Source: a virus (taxonomy: Duplodnaviria > Heunggongvirae > Uroviricota > Caudoviricetes). From it: a DNA stretch of 36,412 bases. Below are positions 1 to 36,412 of this stretch, piece by piece. The notes beneath the pieces are model-generated. The model worked only from the letters and a program-made list of their open reading frames with translations. It had not been told where the DNA came from and did no database searches. The position numbers were made by a program, and so were the translations under genes. Position 1 is the first letter of the stretch. The number at the start of each line of letters is the position of its first letter. The stretch lies in IMG/VR virus record IMGVR_UViG_3300043436_004120, positions 64,001 to 100,412 of that record; one strand, written 5' to 3'.

Positions 1-131
1 CTAACTTCTACTTTGTACTTTTGTATTTGTTTAGAGAAATACTTTTCTACTTCTTTAAGGTGTGCAAGAGTGGTACTCTTTTTTATGCTGCCAATGCGTT
101 CTTCAACAGCTTTTTTATTAAACATTTGCAT
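1..131 (-). CDS. 5' part of a hypothetical protein running off the left edge (MQMFNKKAVEERIGSIKKSTTLAHLKEVEKYF...)
   Basis: Manual translation is open from ATG 131 (or 125) to the window edge; a sigma70-like promoter lies upstream at 194-222. Confidence 0.55.
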   Translation of the reverse strand, partial: MQMFNKKAVEERIGSIKKSTTLAHLKEVEKYFSKQIQKYKVEV

Positions 132-193
132 TACAAAGTTTCTTTGGTAAAATTATAGTGGTAATTAAAATACAACAATTTGCATTTTGTTTT

Positions 194-222
194 ATTATAC
201 ACCATGTAATTGAGTTTATCAA
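194..222 (-). promoter_or_regulatory. sigma70-type promoter TTGATA-N17-TATAAT
   Basis: + strand ATTATA (194-199) and TATCAA (217-222), 17-nt spacer. Confidence 0.65.
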
Positions 223-239
223 GTATAAATTTAAACAAG

Positions 240-258
240 GGTAGGGCATAGCCCTACC
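240..258 (-). terminator. Intrinsic terminator after the Thr/Ser/Trp repeat gene
   Basis: GGTAGGGC-ATA-GCCCTACC hairpin just past the stop at 266, T-rich downstream on the minus strand. Confidence 0.6.
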
Positions 259-265
259 TTTGTTA

Positions 266-2791
266 TTACTGATAAAAATTGGTAACTCTGTTAGTATTCC
301 AACTAGTTGTTGTGCTTCTAGTAGTACTCCACGTAGTAGAAGTCATTATACTAGTTGTCCAATTTGTGGTCCACGTAGTATTCCAAGTCGTAGTAGTATT
401 AGTACTTTGGTTAGTATTGATACTTGTAATCCAGCTTGTTGACCAAGTAGTTGTAGTTGATTTACTGGTTACTGCACTAGTACTCCAGGTTGTTGTCCAG
501 GTTGTTGTCCAGGCAGTGCTTGTGCTACGAGTAGTACTCCAACTAGTAGTCCACGCGGTACTAGTTGCTATGCTAGTAGTTACGCTTGTATTTTGAGAGG
601 TACTCCATGAAGTAGTTGTTGACTGAGTAGTGTTCCAACTTGTAGTCCATGAAGTAGTCCACGCAGTAGTCCAGCTTGTGGTAGTTGACTGACTAGTACT
701 TATACTTGTATTCCACGAAGTTGTCGTTGAATTAGTAGTATTCCACGAAGTGCTCCAAGTAGTGTTGGTTGACTGACTTGTACTCTGGTTAGTGGTCTGA
801 CTAGTACTACGGTTTGTTGACCAGCTTGTAGTCCAGGTAGTATTAGTAGCTTGACTTGTTGACCAGGTAGTAGTAGTTGACTGCGTAGTTGACTGACTTG
901 TTGTCCACGACGTAGTCCACGACGTAGTCCACGACGTAGTCCATGCAGTGCTAGTGCTAATAACAGTTGACTGACTTGTAGTCCAGGTAGTGTTAGTAGC
1001 TTGACTTGTTGACTGGCTTGTTGACTGACTAGTACTACGGTTTGTTGACCATGAAGTAGTCCATGTAGTATTAGTTGACTGAGTAGTTGACTGACTTGTT
1101 GTCCAAGTGGTAGTCCACGACGTAGTCCACGACGTAGTCCAAGCTGTTGTTGTACTCGCAGTTGTTGACCATGAGGTAGTCCAAGTAGTGTTAGTGGCTT
1201 GACTTGTTGACTGGCTTGTTGACTGACTAGTACTACGGTTTGTTGACCATGAAGTAGTCCAAGTAGTAGTAGTTGACTGACTTGTATTCCAAGCTGTTGT
1301 TGTGCTACGAGTTGTTGACCATGAGGTAGTCCAAGTAGTGTTAGTAGCTTGACTTGTTGTTTGGTTTGTTGACTGACTAGTACTACGGTTTGTTGACCAT
1401 GAAGTAGTCCATGTAGTATTGGTTGACTGAGTAGTTGACTGACTTGTAGTCCACGTAGTAGTCCACGACGTAGTCCAACTTGTAGTCCAAGCTGTTGTTG
1501 TACTACGAGTTGTTGACCATGAGGTAGTCCAAGTAGTGTTGGTAGCCTGACTTGTTGTTTGGTTTGTTGACTGACTAGTACTACGATTTGTTGACCATGA
1601 AGTAGTCCATGTAGTATTAGTTGACTGAGTAGTTGACTGACTTGTGTTCCAAGAGGTAGTCCATGACGTAGTCCAAGTAGTAGCCCAAGCTGTTGTAGTA
1701 CTAACAACAGTTGACTGACTTGTAGTCCAGGTAGTATTTGTAGCTTGACTTGTAGTCCAAGTAGTATTGGTTGACTGAGTGGTTGACTGGCTTGTTGTCC
1801 AAGTAGTAGTCCACGAAGTAGTCCAAGTAGTAACCCAAGCTGTTGTAGTACTAACAACAGTTGACTGACTTGTAGTCCAAGTAGTGTTAGTAGCTTGACT
1901 AGTAGTTTGCGCTGTTGACTGACTAGTACTAATGCTTGTTGACCATGTAGTAGTCCAGGTAGTATTAGTTGACTGAGTAGTTGACTGACTTGTTGTCCAC
2001 GATGTAGTCCATGACGTAGTCCAGTCAGTAGTCCACGCGGTAACGGTTGACTGAGTAGTATTCCACGCAGTAGTCCAAGTAGTATTAGTAGCTTGGCTTG
2101 TGGTTTGGGCTGTAGTCTGGGTTGTACTAAAGTTTGTTGACCACGAAGTAGTCCAAGTAGTGTTAGTAGCTTGACTTGTTGACCACGCGGTAGTAGTTGA
2201 TTGTGTAGTCGATTGACTTGTTGTCCACGATGTAGTCCATGCAGTAGTCCATGTAGTAGCCCAACTTGTACTAGTACTAATAACTGTTGATTGACTTGTA
2301 GTCCAAGTGGTATTAGTAGCTTGGCTTGTAGTCCAAGTAGTAGTCCACGATGTAGTAGTAGACTGTTGTGTTGATATACTTGTGGTTTGACTAGTGCTAA
2401 CTGAAGTGGCGAATACTGTGTTTGTTGACTGGCTTGTGTTCCACGACGTAGTCCAAGACGTAGTCCATGCAGTATTAGTTGACTGACTAGTTGATTGACT
2501 AGTAGTCCACGATGTATTAGTGCTTTGACTGGTGCTTTGCGTGGTACTATTAGTAGTATTCCATGCGGTAGTCCAGGTAGTGTTGGTAGAATAACTTGTG
2601 GCTTGACTAGTATTCCATGCAGTAGTCCACGACGTGTTTGTTGAGGTACTAGTGTTTGTTGAATTAACTGTTGAGCCTGAGGTATTCCAAGAAGTAGCCG
2701 TAGATCTATCAGTATTCCAAGTAGTAGCTGTTGACGCACTAGTAACTACACTGGTACTCCACTGATAAATGCTGAAAAATCCTATGCTCAT
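266..2791 (-). CDS. Thr/Ser/Trp-rich low-complexity repeat protein (841 aa), probable virion fibre/appendage component
   Basis: 4- and 6-residue units (TTSW, STSQ, STNTTW) with almost no charged residues; start overlaps the stop of the upstream fibre gene; terminator follows. Confidence 0.8.
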   Translation of the reverse strand: MSIGFFSIYQWSTSVVTSASTATTWNTDRSTATSWNTSGSTVNSTNTSTSTNTSWTTAWNTSQATSYSTNTTWTTAWNTTNSTTQSTSQSTNTSWTTSQSTSQSTNTAWTTSWTTSWNTSQSTNTVFATSVSTSQTTSISTQQSTTTSWTTTWTTSQATNTTWTTSQSTVISTSTSWATTWTTAWTTSWTTSQSTTQSTTTAWSTSQATNTTWTTSWSTNFSTTQTTAQTTSQATNTTWTTAWNTTQSTVTAWTTDWTTSWTTSWTTSQSTTQSTNTTWTTTWSTSISTSQSTAQTTSQATNTTWTTSQSTVVSTTTAWVTTWTTSWTTTWTTSQSTTQSTNTTWTTSQATNTTWTTSQSTVVSTTTAWATTWTTSWTTSWNTSQSTTQSTNTTWTTSWSTNRSTSQSTNQTTSQATNTTWTTSWSTTRSTTTAWTTSWTTSWTTTWTTSQSTTQSTNTTWTTSWSTNRSTSQSTNQTTSQATNTTWTTSWSTTRSTTTAWNTSQSTTTTWTTSWSTNRSTSQSTSQSTSQATNTTWTTSWSTTASTTTAWTTSWTTSWTTTWTTSQSTTQSTNTTWTTSWSTNRSTSQSTSQSTSQATNTTWTTSQSTVISTSTAWTTSWTTSWTTSWTTSQSTTQSTTTTWSTSQATNTTWTTSWSTNRSTSQTTNQSTSQSTNTTWSTSWNTTNSTTTSWNTSISTSQSTTTSWTTAWTTSWTTSWNTTQSTTTSWSTSQNTSVTTSIATSTAWTTSWSTTRSTSTAWTTTWTTTWSTSAVTSKSTTTTWSTSWITSINTNQSTNTTTTWNTTWTTNWTTSIMTSTTWSTTRSTTTSWNTNRVTNFYQ
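809..2200. repeat. Intragenic 12-bp tandem repeats and 150-198 bp super-repeats
   Basis: GTCCACGACGTA tandem copies near 903-942; block GACTGACTAGTACTACG(G/A)TTTGTTGACC recurs at about 811, 1023, 1221, 1371 and 1569. Confidence 0.85.
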
Positions 2792-3255
2792 GCAAAGTTA
2801 CCAATATAGTTAATCAGTACATTATTAGCATCTACTACATAATATGACAGCACTGATAAACTATTGGCGGACGTAACTTGTGCAATTGCTGCACCATTAA
2901 GTGGCGTTTTCATTTGCGTAGCTTTTGTAAAAGTTCTGCCACCAGTAGCATCTTGTTTGATAACTATAGTGCCAGAACTTCCAAGCTTTTTATCAATGTT
3001 TGTCAGGGAAAATGTAGTATTTGCAGCCAGTGTTACAACAAAGTCGTCGTGGGTTCCTAAATCTAATGTCGTGGTGGCGGTGCTTGCCGTTATTTCTGTG
3101 CGACTATATCCCTTGAAATGGGCAATTTCGTTGTTAGCTTTCTTAAAGTGCAGCTTACCATCTTGATAGTTTAAAGCTGCTTCACCAAATTCTAAATCGC
3201 CTGTAACAGGAACTTTACCAGCTACGGACGATTTTTTAAGTATAATTTTAGCCAT
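2788..3255 (-). CDS. Short tail-fibre adaptor protein with N-terminal fibre docking domain
   Basis: N-terminal IILKKSSVAGKVP...GEAALNYQDGKLHFK motif typical of phage fibre N-termini; C-terminal GTIVIKQDATGGRT beta domain common in fibre proteins. Confidence 0.7.
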   Translation of the reverse strand: MAKIILKKSSVAGKVPVTGDLEFGEAALNYQDGKLHFKKANNEIAHFKGYSRTEITASTATTTLDLGTHDDFVVTLAANTTFSLTNIDKKLGSSGTIVIKQDATGGRTFTKATQMKTPLNGAAIAQVTSANSLSVLSYYVVDANNVLINYIGNFA

Positions 3256-3277
3256 TTTATTGCCCTAAAAAGGATTG

Positions 3278-3297
3278 GGGTTAGTATAGACTAACCC
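3278..3297 (-). terminator. Hairpin between fibre genes, possible weak terminator
   Basis: GGGTTAGT-ATAG-ACTAACCC stem-loop. Confidence 0.4.
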
Positions 3298-3305
3298 ATG
3301 AGTTA

Positions 3306-5189
3306 TTAATAAGTTCCGCCGTCTATTTGAATTATACTTACCAGACCACTGGTAACTGAGAACTCAGTAGAATCAAAGCTAGCTAGACCATTTACACTAG
3401 TAGTGGCGGTTGGGATTGCGGTGCTGCCAGCGGCAGTAATCAAACCTTTGGCATTAACTGTAAAGTTTGGTACGGCTGTGCCGCTTCCAAAACTTCCGGT
3501 ATTTGCATTAACTGTAGCCAGGGTAAGTGCTGCTGATACGGCTGCGCTGCCGTCAAAACTCACTGTCCAAGCAGCGTCACCACTAGCAGTAATACTACGA
3601 GCTGTTTGTAGTGTGGTAGCTGTTGAGGCGTTACCAGTTAGTGCACCCGTAAAGGTTGTGGCTGCAACTGAGGTTAGGCCTGCTAAGGTAGTAGAACTAG
3701 CACCTAGCGCAATTGCTGTTGAACCAATTGTTACACTGCTATTTGCTAGCTTGTTGTTAGCAATGCTTCCAGCTAACATTGTGTTAGTAACTGTAGCACT
3801 ATCACCACTTGTAATAACTGTACCAGTTGTTGCTGGTAGTGTTAATACTGTGCCTGTACCTGCAACAACAGCTGGAACAATCTGCACACTTCCCGATGTA
3901 GCACCTGGTAGGGTTACGCTACTAATACCAGTTAGTGCTAAGTTACCGCTGGCGCGGTTTAGGGCAACTGACGTAGTACCAATAAAGTGAGCATCAGCGC
4001 GTCTGGCAATAGTTGCGTCTGCTGCAATTGTTACTGCTGAACTGCCATTATAGCTAGTACCGCTTAAACCGTCACCAATTGTTAGTGCATTGGTGACGGT
4101 TGAACTAATTGTAATATCTGCACTACCATCAAAACTTACGCCGTTGATTGTACGAGCTGTAGCAAGCGTAGTAGCTGTTGTGGCATTTCCCGACAGCGCA
4201 CCATAAACAGTGCCTACGGTTAAATCTTTGTTTAGGTTCCAGCGATCATTTGCGCTGGTATATGTAAATGTAGCAGGAGTTGTTGGACCTGCAACTGTTA
4301 AACCTGCGCCATTGGCAGCAGCTGCTGTGGTGGCATCTTTGGCTAAGGTAATATTAACGTCTGCAATGGCAACTGCTGTTGAGTTAATAGTAGTTGTTGT
4401 ACCTTGAACTAGTAGATCACCTGTAATAGTTGCATTACCAGCTATGCTAATGTTAGCAGCAGTAATGTCGTCACTAGTAAGAGTACCGTTAACTGTTACG
4501 CTGTTAAACGTTACGTTACTGGTTGTGCCAACTGCTTGACCGATTGCAAAGCTAACTTGGTTATCAGTAACTGTTGTAGTAACACCAGTTCCGCCTGCAA
4601 ATGTTAGTGTATCAGTACCCAGTGCAACACTATCAGTGCCAGTTCCACCAGCAATGTTTAATGACGTACTAATTGAGGCAGTGCTTACGGCTGTAACCAA
4701 ACCTTTTGCGTTAACAGTTACAACAGGAATTTGTGTTGCTGAGCCAAAACTTCCTACGTTAGTATTAACAGTGGCTAGTGTAATTGCTGCTGAAACCGCC
4801 GCACTACCATCTACTGAACTTAGTGTTGCTGTTGCGTCACCAGTTAGGCTTAAATCTCTGGCTGTAATCCATTTTGTTGCTGTGCTGGCATTACCAGTTA
4901 GTGCGGCGGTAATTGTACCTGCTGCAAAGTTGCCGCTGGCATCACGGCGAACCAGTGTTGAGGCTGTGTTTGAGGCAGTGGATGCTGTGATTTGGTCAGT
5001 AAAAAACTTACCGCCAATAACCACACGATTAACTGCATTACCTGCAGTTTCTGTGCCCATACCAATATAAAGTCTATCGCCTCCGTTAGACCCATTGTCT
5101 GCTAAACCAGAGTATGCTAATTCGCCTGCACCTAATACTGCAGGGTTACCACTTACTTCTGATCTTTTAATTTTAATAACTGCTGTCAT
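3306..5189 (-). CDS. Tail fibre protein (627 aa)
   Basis: N-terminal IKIKRS...GELAY docking motif; G/T/A/S-rich repeats (GNASTAT..L.TAR.I); internally duplicated ~75-aa module (...TVNAKGL.TA); C-terminal IDGGTY. Confidence 0.8.
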   Translation of the reverse strand: MTAVIKIKRSEVSGNPAVLGAGELAYSGLADNGSNGGDRLYIGMGTETAGNAVNRVVIGGKFFTDQITASTASNTASTLVRRDASGNFAAGTITAALTGNASTATKWITARDLSLTGDATATLSSVDGSAAVSAAITLATVNTNVGSFGSATQIPVVTVNAKGLVTAVSTASISTSLNIAGGTGTDSVALGTDTLTFAGGTGVTTTVTDNQVSFAIGQAVGTTSNVTFNSVTVNGTLTSDDITAANISIAGNATITGDLLVQGTTTTINSTAVAIADVNITLAKDATTAAAANGAGLTVAGPTTPATFTYTSANDRWNLNKDLTVGTVYGALSGNATTATTLATARTINGVSFDGSADITISSTVTNALTIGDGLSGTSYNGSSAVTIAADATIARRADAHFIGTTSVALNRASGNLALTGISSVTLPGATSGSVQIVPAVVAGTGTVLTLPATTGTVITSGDSATVTNTMLAGSIANNKLANSSVTIGSTAIALGASSTTLAGLTSVAATTFTGALTGNASTATTLQTARSITASGDAAWTVSFDGSAAVSAALTLATVNANTGSFGSGTAVPNFTVNAKGLITAAGSTAIPTATTSVNGLASFDSTEFSVTSGLVSIIQIDGGTY

Positions 5190-5200
5190 TATTGTTTCCT

Positions 5201-5437
5201 TTAAAATTGACCAGCTTCAAGTGTCTGGTTGTCTAACGTGGTAGTTGCCTTCCACTTGGTGGCTGCTGTGGAGTACACAAGCAGCGAGCCATTTTGTAAA
5301 TTTGAGATGTCAACATCAGGCACCTGAGCAAGTGATATAACAGTACCTGGTGGACCCATTAAACCGGTAACAACAGTTACTGAAGTATCCTTATCAACTA
5401 CAACCGTTTCTGTTTGACTTATGGTTACTTGTTCCAT
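5201..5437 (-). CDS. Small virion structural/fibre linker protein
   Basis: GPPG and L..V.DVDIS.LQNGSLLVY motifs seen in fibre proteins; C-terminal LEAGQF; start overlaps the upstream stop. Confidence 0.6.
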   Translation of the reverse strand: MEQVTISQTETVVVDKDTSVTVVTGLMGPPGTVISLAQVPDVDISNLQNGSLLVYSTAATKWKATTTLDNQTLEAGQF

Positions 5438-6021
5438 TACCTTGTTACCTCACGCTGTAGTGTTAGTGTGCCGGACGCAAAAGGTATAACTTCACCACCT
5501 AGCATTAACTCTAAATCATACACAGCAGAAGCAAAGCTAAATAGTGCGGTAACTTCGTCTGGTATAGTTAAGGTAATTGTTTTTACATTGTTATCAAGCA
5601 CAATGCCTGAATTTTCAGTGGTTAGTGTGTGAACTACCACATTAGAAGCTAGCTTTTCACGAATTTGCATGCGTGCGGTATATCCAGCTAAATTAACTGG
5701 CGTGTTGTACTCTAGTACTCCACCACCTGTATAAGCTGTATAAGCCAGTGAGTTTATTTGGTTGAAAACTACCGTGCTGCCGGTAACTTCTGTTGCGGTT
5801 TGATAGTCTAGTTGATTAATTTCTTTCATACCACCAGCATTGGTTACTCGGGCGCGCCAGCCTAGTGGTAGATTATGGCCAGGTGCGGTTATTACCACAG
5901 GTGCGCTTCGGGTAATATTTGTAATTGGAACATATACTTTTGTAGACGATTCCCAACGCAATACTTGACGAAATGTGCTGCCTTGATAAACTTTTAAGTT
6001 TAATTTAATTGGTGCTGCCAT
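5437..6021 (-). CDS. Fibre collar/anchor protein (T5 p132/LtfC-like) with inserted FCCH-like beta module
   Basis: LNLKVYQGSTF...VNLAGYTARMQIR...TITLTIP...AVYDLEL pattern; insert ITNITRSAPVVITAPGHNL. Confidence 0.6.
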   Translation of the reverse strand: MAAPIKLNLKVYQGSTFRQVLRWESSTKVYVPITNITRSAPVVITAPGHNLPLGWRARVTNAGGMKEINQLDYQTATEVTGSTVVFNQINSLAYTAYTGGGVLEYNTPVNLAGYTARMQIREKLASNVVVHTLTTENSGIVLDNNVKTITLTIPDEVTALFSFASAVYDLELMLGGEVIPFASGTLTLQREVTR

Positions 6022-6358
6022 TGGGATCTCCTTTATGTAGCACAGATTGCAGTCGAGCTACTTCTCGGGTTAGGGCTACGACCTCGGATTGCAAACGTTG
6101 ATTTTCAATAGTTAGTTTTTGTAATTGTTGATTTAGGGTAATTACTTGGGCATTTAACCGGCCTAGTTCCACACTAAGCTGAGTATTCTGCTCACTCATG
6201 CGATCTAGTTCGGTATGCATTAAAGTAATAATAGAAGTCTCCGCGTTTGTAGACTTCCAGTCTTTAAGAAGTTTTTGGACACCTACAAAGACTACAATAA
6301 CTGCCAAAGCTACCATACCAAGGACTTGAATTACACTATCTGGGTTTATTTCTAACAT
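6005..6358 (-). CDS. Membrane-anchored coiled-coil protein (holin-like candidate)
   Basis: One N-terminal hydrophobic helix (VLGMVALAVIVVFVGV) followed by a long heptad coiled coil; function not established. Confidence 0.5.
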   Translation of the reverse strand: MLEINPDSVIQVLGMVALAVIVVFVGVQKLLKDWKSTNAETSIITLMHTELDRMSEQNTQLSVELGRLNAQVITLNQQLQKLTIENQRLQSEVVALTREVARLQSVLHKGDPNGSTN

Positions 6359-6483
6359 TTAATAAGTCCTCTCATTATTAGCAGGGTACTAGTTGGATAT
6401 TTAATGGTTTCGGGAATTTGTGAGATTTCTACGGCTTAGGGTGTTAACCGAAAAAACACGAATACCTATAAATAATTTGTACT

Positions 6484-6512
6484 ATTATATCATAATAGCA
6501 TAATGCTGTCAA
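6484..6512 (-). promoter_or_regulatory. sigma70 promoter TTGACA-N17-TATAAT for the side-fibre operon
   Basis: + strand ATTATA...TGTCAA with 17-nt spacer, immediately after a terminator. Confidence 0.75.
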
Positions 6513-6518
6513 TGCAAA

Positions 6519-6551
6519 AAAATACCCAGGGTGTTTAGTCCTGGGTATTTT
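6519..6551 (-). terminator. Intrinsic terminator
   Basis: AAAATACCCAGG-N9-CCTGGGTATTTT, 12-bp stem with T tract. Confidence 0.8.
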
Positions 6552-6555
6552 AAAT

Positions 6556-7584
6556 TTAAGATAAAATCTGCTTGTTAACTTGTTTTAATGCATCTAATTC
6601 TAACTTAAGTTCTTTGATAGCTTCAACCAACAAACCTACCATGTTTCCATAAGCAACAGTTAGTGTTTTTTGTTCGTTGTTTAAAGCTATAACGGCTTCG
6701 GGCAATACTTTTTGAACTTCTTGAGCTATTAAGCCTGTTTGACGAGCAGAAGTAATATCTGTTCTGTCGTAGGTAATTCCATTTAAAGTTAATACCTTGT
6801 CCAAAGCAGAACTTATTTTTGAAATATTAGTTTTAATTCTAATATCCGAAGGTGCAGTTGAGGTACCATAAGCAGTTATGTTTCCAACCATTAAAAGGTT
6901 GCCACCATCACCAATAGAGCCACTAAACACGCCATTATTTGTAAAATTAATAAAACCATCAGCAGTCCAGTAGAATCCTGTATTTACATCAGTGTCTCCA
7001 CTAAAAGCTATAGCTGGTGCTGCGGCAGTGCCATTTGAAACTCTTATTTGATTTGAGAAAGTTTTAACCCCAGCAATACTTTGATCACTAGTAGTGTATA
7101 CACCATTGGTTACTGTGGCTGCATTAATTGCCCAACTTCCACTAGCACCAGCACCTGTAGTACTAGGAGCACCTACTGTGTTATAGCTAATAGTAACGGC
7201 GGCACTTCCGTTAAAAGTGCTGCCACTGGCTACGCCAGATCCAGTGTTGTTTATGGTTAAACTGTTAGAAATACCAACAGTAATATTCTGAGTACCATCA
7301 AAAGCCACTCCATTGATGTTTCGAGCATTGGTTAATTTGGTAGCTGTGGCTGCGTTGCCACCTATGCTAATAGCATAAGTGGTGCTTAAATCACCCCAGG
7401 CGCTTCCAGACCATTTTTCCCACTTATTAGTAGAAGCCACCCAACGAATAGTACCTGTGGCTTGATTAGTAACGGTTGTAAGAGCTGGATCAAAGCCTAT
7501 AGATATGTCATCCATACGCGCATCCATTTCTTGTACAAAATTGGCGTATGTACTTGTTAAAGTTGGTAAATTATGATTTGCCAT
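6556..7584 (-). CDS. Tail fibre/spike with C-terminal intramolecular chaperone (peptidase S74)
   Basis: SDIRIKTNI...GLIAQEVQKVLPEAV...YGNMVGLLVEAIKEL chaperone signature. Confidence 0.88.
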   Translation of the reverse strand: MANHNLPTLTSTYANFVQEMDARMDDISIGFDPALTTVTNQATGTIRWVASTNKWEKWSGSAWGDLSTTYAISIGGNAATATKLTNARNINGVAFDGTQNITVGISNSLTINNTGSGVASGSTFNGSAAVTISYNTVGAPSTTGAGASGSWAINAATVTNGVYTTSDQSIAGVKTFSNQIRVSNGTAAAPAIAFSGDTDVNTGFYWTADGFINFTNNGVFSGSIGDGGNLLMVGNITAYGTSTAPSDIRIKTNISKISSALDKVLTLNGITYDRTDITSARQTGLIAQEVQKVLPEAVIALNNEQKTLTVAYGNMVGLLVEAIKELKLELDALKQVNKQILS

Positions 7585-7586
7585 TT

Positions 7587-10500
7587 TTAATAGCCCTTAA
7601 TTTGATAAGACGTAGTAGACGCAACGGCGGCCCCCGTATTAGAAGTAAAACTGTATATGATCATACTGTTTGGATAAGTACTTACATTACCGCTAGTGTT
7701 TGAGGTAACCATACTAACTGTATATGAGTTTACGCTTATAACGGTTTGTATGATATATAACCCTGAAATACCAGTACCAGTTGTAAAGTACAACCTAACT
7801 TTTTGCCCTGCAACTAATCCGTGATTGGTTGCAGTTATAGTTGCCGTATTAGATGTAACACTATAAGTTCCAGTAATAACTGTGTCTTTAAAATCATACA
7901 CAGAAATTATAGAAGCAGTACTGGTACCAGCTGGAGTAAGAATAATTGATTGTACATCAATAAATTCTGAGTCAAAGTTAACTATTTTTCCGGCTTCTGG
8001 TACTGTTACATAGTTGGCTTCTGATTTCTGCTTAGAGTCTAAACGTATACGAAGATCGCTTATTTTTCGTATACTGCCTAAACTATTTTGAGATACTTCT
8101 ATACGGACTTTGATAAATCTAAAGTTGGTTGCAAATGCGTTACGTGCAGGTATTATACTATATGTAATACCGTCAGTACTAATAGACATAGTAGTAACAC
8201 TTGTTGTGCTACCAGCTACGTCTGTTTCTACGCTATTTAGTGTTATTTGGCTACTAGCTAGTATAGTTCCACAATCAAAAATTTCTTCGTAAAAACCACT
8301 AGAAGTTCCTGGCTGTATAAATATTGGATATCCAGCAGCGACTTGTGCACTAGGCCCTGCCCAACTGCGGGAAGTAAAGTGTGTAGTCCAAGTTTCTGTT
8401 GTATTTACTGGTAAAAATAATTCGCCTGCATAAGATTTAGCATTTGATAGTGTTCCAGTTAGTGGGGATATAAACTCAGCAATAAACTTAAAATCCGGTG
8501 GTTGCGAAACCGTAGCAGGTATCTCTACTGGAGTAGATTCTACACCATCAGTATCTACTGCTGCTAACCAATAAACATAGTCTCCGCCACTTAACTCGCT
8601 TATACTAGTAAATTCTCCACTTTTAGTTCCCAGTACAGTTGCGGTTGCCCACGTACCTGTTGGAGAACTTCTTTTAAGTAATACGTGAGCGATTGGTAAA
8701 CTAGTTTTTGCTCCATTTATCCAATATAACAGTACATTATTGTCAATTATTTGAGCTCTATAATTAGTAACTGGATTAGGGGCTAGTTTAGTAATATTTC
8801 CAGTATATCCACTAGATTTATTTCCTAATATATCTACGGTTTTAACTGTAAATGCCCTATTACCTACCCAGTCTGCTGGTAATGTAATAGTATTGGACTT
8901 AACATTATTTGTTATAGTTTCTAATCCAGAAACATATGTAACTTCATAATATTCTACAGCAAATTGTGTAGGTACTACATCTAACCAACTTAAAATAACT
9001 GTGGCATTAGTTAAAGAAGTATCAAAGTAAGAGTGTTCTAAATTAGTTATATTAGGTACAGCGGATAGCGTGAAAGTAGCGCTACTTGCTAGTACACTAT
9101 AGTTGCCGGAACTGTCTACTGCTTTAATATAATATATTGTTGAAGTATTGCCTGGATACTCTACAAACGTATTTATACTATCGCCTAGAAACAGTCTATT
9201 AGAGTTTGCAAAACTCCACTCACTATTTGCCTTGCGAACTTCATAGGTATAAGTATCTGCTTCAAGATTTGCGTTCCAAGATAGTTTTAACTGACCACTT
9301 GCCTTGTCTGGTACTACAGTAAATCCTGTAACTTGAGCTGGTGGATTGTTTTTTCCAACTACCATATGGTTAGAATAAGCAGTCCATTTACCTGTAGTGC
9401 CAGTACTACTAACATAACGTAAACGTACTCTATACGTTTGCCCTTCTAGTACATCTGGTAAATTAACTGAACCGTTCTGAACAGGCGCTAGAACAGTTTT
9501 TGCACCTACTACTGTTGTTGAATTACTTAACTCATATTCTGCTAGTACATGGGACGTAGTACTTGGTAAGTCGGCACTATTAGTATATGCAACATTAATA
9601 TTATATTTAAATACACCTTTAGACACGTATTCCATTACGGATTCATCACTTACAAACTTTGTTATAGTTGGAATCTTATTTCCAAACGTATTAGACTGTA
9701 ATGTTTGTGGTAAAGATATTTGAGACTCAAATACAGTACTGGCTGTTAGGCTTAAGTAATCTGTAAATATATTGTAGGCTGGTGTTACGCCAGTTGATGT
9801 TACTCCATAATCTACTAAAGTAAGTCTAGCCGTATTATTAGTAGAAGGCTCTATACTCAACACAATTAAGTCTTGCGACTCTTTATTTACTTCCCCAAAT
9901 AAAAATAAGTCACTATTATCAGCTTCAGCTGTAGTTACAGAAGATGTAAGCGTTATAGTACTGTAATACCCATCCTGAAGTACTGTTACCACTTGTCTAG
10001 CTACTGATCCACCTGTTTTGCTTCTAAAACGTACTGTGTAGGTAATACCAGGTTTCATTGGCACTGCTTCATCTAACTCTAATTGAGTAGAAGATATGCG
10101 ATTTTTAACTCTACCACTAGCTAATCCCCACATTGGTACATCATGCATAACTTTTACACGATCACCACGATTACAAACCAAATACTCCAAATCGGTATTT
10201 AGCACGTAAACTTCTGGACGTAATTTCATTTGTGCCATATGCCAGCGCGCATGGTCTATTACCAACGATTTTTTAGTTACTCCAGGTAGTGTAATGCTTT
10301 CAAATAGTGTGGCATTATTAGTACCTTTGCCAATATCATAAACAATAATTTCTGCTTCTTGATAGTCTTGATCTTGGTCGTAGTAAGTAACGCGTAACCC
10401 ATCTGGACGCTTCGGCAACCCTTTGTTACCCTCAAAACCCCAACTATTATGAGGGGTAAAGTGTTGTACTATGTTTGAGCGTGGTTCGTCAATAATTACT

Positions 10501-12530
10501 GACCACTTACCATCAATTAGTGCAGGACTAGCACGTCCAGCAGCACATATGTCTCGCAATACGTCTAGTATACTGCGAGCACTAGTTAATACATTATTGT
10601 ACTCAAAACCTTTAGTTTGGCAGTAGTTGTAGAAGTACTGAAGTTGTGTTAAGTTAATTTGCGTGCTTGCATTTGTAACACGACGTGGATTTGCTGGATG
10701 TTCTAGTACATAACGCATTAATGCGGCTGGATTACTTGTAGGACCCTCTCCCCATAAACTACCGTTCCAAATTTTGCACCAAGTTTGTACAACTGCACTA
10801 ATACCTTCCAAATTACCGTTTAGTTGTTCAGAAGCTTGAATTTTAAAAGCAGTTTTGGCAATTTTGGCACCAACAGGATCTACTGCAGGACTGTTGTTTC
10901 TAACAAAAGTTATGTTTTGTAGTACTGAATCAAAGTAGTATCTACGCTCTGTATTATCTTCAGTATTATCACCCGTTTCTCTGCGAATACGTATAACTAG
11001 CTGATTTTGATTGAACGGGTATGATTTAGTAAAAGTAAAAGCATCTTTTTTAGCTGTATCACCACCTATCGTAAACACCTCTTGTAAAGTATACGTAGAT
11101 CCATTGTTAACGGAATACTCTACTCTAAATTGTACACCAACAGCAGCAGAATCTCCGGCACCGCTTCCCTTGGTTTTAATATAGCGTAAACCTTGTGGAA
11201 AGTGTAAGTCAATTCGGACTTGGGTAACCGGCACCGGTAGCCCAGTAGCTACATCTGTTTCTACGTTTGTACTAGCATTTACCCAAGGGCCTGGTGGGGT
11301 AACTGTACTTTCTGGATTTCCGTCACAAACTAACAAACCTGCTTGAATAGCCGGGGAATAGTCTTGTCCATAAATAGCATCAAAAGCTACCTTTTCTGCA
11401 GTAGTAGGCTCATTTATTCTGTTAAGTGTAGCAATTTGATGTTTTGGATAATCTGTTAGTGGAACGCCACCAATCCGTAGTGTACTAGCATCAATATTTA
11501 ATGGGCCGTATCCCCATACAAGTAACATTGATAAGAAGCTGTCACGTTCATTTTCAAAGGACAAATAGTTGTTGGAACCCAATGGTGGAGTAATACGTAG
11601 TTTACCTAAGATAACAGGTATTGAACCGTATGGATTACCACGATTTTGACCGCCTGCAATCATCTCCTGACGCAGTGCTGTGCCTGGGTCACGTGGATCT
11701 GCTGGTGGACGAATTGGTGCAATTGCATTGATTAAGGCACCTCCAATAAGGTGCACTGCTGCCATAGTACCAAAGTATATGCCATAACCCATGGCAGCTG
11801 TAATTGTAACACCAGCAACCGCTGCTGCTTGTAACATCTGAGTAGCAATAATTGGCGCGTATACGCTGATTGCAATAACTGCAACTATTCTTAGTGCTTC
11901 TTTGCCAGGTACTGCACGATACTCTAGTGTGTCGCCAAGCTGAATTACTCGCGAACTCCAAGACTCTTGTGGAACTACAATGCCATTAACTAAAACACTA
12001 ATACGGCTTTTAAGCTCTGGCTGAATGTCGTGTTCTTGGCATATGTTTTGCACAAGCTCACTTACACGAGTACCTGGTACCACAGTGGTTAAATAACGCT
12101 CAGTTTTTAATGGATGAGGCACTGCATTTAAAACAGCATTAGCACCTTCTGAATAATTATAAAACCCAACAACGCGCTTAAACCATTTAGCATTTTCTAA
12201 AGACTCAATAACGCTATCACGACCTTCGCGTACGTGAATAAAGCGTGAATTGTCTACAACCACACCAATATGTGATTCAGTACCAAACATACGGAATAAT
12301 ACAACACAACCAGTTTTTGGAGTTTCTAGCAGCTCCCAACCTTCTTTGTATTGTGCAAATAGTTCGCCAATACGCTGATCGTCGCTTAACTCATAATCTT
12401 CAACAAAACTTGGTAGTGTAATATCGTACTGTTGCTTATAAATTAAACGCACTAAACCCCAGCAGTCTACTCCTGACTCGTCACGTCCTTTTTCTAGGAA
12501 CGGAATACCAATGTATTTTTCAAAATTCAT
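7587..12530 (-). CDS. Tail-tip protein: NlpC/P60 (gpK-like), ubiquitin-like (gpI-like) and gpJ-like tip/host-specificity domains fused (1647 aa)
   Basis: N-terminal GRD..GVDCWGLV...HIGVV...FIH; then VLVNG...GDTLEYRAVPG; then NPYGSIPVILG and TSNPAALMRYVL, FN3-like repeats, and a terminal FCCH-like module. Confidence 0.85.
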   Translation of the reverse strand: MNFEKYIGIPFLEKGRDESGVDCWGLVRLIYKQQYDITLPSFVEDYELSDDQRIGELFAQYKEGWELLETPKTGCVVLFRMFGTESHIGVVVDNSRFIHVREGRDSVIESLENAKWFKRVVGFYNYSEGANAVLNAVPHPLKTERYLTTVVPGTRVSELVQNICQEHDIQPELKSRISVLVNGIVVPQESWSSRVIQLGDTLEYRAVPGKEALRIVAVIAISVYAPIIATQMLQAAAVAGVTITAAMGYGIYFGTMAAVHLIGGALINAIAPIRPPADPRDPGTALRQEMIAGGQNRGNPYGSIPVILGKLRITPPLGSNNYLSFENERDSFLSMLLVWGYGPLNIDASTLRIGGVPLTDYPKHQIATLNRINEPTTAEKVAFDAIYGQDYSPAIQAGLLVCDGNPESTVTPPGPWVNASTNVETDVATGLPVPVTQVRIDLHFPQGLRYIKTKGSGAGDSAAVGVQFRVEYSVNNGSTYTLQEVFTIGGDTAKKDAFTFTKSYPFNQNQLVIRIRRETGDNTEDNTERRYYFDSVLQNITFVRNNSPAVDPVGAKIAKTAFKIQASEQLNGNLEGISAVVQTWCKIWNGSLWGEGPTSNPAALMRYVLEHPANPRRVTNASTQINLTQLQYFYNYCQTKGFEYNNVLTSARSILDVLRDICAAGRASPALIDGKWSVIIDEPRSNIVQHFTPHNSWGFEGNKGLPKRPDGLRVTYYDQDQDYQEAEIIVYDIGKGTNNATLFESITLPGVTKKSLVIDHARWHMAQMKLRPEVYVLNTDLEYLVCNRGDRVKVMHDVPMWGLASGRVKNRISSTQLELDEAVPMKPGITYTVRFRSKTGGSVARQVVTVLQDGYYSTITLTSSVTTAEADNSDLFLFGEVNKESQDLIVLSIEPSTNNTARLTLVDYGVTSTGVTPAYNIFTDYLSLTASTVFESQISLPQTLQSNTFGNKIPTITKFVSDESVMEYVSKGVFKYNINVAYTNSADLPSTTSHVLAEYELSNSTTVVGAKTVLAPVQNGSVNLPDVLEGQTYRVRLRYVSSTGTTGKWTAYSNHMVVGKNNPPAQVTGFTVVPDKASGQLKLSWNANLEADTYTYEVRKANSEWSFANSNRLFLGDSINTFVEYPGNTSTIYYIKAVDSSGNYSVLASSATFTLSAVPNITNLEHSYFDTSLTNATVILSWLDVVPTQFAVEYYEVTYVSGLETITNNVKSNTITLPADWVGNRAFTVKTVDILGNKSSGYTGNITKLAPNPVTNYRAQIIDNNVLLYWINGAKTSLPIAHVLLKRSSPTGTWATATVLGTKSGEFTSISELSGGDYVYWLAAVDTDGVESTPVEIPATVSQPPDFKFIAEFISPLTGTLSNAKSYAGELFLPVNTTETWTTHFTSRSWAGPSAQVAAGYPIFIQPGTSSGFYEEIFDCGTILASSQITLNSVETDVAGSTTSVTTMSISTDGITYSIIPARNAFATNFRFIKVRIEVSQNSLGSIRKISDLRIRLDSKQKSEANYVTVPEAGKIVNFDSEFIDVQSIILTPAGTSTASIISVYDFKDTVITGTYSVTSNTATITATNHGLVAGQKVRLYFTTGTGISGLYIIQTVISVNSYTVSMVTSNTSGNVSTYPNSMIIYSFTSNTGAAVASTTSYQIKGY

Positions 12531-12539
12531 AACGATCCT

Positions 12540-13061
12540 TTAAAACATTCCAGGAAAGTATCTTGGAGTAAACGAGTGCATTGGAAAAGGTTCACGCTCA
12601 TAATCAATCATAGCTAAATCAGCAGTAACAGCTTGAGCATTGTAACTAAAATTGTTGATATAAAACTCTGAAAATGAAACTTCTACGATATTTGGAGTTT
12701 TTGCTAGTACAAGCTCTAGCTTGATTCGTGGAGGAGCTGTAATAGTGCGAATAATTGGCGTAATATAGCCTGTGACGTCATTTAGTACAATTGAACATCT
12801 TGGCGCCTGTGCTTCGTCTTCACTGGGAAGTGAGATTTGCATAGGTATAAATGTATAATCAAAATTATTACTGGTTACACCGTATACTACGTCATCATCT
12901 GTTTCTGAAATACGCTTAGTAAATCCATCGGCTAACCTGGCAATAACTTCTGACTCATTTAATGGATTGTAGACTGTTAATAATGTAATTAAATCATCAT
13001 CAGAATCTGGCGAAAACACAGCTTTGATAGCTGCTGCCGACATGGAAGTTAAACGACTCAT
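12540..13061 (-). CDS. Minor tail protein (DUF1833-like, gpL position)
   Basis: IPMQISLPSED...SIVLNDV...EPFP..SFTP..FPGMF signature; lies between the distal tail and NlpC genes. Confidence 0.75.
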   Translation of the reverse strand: MSRLTSMSAAAIKAVFSPDSDDDLITLLTVYNPLNESEVIARLADGFTKRISETDDDVVYGVTSNNFDYTFIPMQISLPSEDEAQAPRCSIVLNDVTGYITPIIRTITAPPRIKLELVLAKTPNIVEVSFSEFYINNFSYNAQAVTADLAMIDYEREPFPMHSFTPRYFPGMF

Positions 13062-13423
13062 GGTAGTATTTCTAGTTGTAAGCTAACTGTCCAGTAGCCT
13101 GGAGCTAAGTAAGTAAAAGTGTACATTTGTCCATCGCCTTGTGGAATTATGCGAGTTTCCACTATGGTGTTTAAGCGAGGATGTGTAAAACCAAATCTGG
13201 CAGTGCCTTGCAGTGTATTTTTAACAAAAGTTTCCAGTGCTTGTGTTTGTGTTGTGGTCATTATAAAAGTTACCTGCAACCCTTGTGGAAGTTGACCACG
13301 GCGACGTTGTTTGGCAGGTCCAGAGTCCATTGGAGTTCTTAATATTAAAACTCCGCCAGTCTCCACAAAACCTTTTTGTGGAGACTGGGGTAAGGATGCT
13401 GGCCATACATAACTATAGGCCAT
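13058..13423 (-). CDS. Distal tail protein (gpM-like)
   Basis: WPASLPQ...RTPMDSGPAKQRRR motif; immediately downstream of the tape measure gene. Confidence 0.75.
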   Translation of the reverse strand: MAYSYVWPASLPQSPQKGFVETGGVLILRTPMDSGPAKQRRRGQLPQGLQVTFIMTTTQTQALETFVKNTLQGTARFGFTHPRLNTIVETRIIPQGDGQMYTFTYLAPGYWTVSLQLEILP

Positions 13424-13426
13424 ATT

Positions 13427-16400
13427 TTATCTCCTAATTAGTTGAGGCTTTAGCCCAAAAGTACCACCAACGGCTTTTTGTGATGCACTGCCGCTGCGAG
13501 ATATTTCACCAGCAGCCATGTCGCCAATGGTTACTTCAATCTTGCGATTGCCGCGTGAATCAGTGGTTTCACGAGTTTCGGCCTTTTCAGTACCAAAGTT
13601 GTTAACAACAACTTCAACCGTTGAGCCGCCACCAGGTCCGCGAACTCCCAAGTTGCCTTGGCTGTCACGCTTTAGGGGCATAATAGCTTCTGGTCCTGCT
13701 TCACCCATTAGGCCTGTGCCTTTGGCAAACTTAAACAGTGTTGGTGAATCTACTATTTGATTGGTAAATGTTCCGCCTTTGGCAAATGCTTGGATACCAT
13801 AGTCAAAAGTACCGCCTTTGGCAAAACCAACATCGCCAGATCGAGCTCCTGCAAACATTCCTGTAGAGCTTACTCCTGGTATAACACTAGCACCTGGAAT
13901 CATACTCATAATAGCTGGGCGTAACGCACTCCAAATACTCATAGACTGCTGACGTAGTTCAAATCTAGCAATGTCTGCAATCATGGTATTTATTAAGTCA
14001 CTAAAACTTATTTTACCAGTTTGTGCAAATTGCAGTATTGCGTCCGCCATATTGTCAAAACTATTTTTAAATATGTCTTCATATGCCAATTGGCGCTGAA
14101 CTAATTGTTGATTTAACACAAGCAGATTTTTTGTAGCATCAAATTGACGCTCGATTGCAGCAGTCCCAGAGTTTCTAGCAGCTTCTGCGGCTTTTTGAGC
14201 TGCGATTGTTTCTGGACTTTCGCCGCCTTGTTGTGCAATTTTTTTACGAATATCTAAGGTTGCAAGGGTGAACTTTTGTTCTTCTTCTAGTAGTGCATTA
14301 GAGCGCTCTAGTCCGGCTTGTTGTATACCTAGTAAATATTTACGGCTATTGAACTCGTCTTGAGTTACACGACCACGTTCTAAGTCTTTGTCTAAGCTTG
14401 CTTGTTTGTACTCTAGATCATTTTTGGCGACTTGTAAAGCCTCTAGTTGATTTGTATAAGATTTTTTCTCGTAAGTTTCTACTATGCTTAAAAAGTCGAG
14501 TTCGCTTGCCGAATTTAGTGCTCGGCTGGCTATGATTTCTGCAATATCTTGTTCTACTTTTAGTCTTCTGCTAGCTTCTGCGGTATTAGCACTATCCCGT
14601 GGACGTAACTCAGCTCGGCGAAGTGCGGCAGCAGGATCTATCAATGCTTTGCCCTGTTCAATAGCAGATTTTTGTCCAGCGAACTCAGCAGTAGTCATTG
14701 ACTGACGGTTAAGCTCCAGTTCTTTTAACATCGTATCGTACTGCATTTTTGCAATTGCAGCTTCATCATTTATTAACTTAAACTGTTCATTTAACTTAAC
14801 TTGCTCACCCTTAATTTCATTTTCTTTGATTTTTTGTCTTGTGGACGCTTCTGCTCGTGCACTTGGCAGCCTACTTTGGACTGCTGCAAGTACATCGCCA
14901 GTTAAAGCAGCCGGTGTCTGCAACATACTTTGTAGTTGGTCAACAGTTTTATTTTGGATAGCTTTTGCAACTTCTAGAGTACGGAACTGTTTGTCTAATT
15001 CAGGGTCACGTAACCTGGCTTCACGCTCATCCTTTGTACCAAACTCAGCCATTTTTTGTCTGAGTCTGTCTGTATAAGTTTGTTCTTCTATTGCCAAACG
15101 TAGATTATCGTTAGATTGAATTAGTGTTAACTGCGATCTTAACTGTTCAGTATCTAAGCCGAGGGCTCTTTGCTCTAGTTTAGTTTCTTCAACAGTTCTG
15201 CTTCTTGGATCAATTATACCTTGTAAGCTAGTTTTTTCCAATTCTAAACGGGCTTTTTTGGCACCCAGCTCTATACCAGCTTGAAATCTTTCAATGTTTG
15301 CCAACAAACCTTGTTGTAGCGCAGTATTAAATACTCGCTCAGCTTGTTGCAGTTTAGGGCCCAGGTCTTGTTCTCTAGTTTTTGCTAGAAGCTTAGCCTG
15401 GTCAATAAGTTTATCGTATTGTTTAACTGCAATTGCTAAATCTAATTGATCTTCGCCTTCTGCATTTCTTAATGCCTGTTTTGCCTGCAGTCTTCCTTCT
15501 TCGAGTGCTTTTATATCACCAAGCCCTTGTGCAATATCTAGATTTACCAACTGTAAGCTTTTAGAAATAGCCAATACTTCTTTAGCTTGATCTAATGGCA
15601 GTAGTTGTAAAAATCTTACATCTTGTGAAGTTGTACTTAGTAGTGCTAGTTTATCAACTAAATTAGCACTGTCCAATACTTTGGAAAACTCCATTAATTG
15701 CTTGGAAGAATTGGCGGCAAAACGCGAAAGCGGGTCAGTTGCTAGAAAAGTATTTGACAGATCTTGATACAGTTTAGAAGATTCGGCTAAACTATCTACG
15801 AAGACTTTTACGGATCCAGCACTTCTTTCCGCGTCTTTACCGATTTTATCTAAAACCTGACTCAGTTCTTTTCTTAGTGCCGGGCCTGCTTTTTCGGCAG
15901 CCTTTCTAATTTCAGATAAAGAAGCTGTAGCACTTAAACTTAATACAGTAGTTAATTTTTCACGTAAAGTATCTACTTGAGTAGCTGTGGCTGCTGATTT
16001 TATAGCACTGTCTATAGTGTCTACTAATTGTTTTGTTATTCTTTCTTCTGTGTTTGTGCCAAAAATTCCGGAAACCCAGTTAGCAAATGTATCTACAATA
16101 TTTCTTGCACTAATTTCTTTTTCAACATCATCCAATGCCTGAACTAAACTACCTGTAAGTGTGCTAAAAGCTGTGGCTTTGGCTGCCAGGGCTTGTGGCG
16201 TCAGTGACTCTAGGATAGGCTTTTTATTTAATCTGTCAATTGTATGTGATACACTATCAATAGCTCCACCAAGTGTATCCATAGATGTTTTTGCTTTTTC
16301 AGCTTCTTTAGCATTTTTTCCAAAGAAACTAGTAAACAGTTGATATGCAGTTATAAGTATACCAACAACTGCAAATAAATTACCAAAAGCGCTAGCTAAA

Positions 16401-18013
16401 CCGATTATTTTAGTAGTTGTAACAGCAACTGCTGCTGATACAGCTGTAAAAGCTCCACGTATTGTACCTAGTTGCTCTGTTTTAATACTGCTCATAGCTT
16501 TTACAAGGGCTGCACGAGCACCATCTACTTCTGTATCAATGCTTGCCTGACTAACTATACTACGACTTTTAGCCGCTGCTATAGCAGATGCTTCGCGGCG
16601 TAGTGCAATATTAGCGGCACTAAGTGCGTCCGATTCCCCTACATCAGGTTTTCTGGCAAGTTCTAAGTCAAACTGTTTTGCCGCATTCTTTGCGTCACGT
16701 GCAGCTCTTGCCCATTCAGTATACAAGTTTGTGCTACGCTTTAGGCTTTTACCGTGTGCATCAATTTTTGCTATGTCTTCATCTTTTATTAAACTAACGT
16801 CTTTTGCTGACATAATTTGTTTAAAGTCAGCTTGTATTCTGTTAGCTTTGCCAGCTCTTTCAGACTTTTCTACTAGTGAGGCTAATTTTTCTTCTTTGAT
16901 TAAGTAGGCATCTGCACGGGCTTCTAGTTGTTTTTGCATTGCAGGAGCTACTGCAACGGCATATGCTTCTTTGGCAGCTGTAGAACGTGCTCCAGCTAAT
17001 TCTTTTGCATCTTCAGCCGCTTGCTGTAGTCCTGCGCGATATTGTGTAACTGCAGGCAGTGCTTGTGTGGTTATTTTTAAACCAATAGCTGCAATTGCTG
17101 CTAACAGAGCATTAGGGCTTGAGCTTAAAAGGTCTACTAAGGGAACCAAGGCTCTGTTCATTACTTCTAAGATACTTTGAGCAGTGTTCTTTAAGCTAGC
17201 TAATAATTTGTCGTATGGGTTAGTTGGTATGTTGATTTCGCCGAACTTTGTTGCACCTTCGGTTAACACCGCATTAGCAAATGCTTGACGACGTTCAAAG
17301 TCTGTTAGTTGGCTGGCTGCTTTACCTACTTTACGCGCATAATCCTCAGTGGCAGGACCAATTTTAGTAAAAATACCCAATTCATCTAACAGTTCTGGTT
17401 CTAACTTAACAATACCGCGAGTAAGACGACTAACAGCGTCACTCATGTTAATACCAAGTGCTTGTGAGGCTTGCTTGGCTACTTCGCCTAATTTAATAAA
17501 CTGTGTTTGTGAAAGTCCTGCACTAATAGCTTTTGCAGTTGACTCCATAGACTCGCGCAAACTAATTGCCCCGCCACTGGCATCTGCGAACTGTTTGGCC
17601 AAGTTTCCCATTGCCACACCGCTGGCTGCACCCAGTTGGTTTAAGCCTTGTACCATGTTAGTGGTATTCATAGCTTGCGAAAGTGCGTTAAACGCGGCAC
17701 TAACTGCAAATACGTTAGCAGCATATGTAGCGTATAGTCGAACCAAACCACCAAGACCTTGTGCTTGGTTGGCAAAGTCTCGACCAGCTGCGCCAGTGGA
17801 TCCCATTGATCCACGTGCTTGCCCATATGCAGTACCTTCACCGGGCATAGACGGTCCTAGGCTTGCTTTAACAGCTCCGGCTCCAGTACGAGTACCTGTT
17901 GCTAACTGCTGAGATTTTGTTAATTCTTTGTTAAGATTTTGTACTTCACTGGTACGCTTCTTAATGCTTGATGACTGGTCTTGTAAACTTAAGTCAATTT
18001 TTACTTGTGCCAT
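13427..18013 (-). CDS. Tail tape measure protein (1528 aa)
   Basis: Long alanine-rich helical protein; T5 pb2-like N-terminus (GRDFANQAQGLGGLVRLYATYAANVFA); lambdoid-type C-terminus (FAKGG...MGEAGPEAIMPL). Confidence 0.92.
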   Translation of the reverse strand: MAQVKIDLSLQDQSSSIKKRTSEVQNLNKELTKSQQLATGTRTGAGAVKASLGPSMPGEGTAYGQARGSMGSTGAAGRDFANQAQGLGGLVRLYATYAANVFAVSAAFNALSQAMNTTNMVQGLNQLGAASGVAMGNLAKQFADASGGAISLRESMESTAKAISAGLSQTQFIKLGEVAKQASQALGINMSDAVSRLTRGIVKLEPELLDELGIFTKIGPATEDYARKVGKAASQLTDFERRQAFANAVLTEGATKFGEINIPTNPYDKLLASLKNTAQSILEVMNRALVPLVDLLSSSPNALLAAIAAIGLKITTQALPAVTQYRAGLQQAAEDAKELAGARSTAAKEAYAVAVAPAMQKQLEARADAYLIKEEKLASLVEKSERAGKANRIQADFKQIMSAKDVSLIKDEDIAKIDAHGKSLKRSTNLYTEWARAARDAKNAAKQFDLELARKPDVGESDALSAANIALRREASAIAAAKSRSIVSQASIDTEVDGARAALVKAMSSIKTEQLGTIRGAFTAVSAAVAVTTTKIIGLASAFGNLFAVVGILITAYQLFTSFFGKNAKEAEKAKTSMDTLGGAIDSVSHTIDRLNKKPILESLTPQALAAKATAFSTLTGSLVQALDDVEKEISARNIVDTFANWVSGIFGTNTEERITKQLVDTIDSAIKSAATATQVDTLREKLTTVLSLSATASLSEIRKAAEKAGPALRKELSQVLDKIGKDAERSAGSVKVFVDSLAESSKLYQDLSNTFLATDPLSRFAANSSKQLMEFSKVLDSANLVDKLALLSTTSQDVRFLQLLPLDQAKEVLAISKSLQLVNLDIAQGLGDIKALEEGRLQAKQALRNAEGEDQLDLAIAVKQYDKLIDQAKLLAKTREQDLGPKLQQAERVFNTALQQGLLANIERFQAGIELGAKKARLELEKTSLQGIIDPRSRTVEETKLEQRALGLDTEQLRSQLTLIQSNDNLRLAIEEQTYTDRLRQKMAEFGTKDEREARLRDPELDKQFRTLEVAKAIQNKTVDQLQSMLQTPAALTGDVLAAVQSRLPSARAEASTRQKIKENEIKGEQVKLNEQFKLINDEAAIAKMQYDTMLKELELNRQSMTTAEFAGQKSAIEQGKALIDPAAALRRAELRPRDSANTAEASRRLKVEQDIAEIIASRALNSASELDFLSIVETYEKKSYTNQLEALQVAKNDLEYKQASLDKDLERGRVTQDEFNSRKYLLGIQQAGLERSNALLEEEQKFTLATLDIRKKIAQQGGESPETIAAQKAAEAARNSGTAAIERQFDATKNLLVLNQQLVQRQLAYEDIFKNSFDNMADAILQFAQTGKISFSDLINTMIADIARFELRQQSMSIWSALRPAIMSMIPGASVIPGVSSTGMFAGARSGDVGFAKGGTFDYGIQAFAKGGTFTNQIVDSPTLFKFAKGTGLMGEAGPEAIMPLKRDSQGNLGVRGPGGGSTVEVVVNNFGTEKAETRETTDSRGNRKIEVTIGDMAAGEISRSGSASQKAVGGTFGLKPQLIRR

Positions 18014-18070
18014 CTTTGCTCCTTGCTGGATTGGTGGCTAAATTTTTTCGAGTATGTTATACTAGCAATC

Positions 18071-18099
18071 ATTATATCACTTAACCAGTATAATGTCAA
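18071..18099 (-). promoter_or_regulatory. sigma70 promoter TTGACA-N17-TATAAT for the tape measure/tail tip operon
   Basis: + strand ATTATA 18071-18076 and TGTCAA 18094-18099. Confidence 0.75.
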
Positions 18100-18120
18100 A
18101 CCAAAAAATTTTTAACATAA

Positions 18121-18153
18121 AAAAGCCCGCTAATTTTTAGTTAGCGGGCTTTT
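18121..18153 (-). terminator. Intrinsic terminator
   Basis: AAAAGCCCGCTAA-N7-TTAGCGGGCTTTT. Confidence 0.8.
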
Positions 18154-18451
18154 CACTTTTTAACTTGTTAATCTCGTTTGACCGTACTTCGTCAATCATT
18201 CGTATCAACATTATTATAAACTTTTGTTCATCAGGCTCTACTTCGGTGGCTTCTAATACGTCTTTTACGCCTATTAAACTTTTACCTAAGTAATTGCCTC
18301 CCATAGTATCCCACTCATCTCGTAGCATTCGGTAAGCAGCAAAAGCTTGCTGTACTTCTACAGGAAAGTCGTCGTACTCTACAGGTATCTCTGACTCAAC
18401 AGGCTCCGAACCTAACATTTCGCACATTTCAAAATATGCTGTTTTTGTCAT
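18137..18451 (-). CDS. Tail assembly chaperone, downstream (T) part; probably reached by -1 frameshift
   Basis: T5-like position; the -1 frame is open from the slippery site at 18520-18526 into this ORF. Confidence 0.75.
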   Translation of the reverse strand: MTKTAYFEMCEMLGSEPVESEIPVEYDDFPVEVQQAFAAYRMLRDEWDTMGGNYLGKSLIGVKDVLEATEVEPDEQKFIIMLIRMIDEVRSNEINKLKSEKPAN

Positions 18452-18492
18452 GCTAACAGAGCCGTTTTGAATATAGCTGACCAGCTGCGCTT

Positions 18493-18909
18493 TTACTTGC
18501 TGGAGCTGGTCTTCGAAAAGTTTCCCAGGTCTGATACCTGTTCGCTTACAAACCCATCAAAGTTACTGGAGTTTTTCATCAAGTACAGTGCATTTTCTGG
18601 CGTAAACTCCAGCTCTGCGTCCATGTCTTGACCGGCTAAATCAACAGGCGCTAACTGCTCTAGGTAAGACAGTTTTAAGCCATTCCAGCCCTTTACGGCG
18701 CTGTCAACGTATAGTTGCAAGAACAGGTCTTCATTGAATTCTTCTGCTGCCTGACGATTCTTAAAAGTTGTTTTAGTGGACTTTTTGCGAATATTAATTA
18801 GTGTTTCACGGCTTAGGAAAGCTAAGCTAACTGTGAAACCAGGCATTCCTGGGTACTCTACCTCTACGGACTTACTGGGAACTAAAAGAGATTTTAGTGA
18901 AAGGGTCAT
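18493..18909 (-). CDS. Tail assembly chaperone (G part, T5-like)
   Basis: Follows the major tail gene; VEYPGMPGF...LSRE...AVKGW.GLK motif; ends near GGGAAAC. Confidence 0.8.
   Translation of the reverse strand: MTLSLKSLLVPSKSVEVEYPGMPGFTVSLAFLSRETLINIRKKSTKTTFKNRQAAEEFNEDLFLQLYVDSAVKGWNGLKLSYLEQLAPVDLAGQDMDAELEFTPENALYLMKNSSNFDGFVSEQVSDLGNFSKTSSSK
18520..18526 (-). other. -1 programmed ribosomal frameshift slippery heptamer G GGA AAC
   Basis: X XXY YYZ heptamer in the correct phase (CTG GGA AAC); -1 frame has no stop before the downstream ORF. Confidence 0.8.
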
Positions 18910-18931
18910 TTTTTATTTATATAATAAAGTG

Positions 18932-18961
18932 AAAAAGCGGTACCGGGGATCAGCCGGTACC
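18932..18961 (-). terminator. Intrinsic terminator after the major tail gene
   Basis: GGTACCGG-N7-CCGGTACC followed by GCTTTTT on the minus strand. Confidence 0.7.
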
Positions 18962-18979
18962 TTGTAAATAAGCTACTGC

Positions 18980-20164
18980 TTAAGCAATTGCTCTGTATTC
19001 AACTGTTAGTTCGTTGGTATTAGCTAAGTTATAAGCAGTTGTACTACCGGCTTGAGGCATTAGAGTAATTGTGCTGCTAATAACTTGTTCAGTACTGATT
19101 GCTGGAATTCCTAGCATTGTAAATGGCATCAGTAATGTAACTCTGTTGCTATTAGTGCTACCACCAAGATCGATTTGACAGTTAAATTGATTTTCGTCGT
19201 CTACGGTGCTCATTGCTAACAAGTCGCTTAACAGTGTGCTGGACTCGTTTGTGCCTGTGCGTAAGTAGCAGTTTACAGTTGCACTAATTGCACGAGTACC
19301 TGTGAACTGAGCTACTGGTACGTTAACTGTACCCAAGTTAGCTGGTGTTAAGTAAGTTAAGTTGTTGGCAATTGTTAAGCTACCGCCAGTTAGAGCAATA
19401 GTGTAGTTCTTAGCACCCTGACCTTGGAATGTTGTACGTGCCAGTGTCATTGTAGACAGCTTGTTGGCAATGTACTTGGCGTTTACATCGCGAATTTTAG
19501 CTGCACCAGTTAAACCACCTGTAAAGTCTACTTCGCTGTTAGCAACGTCGTCAACAAGAGTTGTAGTGGCTACTTGACTCATTGTTGTTCCACGACCAAC
19601 CCAAGCAATTGAAGCAATAGCATCTAAGCCGAAATCAATAGTAGCTGATTCAACAGCACAGTTGTTGATAACATAAACTGCACTTTCAAACGCAATAATT
19701 AAACCAAAACGTTGTAGTTGATGTGCGTTTGAATTACCAAAAGCAACAGTGCTCACAGGAGTTAAACCTGGTGTAACTGTCCAACCAGCACCGGCTTGAC
19801 CAATTGCCCCAGTACCGGCTAGTGCGTTCCACAATACCGATTCTTCGCAACCAATAAAGTCGTCGGAGTCTGGTGAGGCGTTAACAACCGTAGCTTCTTC
19901 AAACTTAGGGCGAATATAAGTTGAAAAACTCCAGTCCACTGGCTCTAGGCTGGTGTTAAAACTGCGCTGACCGCGAACAGGTACCGCACCTGCTTCATTA
20001 ACGGTAACAGTTTCTTGTGTTGTAGCTTGACTAAAACTAAACCCGTCTTGAACTTGAATTTCAAATGTGTTTGTTTTTGTAAGGCCTGTTAAAAGTACGG
20101 CTCCAGAAGAGTTCACGTTTGTTGTGAAAAATACTCTACTGTTACGAATCAAATTAAATGACAT
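18980..20164 (-). CDS. Major tail tube protein (T5 pb6-like)
   Basis: RNSRVFFTT...IQVQDGFSFSQ...RGQRSFNT.LEPV.WSFSTYIRP pattern and synteny. Confidence 0.85.
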   Translation of the reverse strand: MSFNLIRNSRVFFTTNVNSSGAVLLTGLTKTNTFEIQVQDGFSFSQATTQETVTVNEAGAVPVRGQRSFNTSLEPVDWSFSTYIRPKFEEATVVNASPDSDDFIGCEESVLWNALAGTGAIGQAGAGWTVTPGLTPVSTVAFGNSNAHQLQRFGLIIAFESAVYVINNCAVESATIDFGLDAIASIAWVGRGTTMSQVATTTLVDDVANSEVDFTGGLTGAAKIRDVNAKYIANKLSTMTLARTTFQGQGAKNYTIALTGGSLTIANNLTYLTPANLGTVNVPVAQFTGTRAISATVNCYLRTGTNESSTLLSDLLAMSTVDDENQFNCQIDLGGSTNSNRVTLLMPFTMLGIPAISTEQVISSTITLMPQAGSTTAYNLANTNELTVEYRAIA

Positions 20165-20238
20165 AATGGTATCCTTAAATGTTGATAACCTTTTACCGTA
20201 GCTAGACTATTATCTGCGTTTGGTTTTTTGGTTATAGG

Positions 20239-20679
20239 TTATACAAGTTGGTAACGAACTTGTAAATTTATTTCACCAACTGCGTATGGCGCAAGAAGCC
20301 CCTCATCCGTGGTGATTGATTGAATTAGAATTTCAGTGGTTTCAAGATTTTTATCTTGATCGTAAACTAAAACTCGGTTAGCATCTACGGCGTGTTCAAC
20401 ATCTTCTAGTAACTGTTCGAGTTCTTGTTGTGAATTTTCGCCACGGCAGTATAATTTGATGGATACGTTTAAAAATCCCCAAGTAAAGTCACTGGGTAAG
20501 TACTCACGCATTTCTGATCCTGGAACCATATAAATACTAGGAAAGTCATTGACTTCATCCCAGAATTTTAGTTTGGCGTACGCATTGTTGTAAATGTTTG
20601 TGTTATAAGGAGCAGTTCCGTCTAGTAGTGTATTAAACTTAGCTGCCAGTGCTTTTGTAATAGATGTTCTACGACTCAT
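20239..20679 (-). CDS. Tail terminator protein (T5 p142-like)
   Basis: MSRRTSI..AL...KLKFWDEVNDFP...ITTDEGLLAPYAVGEI.L.VRY; synteny. Confidence 0.8.
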   Translation of the reverse strand: MSRRTSITKALAAKFNTLLDGTAPYNTNIYNNAYAKLKFWDEVNDFPSIYMVPGSEMREYLPSDFTWGFLNVSIKLYCRGENSQQELEQLLEDVEHAVDANRVLVYDQDKNLETTEILIQSITTDEGLLAPYAVGEINLQVRYQLV

Positions 20680-22262
20680 ACGTTAACGGCCCTTAAACGG
20701 TTACCTACTTGGGTTGCTGCAATTTCACGAATTGACTTGGATATTAGCAATTTAGGGTCGCGGGACCTTGGGCTGCTTTGCTTGCCACCATCGCTAAACG
20801 TTGCATATGGGTTTTTCATGTATGAGTAAAAAGCAGTTATCATACCTGCCCGGCTTTCACTCATGTACTCAACTTTGGCACTGCTTGCCAATCTACCGGT
20901 ACGATAGTTTAACAAAGTTCGGGAATTACCGTCACCCATGTTTGCGCTAACTACATCTTGTAGCTGCTGGTTGATTAAGTTTTGTAAGCTTAATAAGTTA
21001 TCTGCCTTTGCTACTGTTGGTACAATAGTTTTGGGTTTTCTAAGTTTAGGTAACTTAATTTTTTGTTTAGCAATACCAAACATAATCTGCTTAGACACAT
21101 TTGTCTTTTTAGGTTTTGACGTATCTTTAGATCCACCAGAATAAGCAGCAGGTTTTTTGCTTTCTAAAATAGAGGTTAAACTATAGGTTATGTATTCTAT
21201 TAAGTTAGGGGAACTTTTTTTGTTTACTATGTATCGTGCTAATCTTGAACCTAAAGTAGTACTAGAACTTCTAAAAGCAGTAGCTAGTCTATCTAAGACT
21301 GCTTTATTTACACCACGCTTTTCAGTTTTTTCTAGTACAGAGCCTCGTCTTGAGTTTATAAGGCTATTTTCAAATCTTACTATGTTTCCACCGGCAGATA
21401 CAAAAATCTTTACGAATCCTTCGCTGAAATCTTTATCTATAGTTAAAAATACATCGGTTTGTCTAGTGTCGTTAACAAAAGAGGTGCTCGCTAATAATGA
21501 TTGTTCGATTGCTTTTGATTTACCTGACTCAGAAGCGCTTTGTAGTACTTCGAACATGATTGCCATTAATTTAGGTGTGTTAAAATTTAATTTAACATTT
21601 CCTTCGCTGTCCTGGTAACCTGCGGCAGTATGTCCATAGTTTAAAATAGTACCAATAGACTTTAGTCCTTTAACCTCAAGTTCAGCTTGTTCTTCAGCAA
21701 TACTTAAACCAATATCAAGCGGCTTACGTAAAATATCCCCTACCCTTGCAAAGTTAGGAAATATAAATACATCCACAGAACCTAAGTTGTCTGTTAATTT
21801 ATAGGTTTTACTGAATATTCTTTTTACGCCTTGCAACACAGCGTTATTGCTTGATGCTGTTTCAACTACAGTATTTAATTGCTGCTGTAGTTGTTTGTAT
21901 GAAATTGAAGTAGCTGGAATTTGTTTTATACCTAAAGAGATTGCTTTTAATATTAGCGCGATCTCTTTATCTGAGAATTTATTTACACTATAGTCTTTTT
22001 CAGTGGGTGTATACGAAGAACTAATATAAGTTTTTAGAGCTGTATCTATGTCTTGATATAATCTTAACTCCGATTTTATATTGTCGTAATCGACAATAAG
22101 CATAGTAGGAAAATTATTATCTATAATATCTCTAAAATTTAAAGTTTTACGTTCATAAAGAGAAGTATCGGCTTTATCTACTTCGTTACCAAGAGCGTTT
22201 AGTAGTTCGTTACTTAAATTTTGAACTAGGGAAGGACTTACAAACTCTTGATATTTTGACAT
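20676..22262 (-). CDS. Tail completion/neck protein (T5 p143-like C-terminus) with long N-terminal region
   Basis: C-terminal LNYRTGRLASS...YSYMKNPYATF...RDPKLLISKSIREIA; synteny. Confidence 0.7.
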   Translation of the reverse strand: MSKYQEFVSPSLVQNLSNELLNALGNEVDKADTSLYERKTLNFRDIIDNNFPTMLIVDYDNIKSELRLYQDIDTALKTYISSSYTPTEKDYSVNKFSDKEIALILKAISLGIKQIPATSISYKQLQQQLNTVVETASSNNAVLQGVKRIFSKTYKLTDNLGSVDVFIFPNFARVGDILRKPLDIGLSIAEEQAELEVKGLKSIGTILNYGHTAAGYQDSEGNVKLNFNTPKLMAIMFEVLQSASESGKSKAIEQSLLASTSFVNDTRQTDVFLTIDKDFSEGFVKIFVSAGGNIVRFENSLINSRRGSVLEKTEKRGVNKAVLDRLATAFRSSSTTLGSRLARYIVNKKSSPNLIEYITYSLTSILESKKPAAYSGGSKDTSKPKKTNVSKQIMFGIAKQKIKLPKLRKPKTIVPTVAKADNLLSLQNLINQQLQDVVSANMGDGNSRTLLNYRTGRLASSAKVEYMSESRAGMITAFYSYMKNPYATFSDGGKQSSPRSRDPKLLISKSIREIAATQVGNRLRAVNV

Positions 22263-22828
22263 TAGGTATAATCCGATACATATAAGTCTAAGACACGTCT
22301 AATATGTGCTGGTAGACTAGTAGTAGAAATATACTCAATTTGCACGGCATTAGTGCCGGGTGCTTTTGTTGAGTGGATAGCACCATCGTTTTTGCGATAG
22401 TAGGTAACTAAATCTAACACAGCTAAACGTAGGTCTTGCGGTACTGTTTCATATCCTGCAAAGTAGCTTACACTGTATCCATTAATAAGTGGCTCAAATC
22501 CTCGTGGATTGATACTAACTATATAGTCGCCGTCTTTAACCCAATCTACAAACTCAGTTAAGTCACTGTAGTTTTGTCCGTAGTCTGTGCTTTGTTGCAC
22601 ACTTAGTACCTGTACAACAGGCGTTTCTTTTAGTATGATTGATCCGTATCCGCCAGCAAACACTTCTGTTCTGACTTCGTTGTAGTAGTCTACAAATGTA
22701 CGGCGGCAGTATGTTTTTACTAGCTCGCTTACTCGTGGAATTAAAAGATCGATTTCTGCATCTTGGTTGGTGGAGGTGATGCCAGCGTATGTTTTATATT
22801 CCGCTTTTGTGATTAAATTTGCTCCCAT
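22262..22828 (-). CDS. Head completion / head-tail adaptor (T5 p144-like)
   Basis: LITKAEYK.Y...VSELVKTYC.R.F...Y.AGY..VP.DL.LAVLDLV.YY; follows the capsid gene. Confidence 0.8.
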   Translation of the reverse strand: MGANLITKAEYKTYAGITSTNQDAEIDLLIPRVSELVKTYCRRTFVDYYNEVRTEVFAGGYGSIILKETPVVQVLSVQQSTDYGQNYSDLTEFVDWVKDGDYIVSINPRGFEPLINGYSVSYFAGYETVPQDLRLAVLDLVTYYRKNDGAIHSTKAPGTNAVQIEYISTTSLPAHIRRVLDLYVSDYT

Positions 22829-22847
22829 TTAGCATACCTTTCTTGTT

Positions 22848-22899
22848 TTATAAGTGTACCGTATACACTTATAAAACAAGACCCTTGCGGGTCTTGTTT
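22848..22899 (-). terminator. Terminator after the capsid gene, plus a second adjacent 11-bp inverted repeat
   Basis: AAACAAGACCC-TTGC-GGGTCTTGTTT (22874-22899; GCAA tetraloop on the minus strand) and TTATAAGTGTA-N5-TACACTTATAA (22848-22874). Confidence 0.75.
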
Positions 22900-22906
22900 A
22901 TGTAGA

Positions 22907-24832
22907 TTAAGCTACGAAACGTAGAGCTGAAACACCAGCACCTAGGTTAGTTGTAACTTGAGTCATGCCAGTACGTAGGCTAGCTACCATAACACGGCGT
23001 TGTGTTTCTACTAGGTCTTGTGTGTCAACACGTAGACCGCGTTGATTACCAACCAAGAAGTTACCTGGTGCAAAGCAAATTGCGCCAACTGTACCTGCGG
23101 CTTTGTCAGCAAACTCAGCACTTACTAGAACTGGAGTATTACCAACTGCACCGATTTGACCAGTTAACAGAGTGGCTTGTTGACCAACTTTGTCGACTGT
23201 TAGGAAGTTTGTGTCTTCTAGCAGGTCGTAGTAACCTTCTGTGCTTACGATGTAAACTAGTTCGGATGGGTCTAGACCCCATGCACCTAGGTCACGACGC
23301 ATAGCTTGCAGATTTGCAACTGTTAGTTTAGCAGCATCACTAATATCTAAATTAACGGCGCTTACTGCGTCGTAAGTTGCTAGACCTTTAACTGGGTCTG
23401 AACCGGAACCAGCACCACGTAGCATAGCACGGTCAACAGCGCGAGCAACACGGCGAACCATGGCGTCACGGATAACAGGCATAATTGCCAATAGTGCGTC
23501 TTCTTCTTCTTCGTAAGCAACGTATTCGTTTGTGGCAACTTTATACGCATTTAGAGTGATTTCTTTTAGCGCGTGTGTTGCGTTGCTACCAGCGGAATCA
23601 GTTGTACCGAATGCTGTGTTAGCCATCCATGTTGCAACACCAGCTTCTGGGTTCACAGGAATAGTCATCACGTTAGTTTGCATTGCAATACTACGTAGGT
23701 TAGGGGCAACAACTAAACGACGGCGAACTTCGTTTTCCATGTTTAATGAAACTTCTAGTTCCCAAGTTGCGCTTGGAACGTGAGCACCGTACTTTTGTAC
23801 CATTTCACGGCCAAACTTAGTGCCTTCTAGGCCTTTGCCAACCATCTTTGCGAGAATAACGGCCTTCTCTTTGTCAGCATAAGACATTTCACCGGCTTTG
23901 CCGTCTGTGAATTGCATACGTGACTTTTGAATGGCTTCTAATTCAGCTGCCTTTTCTTTTAGGCTAGCTTCTAGGCCTGCAACAACAGACTTAGTTTCGT
24001 CGGCTTGAGCAGCAAAACGCTTCTCAACTTCGGCTAGTAGTGCTTCAGCACCAGTTGTGCTTGGTGTTGCTAGTGCAACAGCAGCCTTGATTTTTGCATC
24101 TAGGTCAGCTTGAGTTGCAGCAGCAGCAGCTTTTTCAGCAGCAGCTTTTTCTTGTGCAGCTAGCAGAGACTTAGTGGCTTGGTCGGCAGCAGCAGTAGCA
24201 GCGTCGGCCAACATTTTTTGTAATTGTTCTGGAGTCATTTCCAATTCCTTTGTGATATCGCTTTTTGCTTCGCCGGAGGCTTCTAGCCCTTTAGCTGAGT
24301 CGCTTGGGTTAGCAAATTGCATTTTGAAACTCTTAAATTCTTCGGCTGTGTCGAACGCCTTAGAAAGACTAAATAGTGTATTTTGATTTGCTGGAACACT
24401 CACAACTGAGATTTCGTGCAGTTCCAGTTCTTTTACAACAAACAGCTCTAAGGCTGAATTATATTCCGCATCAGCGATACGGAAACCAATGCTAAAGGCG
24501 GTTAGCACGCCGTCTTTTACAAGATCATAAACATCTCCAGCCGCTTTAGAAATTCGTGCTTTAATCCACAAACCTTTTGCGTCAACGCGATGCTCAATCA
24601 TCCTGCCGATAGGTTCACTGTGATTGTGGTACGCTAAAATTACTGGATTCTTCAAGTAATTATCTACGCCCTTTTCCCACACACTGGCAGGAACAATATC
24701 ACCATGTCTATCAACGTCAGTAGTGGATGCGTAACCTTCAATTGTTACGCTCTCACCACCATCGTCTGTGGCAGGTAGACTGCTCTTTGTAAAAGAACTG
24801 TTTAAAAACAGGACTTTATTTTTATCTACCAT
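22907..24832 (-). CDS. HK97-type prohead protease fused to scaffold/major capsid protein (641 aa); internal start at 24238 would give a 443-aa capsid precursor
   Basis: Protease motifs IEGYAS..D, HNHSEPIG, FSIGF, EISVVSVPAN; then an Ala/Lys/Glu-rich coiled coil and a T5 pb8-like capsid; AAGGA lies 7 nt before the in-frame ATG at 24238. Confidence 0.9.
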   Translation of the reverse strand: MVDKNKVLFLNSSFTKSSLPATDDGGESVTIEGYASTTDVDRHGDIVPASVWEKGVDNYLKNPVILAYHNHSEPIGRMIEHRVDAKGLWIKARISKAAGDVYDLVKDGVLTAFSIGFRIADAEYNSALELFVVKELELHEISVVSVPANQNTLFSLSKAFDTAEEFKSFKMQFANPSDSAKGLEASGEAKSDITKELEMTPEQLQKMLADAATAAADQATKSLLAAQEKAAAEKAAAAATQADLDAKIKAAVALATPSTTGAEALLAEVEKRFAAQADETKSVVAGLEASLKEKAAELEAIQKSRMQFTDGKAGEMSYADKEKAVILAKMVGKGLEGTKFGREMVQKYGAHVPSATWELEVSLNMENEVRRRLVVAPNLRSIAMQTNVMTIPVNPEAGVATWMANTAFGTTDSAGSNATHALKEITLNAYKVATNEYVAYEEEEDALLAIMPVIRDAMVRRVARAVDRAMLRGAGSGSDPVKGLATYDAVSAVNLDISDAAKLTVANLQAMRRDLGAWGLDPSELVYIVSTEGYYDLLEDTNFLTVDKVGQQATLLTGQIGAVGNTPVLVSAEFADKAAGTVGAICFAPGNFLVGNQRGLRVDTQDLVETQRRVMVASLRTGMTQVTTNLGAGVSALRFVA

Positions 24833-24846
24833 AATACCCCTTTGTG

Positions 24847-26031
24847 TTATTCCTTAGCGGAGGCGGGACGTCCTCCAGTGCTAGGATTCGCGGCTGAACC
24901 TGCAATATTTGCAGGAATTCGTAAATCATCATTGCCGGTTATTGCAGCATAACGTAGTTCTGTGCGAGCTTCGTTGGGAGTAATAATACCTGCGTTTACC
25001 AATGTTGAGTGGTATTGGGCAATGTCTTTTAATTCTGGTTGTAGGGCACTAACAGAGCTGGTAATAGCTTCTACGTCGTAGCCAAAGTATCGCTCTACAG
25101 CACTAATAAACTTGCGGTTCATTGGCAGTACTGTTTCTAAGTAGAATAGTCTTAGGTTTGGCGAAATGTTTGCATTGTTGCCGCCTTGCAGCAAGATTGG
25201 CGGTACGCCAACAGCTTGCATGATTTTTTCACCATGAGTTTTAATGCTAGCATCAAAATCCATGTCTTTGAAGTTTGTTTCGGCTAGCTGATGTGGCTTT
25301 AGTCCCGAATCCAAGATAACTGGTCGCTTGCCGCCGTTTTTAACGTTGTACTTTTGCAACCAGTAAGCAATTGTTTTTTCTTTGGCAACTTGCGATAGCG
25401 TGTTGTCAGTGGTTAGTACTAGTCCAAACACAGCACCGTTGTCAAAGAAGTTTTCTTGAAACGTCTGCATTGAGTAAAGCAGTTTAACACTACGGTCGGC
25501 TGATTCCAGTCTGCTAGATCCACGATAGATACTATCTGAGCTCAGGTCTCTGAAGTAAAAAACTTCGGACTCTTTGAAGTTGATTAAACCGTTGTAACGA
25601 AACCCTTTGATAAAGGTTTTTTCGTCAGTCATGATTTCTACTTTGTCTGCTGGCAGGTGGTACATAAAAGTACCGTCAAAATGCACAAAAGCATTGCCTT
25701 CTAAAACAAAGTCTGTGAACAGTGATGCACGAAAATCTTGTGCACTCTGGTACGGATTTGGACGAAAGTTAAGCAGTGTGTTTAGTGTTTTTTGACGAAT
25801 GCCACTAACTATGCCGTCATGTACTTTGTCTTTGACGTCGTAGTCAAGAGATGCTGACGCGTTAACCAACAAGCTCACTGAGCGGTTAACTGCCTCCAGT
25901 TTCTGAAAACTTTGAAAGTAAGTAATCTTACTATCAGTACCAATTTGTGTGCCTGCGTCTTGTGCAATACGCACTTGAGCCGGATTCAGTTTTTCACGAA
26001 TCCAGCTAGATGATTTTGTTATCCAACTCAT
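24847..26031 (-). CDS. Portal protein (HK97 family, T5 pb7-like)
   Basis: LLNFRPNPYQSAQDF...LEGNAF...NGAVFGLVL...GVPPILL...AGIITPNEAR. Confidence 0.92.
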   Translation of the reverse strand: MSWITKSSSWIREKLNPAQVRIAQDAGTQIGTDSKITYFQSFQKLEAVNRSVSLLVNASASLDYDVKDKVHDGIVSGIRQKTLNTLLNFRPNPYQSAQDFRASLFTDFVLEGNAFVHFDGTFMYHLPADKVEIMTDEKTFIKGFRYNGLINFKESEVFYFRDLSSDSIYRGSSRLESADRSVKLLYSMQTFQENFFDNGAVFGLVLTTDNTLSQVAKEKTIAYWLQKYNVKNGGKRPVILDSGLKPHQLAETNFKDMDFDASIKTHGEKIMQAVGVPPILLQGGNNANISPNLRLFYLETVLPMNRKFISAVERYFGYDVEAITSSVSALQPELKDIAQYHSTLVNAGIITPNEARTELRYAAITGNDDLRIPANIAGSAANPSTGGRPASAKE

Positions 26032-26040
26032 GAGTTTCCC

Positions 26041-26472
26041 TTAAATAAACCGTGAGAAAAATGAGTTGTGTGTGCTTGTGGGAACTGCTTTATCACCATT
26101 AACGTGCTTGGATCGCTGGAGTTCGATCCAACGCTGCTGTTTAGGTTCGGAACCTACTGCTGGAGCTTTGCCATAAATTGAATGCAGCGCTACATGATGC
26201 GGATTACAAAGGGTGTAAACTTTATCATATAACTCCACATGGTGCTCAGTAATAAATTCGTCACGAACAGCTAAGATGCCTTCGTCTGTTGATATATCGT
26301 AACCTTTGCGCGCAGCCCACGTTTCTAACAATATTGTAATTGAGTGTAGGTGATGAAGTTCCAAGTCTTTGGTTGTATCGCAAACAAAGCACTGGGATTT
26401 TTTATCGTATGCCGCCTTGGCTTTGTCTCTGACCCATTTAACAGGGATACGATTGTTTGTGTTCTTGGCCAT
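26041..26472 (-). CDS. HNH-type nicking endonuclease (T5-like, between terL and portal)
   Basis: C..C....LELHH...LC..HH..LH..YG; T5 synteny. Confidence 0.8.
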   Translation of the reverse strand: MAKNTNNRIPVKWVRDKAKAAYDKKSQCFVCDTTKDLELHHLHSITILLETWAARKGYDISTDEGILAVRDEFITEHHVELYDKVYTLCNPHHVALHSIYGKAPAVGSEPKQQRWIELQRSKHVNGDKAVPTSTHNSFFSRFI

Positions 26473-26503
26473 TTTTTATTTGGACCTTTTTGAGATTACT
26501 AGT

Positions 26504-26532
26504 ATTATACAAGGTATGCAACAAAAAGTCAA
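26504..26532 (-). promoter_or_regulatory. sigma70 promoter TTGACT-N17-TATAAT for the head operon
   Basis: + strand ATTATA 26504-26509 and AGTCAA 26527-26532. Confidence 0.7.
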
Positions 26533-26567
26533 TACCAGAATTTATGTTGCAGGTAGCGTGTTTTGAC

Positions 26568-26596
26568 TTGAACACCTAGCCGAAACCGTGTATAAT
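26568..26596 (+). promoter_or_regulatory. Rightward promoter TTGAAC-N17-TATAAT (extended -10), antisense to terL
   Basis: Motif and spacing read directly from the sequence; no credible sense ORF downstream. Confidence 0.5.
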
Positions 26597-26618
26597 AGAA
26601 TATTAAGTAGAATACCGT

Positions 26619-27905
26619 TTACAGTGTGTATGTGTACAGTGCATAACGAATGGCATCGGCCATGTGTGAATACTCATCATGCTTGGGACGCTCACGTTGT
26701 AAACCTTCTTTTGTATCCCAACGATACTGGTCAAACACAGCTAGTGCATGGGTGCAGTGAGGTGCTACTTTTAGTCGGCCTTGTGCTACCAGTGTTTGCA
26801 CATAAGCAATGCCGGGTAAGACATCTTTTTTGGCTTTGGTTGAAGCCAGGTCGTAGATATAAGCCAGGTCCGATGCAAACTGTGCTGCAGCACTATCAAT
26901 AAAAATAGTTTCCACACCCCACTTGGCACACAGTTCACGAAAGCTTTCGGCGTGTTGCTGAGTGGTACACTCGTTTTTCAAATACTCATCCACAATCCAA
27001 AACACATCCAACACAGGTTCGTAGATGATAACCACAAAAGCGGTGTAGTCACGATAGCCAGGGTCGCAGCCAGCAATGGCTTCACCCAACAAGCCCTCAG
27101 GCGGTTCACAAACATCCGCAGCAGCAAGGCTATAAATCTGACCCTCAAACACTGTGAATGATGCCAAGTATTCCTGCTCAAACTCAGCTCGACTCATCGA
27201 CCGGCGTGCTTCTGCCACATCGGACTCAGCCATGCGTGAATTCTCACTATAATCAGCCTGTATACTCACCCACTCTGGAAATTCACTAGAGAAACCACGT
27301 TGGTAGAATTGACTGAACCAGTTGTTGCGACCACGTGGTGTTGATATAAAAATTGCCTTTGAATTAGGCTTGTCTAGGGTTGGTCGGAGTGCGACGTTGA
27401 ATGCGGCTTCTCCGTCTGAGCCAAGCGCTGCCTCGTCAAATATGATAAGATCGTAACTGCGACCCACACAACTATCGACAGTAGACAAACTGCCCATACG
27501 AATAGTACTTCCATTTTCTAGCTCGATTATTTTGTCTTTGAGGTTATCACGTGCAACTTCTAGGTCAAAGTGCTTGATTAAACGGCGCTGTAGCTCAAAC
27601 GAAATTCCCGATAGGTTATAGTTTGGCGACATGATTAACACATTGCAACCTGGTACCAAACTCACCAGTTGACCCACCACGTTGGCTATGTACGTTTTGC
27701 CCAATCGGCGCGCAAGCGCGGCGCAAATGAACCGGTACTTGGGGTCGTTGGCACAGTTGATTAGTGCGGTTTGGGGTCGGTTGATGGTTTCGTAGATGCC
27801 TAGTAACTTCAAGTAGTTGACGATAGGCAGCTTAATAAAACGTGTGTTGGCGGGGAACTCCACAATGTGTTCGCACTCAACATCTGGACGTGATACAACA
27901 AGCAT
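26619..27905 (-). CDS. terL: Terminase large subunit
   Basis: Walker A ARRLGKT, Walker B LIIFDEAA, FISTPRG motif, nuclease GCDPGYRD and HDEYSHMADAIRYA. Confidence 0.95.
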   Translation of the reverse strand: MLVVSRPDVECEHIVEFPANTRFIKLPIVNYLKLLGIYETINRPQTALINCANDPKYRFICAALARRLGKTYIANVVGQLVSLVPGCNVLIMSPNYNLSGISFELQRRLIKHFDLEVARDNLKDKIIELENGSTIRMGSLSTVDSCVGRSYDLIIFDEAALGSDGEAAFNVALRPTLDKPNSKAIFISTPRGRNNWFSQFYQRGFSSEFPEWVSIQADYSENSRMAESDVAEARRSMSRAEFEQEYLASFTVFEGQIYSLAAADVCEPPEGLLGEAIAGCDPGYRDYTAFVVIIYEPVLDVFWIVDEYLKNECTTQQHAESFRELCAKWGVETIFIDSAAAQFASDLAYIYDLASTKAKKDVLPGIAYVQTLVAQGRLKVAPHCTHALAVFDQYRWDTKEGLQRERPKHDEYSHMADAIRYALYTYTL

Positions 27906-28381
27906 TAAACACCATCTCCACTAATAAGTCGTGAGACCAGCTGCGAGTATTTTGACCCGTCTAGACCTTCGTTGATTTGCACGTTTACTTGCTTTGAGGG
28001 ACCGCCTGGGCCTTGCCTGAGTTTTTCAAGTTGGATTTCACGATCCAATAGGTCCATCGACATTTTATGACTAAGGTGTAACAGGTCAGCAATATCCTTA
28101 GTGCTTCCAGTTTGTGATTCATGTAATTCCTGAAATTTTTGCTTGATTAAGCTATCCATGGCTGCACGCATTTCAAACTTGTTGTTGAAGCCGGTATCCA
28201 TAAAAACGTGGTCAATATACGATTTAACCTCGCGGCGTGATAATATCTCGGTGACCAGTGTGGGGGCCAAGTCCAGTTCGTCAGCGACCCGTTTGGCGTC
28301 ACATAGTTGTAGGTAGCAGTTTGCCACTTCCAGGGCTTCTGGGGCAATTTGCAGGGTTTCTGCAGGTAGGTTTTGCGTCAT
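27905..28381 (-). CDS. terS: Terminase small subunit (T5-like, 158 aa)
   Basis: True start MTQNLPAET at 28381 with AAAGGA RBS; EALEVANCYL...YID.VF.DTGFNN...KD..DLL..SHKM; TAATG overlap with terL. Confidence 0.8.
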   Translation of the reverse strand: MTQNLPAETLQIAPEALEVANCYLQLCDAKRVADELDLAPTLVTEILSRREVKSYIDHVFMDTGFNNKFEMRAAMDSLIKQKFQELHESQTGSTKDIADLLHLSHKMSMDLLDREIQLEKLRQGPGGPSKQVNVQINEGLDGSKYSQLVSRLISGDGV

Positions 28382-28452
28382 AGTAGGTTCCTTTGGGGCA
28401 ATTATACCACGGGGGCGTGTGGTAACACAAGTGGATATTTTTGGTGGAGGTT

Positions 28453-28502
28453 GGGGCAGTTGGGTGGTTTGGGGCGATTTGGGCGGTTTAGGGTCGAACG
28501 GG
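28453..28502 (+). other. G-quadruplex-forming motif with six G3+ tracts at ~10-nt period
   Basis: GGGG-cagtt-GGG-tggttt-GGGG-cgattt-GGG-cggttta-GGG-tcgaac-GGG in the non-coding gap between divergent modules. Confidence 0.55.
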
Positions 28503-28747
28503 TTGTGGTATGGCACCGTAGTGGTTTTGGGATTTTGTTCAAATAGGCCGCGTGTGGGTGGGTGCAGCGGCATATGTGTAAACTTTAGTCTACTAACCGC
28601 CCCTAGTCCTTTTGTTTGCAAACCTACCACAGTATGAGTACTTTTGTTTCCTATCAGATTTGTGAACCAACTACTACTTAGGGTAAGCACCTAGAAAATA
28701 ATTTGCAAAAGGCTTGCACAACTAAAATTCAATGGTATAATTCATAC

Positions 28748-28945
28748 ATGACAACGAAAGACACTATGACTACCGAAACACGAATCTCTGCACTTGCATA
28801 TGCTGAAGCCCTGATTGCATACTATCGTGCACAAAATACCGAAGGTATCGACAAGGATACTTTGGTTCGCAAAGCATATAATGCGCTGTGTGATGCACAA
28901 AATATGTTGGCTTATGAGGCTGAATGTGAGGCTAAAAATGCGTGA
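28748..28945 (+). CDS. Hypothetical protein (65 aa)
   Basis: ATG 6 nt after TATAAT; alternative ATG at 28766; stop overlaps the next gene. Confidence 0.6.
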   Translation: MTTKDTMTTETRISALAYAEALIAYYRAQNTEGIDKDTLVRKAYNALCDAQNMLAYEAECEAKNA

Positions 28946-29024
28946 ATTTTTTGACATGGTGTTGGCAATGGCTTGCATTGCCTTGCCTTTTGTGATATAC
29001 TTTGCTTTTGTAATGAAACCTTGA
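28938..29024 (+). CDS. Small single-TM membrane protein (28 aa)
   Basis: GAGG RBS; MREFFDMVLAMACIALPFVIYFAFVMKP; overlaps the upstream stop. Confidence 0.55.
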   Translation: MREFFDMVLAMACIALPFVIYFAFVMKP

Positions 29025-29037
29025 AAGGAAAATTGAA

Positions 29038-29361
29038 ATGACTGCTAAAACTGTGAACTATACCCCTGAGCAAACCTTGCAAATGGTTGCCGACTACCAA
29101 GCCGGTGCAACTGTTGAAACCATTGCTGAAAAGTTGGGCAAGACCGTGCGTTCGGTGGTTGCCAAACTGTCACGCGAAAAGGTTTACGTTGCTAAAACGT
29201 ACGTTTCCAAAACTGGTGAGGCTGTAATCAAAAAGGATGCTGTTGCAGACTACATTGCTGAGGCTCTTGGCTTGGGTGAGGCTGATGCTGAATCGCTAAC
29301 CAAAGCTAACAAAACTGCGCTGAAAGCCATTGCAGATTTCATCAAGGCTGAAAAGACCTGA
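29038..29361 (+). CDS. HTH DNA-binding protein, T5 A2-like, paralogue 1
   Basis: YTPEQT...IAEKLGKTVRSVVAKLSRE..Y HTH; KK...SLTKANKTAL C-terminus like A2; strong RBS. Confidence 0.7.
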   Translation: MTAKTVNYTPEQTLQMVADYQAGATVETIAEKLGKTVRSVVAKLSREKVYVAKTYVSKTGEAVIKKDAVADYIAEALGLGEADAESLTKANKTALKAIADFIKAEKT

Positions 29362-29366
29362 TTTGT

Positions 29367-29391
29367 GCAGGGGATTGCATCCCCTGCTTTT
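29367..29391 (+). terminator. Intrinsic terminator overlapping the -35 of the next promoter
   Basis: GCAGGGGAT-TGC-ATCCCCTGC-TTTT. Confidence 0.75.
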
Positions 29392-29426
29392 GTGTGATAT
29401 AATTGTTTTTTAACTTGGAGAATATG

Positions 29427-29738
29427 ATGAAACTGTCAGCAATTGAAAAAACTATCCGCAAAGAACTCAAACAAGACCTGGCCCAGGCTAATGGACAGGT
29501 TTTCACTGATGAGGACTTTAGCATTACTGTGGTGGCTGTGCCTGCGTGTGGGCGTGAGGATTCGGCTTTTGTGCACGTTGCCGTGGCACAATGTAGCTCA
29601 GGCGACACATTCAAGCGCAAGCGTGGCGAACTGATTGCGCTTGAGCGTTGGGCTGATGGTTGCGTGTTGAGCGTTCGCCGTAATGGGCGATGCTTGCAAG
29701 ATGTTGCTGATGACTTGGTAGGATTCTTGACAATGTAA
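29427..29738 (+). CDS. Hypothetical phage protein with C-x3-D-x-F-x4-G-x2-IA motif
   Basis: GGAG RBS; VAVAQCSSGDTFKRKRGELIALER. Confidence 0.65.
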   Translation: MKLSAIEKTIRKELKQDLAQANGQVFTDEDFSITVVAVPACGREDSAFVHVAVAQCSSGDTFKRKRGELIALERWADGCVLSVRRNGRCLQDVADDLVGFLTM

Positions 29739-29753
29739 TCTTTTGTTTCCAAT

Positions 29754-29821
29754 CCGCAAATGAATACTTTTGTTTGCGGCTTGGGGCGCCAATTATATCA
29801 CATATAATTGGCCCGTGTCAA
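29754..29821 (-). repeat. Early-region repeat, copy A (antisense promoter plus 18-mer core)
   Basis: ATGAATACTTTTGTTTGC 29760-29777; GGCGCC; ATTATA 29792; TGTCAA 29816-29821. Confidence 0.85.
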
Positions 29822-29902
29822 GGGTTTGGTGATTGATTTTTACAATCACTGCGATAAATAAAATCAATGCTCAAACACTTGCCAATGGCTTATAATACAC
29901 AC

Positions 29903-30034
29903 ATGAACACAAACACTTACATTGTCCACAATATGTCCGGCGTATATTATGATATGCTTATGAATAGTTGCCCTGCATGGGTCTGGACAGATACAGAATT
30001 TGAAGATTATTTTGCAATGATGACAGGATGTTAA
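29903..30034 (+). CDS. Hypothetical protein (43 aa), probably leaderless
   Basis: ATG 6 nt after TATAAT; MNTNTYIVHNMSGVYY...; stop 1 nt before the next ATG. Confidence 0.55.
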   Translation: MNTNTYIVHNMSGVYYDMLMNSCPAWVWTDTEFEDYFAMMTGC

Positions 30035-30035
30035 C

Positions 30036-30356
30036 ATGAAACAATTTATTGATTATCTCAAATTAAAAAAGCCCGTTACAATTCGGATTGTGCCACGCAA
30101 GAATTCACAATGTGATGCTGAATACGAACCTGAGTATTCAGAACGCGGCAAATTGTGTGAACACATTATTACAGTTTACACCAAGAATGCAACCCGTGAT
30201 TTTGAAACCCTTATTGCACATGAATTAATTCACGCATGGCAAGAAGAAAATAAAAAAACAGAAACACATGGCCCTGCATTTATTAAATATGCAAACAAAA
30301 TACAACGTGATTTTGGCTTGCGTGATGTTTACATTTCAGGCATTGACTTAGAATAG
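30036..30356 (+). CDS. SprT-like zinc metalloprotease
   Basis: TLIAHELIHAW...HGPAF (HExxH plus downstream HG..F). Confidence 0.75.
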   Translation: MKQFIDYLKLKKPVTIRIVPRKNSQCDAEYEPEYSERGKLCEHIITVYTKNATRDFETLIAHELIHAWQEENKKTETHGPAFIKYANKIQRDFGLRDVYISGIDLE

Positions 30357-30366
30357 AAACCAAGGT

Positions 30367-30440
30367 TTGCAAACAAAAATGAATACTTTTGTTTGCAAGT
30401 TGGCGCCAATATTATACTATATAATATTTGGCCGTGTCAA
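30367..30440 (-). repeat. Early-region repeat, copy B
   Basis: TTGCAAACAAAA-ATGAATAC-TTTTGTTTGCAA (12-bp stem); GGCGCC; ATTATA 30411; TGTCAA 30435-30440. Confidence 0.88.
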
Positions 30441-30584
30441 GGGGTTGTGCGAAAAAACAACGAAAATAATTGTAACAGTCGGGGCAAATTGTTACACTTT
30501 ATTTTGTTGAAACAACAAAAAAAGCCTTGCAAAGCTCAAAAAGCCTGATATAATTACTACATCAACAACGAACAGAGGTTCAAA

Positions 30585-31061
30585 ATGGCTAAGATTACAA
30601 AGGTTTCGATTTACGACATGGATGGTACTATTGTTTGCAGTTTGCACAGATATAGAACTATTGTTGACGAAAACGGCGAGCGTATTGATTTGAATTACTG
30701 GCGCGAAAATGAGTATCGCGCAATGGATGATTCATTATTGCCATTAGCATCACAATATCGTGCTGATTTGCGTGATGATAATACTTTTGTGATTATTGCC
30801 ACTGCCCGAGTTTTGCGTGATGCTGACAATGAATTCATTAAAACTGTTTTAGGTGAACCCGATTATATTATTAGTCGGGTTGACGGTGATTCAACTTCAG
30901 GCGGTAAACTCAAAATCGCTGGTTTGGCAAAGTTTTTTAATCTTAAAAACTTCAAAGATGCTGAATTTACATTTTATGAAGATAATACCACTTATTTAAA
31001 AGCTGTCTGTGACCGTTTTAATATTCGTGGGGTTTATGTTCCATCAAAACAAGGTCACTAA
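30585..31061 (+). CDS. HAD-superfamily phosphatase (polynucleotide kinase phosphatase-like)
   Basis: IYDMDGTI motif I, IIATAR motif II, FYEDN motif IV. Confidence 0.8.
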   Translation: MAKITKVSIYDMDGTIVCSLHRYRTIVDENGERIDLNYWRENEYRAMDDSLLPLASQYRADLRDDNTFVIIATARVLRDADNEFIKTVLGEPDYIISRVDGDSTSGGKLKIAGLAKFFNLKNFKDAEFTFYEDNTTYLKAVCDRFNIRGVYVPSKQGH

Positions 31062-31097
31062 AATATAATCCCTTCGGGGATTATAAAGGATTATAAA

Positions 31098-31253
31098 ATG
31101 ATTAATCGCATTAAATTTTGGCTCAATATGTTATTGATTCCAATATACACTATTCTATTTTTTATTGTTGGGCAAAAACATTTATATAATGAATATATAG
31201 ATGAATTAAAATTGGCCATTAATGAAACAAAAAGAAAATATAATATAAAATAA
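31098..31253 (+). CDS. Small membrane protein (51 aa)
   Basis: AAAGGA RBS; hydrophobic stretch FWLNMLLIPIYTILFFIV; not in the supplied ORF track. Confidence 0.55.
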   Translation: MINRIKFWLNMLLIPIYTILFFIVGQKHLYNEYIDELKLAINETKRKYNIK

Positions 31254-31263
31254 CACTTTTGTT

Positions 31264-31333
31264 TGCAAACCAAAATGAATACTTTGGTTTGCAGTTTGCG
31301 CCAATTATATCATTATAATTGTGCCCGTGTCAA
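31264..31333 (-). repeat. Early-region repeat, copy C
   Basis: TGCAAACCAAA-ATGAATAC-TTTGGTTTGCA (compensatory change relative to B); GCGCC; ATTATA 31304; TGTCAA 31328-31333. Confidence 0.88.
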
Positions 31334-31401
31334 GTTTTTTCGTATAACTTATTTTTCGTGTGTGATTAAAAAACAACAAAATTCTGTGATATAATTCAGG
31401 C

Positions 31402-31782
31402 ATGGACAAAAAAGCACTTTTAACCCACTTACAGCGTGAGACTGTAATGATTTGGGATACACTTTGCGAAATTTATACACCTTTGGTTCACTACAACGAG
31501 CCAAAGGTAGAACTTAACCCTTACTTTTGGCGCTGTGCTGGTGCGTGTTTTCAGGAACAAAACCGCATACAAATGGGTTACAAATTTTTCAAAGCTAAAA
31601 CAGAATATTTCAATATCATGATGGATGTAATACTTCCGCATGAAATTATTCATCAGGCTGACTGGAATCTTTTCGGAAAATCCGAAAAAATTTGTGGGCA
31701 TGGTGAAAATTGGCAAAAAATCATGGTAGAATATGGGCTAGACCCTAACCCACATCACACAATGGAGATTTTGAGAAAATGA
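31402..31782 (+). CDS. SprT-like zinc metalloprotease, second copy
   Basis: ILPHEIIH...GHGENWQKIM...G; ATG 6 nt after TATAAT. Confidence 0.8.
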   Translation: MDKKALLTHLQRETVMIWDTLCEIYTPLVHYNEPKVELNPYFWRCAGACFQEQNRIQMGYKFFKAKTEYFNIMMDVILPHEIIHQADWNLFGKSEKICGHGENWQKIMVEYGLDPNPHHTMEILRK

Positions 31783-31994
31783 TTACTTTTGTTTCTTGGT
31801 TTGGTACTGTTGCAAGTATCCTTGGCAGTTTTGCAGTTGCAACCGCAATGTTTAAATTGGGATATGTTTTGTTTACTTTTGGTTCACTGGCTTGGTTGAT
31901 GGTTGCTTTTGTTCGCAAAGACAAGTCGCTGGGTGTACTTAATGGCACATTTTTTGTTGCCAACCTTTTGGGCATTTACAATAACTTTTTTTGA
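31779..31994 (+). CDS. Three-TM small membrane protein (PnuC/half-transporter-like)
   Basis: WFGTVASILG...GSLAW...KD..L..LN..F...N..GI; three hydrophobic helices. Confidence 0.6.
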   Translation: MITFVSWFGTVASILGSFAVATAMFKLGYVLFTFGSLAWLMVAFVRKDKSLGVLNGTFFVANLLGIYNNFF

Positions 31995-32055
31995 AGTTTT
32001 TTGTAAATTCTCGAAAAACTGTGTTATAATCTAGGCTTACCAACTGAAAGCAATC

Positions 32056-32754
32056 ATGGCTAAAAAACAATTCTTTGCAATTCTTGACACTGAAACCACA
32101 ATTGAAAATACTGTGGCTGATTTTGCCATTATTATCGTTGACCGACAAGGCAAAATCCATAATCAATGCGCTGTTTTGGTAAATAATCATTATGGCAATT
32201 TTGAATTGTTTCACGATAAAAAAGCCAATGATATTTGGGGTTATTCTGGTTTGGAAAAACGAAAAGCCAATTATGTGAAAATGCTAGATAATGGCTCACG
32301 TATGCTTGCCTCAATTAATGCCATTAATAAATGGATAAACCAAGCCATTGGCAAATATAATCCTATTTTGACTGCATATAATCTCAGTTTCGATTTAGAC
32401 AAATGCCAAAATACTGATATTGATTTATCTGGTTTCACAGAAAAGTTTTGTTTGTGGCAAGCCGCTATTGGTAATATCTGCAATAAAAAACAATATCGTG
32501 ATTTTGTTTTGCAAAATCACCTTTTTAATAAACCCACAGTAAATGGCAATATGACATTTTCAACAACTGCTGAATCAGTTTGTGGTTTTATTAATGGTGA
32601 ATTTAAAATCGAGCCACATACTGCCTTAGAAGATGCCCGTGATTTTGAATTGCCGATTTTGCAAGCCGTTATTAATAAACGCGATTGGCGCGAGAAAATG
32701 ACACCATATAACTGGAAACAGTTTCAAGTAAAAGACCATTTCAAACCCGCATAA
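32056..32754 (+). CDS. DEDDh-family 3'-5' exonuclease
   Basis: ILDTETT (Exo I), AYNLSFD (Exo II), HTALEDA (Exo III). Confidence 0.85.
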   Translation: MAKKQFFAILDTETTIENTVADFAIIIVDRQGKIHNQCAVLVNNHYGNFELFHDKKANDIWGYSGLEKRKANYVKMLDNGSRMLASINAINKWINQAIGKYNPILTAYNLSFDLDKCQNTDIDLSGFTEKFCLWQAAIGNICNKKQYRDFVLQNHLFNKPTVNGNMTFSTTAESVCGFINGEFKIEPHTALEDARDFELPILQAVINKRDWREKMTPYNWKQFQVKDHFKPA

Positions 32755-32769
32755 TATAGGGGCGATTAT

Positions 32770-32886
32770 ATGAAAGCATTATATATAATCGCCCTTTGCT
32801 TTCATTTACTGGAAGAAAAGCGATTAGAAACTAAATACGAAACAAACCCTTTTCAAATTCAAACTGTGACGGAGATAATCAAATGA
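32770..32886 (+). CDS. Hypothetical protein (38 aa)
   Basis: AGGGG RBS; ATGA overlap with the PQ-loop gene; not in the supplied track. Confidence 0.45.
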   Translation: MKALYIIALCFHLLEEKRLETKYETNPFQIQTVTEIIK

Positions 32887-33134
32887 TGGAAACTATTGGC
32901 TGGATTGGTTCTATATTATTGGCATTTTGTGGATTACCTCAAGCCATAGAATCTTATAAAACAAAAAACTCGGATGGATTAACTTGGGGCTTTTTGGGAA
33001 TGTGGGGAATGGGCGAGATATTCACCATAATCTACATTTTACCAAAATGGCATTGGCCGCTGATATTTAATTATACCGCCAACATTATATTTATTTCGAT
33101 TATCTTGTATTATAAGATTAAACCGAAAAGATAA
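32883..33134 (+). CDS. PQ-loop / SemiSWEET-like three-TM transporter
   Basis: IGWIGSILLAFCGLPQAIESYKTKNSDGLTW (PQ motif), then two more TM helices with PL..NY. Confidence 0.82.
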   Translation: MMETIGWIGSILLAFCGLPQAIESYKTKNSDGLTWGFLGMWGMGEIFTIIYILPKWHWPLIFNYTANIIFISIILYYKIKPKR

Positions 33135-33135
33135 T

Positions 33136-33161
33136 AAAAAGCCCCAGGACGGGGCTTTTTT
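33136..33161. terminator. Bidirectional intrinsic terminator
   Basis: AAAAAGCCCC-AGGAC-GGGGCTTTTTT. Confidence 0.85.
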
Positions 33162-33168
33162 ATTTGTG

Positions 33169-33249
33169 AAACAAAAGTATTCATGACCAAAAATGAATAC
33201 TTTTGTTTTCGGGGCGCCAATTATATCATTATAATTGTGCCCGTGTCAA
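33169..33249 (-). repeat. Early-region repeat, copy D (core present as a 16-bp inverted pair)
   Basis: AAACAAAAGTATTCAT-N8-ATGAATACTTTTGTTT; GGCGCC; ATTATA 33220; TGTCAA 33244-33249. Confidence 0.88.
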
Positions 33250-33334
33250 CATTTATTTATAACATATTTTTTGTAGGGGATTAAAAAACAACACAATTTT
33301 ATGGTATAATTAGGTGTGGGCGCGCCAAAAATTT

Positions 33335-33423
33335 ATGGATACTTTTGTTTGCAAAAATTTCTGTGAACCAAAGCATTACAAGCCTGGCGCCAAAATTATA
33401 CCACACGCCCAAAAAGCTGTCAA
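33335..33423 (-). repeat. Early-region repeat, copy E (core more distant from the promoter)
   Basis: ATGGATACTTTTGTTTGC 33335-33352; GGCGCC 33386; ATTATA 33395; TGTCAA 33418-33423 (17-nt spacer). Confidence 0.75.
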
Positions 33424-33505
33424 TAGGGGTTTATCCCTATGTTGTATTTTCGCAAATTTTAAAAAACACTTGTTTTTTGCCTGTTTTGTCTGTATAATAG
33501 AACAC

Positions 33506-33688
33506 ATGATGAAAACAAAAACCCTTCCAAAAAGTCGTGGCTTTGCCACTGTTGTAAATGGTAAACTTACTGTTTACGTTGGTGCAACTCAGCGTGAAAT
33601 GACTATGAAGTTTTTTAATACTAAAGTAGTCAAGGTAAAATTTGACTATTTGGGGCTTGGACGGGTTGCAAATGTTGAAATTGTGTGA
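33506..33688 (+). CDS. Hypothetical basic protein (60 aa), probably leaderless
   Basis: ATG 7 nt after TATAAT; MMKTKTLPKSRGFATVVNGK...; the longer 33314 start crosses repeat E and is not credible. Confidence 0.6.
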   Translation: MMKTKTLPKSRGFATVVNGKLTVYVGATQREMTMKFFNTKVVKVKFDYLGLGRVANVEIV

Positions 33689-33721
33689 TATAATTGTTTT
33701 TTAACCTGAAAGGAAATCAAA

Positions 33722-34054
33722 ATGGAAAAAGCAACTAAGGCGGTCAACTATACCGCAGAGCAAACCGCTAAAATGGTGGCCGATTATGCGGCTGGTGTCG
33801 CAGTTGAGACAATCGCTGAAAATTTGGGCAAAACCGTTCGTTCGGTTGTGGCTAAACTGTCACGCGAAAAAGTCTACGTGGCTAAAACTTATGTTTCAAA
33901 AACTGGTGCTCCAGTAATCAAAAAGGATGCACACGCTGATGCAATCGGCGCGATTCTCAAATTGTCTGAGAATGAGATCGAAAGTCTTACAAAAGCCAAT
34001 AAAACGGCACTGGAAAAGATTTTCTCAGCATTGGCAAATTCTAAGCCAATCTGA
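33722..34054 (+). CDS. HTH DNA-binding protein, T5 A2-like, paralogue 2
   Basis: GKTVRSVVAKLSREKVYVAKTYVSKTG identical to paralogue 1; own promoter and AAGGA RBS. Confidence 0.7.
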   Translation: MEKATKAVNYTAEQTAKMVADYAAGVAVETIAENLGKTVRSVVAKLSREKVYVAKTYVSKTGAPVIKKDAHADAIGAILKLSENEIESLTKANKTALEKIFSALANSKPI

Positions 34055-34057
34055 TTA

Positions 34058-34076
34058 ATGGGGCATTATGCCCCAT
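34058..34076 (+). terminator. Hairpin / probable terminator
   Basis: ATGGGGCAT-T-ATGCCCCAT followed by TTT. Confidence 0.55.
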
Positions 34077-34101
34077 TTTCCCTTTTTAATCTGGAGATAA
34101 T

Positions 34102-34353
34102 ATGTTTTTTAATTTGCCCTCATTTGCTGATAAACCCGTTGTTCTAACATTTTGCCAATTGGGTATTAATCCCCAAGATTATAATGGTTTGCCATTTGAG
34201 AAAATCAGGCCTGAATATATTAATATCGCGGCGGATTATCTGCTGGATATTACTGGCGATTATGACTATGAGTTATTCGCGCATTATGAATGGGAAATTG
34301 ATTATGTCCAGCGATTAATTAAAATCCCCCGATCAGCATTTGTTCCTGATTAA
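34102..34353 (+). CDS. Hypothetical protein (83 aa)
   Basis: GGAG RBS; clean ORF between two terminators. Confidence 0.65.
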   Translation: MFFNLPSFADKPVVLTFCQLGINPQDYNGLPFEKIRPEYINIAADYLLDITGDYDYELFAHYEWEIDYVQRLIKIPRSAFVPD

Positions 34354-34357
34354 TTTT

Positions 34358-34380
34358 AAAACCCGCATAATGCGGGTTTT
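34358..34380. terminator. Bidirectional intrinsic terminator
   Basis: AAAACCCGCAT-A-ATGCGGGTTTT. Confidence 0.8.
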
Positions 34381-34393
34381 ATTTTGCCCACTA

Positions 34394-34482
34394 ATGTGTA
34401 CTTTTGTTTGCCATGCAAAAATGAATACTTTTGTTTGCAATTTGGCGCCAAAATTATAGCATAGAATTTTAGCCTGTGTCAA
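34394..34482 (-). repeat. Early-region repeat, copy F (two direct cores)
   Basis: ATGTGTACTTTTGTTTGC 34394-34411 and ATGAATACTTTTGTTTGC 34421-34438; GGCGCC; ATTATA 34453; TGTCAA 34477-34482. Confidence 0.88.
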
Positions 34483-34527
34483 GCACTGTTACAAACTGTT
34501 ACAATTGGATGTTGTTTTTTTGCCACC

Positions 34528-34542
34528 TGGCACGATTCTTGC
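34528..34542 (+). promoter_or_regulatory. sigma54 (-24/-12) consensus site
   Basis: TGGCACGATTCTTGC matches TGGCACG-N4-TTGC. Confidence 0.55.
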
Positions 34543-34552
34543 GCCAGCGGCC

Positions 34553-34573
34553 AAATGCGAATCATTATCATTT
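34553..34573. promoter_or_regulatory. Fur-box-like site
   Basis: AAATGCGAATCATTATCATTT; 7-1-7 core TGCGAAT-C-ATTATCA vs consensus TGATAAT-N-ATTATCA. Confidence 0.55.
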
Positions 34574-34590
34574 GCGTTCGCAATTGCGTA

Positions 34591-34638
34591 TATGCTTATA
34601 TAATTATATGCTTATATAATTATATGCTTATATAAGCA
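34591..34638. repeat. AT-rich 16-bp tandem repeat, 3 copies
   Basis: TATGCTTATATAATTA twice, then TATGCTTATATAAGCA; the last copy contains the palindrome TGCTTATATAAGCA. Confidence 0.9.
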
Positions 34639-34649
34639 AATAAGCATAA

Positions 34650-34666
34650 AGCACCATAATGGTGCT
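34650..34666. promoter_or_regulatory. NtrC-box-like palindrome
   Basis: AGCACCATAATGGTGCT matches GCACC-N5-GGTGC. Confidence 0.55.
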
Positions 34667-34752
34667 GCGCCAGTGGAAAACCTTGTCAAGTGCAAAACCT
34701 TGGGCCTCATGCGCCAGTGGCCAATCAAGTGCAAAAACGTAGTGGTTGGTCT

Positions 34753-34787
34753 GCGCCATTATACCAGTGGCCAATCAATTGTGTCAA
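34753..34787 (-). promoter_or_regulatory. Early-region repeat, copy G (antisense promoter only)
   Basis: GCGCC-ATTATA-N18-TGTCAA. Confidence 0.65.
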
Positions 34788-34859
34788 GTAAAAAATTTTT
34801 TATTTGATCCGTGTGCCCAAGTTTTGTATAATTGTTATATCAACAGTAAGGAACCACAC

Positions 34860-34991
34860 ATGACAACAGCCGATTTTTTCGCAGATTTTGCATACGAGCA
34901 GTACTCGGAATTTGTGGACCACGAACTTCGCGAAATGTTCCAGTGTACCAACCCTCAAGACAAAAATTTTGATCTTGATGTTCCATTCTAA
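34860..34991 (+). CDS. Small acidic protein (43 aa)
   Basis: AAGGA RBS, own promoter; MTTADFFADFAYEQYSEFVDHELREMF...DLDVPF. Confidence 0.6.
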   Translation: MTTADFFADFAYEQYSEFVDHELREMFQCTNPQDKNFDLDVPF

Positions 34992-35040
34992 TCACGGTAT
35001 AATAATATCTTCAACAGCGCAGAAACCAACCAAAGGACAT

Positions 35041-35352
35041 ATGATGACTAAAGCAACCCCTCAAAACTACACCCCCGAGCAAACCGTGGAACTCGTCACT
35101 GGCTACCAGTCGGGCAAAACCGTTGAGCAACTGGCCGAGACTCTGGGCAAAACCGTGCGTTCGGTTGTGGCTAAACTGTCGCGCGAAGGCGTGTACGTGG
35201 CCAAGACCAAGGCAACTGGCCAAGCCCGTGTAAAGAAAGCCGAGCTGGTGGACAAACTGGCACTGGCCTGTGGCGTAGCTCCAGAAGTGTTTGAATCGCT
35301 GGAAAAGGCCAATCACGAAGTCTTGGAACGACTTGTTGCCGAACTGGCCTGA
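35041..35352 (+). CDS. HTH DNA-binding protein, T5 A2-like, paralogue 3
   Basis: AAAGGA RBS; LGKTVRSVVAKLSREGVYVAKT...SLEKAN; true start 35041, not 34888. Confidence 0.7.
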   Translation: MMTKATPQNYTPEQTVELVTGYQSGKTVEQLAETLGKTVRSVVAKLSREGVYVAKTKATGQARVKKAELVDKLALACGVAPEVFESLEKANHEVLERLVAELA

Positions 35353-35788
35353 CAGCCACGGTTGAGGGTCAAGAAATTTTAACTTGATGCCTCAGCCCCA
35401 ATTTGATATAATAATATCTTAGAAATTAATAAAGAACCCAGTCGGGAATGGCTTAATGAATACCAAACAACTTTGTTAGTTGGTGCCAGTTCCGCTTCAG
35501 CAGCCCACCTCACTACCCAGCAATTAGATTGCAACTATCTGTGTGGCTAGCCTGCAAGCAACGATTGGAATTTCTTTGTTGATTCTTTTTGTCAAATACT
35601 GTATAATTTATTTATAAATTAGTGAATTGGGTGACAGCGGAGGCGGGACTTATCTGCCATGCGTCTTAATTGTGGGGAATAAATTACCCGAGCCACAGCC
35701 CCAAAGAATTCGGTGTTATGCGACCTCGCCCTATATAGCTAGGATAACAACTTAATTGGCAGAGAAGCTACTGCCAGCCAACTTATGC

Positions 35789-35863
35789 ACTTGATTCGTC
35801 TATCGGCTAGGACACCCGCCTTTCACGCGGACAAGACGGGTTCGATTCCCGTATCAAGTACCA
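35789..35863 (+). tRNA. tRNA-Glu (anticodon UUC)
   Basis: Acceptor ACTTGAT/ATCAAGT, D arm GTC/GAC, anticodon loop CT-TTC-AC, T arm ACGGG-TTCGATT-CCCGT, encoded CCA. Confidence 0.93.
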
Positions 35864-35960
35864 AACAAGGAGAGACAACTCCGTGCCCCTATAAGGCTGT
35901 GCAGAACCTAAACCGTGTTGCTTGCGAAACCCGGCATGATGGTAACAAATAACCACCAAC

Positions 35961-36055
35961 CCTCTGATGAGCACATGCAAGTTGTGCGAAACTCTAAGGC
36001 CCGTACCAGTGTGCGAGTGTTACCCACCACTCCGCTGGCGCGACTTAGGGTCAGG
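35961..36055 (+). ncRNA. Hammerhead-ribozyme-like core (type I topology, very short stem I)
   Basis: CTGATGA; stem II GCACA/TGTGC; GAAA; stem III ACTCTAAG/CTTAGGGT; cleavage triplet GTC (36050-36052); stem I only CCT/AGG. Confidence 0.4.
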
Positions 36056-36412
36056 ACGAAACCCTGAAAGCAATTGTGAAAACTGGAAGTGGCGATCTGT
36101 TGAGCTCCGGCTGATGCAGTGAACTACAGAAACTTAGTAGCTAGCGGAAAGCAAGTAGTACTCCTAGTGAGCAGTTACTATATAAACTGCCGTCTTATCT
36201 GGTACCGACGTAAAATGGTCTTGGTAGACTGGTGCACTGACGTACCCGAGCAATAACAACCCGTAAGGTGGTTCGACCCTAAGTTGCAGAGGGTTCGTAA
36301 AATTATCTAACCGGAGACAACCGTATTAAACACCGACCCCGAACTGCACAGGGGTCACTAAAAATTGTGTGCAGGCGCTAAGCGTTGAAAGCGTAAGCCC
36401 ACCCCAAGCTGT

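Follow-up and report, generated by a model that had tools for sequence, protein, structure and literature searches.

The window (the whole analysed stretch of 36,412 nt) is part of the 100,412-bp genome of an uncultured freshwater, siphovirus-type relative of phage T5, in which a genome scan found 12 perfect TTGACA/TATAAT promoters in total. Within the window, TTGACA-N16-19-TATAAT matched exactly nine times versus 0.10 expected; two matches sit within the late block (window positions 6484 and 18071), and the other seven are the minus-strand cassette sites starting at 29792, 30411, 31304, 33220, 33395, 34453 and 34758, all exact as originally predicted, with an N18 spacer in six and N17 at 33395. 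All seven aim toward the terS-terL-portal late operon (42 kb), which begins at ~28690, and run against plus-strand ORFs that match SprT-like, PQ-loop, HTH and phosphatase families (Pfam/PHROG). No minus-strand gene was found downstream of any of the seven, as the original prediction had stated; the sole candidate ORF (29342-29752) had no Pfam or PHROG match. The features of the region, in window positions, are:

28609-28651, minus strand: promoterless pair of cores, 27 nt apart, in the terS late-operon leader, of the same sense as the cassettes and kept in relatives
29038-29361, plus strand: HTH paralogue 1, a candidate box-binding protein
29733-29821, minus strand: cassette A; promoter 29792-29821, GGCGC 29786-29790, hairpin 29749-29784 (z -2.8), core 29760-29777 inside the hairpin, degenerate second box ~29733-29750
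30353-30440, minus strand: cassette B; promoter 30411-30440, GGCGC 30403-30407, hairpin 30367-30398 (z -5.1), core 30379-30396, degenerate second box directly after the SprT stop codon
31249-31333, minus strand: cassette C; promoter 31304-31333, hairpin 31264-31293 (z -4.2), core 31275-31292 (C-G replaces A-U), second box 31249-31266
33136-33249, minus strand: cassette D; promoter 33220-33249, core 33193-33210 pairing with an inverted copy at 33167-33184, two-way terminator 33136-33160, predicted RNA ~80 nt (z -7.6)
33281-33423, minus strand: cassette E; N17 promoter 33395-33423, core 33335-33352, fold not significant (z -0.5)
33281-33310, plus strand: promoter facing that of cassette E, likewise then GGCGCGCC
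33722-34054, plus strand: HTH paralogue 2, with a GcrA-DBD-like N-terminal HTH and a C-terminal domain predicted to dimerise
34357-34482, minus strand: cassette F; promoter 34453-34482, core 34421-34438, second copy 34394-34411, terminator 34357-34381, predicted RNA ~92 nt (z -3.7)
34486-34787, minus strand: coreless cassette G and hub; promoter 34758-34787 bearing GGCGCAG, then, downstream, TTTGCACTTGA...CCACTGGCGCA repeat units and a GGCGCAG-plus-hairpin unit
35023-35352, plus strand: HTH paralogue 3, the sole paralogue not downstream of a backward promoter

All seven promoters scored 12/12 in the promoter scan, six carry TGn before the -10, and GGCGC, the GC-rich discriminator noted earlier, lies within 0-3 nt past the -10 in every one. 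Judged by these elements, the cassette promoter is of a super-consensus sigma70 type, combining -35, TGn and -10 hexamers with a fixed 18-bp spacer and the GGCGC discriminator. Genome-wide, GGCGC is neither enriched nor strand-biased (54 vs. 31 by strand); GGCGCAG has seven minus-strand occurrences against a single plus-strand one, and the cassette GGCGC motifs and the hub units all share one strand. Back to back with each backward promoter, 17-90 bp behind it, stands a weaker forward promoter without a -35 and often leaderless.

Downstream of six of the seven promoters, cassette G being the exception, lies the 18-mer core GCAAACAAAAGTATTCAT, which matched 11 times at ≤3 mismatches (0.11 expected), every match falling within 28634-34438 of the window; it was found nowhere else in the genome at ≤2 mismatches, confining the box to this region. 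The distances from the -10 agree with those first reported, specifically 14, 14, 11, 9 and 14 nt in A, B, C, D and F, and 42 nt in E. The 18-mer is a pseudo-palindromic bipartite box, G(C/A)A(A/T)AC-N4-GTATTCA; in a logo of 95 unique units the G, AAC and GTATTCA are invariant and the N4 is free (AAAA or CTGA), and a perfectly palindromic variant, TTGAATAC-CTGA-GTATTCAA, occupies the equivalent position. Boxes fall at ~+8 to +23 and ~+34 to +49, and the first ~45 transcribed bases hold two copies enclosed by a perfect hairpin; the degenerate second direct copies in A, C and F and the self-paired inverted copy in D, both described previously, were seen again, and orthologous F cassettes alternate between direct and inverted copies.

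An invariant GKTVRSVVAKLSRE helix is common to all three HTH paralogues. The top structural match of the paralogue N-terminal domain (model mean pLDDT 82) was the GcrA DNA-binding domain (Z 8.0 and rmsd 2.8 over 48 aligned residues); the Pfam GcrA score, at 20 bits, is below the 26.9 cut-off, and the paralogue differs from GcrA in its predicted C-terminal dimerisation domain. GcrA of Caulobacter is a small HTH protein acting at sigma70 promoters. The paralogues are predicted to form dimers: the homodimer test gave 0.56 against 0.00 for the best control, a score that 20 of 30 known same-chain pairs and one of 23 proteins solved as single chains attained, with 100% contact agreement between runs and partner pLDDT ≥69, although the pass could stem from likeness to solved dimers. 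T5 A2 binds dsDNA as a dimer (bioRxiv 10.1101/866236). No A1 or A2 homologues of T5 were detected in this phage, and the label "A2-like" comes solely from a pairwise BLASTP E-value of 0.078. The alternative in the original prediction, that the repeats are DNA sites bound by the HTH proteins, fits better than its RNA reading: the box is bipartite and near-symmetric and sits at an operator position, and the paralogues have an invariant HTH, a GcrA-DBD-like fold and a passed dimer test.

Cassettes B and C fold as 13-14 bp stems with the core in the loop, and the compensatory A-U to C-G exchange proposed between them is real. Elsewhere the core is displayed differently, in a larger loop (A), fully paired (D), or as the stem itself (palindromic variant), and the hairpin axes do not coincide with the box axis; this mismatch and the missing box of cassette G were both counted against the reading we favour. 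Across the clade, the first 50 nt of units fold at -12.1 kcal/mol compared with -7.4 for random sequence, and native hairpin flanks reach -13.6 kcal/mol compared with -9.6 for swapped flanks (p 4e-12). The -10 itself lies within a perfect palindrome with arms of at least 8 bp in 75 of 130 unique promoters, a level reached by <0.2% of shuffles, and these arms covary with TAAAAT variants and T-run length. The covariation of flanks and of the -10 palindrome is not explained by a protein site, which points to nucleic-acid structure and likewise weighs against the favoured reading.

The original prediction took the cassettes chiefly as a family of small RNAs sharing one seed, which was not supported as the main reading. 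On this account, abundant short hairpin RNAs would act in trans, either titrating a host protein involved in RNA binding or defence, or pairing with AUGAAUAC-type sequences. D and F are indeed closed by two-way terminators, as foreseen, making complete promoter-hairpin-terminator units; a terminator lies 76-102 nt downstream in 33 of 176 clade units versus 5 of 200 controls, the early folding exceeds random, and the core antisense has a three-mismatch match, kept in relatives, at the start of gene 31779. However, only two of the seven cassettes, and about one-fifth of clade units, have a terminator; a core-anchored alignment of the copies yielded no common fold, the hairpins having no shared register; wobble pairs showed no G-U strand bias (28 G-T vs. 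25 A-C); and the empty Rfam search, the shifting placement of the motif and the direct/inverted flips of the F cassettes argue in the same direction. We consider trans-acting RNAs unlikely.

The perfect Watson-Crick palindromes, free of strand bias, would suit structure at the DNA level, and the position of the cluster recalls T5. On the basis of terL/terS synteny beside the terminal repeat and the injection-stop-like hub, the cluster was placed in a T5-type first-entering region; the cassette region looks like the T5 first-step-transfer region and adjoins that hub. The T5 terminal-repeat untranslated repeats and injection stop signal (Davison, bioRxiv 10.1101/866236; PMC3517423; AY543070) hold an equal position by terS/terL, and the untranslated repeats are likewise more conserved than adjoining ORFs. 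Common to the hub (34486-34790) and the T5 injection-stop region are a GCGCAG-plus-hairpin unit, upstream TTTGCAC-type repeats and a AATGCGAAT...ATCATT element. The GGCGCAG-plus-hairpin unit of the hub also resembles the major nick site, whose T5 consensus, R/GCGCRGG, lies on one strand (PMC3517423). The cassettes might accordingly be DNA-structure elements for T5-type entry or nicking, with G/GCGC as a single-strand interruption site between two extruding palindromes (hairpins or cruciforms) and the promoter opening or marking the nick site. Minus-strand R/GCGCRGG was recovered at 7.9, 18.3, 32.6, 64.5 and 99.6% of the T5 genome, the 7.9% nick being directly followed by a perfect hairpin within the repeat array that the hub resembles, and the cassette motifs share the hub strand with the GGCGCAG bias. 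Yet the T5 terminal repeat contains no backward consensus promoters, box or cassette, its own leftward promoters serve the genes dmp, A1 and A2, and T5 nick sites are promoterless; moreover, GGCGC alone has no enrichment or bias, and perfect -35 and -10 hexamers with TGn at a fixed spacing would be left without reason. This account is improbable.

Two further readings start from the arrangement of the promoters. The divergent pair is duplicated as a module (31343-31396 vs. 33258-33311, 83% match), and an 18-bp spacer and a GC-rich discriminator render promoters sensitive to supercoiling. The backward promoters could be helpers whose divergent transcription, through supercoiling or polymerase recruitment, boosts the weak forward promoter on newly entered DNA, which is relaxed and linear, the RNA being irrelevant; early termination in D and F would suit an unneeded product, but the conserved box, its two copies and the -10 palindrome would go unexplained, and short untranslated RNAs exert little rotational drag, making this quite unlikely. 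Alternatively, with all promoters aimed at terS, two same-sense cores in the terS leader, and terminators after D and F much as at lambda PR', the cassettes could feed the late operon through a nut/put-like leader whose hairpin RNA makes polymerase termination-resistant as it reads leftward. Such transcripts would need to traverse as much as 6 kb of antisense genes, no fold is common to the hairpins, the late block contains two more perfect promoters and no antiterminator protein was identified; we regard this as very improbable indeed.

The cassettes recur in dozens of related phages and are a clade-wide element. The exact 18-mer is present in 58 viral contigs, and 221 promoter-GGCGC units were counted in related loci; in all 46 loci with at least two units the promoters are co-oriented, against the coding strand, with 97.6 kb of coding sequence between units on the opposite strand versus 8.3 kb on the same strand. 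Five full-length relatives (96-104 kb) each have five to eight units on one strand in one 7-8 kb cluster, and the hexamers are perfect in 66 of 76 cassette copies. Homology to relatives is interrupted at the cassettes, which mark breakpoints of gene-module shuffling: four relatives (L050, L024, L013, L028) lack the SprT module flanked by A and B, and modules at 31.3-32.0 kb and 32.06-33.3 kb are in reversed order in four others (L055, L027, L062, L064). Recombination scaffolding could be their main role, the units persisting because they enable swap, loss and gain of pre-early modules, with promoter activity secondary, as PeSLs recombine in this manner (PMC2839356). However, recombination needs homology only, which leaves the perfect hexamers, the co-orientation and the compensatory changes in two palindromes unexplained, and we judge it highly doubtful.

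The closest known kind is the PeSL (promoter-early stem-loop) cassette of T4-type phages (Arbiol et al., 2010; PMC2839356). PeSLs, too, are intergenic repeats within a plastic early region, each with a consensus sigma70 promoter, AT-rich upstream DNA and a stem-loop that can occupy the spacer, cover the -10 or follow shortly after it, and they too are recombination sites at which modules are shuffled. The PeSL promoter faces a downstream ORF and ends in a Shine-Dalgarno and start codon, and its GC-rich stem-loops are proven terminators, whereas the cassettes of this T5-like siphovirus have backward promoters driving no gene, a fixed 18-bp spacer, an invariant GGCGC, AT-rich stems without a U-tract, and a second hairpin bearing the conserved box. 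As in the original prediction, which knew of no such element, we found no described family: Rfam gave no match and GenBank phages no DNA match, and the backward promoter-box-hairpin cassette does not appear to be a described control element.

Lambda oop RNA (from PO) and P22 sar RNA are short cis-antisense RNAs whose constitutive promoters converge on a phage gene. The cassettes likewise set a host-type promoter against a phage regulatory gene, either at its 3′ end or in its leader, and the D and F RNAs would be of similar size; oop and sar, however, each exist in one copy, act on a single defined target and end at a defined terminator, whereas here 5-11 co-oriented copies per genome, mostly without a terminator, share a promoter class and a box.

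Our best reading, held tentatively and at somewhat less than even confidence, is that the cassettes are operator-controlled antisense promoters timing pre-early gene expression, each unit being a cis-regulatory cassette of a T5-like pre-early (first-step-transfer-like) region. Unmodified host RNA polymerase would fire from the backward promoters once the DNA enters, colliding head-on with the upstream gene or leader at A, B, C and E and halting after ~80-92 nt at D and F. Since D and F end at two-way terminators, they would not silence upstream genes, and about one-fifth of clade units are alike; strong backward promoters at time zero would also hinder the earliest-needed genes, so the circuit logic is a guess. 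Discriminators are the main difference between T5 promoter classes (PMC7472727), and by analogy GGCGC may tag a separate temporal class. The hairpins may act in nascent RNA (5′ stability) or in DNA (cruciform), and the repeated cassettes would, as a side effect, provide recombination points for gene modules. The boxes are putative operators for the dimeric GcrA/A2-like paralogues, themselves forward-strand products; if so, the backward promoters would repress the forward genes and vice versa, setting the time at which pre-early expression is turned on or shut off.

The 100,412-bp IMG/VR virus record, of which the window is the final 36.4 kb, is 95% complete. Sequencing runs matching the stretch were mostly lake-water DNA, with three labelled as RNA and all available as contigs, and all five runs that contained more than half of it were labelled as lake-water metagenomes, one of which may be the sample of origin. 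The following features of the window bear on the promoter cassettes.

266–28690, minus strand: siphovirus late operon, with small and large terminase, portal, protease-capsid fusion, major tail protein, tape measure and J-like fibre
28750–35352, plus strand: small genes encoding two SprT-like proteins, one PQ-loop protein, one phosphatase-like protein and three HTH paralogues
29038–29361, 33722–34054 and 35023–35352, plus strand: HTH paralogues 1, 2 and 3
29792, 30411, 31304, 33220, 33395, 34453 and 34758, minus strand: promoter cassettes A to G
34486–34790: non-coding hub into which the cassette G promoter reads
35789–35860: tRNA gene (52 bits to Rfam tRNA); ORFs are sparse in this right end of the window

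The large terminase shares 49% identity with those of T5-like phages of Vibrio, Salmonella and Escherichia. The phage carries its own two-piece tmRNA, which suggests that the host is a betaproteobacterium. In T5, the unique region has the terL and small-terminase genes close to its right end, ∼3 kb short of the terminal repeat, which is the first DNA to enter the cell (AY543070); the cassette region thus lies in the pre-early position of a T5-like phage. Within this region, a 232-aa protein (32056–32754) begins FAILDTETT, similar on visual inspection to the first motif of DEDD 3′-5′ exonucleases; it had no Pfam match, and its only PHROGs match was the unnamed phrog_20187.

All seven minus-strand promoters of the original prediction proved to be exact matches to TTGACA-N18-TATAAT (N17 at 33395), each scoring 12/12, and this pattern was matched nine times in the window, against 0.10 expected, and 12 times in the complete genome. 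The GC-rich discriminator attributed to them was present as GGCGC, 0–3 nt past the promoter in seven of seven; TGn precedes the −10 in six, and A-rich blocks lie upstream. Family searches of ORFs agreed with the claim that no minus-strand gene follows any of these backward promoters, which are antisense to the plus-strand genes: the only sizeable minus-strand ORF behind one (29342–29752) had no family match, and runs across a plus-strand ORF in which part of the changes seen against a relative are synonymous in the plus frame. Two promoter classes are interleaved in the region, namely a forward class (TGn-TATAAT, no good −35, AT-rich discriminators), which supplies an extended −10 promoter for each plus-strand gene or small group, and a backward class (perfect −35, 18-bp spacer, GGCGC). 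Given these two classes, and by analogy with T5, in which sigma70 serves all temporal classes and the discriminator is the main difference between early and late promoters (PMC7472727), GGCGC is read as the putative mark of a separately regulated promoter class. A diverging forward promoter stands 17–90 bp behind every backward promoter, and one such pair was duplicated as a single module (31343–31396 and 33258–33311, 83% identity).

Several plus-strand pre-early mRNAs look leaderless, since ATG or GTG is located 6–8 nt past the TATAAT of forward promoters (29890–29905, 31390–31404, 33305–33316, and 33488–33499). At 33281–33423, a plus-strand promoter (33281–33310, followed by GGCGCGCC) faces backward promoter E, ∼85 bp away across a geneless gap; this arrangement is kept in relatives, and the two promoters would yield fully complementary RNAs. 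A plus-strand promoter formed from the mirrored TATAAT was ruled out by the lack of a −35-like hexamer at 16–19 bp, and a small plus-strand peptide (ATGAATACT..., MNTFVC) by frames that diverge after eight codons between copies.

The conserved 18-mer that follows the promoters, here called the box, occurs exactly in 58 viral contigs, many of them ∼100 kb. With promoter plus GGCGC as the probe, 221 units were obtained from related loci, about half of them followed by the box; in the others, different hairpins or a terminator preceded by a short stretch took its place. All promoters were co-oriented in the 46 of 46 loci with at least two units, and the ORFs between them covered 97.6 kb on the opposite strand versus 8.3 kb on the same strand. 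Five relatives of 96–104 kb each carried 5–8 units on one strand, in a single cluster of 7–8 kb, and zero units across the other ∼90 kb. The backward orientation and the clustering are thus conserved properties and not accidents of one genome. Megablast and blastn searches of 6.8–7.4 kb against 50,697 GenBank phage records retrieved no similar DNA, and tblastn with the second HTH paralogue retrieved no match among cultured-phage records. The original suggestion that no described element has this form was further upheld by an Rfam search at E up to 1, in which cassettes scored far under threshold and only the tRNA gene at 35789–35860 reached the gathering score. We conclude that this is a genuine and conserved element which, within our searches, has no prior description.

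In the window, the 18-mer had 11 matches at ≤3 mismatches (0.11 expected), all within 28634–34438, the rest of the genome had none at ≤2 mismatches, and the distances originally given for it (9–14 nt past the −10 in five cassettes, 42 nt in a sixth) were reproduced. The logo of 95 unique copies, anchored at GTATTCA, reads T-G-(C/A)-A-(A/T)-A-C, N4, an invariant GTATTCA and then T-rich sequence, and the four free bases are AAAA in 48 copies and CTGA in 28. Because the left half is GNAWAC (GCAAAC in 48 copies, GAATAC in 18, GAAAAC in 15) and the right half reads GAATAC on the opposite strand, the box is, by its sequence, a nearly symmetric pair of putative 6-bp half-sites spaced one helical turn apart. 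In part of the clade, a perfectly symmetric variant (TTGAATAC-CTGA-GTATTCAA) is found instead, at the same position relative to these promoters. Dyad symmetry of two related half-sites, as expected of the operator of a dimeric HTH protein, is therefore present, and the box also occupies an operator-type position (promoter or initial transcribed region), as most copies start 9–15 nt past the −10. The box thus spans ∼+8 to +23, and a protein bound there would stand in the way of polymerase. The second box copies described for A, C and F and the inverted copy in D were all found again; second copies are often degenerate, and lie 26–27 bp on or inverted a few bases away. In orthologous F cassettes, the two copies are direct in some phages and inverted in others, which would be tolerable for a near-symmetric DNA site but not for one RNA fold.

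Two core boxes in the cassette sense also occur 27 nt apart at 28609–28651, in the terS leader of the late operon, with no consensus promoter; the pair is kept in relatives, and beside it lies TTACCCTAAGT, one copy of a repeat (GACCCTAA) that occurs genome-wide. At 31776–31796, the start of a 71-aa membrane-protein gene (31779; ATGATTACTTTTGTTTC) matches the reverse-complemented core with three mismatches. This near-match covers the start codon, is kept in at least 14 related loci, and may represent a target, the sequence from which the core evolved, or a chance similarity preserved by coding constraint. Likeness of the box to IHF sites and to ARG, PUR and DnaA boxes was poor when judged by eye.

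The original prediction favored a family of small RNAs sharing a seed, and several of its parts stood: the stems in B and C were recovered with their A-U to C-G exchange, the terminators past D and F were confirmed, and D and F thus run from promoter to terminator. Compared with shuffled sequences, the predicted 5′ regions gave z-scores of −7.6 for D, −5.1 for B, −4.2 for C, −3.7 for F and −2.8 for A; that of E folded no better than shuffles (−0.5). A discrete promoter-terminator transcript was predicted for D and F only in this genome and for 33 of 176 units across the clade, i.e., about a fifth of units appear to be complete small-RNA genes. The common structure needed to present a seed did not stand, however, as RNAalifold found zero consensus pairs and no common register in a core-anchored alignment of 38 copies. 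Moreover, the motif is displayed differently from copy to copy (looped out in B and C, within a loop of 12 nt in A, all paired in D, and as the stem itself in the palindromic variant), such that a protein reading single-stranded RNA could not see all forms, whereas a reader of duplex DNA could. Trans-acting small RNAs are made a less probable, though still a candidate, explanation by these results.

Among 109 unique hairpins, 1249 pairs were Watson-Crick and the rest were 28 G-T versus 25 A-C, and wobble pairs are thus uninformative as to which strand, if either, folds as RNA. Native flank pairs reached −13.6 kcal/mol versus −9.6 kcal/mol with 3′ flanks swapped between cassettes (p 4e-12), which argues that the complementarity of the flanks is selected. 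Pairing is achieved by GCAAACAAAA with TTTTGTTTGC, CCGCAAA with TTTGCGG, or CCCACAGAAA with TTTCTGTGGG, and further by an entire inverted box or by the symmetry of the box itself. Mimicry of a tRNA anticodon loop or a CRISPR repeat, an (ARN)n Hfq site and an RN/WUU site of RNase E were considered, and the matches were poor by eye. In related loci (e.g., L016, L024, L027, L033, L036, and L043), other GGCGC-class promoters are followed either by ∼60–70 nt and then a strong terminator (CAAAACAAAAGCCCC...GGGGCTTTTGAAC) or by other conserved hairpin modules (GTCGCTTnAAGCGAC; CGAAGTGAGTGCTTACTTCG, the latter with a conserved G-T pair on the promoter strand); both kinds are further candidate small RNAs.

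A second palindrome, a perfect inverted repeat with arms of 8–14 bp, was present in 75 of 130 unique promoters, joining the spacer to the −10 plus the T-run/GGC of the discriminator; when spacers were shuffled, arms of at least 8 bp arose in fewer than 0.2%. As in the downstream hairpin, the arms covary: TAAAAT promoters carry ATTTTA in the spacer, and TATAAT-GGC, -TGGC, -TTTGGC and -ATTGGC are each accompanied by a left arm to match. Since the arm sequence changes while symmetry is kept, this palindrome points to a nucleic-acid structure rather than a protein half-site.

The three HTH paralogues, which share 53–69% mutual identity and an invariant GKTVRSVVAKLSRE segment, have at least 73 homologues in the clade, in three orthologous groups. 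Their fold as modelled by AlphaFold (mean pLDDT 82) comprises two three-helix domains, the N-terminal one an HTH, which are connected by a basic linker. Neither a Foldseek search of the model against the PDB (E 0.001 or better) nor a sequence-profile search of the PDB gave a significant match. An exhaustive structural aligner ranked the DNA-binding domain of GcrA first (Z 8.0, rmsd 2.8, alignment of 48 of 49 residues), with a lead of one unit over the second match, and the Pfam GcrA family (PF07750) scored 20.0 bits (E 9.6e-4), under its cut-off of 26.9. In a homodimer test, the score was 0.56 versus 0.00 for the best control, a mark reached by 20 of 30 proteins solved as one-chain pairs and by 1 of 23 solved as single chains; contacts agreed 100% among three runs, the interface comprised residues 75–110, and partner pLDDT was at least 69. 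The modelling supports a dimer, although the pass may reflect likeness to solved dimers, and the paralogues are candidate binders of the box. The A2 protein of T5 is a dsDNA-binding dimer (bioRxiv 10.1101/866236), but its pairwise E-value with the paralogues was only 0.078, and searches of the genome for homologues of T5 A1 and A2, at E up to 10, found none.

Homology with relatives breaks at the cassettes: the A-B module is absent in several phages, with a hybrid cassette left behind, and two C-D modules occur in reversed order in four contigs. The cassettes are thereby breakpoints of module exchange between related phages, as are the promoter-early stem-loop (PeSL) cassettes of T4-type phages, which similarly combine a consensus sigma70-like promoter with AT-rich upstream sequence and are repeated in the intergenic gaps of a plastic early region. 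PeSL stem-loops are located in the spacer or over the −10 (PMC2839356), and here, too, a stem-loop is in or next to the promoter, as the −10 palindrome plus the downstream hairpin. The PeSL stem-loop is an effective terminator of upstream transcription; the stems of the present cassettes, which may or may not share this activity, are AT-rich with a T-run on neither strand, and separate terminators are confined to D and F. The PeSL promoter drives an adjacent ORF, for which the 3′ end of the cassette supplies a Shine-Dalgarno sequence and start codon, whereas genes here are on the strand opposite to the cassette promoters in all 46 loci. A role as recombination scaffolds matches PeSL behaviour and would account for deletions and order swaps bounded by cassettes; recombination needs homology alone, however, and perfect hexamers, strict orientation and compensatory changes would be left unexplained.

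The hub shares three features with the injection-stop region of T5, specifically repeated TTTGCAC-type units, GCGCAG followed directly by a perfect hairpin, and a AATGCGAAT...ATCATT element. Repeated TTTGCACTTGA...CCACTGGCGCA units of the hub resemble cassette promoters without a −10, its GGCGCAG precedes the hairpin AGCACCAT-TAT-GGTGCT (cf. A/GCGCAGG and its hairpin at the T5 major nick), and its AATGCGAATCATTATCATTTGCG is comparable to AATGCGAATGATAATGA in T5. The consensus of T5 major nicks is R/GCGCRGG (PMC3517423), and the GCGCAG of the injection-stop region is itself the major nick; a search of the minus strand of T5 recovered R/GCGCRGG where the nicks have been mapped. The cassettes could by analogy be nick sites, as G-GCGC is on the minus strand in seven of seven and always on the same strand as the hub units; the AG continuation is present only in G and the hub units, and the full 8-mer in none. 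T5 nick sites were examined for promoters and the T5 terminal repeat for a similar cassette, with none found in either, which leaves a nick function of the cassettes as a minority reading. GGCGC itself was not supported as a genome-wide strand-biased word (54 versus 31); the skewed word is GGCGCAG, with seven minus-strand copies versus one on the plus strand. The minus-strand copies, at genome positions 1384, 29918, 42647, 68304, 81788, 98665 and 98751, are few, but are spread along the genome much like T5 major nicks and may be candidate nick sites.

The best-supported reading, though still tentative, is that each cassette is an operator-controlled antisense promoter, the box of which is bound by dimeric GcrA/A2-like proteins. 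Upon DNA entry, host polymerase would start at the backward promoters, which we infer to fire, and would run against the pre-early genes from A, B, C and E and stop early from D and F. The dimeric proteins, encoded on the forward strand, would then bind the boxes and alter the activity of the backward promoters, in a direction that we likewise infer. A broader reading, which we regard as improbable when taken whole, is that backward promoters, boxes and palindromes together are the cis apparatus controlling first-step-transfer DNA. Super-consensus promoters facing the free end would load host polymerase, GcrA/A2-like dimers would occupy the boxes, polymerase and dimers would jointly end pre-early expression and either license the entry of more DNA or stop it, and cruciform extrusion of the −10 palindrome would sense DNA becoming supercoiled.

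Pre-early shut-off and the pausing and resuming of DNA entry in T5-type phages have been open questions for decades, and to our knowledge the cis-acting DNA is known just as conserved, unexplained repeats. The present analysis defines a list of parts, namely a discriminator-marked promoter class, a 16-bp box, two covarying palindromes and three paralogous HTH proteins predicted to dimerize, and this list recurs across dozens of freshwater phages that are uncultured. Should expression indeed be timed by operator-controlled head-on transcription, this would represent a new design of early switch in lytic phages and a source of very strong, compact, regulated promoters, and if the palindromes are DNA structures or nick sites, transcription signals would be tied to the biology of the nicked T5 genome. 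Under any reading, the cassettes are a second, independent case of promoter-stem-loop cassettes driving modular genome shuffling.

Follow-up and report, generated by a model that had tools for sequence, protein, structure and literature searches.

A 506-bp gene-free gap in a T5-like phage genome as a probable counterpart of T5 Repeat Region 3

We analysed a 36,412-nt stretch of viral DNA (hereafter the window), which forms the last 36.4 kb of the 100,412-bp IMG/VR virus record IMGVR_UViG_3300043436_004120, and found that a 506-bp gap between its genes (34354-34859) probably corresponds, in this distant and uncultured T5-like phage, to Repeat Region 3 of T5, the block at the injection-stop boundary. 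A shared order of motifs, a T5-type terminal motif ~6 kb upstream, a dmp gene lying between the two and a homologue of proteins annotated as nickases lead to this assignment. As judged from sequence, the identity of the gap as a counterpart of the T5 region is well supported; an injection-stop function would follow by analogy with T5, where it has been mapped to the region and not proven.

Repeat Region 3 of T5 is a gene-free block of repeats at the inner end of the first-injected DNA, with the presumed injection stop signal (iss), a major nick at a specific site and the terminal-repeat edge. It reportedly lies within the left terminal repeat (Heusterspreute 1987; Wang 2005; Davison, bioRxiv 10.1101/866236). 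In Davison's account, the shear point of first-step transfer is placed in DRE2 and the DRE repeats are described as likely candidates for iss.

Results

On its minus strand the window encodes a siphovirus structural module, beyond which lies a run of small plus-strand genes (Table 1). In the phage database, terL gave its top matches to Vibrio T5-like phages at 49% identity, and the gene order at this point is that of T5, with terL and terS on the minus strand followed by plus-strand genes. A single 641-aa ORF (22907-24832, minus strand) matched both the prohead protease and the major capsid protein, which are two genes in T5. The two ends of the record (genome positions 1-1000 and 99575-100412, the latter corresponding to window 35575-36412) form an imperfect mutual repeat, 100% identical over the first 127 nt and ~90% identical over the remainder; this repeat is non-coding and holds a tRNA-Glu gene.

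The gap is flanked by an 83-aa gene on one side and, on the other, by a 43-aa ORF (34860-34991) and then a 103-aa helix-turn-helix (HTH) gene (35041-35352). As the preliminary description of this DNA had stated for ~300 nt of it, the gap holds no credible gene, its ORFs being at most 48 aa long with no ATG start among them. Relatives of the 103-aa protein are encoded on 252 viral contigs, and the position of the gap is kept across more than 50 related viral contigs, with 81%, 78% and 75% nucleotide identity over 445-511 nt in three of them (L010, L014 and L022). Searches of the gap DNA against phage records by megablast and blastn returned zero matches, and an Rfam search over 28600-36412 detected the tRNA-Glu and nothing else above threshold. 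The elements kept in relatives are the terminator, the first leftward promoter (P1) with its CTGTTACAA pair, the sigma54-type box, the hairpin with its TGCGCC, the tandem units, the second leftward promoter (P2) and the rightward promoter. In addition, contigs of 22 of the 80 relatives stop 0.07-1.85 kb downstream of the 103-aa gene, which suggests that this region assembles poorly. Considered as a proxy for the genome end, these contig ends were rejected, since their scattered positions mark no terminus.

Table 1 Features of the window (positions within the 36,412-nt stretch; strand given as +, - or. for features without a strand)
Feature	Position	Strand	Remarks
Siphovirus structural module	window	-	terS, terL, portal, protease-capsid fusion, major tail protein, J-like tail protein
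HNH protein	26041..26472	-	142 aa, between terL and portal
T5-type near-terminal 16-mer TTAGTCTNCTAACCGCC	28585..28601	+	exact match
Small plus-strand genes	starting 29038	+	
dmp (deoxynucleoside-5'-monophosphatase) homologue	30585..31061	+	pre-early marker gene of T5
Two-way terminator hairpin	34357..34381	.	closes upstream plus-strand operon; stem covaries in relatives
Two TACTTTTGTTTGC boxes	34399..34438	+	direct pair in window, inverted pair in other relatives
P1, perfect leftward sigma70 promoter (TTGACA-18-TATAAT)	34453..34482	-	core invariant in relatives
CTGTTACAA x2	34486..34504	+	10-nt period, immediately upstream of P1 -35
Sigma54-type -24/-12 box (TGGCACGATTCTTGC)	34528..34542	+	within near-palindrome TGGCAnGAnTCnTGC
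T5 DRE-core palindrome (Fur-like box) and TTGCG-TT-CGCAA dyad	34553..34583	.	AAATGCGAATCATTATCATTT at 34553-34573, dyad at 34572-34583
Three tandem AT-rich 16-mers	34589..34636	.	100/100/94% identical
GC hairpin AGCACCATAATGGTGCT (NtrC-like palindrome)	34650..34666	.	counterpart of T5 palE
G/GCGCAG, T5 major-nick consensus	34665..34671	-	overlaps hairpin 3' arm
Tandem units GCGCCAGTGG...CAAGTGCAAAA(CC)	34667..34740	+	44-nt spacing, like T5 DRD (TGTGCAAATCCGAC)
P2, second perfect leftward sigma70 promoter	34758..34787	-	
Rightward sigma70 promoter (TTGATC-17-TATAAT)	34804..34832	+	extended -10 kept in relatives

The position of the gap within the genome resembles that of the T5 region. The 16-mer TTAGTCTNCTAACCGCC occurs in T5 at 26-42 and, in the right repeat, at 111557-111573, and an exact match has a calculated chance of ~5e-5 per genome. 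Across IMG/VR, T5-like isolate genomes carry it 23-26 nt from their start, and it recurs in contigs of the phage's relatives, where it precedes the gap by 5407-6418 nt (6082 nt in the window). From these matches, the 16-mer is predicted to mark the left edge of a first-entering or terminal-repeat domain, which would put the left end of the genome, or else the point where the terminal repeat starts, near 28,560. That predicted point sits ~85 nt to the right of a G-tract array (28453-28502). The 16-mer itself falls in a non-coding segment (~28350-28700) upstream of terS, which a 261-aa terS ORF call overruns; the terS match of that ORF is confined to residues 114-257. Between the 16-mer and the gap lies the dmp homologue (37% identity to T5 Dmp over 86 aa, E=9e-16 in BLASTP). 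No homologue of T5 A1 was found in the phage, similarity to T5 A2 was marginal (E=0.04), and a search for the T5-type right-end motif near the gap gave matches at chance level only.

The gap also reproduces the internal layout of the T5 region, as the third reading offered by the preliminary description (an analogue of the T5 injection-stop signal) would have it; that reading is supported by motif homology, by the order of the elements and by where the gap lies with respect to the terminal motif. Both blocks are gene-free, follow a run of small pre-early genes on one strand and lie several kb inward of the conserved near-terminal motif. Both show in the same order a terminator, a DRE-core palindrome, tandem repeats, a GC hairpin that runs into a nick consensus and, with a likeness over ~10 nt, repeats of GTGCAAA type. 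The gap differs from T5 in several respects. The T5 IRD'-spacer-IRC' element (two DnaA-box pairs 52 bp apart) is absent from the gap, consensus DnaA boxes (TTWTNCACA) were found neither there nor in relatives other than L031, and LexA-type CTGT-N8-ACAG palindromes number zero in the gaps of the phage and its relatives; the CTGTTACAA pair is at best a distant echo of the T5 DnaA boxes. There is one DRE core as against two 66-bp repeats in T5 and about three DRD-like units as against nine, the distance from the terminal motif is ~6 kb rather than 9.6 kb, and the block is followed by genes rather than by further repeats. A sigma54-type box and a pair of perfect leftward sigma70 promoters are additions of the window phage. 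It also counts against a T5 counterpart that the contig ends of relatives cluster downstream, away from the gap.

At the DRE core, window 34553-34578 matches T5 9653-9678 at 24 of 26 positions (E=1e-6), with a Smith-Waterman score of 42 compared to 23.7 +/- 2.4 (maximum 35) in 300 shuffles. This core (AAATGAGAATCATTATCATTTGC type) is present as a single copy, unique in the genome, and several relatives are without it; in T5, the motif gave eight matches, all in the iss region of the two terminal repeats (control 0). Downstream of it, the tandem GCGCCAGTG...CAAGTGCAAAA units are kept in relatives, and about three GTG(C/G)AAAACC units resemble the T5 DRD repeat, a likeness that spans only ~10 nt. 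A related 9-mer, TTTT[GC]CAC[TA], is 15-fold enriched in the gaps of relatives.

The GC hairpin is conserved as a structure. Among 52 distinct relatives, the segment had a mean minimum free energy of -9.4 kcal/mol (z -2.4), compared to -1.8 (z 0.16) for an adjacent control; its arms comprised 34 different hexamers, with changes in the stem compensated. These values come from folding each sequence separately, as RNAalifold called no pairs because the register of the stem shifts between sequences. The overlapping TGCGCC is invariant in 21 aligned relatives. It is part of a conserved CTGCGCC, read on the minus strand as G/GCGCAG, a putative nick site that matches the major-nick consensus of T5, R/GCGCRGG (PMC3517423), except at the last base (GCGCAGC). 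In T5, the annotated nick 9748/9749(-) abuts palE, just as the nick consensus adjoins the hairpin in the window. A second G/GCGCAG copy lies at 34751-34757, and in the whole genome GGCGCAG occurs seven times on the minus strand versus once on the plus strand, a bias that with so few sites is suggestive only. The HNH protein offers a further parallel to the major single-chain interruptions of T5: it is homologous to the 'nicking endonuclease' of Vibrio phage 234P1 (43% identity, E=6e-39) and to T5.153 (35% identity, E=8e-29), and its gene adjoins terL.

All the motifs that the preliminary description had listed in the gap are present where it placed them (Table 1), together with four GCGCCAG(Y)GG-type and two CCAGTGGCCAATCAA repeated units. 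The GCGCCAG units contain the T5 nick consensus on the minus strand as well as the DRD-like repeats. The excess of the motifs over chance proved mixed: the sigma54-type box is convincing through its conservation, and the Fur-like and NtrC-like sites are equalled elsewhere in the genome. What had been called a Fur box is the T5 DRE core, matching the 19-bp Fur consensus at 14 of 19 positions, no better than other AT-rich sites of the genome (six sites reach at least 14, and two exceed it). The presumed NtrC site, with 10 of 12 consensus positions, is matched equally well at three other genome loci, and GCACC-N5-GGTGC is found only in the window and in L015, other relatives having a hairpin with different stems in which structure and not sequence is kept. 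This palindrome, 108 nt downstream of the sigma54-type box, was also the sole candidate for the proposed NtrC enhancer ~100 bp from a sigma54 promoter.

Of the elements read as host-regulator sites, the sigma54-type box is the only one that holds up. The -24/-12 consensus of sigma54 (RpoN) promoters is YTGGCACGr-N3-TTGCW. The pattern occurs once in the window, where 0.14 occurrences are expected and 12 of 100 shuffles contain at least one, and this is its single occurrence in the 100-kb genome. The chance excess alone is weak, and the box becomes convincing because it is conserved. TGGCAC-N5-TTGC is present in the gaps of most relatives, often as two to seven exact copies on both strands, which form palindromic pairs or tandem arrays with a spacing of 18 or 26 nt; outside these gaps, about ten matches were found in 574 kb. 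At least one box is present in 46 of 72 distinct upstream regions of relatives. It is absent from T5 and 11 T5-like isolates. An unbiased tally of the copies yields a near-perfect 17-bp dyad with a kept GAnTC centre, and the positions that break the dyad, C6 and T12, are conserved and are the bases that sigma54 needs.

In common with sigma54 promoters, the box has the exact TGGCACG-N4-TTGC, with GG, GC and the dyad-breaking C and T kept across copies. It differs from such promoters in several respects: the window phage has neither a conserved activator site nor an activator of its own (phage proteins matched neither the sigma54 activator domain PF00158 nor the sigma54 DNA-binding domain), orientation flips among relatives, up to seven exact copies occur on both strands within ~300 bp, and every gene directly downstream has its own sigma70 promoter. 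At the level of sequence it is a conserved, lineage-specific element with neither an activator site nor a fixed orientation. The box may be a putative site for sigma54 holoenzyme or for a dimeric protein. A literature search on sigma54 boxes in T5-like phages retrieved nothing relevant.

The gap also holds sigma70 promoters. The rightward promoter would serve the 43-aa ORF and the 103-aa HTH gene. Leftward, P1 and P2 belong to a set of seven perfect sigma70 promoters on the minus strand (29792-34787), antisense to the plus-strand genes, each followed by GGCGC(A/C) and mostly also by TACTTTTGTTTGC boxes. The nine genome copies of TACTTTTGTTTGC all lie inside window 28639-34426, and the nine TACTTTTGTTT boxes and seven perfect leftward promoters are all within the ~6-kb domain that starts at the terminal motif. 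A direct pair of TACTTTTGTTTGC boxes in some relatives is an inverted pair in others, favouring a protein-binding site over an RNA hairpin. In the distant relative L064 (3374-3410), a palindromic pair of sigma54-type boxes takes the place of the TACTTTTGTTTGC boxes downstream of P1, and box and DRE core together have the opposite orientation to that in the window. The CTGTTACAA pair is kept in about nine of 14 close relatives and in L064, with an additional copy beside another leftward promoter at 30470; it goes with the leftward promoter modules, contrary to the regulator role previously assigned to it.

These observations allow a reading in which the gap is a transcription hub and nothing more. 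The boxes would then be operators for the phage's small HTH proteins, their resemblance to sigma54 sites being accidental, which we regard as unlikely; that the three HTH paralogues of the phage, two of which flank the gap, switch the two leftward and the one rightward sigma70 promoters is likewise doubtful. Three conserved promoters inside the gap, the near-perfect dyad with its GAnTC centre, the occurrence of the box in both orientations, in palindromic pairs and in tandem, and the HTH matches of the flanking genes, weak as they are, speak for such an arrangement. However, it is precisely the dyad breaks required by sigma54 that are conserved, in phage 234P1 the sigma54 core alone is kept with a variable spacer, neither box presence nor central repeat type follows the identity of a flanking protein, and the motifs shared with T5 iss would be left unexplained.

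The preliminary description itself had favoured a decoy that titrates, or a sensor that reads, Fur, NtrC and OmpR-type regulators together with sigma54. As stated this is unsupported, with only the sigma54-type box surviving, and we consider it improbable. The exact, conserved and multi-copy box in relatives is compatible with it, as is the expectation that any holoenzyme bound there would idle, the phage having no activator or sigma54 DNA-binding domain; the DRE core, moreover, includes a perfect Fur right half, and its T5 copies reach 15-16 of 19 Fur positions. Yet one to few sites per genome make a weak sink, relatives alternate ATTATCA to ATTCTCA in the Fur-like site and so move off the Fur consensus, the NtrC-like palindrome varies in sequence among relatives and is equalled at three other loci, and the CTGTTACAA pair goes with the promoter modules.

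The centre of the gap (~34546-34650) is a variable slot. Close relatives share the AT-rich repeats of the window, and others have GTGACTG-type repeats, a 27-mer in three copies (L064), a 20-mer in three copies (L044) or nothing; in L031 the slot (~3526-3577) holds perfect TTATCCACA DnaA boxes, three in number, of which two lie 11 nt apart. Central repeat type showed zero co-variation with five flanking proteins. A replication origin with iteron-like repeats, an AT-rich unwinding element, DnaA-box-like 9-mers and activating flanking promoters could look like this, given the three tandem 16-mers, the lineage-specific repeats that occupy this slot in relatives, the arrays of TTTT(G/C)CACT, which differ from a relaxed DnaA box at one position, and the DnaA boxes of L031. 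We nevertheless hold it to be very improbable: repeats and adjacent proteins do not co-vary, GC skew has no turning point at the gap, replication genes are located elsewhere in the genome, and the published origins of T5 lie near the genome centre (Davison, bioRxiv 10.1101/866236).

Assignment to the T5 Repeat Region 3 family of elements is extended by a third lineage, the cultured Demerecviridae member Vibrio phage 234P1 (MW824415; L159), in which DRE core, boxes, AT-rich tandem repeats, GC element and DRD array follow one another as they do in the window. Its sigma54-type boxes (four exact copies, compared to 0 in the control, with varying spacers) likewise neighbour a DRE-like core, tandem AT-rich repeats and an array of DRD-like units. 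In contrast to the family of the window phage, where both are absent save for the DnaA boxes of L031, 234P1 has kept consensus DnaA boxes and LexA-type palindromes, and it has a 549-aa gene after a DNA-binding-protein gene, where T5 has A1 after A2. The repeat regions of 234P1 (record 105174-106811 and 109401-110797) contain DnaA boxes, several CTGT-N8-ACAG palindromes, the four exact sigma54-type boxes with further TTGGCAC-type near-copies, and about four AT-rich tandem repeats of ~60 nt each.

Discussion

If the gap acts as its T5 counterpart is presumed to, DNA would enter the cell from the end near 28,560 and pause at the gap, the block being held either by proteins already in the cell or by DNA structure. 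The minus strand would be nicked next to the hairpin, and the block would also set the genes expressed first apart from the following operon, whose promoter is at 34804. In this scheme, the sigma54-type box may represent an exchangeable binding module within the block, as may the lineage-dependent tandem repeats.

A broader proposal, to which we attach little weight, is that T5-like phages stop first-step transfer by means of a landing pad for resident host DNA-binding proteins, swapped between lineages. Its specific form is just as tentative: the coliphages would use DnaA, LexA-type and Fur-like sites, and the window lineage and Vibrio T5-like phages would use idle closed complexes of sigma54-RNA polymerase. 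With no activator encoded, sigma54 holoenzyme would just sit on the DNA.

Conclusions

The injection pause of T5 has been a question for more than 50 years, and to our knowledge comparisons of the iss region have so far covered close relatives of T5 only. A lineage whose terL is 49% identical to its nearest phage-database matches separates a kept layer (the DRE-core palindrome, the hairpin joined to the nick consensus, the repeats of GTGCAAA type and the placement with respect to the terminal motif) from an exchangeable one (tandem repeats specific to lineages, together with DnaA, LexA-type and sigma54-type boxes). That the gap in the window has no DnaA boxes argues against a stop model based on DnaA only. 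The elements of the gap provide concrete short targets for binding and deletion work, and the cultured Vibrio phage 234P1 offers a usable system for the sigma54-type boxes.

Follow-up and report, generated by a model that had tools for sequence, protein, structure and literature searches.

A fixed-order chain of RNA modules around a predicted hammerhead ribozyme in uncultured freshwater T5-like phages

The gene-free end of the DNA stretch analyzed here (the window; 36,412 nt, the final 36.4 kb of a 100,412-nt virus contig) is part of a non-coding RNA unit conserved among uncultured T5-like phages of fresh water, as judged from the sequences of related loci. Comparison of homologs shows the unit to be a chain of modules that keep a fixed order and are predicted to fold independently of one another, with a type I hammerhead ribozyme motif in the middle of the chain. 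The reading that we favor, and hold to be moderately probable, is that of a ribozyme-processed RNA cassette that yields a tRNA and a ~700-nt array of pseudoknots with a 5′-OH end. The unit measures ~1.14 kb from promoter P2 to its terminator, or 1.33 kb when counted from promoter P1 (Table 1). No published description of this RNA family was found in the literature.

The contig has 28 tRNA/tmRNA calls. The genes for terminase, portal, and head are encoded on its minus strand, and immediately upstream of the RNA unit there are two small A2/D5-like DNA-binding genes; from genome size and gene layout the phage reads as T5-like. Its terminase is ~49% identical to the terminases of 112–118-kb Vibrio phages. 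The anchor protein has no match among cultured phages, and no homolog of T5 A1 was recognized among 20 proteins scanned. The DNA runs that contain the stretch are lake and freshwater metagenomes, and a permuted tmRNA of the beta type is a hint that the host may be a betaproteobacterium. This tmRNA lies in the main tRNA cluster (L002:7713–8105), which also holds a 171-nt tRNA-like match with an insertion (2207–2377) and a tRNA-Sec-like match missed by ARAGORN (8798–8885). A third small protein, A2-like by eye and with no PHROG match, is encoded on the minus strand at L001:1637–1948 and, from the opposite flank, points toward the RNA unit. Several perfect TTGACA-17/18-TATAAT promoters at 33220–34787 of the window (minus strand) point backwards between small genes, and a similar backward promoter (L001:1391–1420, minus) is aimed into the terminator of the RNA unit. 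At the far end of the window, an 841-aa ORF (266–2791, minus), in which GTAGTCCA recurs dozens of times at multiples of 12 nt, encodes a low-complexity repeat protein.

A second version of the unit, ~90% identical to that of the window, is found at the start of the contig. The two versions have a 127-nt prefix and a 71-nt suffix in common and differ by indels in variable arms. Since relatives carry a single copy of the unit and the joints at both variable arms are visible in one DNA run, the window end and the contig start are strain alleles at an assembly bubble, and a tandem duplication of the unit was rejected on the same grounds. The alleles lie at window 35575–36412 and L001:1–1000, so that the 100.4-kb total counts the region twice. 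The contig-start allele (allele A) has an extra long hairpin of ~150 nt (L001:128–275; −48.9 kcal/mol) between M1a and M1b, which is missing from the window allele. It also contains an intrinsic terminator (L001:1307–1347), and with this second allele as a guide the unit runs on for ~340 nt past the window edge at 36412, the last position of the interval given in a preliminary description of this DNA.

That description had proposed a giant structured RNA with its own promoter, no ORF, and a nested tRNA, and much of its detail stands. P2 is promoter-like and P1 provides a further promoter of the same kind, while no open reading frame above 57 aa occurs on either strand. The nested tRNA-Glu is found as described, the hairpins at 36006–36038 and 36171–36190 pair with a probability of ~0.9, and the hairpins named ahead of the tRNA are present as parts of two copies of one conserved motif (M1a/M1b). 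The idea of one giant molecule, on the other hand, is unsupported: the helices that covary are local ones, and relatives differ by the exchange, duplication, or loss of modules. The single-sequence folding energy of the region is no better than that of shuffles (z −0.11) and neither whole-region nor sliding-window folding z-scores were informative; the evidence for structure is therefore covariation, not energy.

Table 1. Features of the RNA unit and its surroundings (window coordinates unless stated otherwise).
Feature	Position	Strand	Basis or remark
Small A2/D5-like DNA-binding protein gene, anchor of the locus in relatives	35044..35352	+	PHROG 323 and 1725 matches, E ~1e-6
Promoter P1, sigma70-type, upstream	35384..35412	+	TTGATG-17-TATAAT with TG; TATAAT at equivalent place in homologs
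M0, closed multi-stem motif between P1 and P2	35438..35568	+	Outer and inner stems kept despite varying sequence, >20 homologs; local folding z −2.0; outside the interval of the preliminary description
Promoter P2, predicted start near 35614	35579..35607	+	TTGATT-17-TATAAT; position conserved in homologs
M1a, three-way junction, UUAAUU linker, 3-bp pseudoknot	35629..35701	+	Covariation, 26 sequences
M1b, divergent second copy of M1 motif	35712..35779	+	Two-sided changes in each of its two stems among homologs
tRNA-Glu(UUC), encoded CCA, C-A mismatch atop anticodon stem; optional in family	35789..35863	+	ARAGORN (TTC); Rfam 52 bits
Spacer of ~95 nt between tRNA and hammerhead	35864..35957	+	Found in window, allele A, and L015 only
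Type I hammerhead ribozyme, predicted	35961..36055	+	Core invariant in 32 aligned homologs; covarying stems
Hammerhead stem I	35961-35963/36053-36055	+	
Hammerhead CUGAUGA	35964-35970	+	
Hammerhead stem II	35971-35987	+	
Hammerhead GAAA	35988-35991	+	
Hammerhead long stem III	35991-36051	+	
Hammerhead GUC cut, predicted	between 36052 and 36053	+	
5′ half of predicted ~700-nt 3′ cleavage product, continuing to L001:1307-1347	36053..36412	+	Predicted length 702 nt
RNA-library contig	36063-36370		Depth 9
Variable arm, differing between strain alleles	36068..36143	+	Allele alignment; joint 36085 to 36136 in DNA run X1
RNA-library contig	36078-36412 plus 292 nt beyond		Depth 81; longest, 627 nt
RNA-library contig	36130-36412 plus 169 nt beyond		Depth 343
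PKa, hairpin with UAAAA linker and probable pseudoknot	36191..36229	+	Stem CGTC/GACG, CGCC/GGCG, CGTG/CACG in homologs
M3 copy 1, GACCC hairpin with A-rich linker	36274..36311	+	Contains 3′ arms of the long helices in local fold
M3 copy 2, H-type pseudoknot, 7-bp loop-tail helix	36335..36374	+	Covarying helix

Forty-six distinct loci contain the hammerhead. Across 32 aligned loci its core (CUGANGA, GAAA, and UH in type I order, where N is U or C) is invariant, and the cut-site triplet is GUC in 31 and GUA, an allowed triplet, in the remaining one. In these homologs 91% of cells are paired and 9 of 17 pairs have changed on both sides, a level of covariation reached by none of 500 shuffles and much above that of slid controls. 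Stems II and III both covary, and the conserved bases of loop II, together with an invariant A upstream of stem I, are candidate positions for a tertiary loop II–stem I contact of the kind that allows fast cleavage. These patterns point to a complete type I hammerhead that is probably self-cutting. Rfam Hammerhead_1 (RF00163) gave no match to it, and with Rfam models the only hammerhead signal came from a single homolog (Hammerhead_3, E=0.72), a miss that is probably due to the long stem III. When a hammerhead model was run over the genome, no copy was found besides the window allele and the second allele. Stem I spans 3–4 bp in most loci and 5–6 bp in some, and has changed from UA to AU in two. 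In the window allele it is only 3 bp long, with a ViennaRNA probability of ~0 and a competing CAGG/CCUG hairpin, and cleavage by this allele would need tertiary contacts or cutting during transcription.

Using the upstream anchor gene, 80 related IMG/VR loci were fetched, ~50 of which carry the RNA unit. Their modules follow one stable order: M0, P2, M1a, M1b, an optional tRNA-Glu, the hammerhead, a middle domain, M3, M4, and the terminator. The middle domain and M4 are each one of two alternatives, there are one to three M3 pseudoknots, and the M1 motif (a three-way junction with a pseudoknot) usually occurs in two copies per locus; thus the number and identity of modules vary among relatives and their order is kept. 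In M0, M1, PKa, and M3 alike, pairing is kept through double changes. For M1a, 99.2% of cells are paired in 26 sequences, with five pairs changed on both sides and none of 500 shuffles scoring as high, and its pseudoknot reads CGG/CCG in 32 cases, CAG/CTG in two, and CGA/TCG in one. The loop-tail helix of M3 copy 2 is CTGCACA/TGTGCAG in the window and CTGCTGA/TCAGCAG, AATCGT/ACGATT, AACTGT/ACAGTT, or ACCG/CGGT in homologs. In a first comparison by eye with the twister, twister-sister, pistol, and hatchet layouts, none of M0, M1, PKa, M3, and M4 seems to fit, and none has an Rfam match.

The family seems confined to a T5-like phage clade, because the exact M1a pattern was found in 46 viral stretches and otherwise in one small contig of a metagenome-assembled genome (MAG), the only occurrence across 185,579 prokaryote genomes. 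That 2.9-kb contig, in which the unit lies at L131:1198–1246, is assigned to a Saccharibacteria MAG and is probably a mis-binned phage fragment. A blastn search against 50,697 cultured phage records matched the tRNA and the terminator only. A subgroup of loci (L056, L059, L062–L066, and L069, at ~5650–5830) carries a short unit of another kind, where a hammerhead with a 6-bp stem I directly precedes a terminator-like hairpin. Because of this arrangement in the L056/L059 subgroup, a long 3′ RNA is not the hammerhead's only purpose.

A tRNA is present in 11 distinct loci, where it is always Glu-TTC though divergent in sequence, and is missing from most; the main tRNA cluster of the genome holds another Glu-TTC tRNA. 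Where relatives have the tRNA, its CCA end is mostly found 4–9 nt from the hammerhead core. The predicted cut falls 189 nt past the CCA here and ~95 nt past it in relatives.

The part of the unit downstream of the predicted cut is present in freshwater RNA libraries. Near-identical contigs of it were found in three freshwater metatranscriptomes from two studies, and the longest, if colinear with allele A, would end ~15 nt before the terminator and approach the extent of the predicted 702-nt product. Assembled contigs give neither the ends nor the strand of an RNA, and DNA may be present in RNA libraries. The contigs begin at 36063, 36078, and 36130, with no common place among them, and the upstream part of the unit and the flanking genes are without a contig; we do not count this as proof of cleavage, of which the contigs are a weak hint.

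On the reading favored here, a T5-like freshwater phage would transcribe the ~1.14-kb non-coding unit from the inner end of the gene block that is expressed first. Going by hammerhead chemistry, the ribozyme would cut after C36052, probably during transcription, to leave a 5′ piece with a cyclic phosphate end and a ~700-nt 3′ piece with a 5′-OH start. Host RNase P and 3′ trimming, as in bacterial RNA processing generally, may then free the tRNA-Glu from the 5′ piece. A 5′-OH end makes an RNA resistant to 5′-monophosphate-dependent decay, and this end together with the terminator hairpin could make the 3′ piece long-lived. As to what such an RNA might do, we tentatively propose, by analogy, that the copy-variable pseudoknots act as sponges or decoys that occupy host defence proteins able to bind or cut RNA, with the extra tRNA-Glu as an early spare against tRNA cleavage. 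A bolder version, to which we give rather less credence, would see the unit as an RNA-only accessory island, in which a stable 5′-OH RNA matured by the ribozyme bears interchangeable pseudoknot decoys, each aimed at its own host protein of defence or RNA decay, next to a spare tRNA-Glu, and whose modules are gained and lost like anti-defence genes.

The strongest competitor, although we consider it unlikely, holds that the 3′ product of ~700 nt folds as a whole into a compact ornate RNA that behaves like ROOL or GOLLD, such as a self-assembling cage or scaffold, for which the hammerhead only matures the 5′ end. This product is indeed the part present in RNA libraries, it contains many pseudoknots and A-rich linkers, and cage-forming phage RNAs near tRNAs provide a precedent (10.1101/2024.12.08.627333). 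Its length, however, ranges from ~240 to 720 nt between relatives, with whole domains exchanged. A scan of a 12-sequence subfamily gave covarying helices that are mainly short-range and no convincing long-range covariation, the sole long candidate being an invariant word paired with its own complement; the invariant 10-bp GACCCTAAAC/GTTTAGGGTC pairing that could close a large domain is again this genome-wide word. Because modules come and go, an accessory role in host interaction fits better than a rigid cage.

Long-range pairing is also the basis of a further alternative, in which the unit would be a single uncut giant RNA held together by two helices that keep the hammerhead off or switch it. 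The preliminary description had pointed out a 13-bp helix (36040–36052 with 36275–36287, one G-U) and an 8-bp helix (35958–35965 with 36288–36295); the complementarity is real, and is found in both alleles, but homologs show no compensation that would make it a conserved structure. As the helices use the hammerhead's own strands, the two folds are mutually exclusive. ViennaRNA scores the helices at 0.56–0.63 in the full-length RNA and at 0.82 and 0.98 in 35950–36300, so that they are favored once the 3′ arm has been made and could then trap the window allele in an inactive state, according to this folding model. The ribozyme, however, is complete ~220 nt ahead of the competing arm, and the 3′ arm has a covarying local pseudoknot of its own (M3). 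In six loci (L020, L021, L028, L031, L037, and L043) the hammerhead strand that forms the 5′ arm departs from the word, and it is stem III that compensates, not the downstream arm; most loci have only 8–10 bp of the long helix, from the invariant word. We therefore regard an uncut RNA as improbable.

Both arms of the 13-bp helix are copies of the word GACCCTAA, which occurs in 26 copies in the genome where 1.3–3.9 are expected (order-2 to order-4 Markov models), and for this reason the complementarity of the arms is not special. Within ORFs the word is found 13 times in sense and twice in antisense. As the dispersed word GACCCTAARYTGC (26 copies of the 8-mer, mostly sense within ORFs) it is clustered at C1:616–4209 and at 36045 and 36275 of the window, and the word also flanks terminators after the RNA unit. 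It is likely a protein site at the DNA or RNA level. Trans-cleavage of mRNAs that carry the word was considered and rejected, since the coding copies are mostly of the opposite sense (13 versus 2) and are without stem I partners. The over-representation of GACCCTAA and its clustering at the unit, together with a site at the inner end of a T5-like pre-early block, where T5 has non-coding repeats (10.1101/866236), could be taken to mean that the stretch is mainly a DNA element, either an injection-stop/terminal-repeat region of the T5 type or a cluster of GACCCTAA protein sites, with transcription incidental. We consider this highly improbable: the pseudoknots, hammerhead core, and tRNA are meaningful only as RNA, and covary, the unit has no DnaA-box cluster, and a weak match to T5-like repeats lies 1 kb upstream (~34550–34595) with none at the unit. 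A DNA role of the word is in any case compatible with an RNA unit.

That the unit is a divergent member of GOLLD or ROOL is barely credible in spite of its size, lake phage origin, and nested tRNA, given that cmscan against Rfam, with the sequence beyond the window included, returned only the tRNA in the region and both alleles, at the gathering thresholds and at E<=10 alike, that GOLLD's universally conserved 3′ domain has no counterpart in a 3′ part that swaps domains and varies from ~240 to 720 nt, and that GOLLD is not described as containing a hammerhead. At genome scale, GOLLD (RF02032) likewise had no match at E<=10 in a scan run with no known-positive genome as control, and ROOL (RF03087) had none in region, alleles, or genome, the control genomes of the genome scan being silent too. 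Neither in the genome nor in relatives did the models of GOLLD, ROOL, or Hammerhead_1 score above the cut-off. Of the two options offered in the preliminary description, a GOLLD member or a new class of large non-coding RNA, GOLLD membership thus falls away, and an undescribed large structured phage RNA with a nested tRNA stands.

The family brings together two subjects, the long non-coding RNAs of phages (GOLLD/ROOL type) and the phage hammerhead. It supplies at least four RNA motifs that are absent from Rfam as well as a hammerhead subtype that current models miss, and its dozens of natural variants, in which modules are added, dropped, or swapped, lend themselves to easy module-by-module tests.

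The pre-early block of T5 has at its inner end a non-coding repeat region of 1662 bp (10.1101/866236), and the unit resembles this Repeat Region 3/injection stop in being a long gene-free stretch with repeats at the same place. Whereas the T5 injection stop has paired DnaA boxes in inverted repeats, the unit has one DnaA-type box, no cluster, and no sequence match. A weak blastn match (E 0.1–0.5) located at ~34550–34595 of the window involves 215 records of phages, the majority from Escherichia, Salmonella, and Klebsiella; it adjoins three tandem GCTTATATAATTATAT-type repeats, ~1 kb upstream of the unit, where it marks a candidate injection-stop-like block.

The small H-type pseudoknots, A-rich linkers, and one to three tandem copies of variable number are reminiscent of type III antitoxins and pseudo-ToxI (PMC5086642; PMC3475682), the latter being phage pseudoknot repeats that act as decoys (PMC5086642). 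Type III antitoxins consist of tandem near-identical 34–36-nt repeats, unlike the one to three divergent M3 copies and the several unrelated module types seen here; no type III antitoxin in Rfam matched the region and no toxin is known for the unit, so that the likeness is an analogy only. Theta ribozymes, which are HDV-like and cut at most 5 nt from a tRNA 3′ end (Kienbeck et al., 2024; PMC10879173), also place a self-cleaving ribozyme, here a predicted one, 3′ of a phage tRNA gene. In the present family the core is that of a hammerhead, the cut would fall ~95–190 nt downstream of the tRNA, and most loci have the ribozyme with no tRNA.

Hammerheads of bacteria and prophages cut long polycistronic RNAs (Perreault et al., 2011; PMC3088659), and the type I representatives among them share with the one described here the full core, three stems, a GUC/GUA site, type I order, and an intergenic setting in phages. 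They differ from it in that the present motif has a 3-bp stem I in most loci, a stem III of 50–60 nt, and a conserved 7-nt loop II of the UGNAA type, is missed by the Rfam models, and lies inside a long non-coding unit instead of flanking a protein gene. GOLLD and ROOL, phage RNAs located close to tRNAs, assemble into cages, and GOLLD can accommodate both a 5′ part that varies and a tRNA in its linker (10.1101/2024.12.08.627333). The GOLLD cage is a 14-mer. The resemblance to GOLLD (~800 nt, phage-borne, a tRNA beside or inside) is a trait common to other RNAs and is not diagnostic, and with both families the unit shares large size, carriage by phages, association with tRNAs, and pseudoknots. 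Unlike them it lacks both a global fold kept across the family and a fixed 3′ domain; its modules shuffle, a self-cleaving ribozyme is predicted within it, and its position is next to the pre-early block and apart from the main tRNA cluster.
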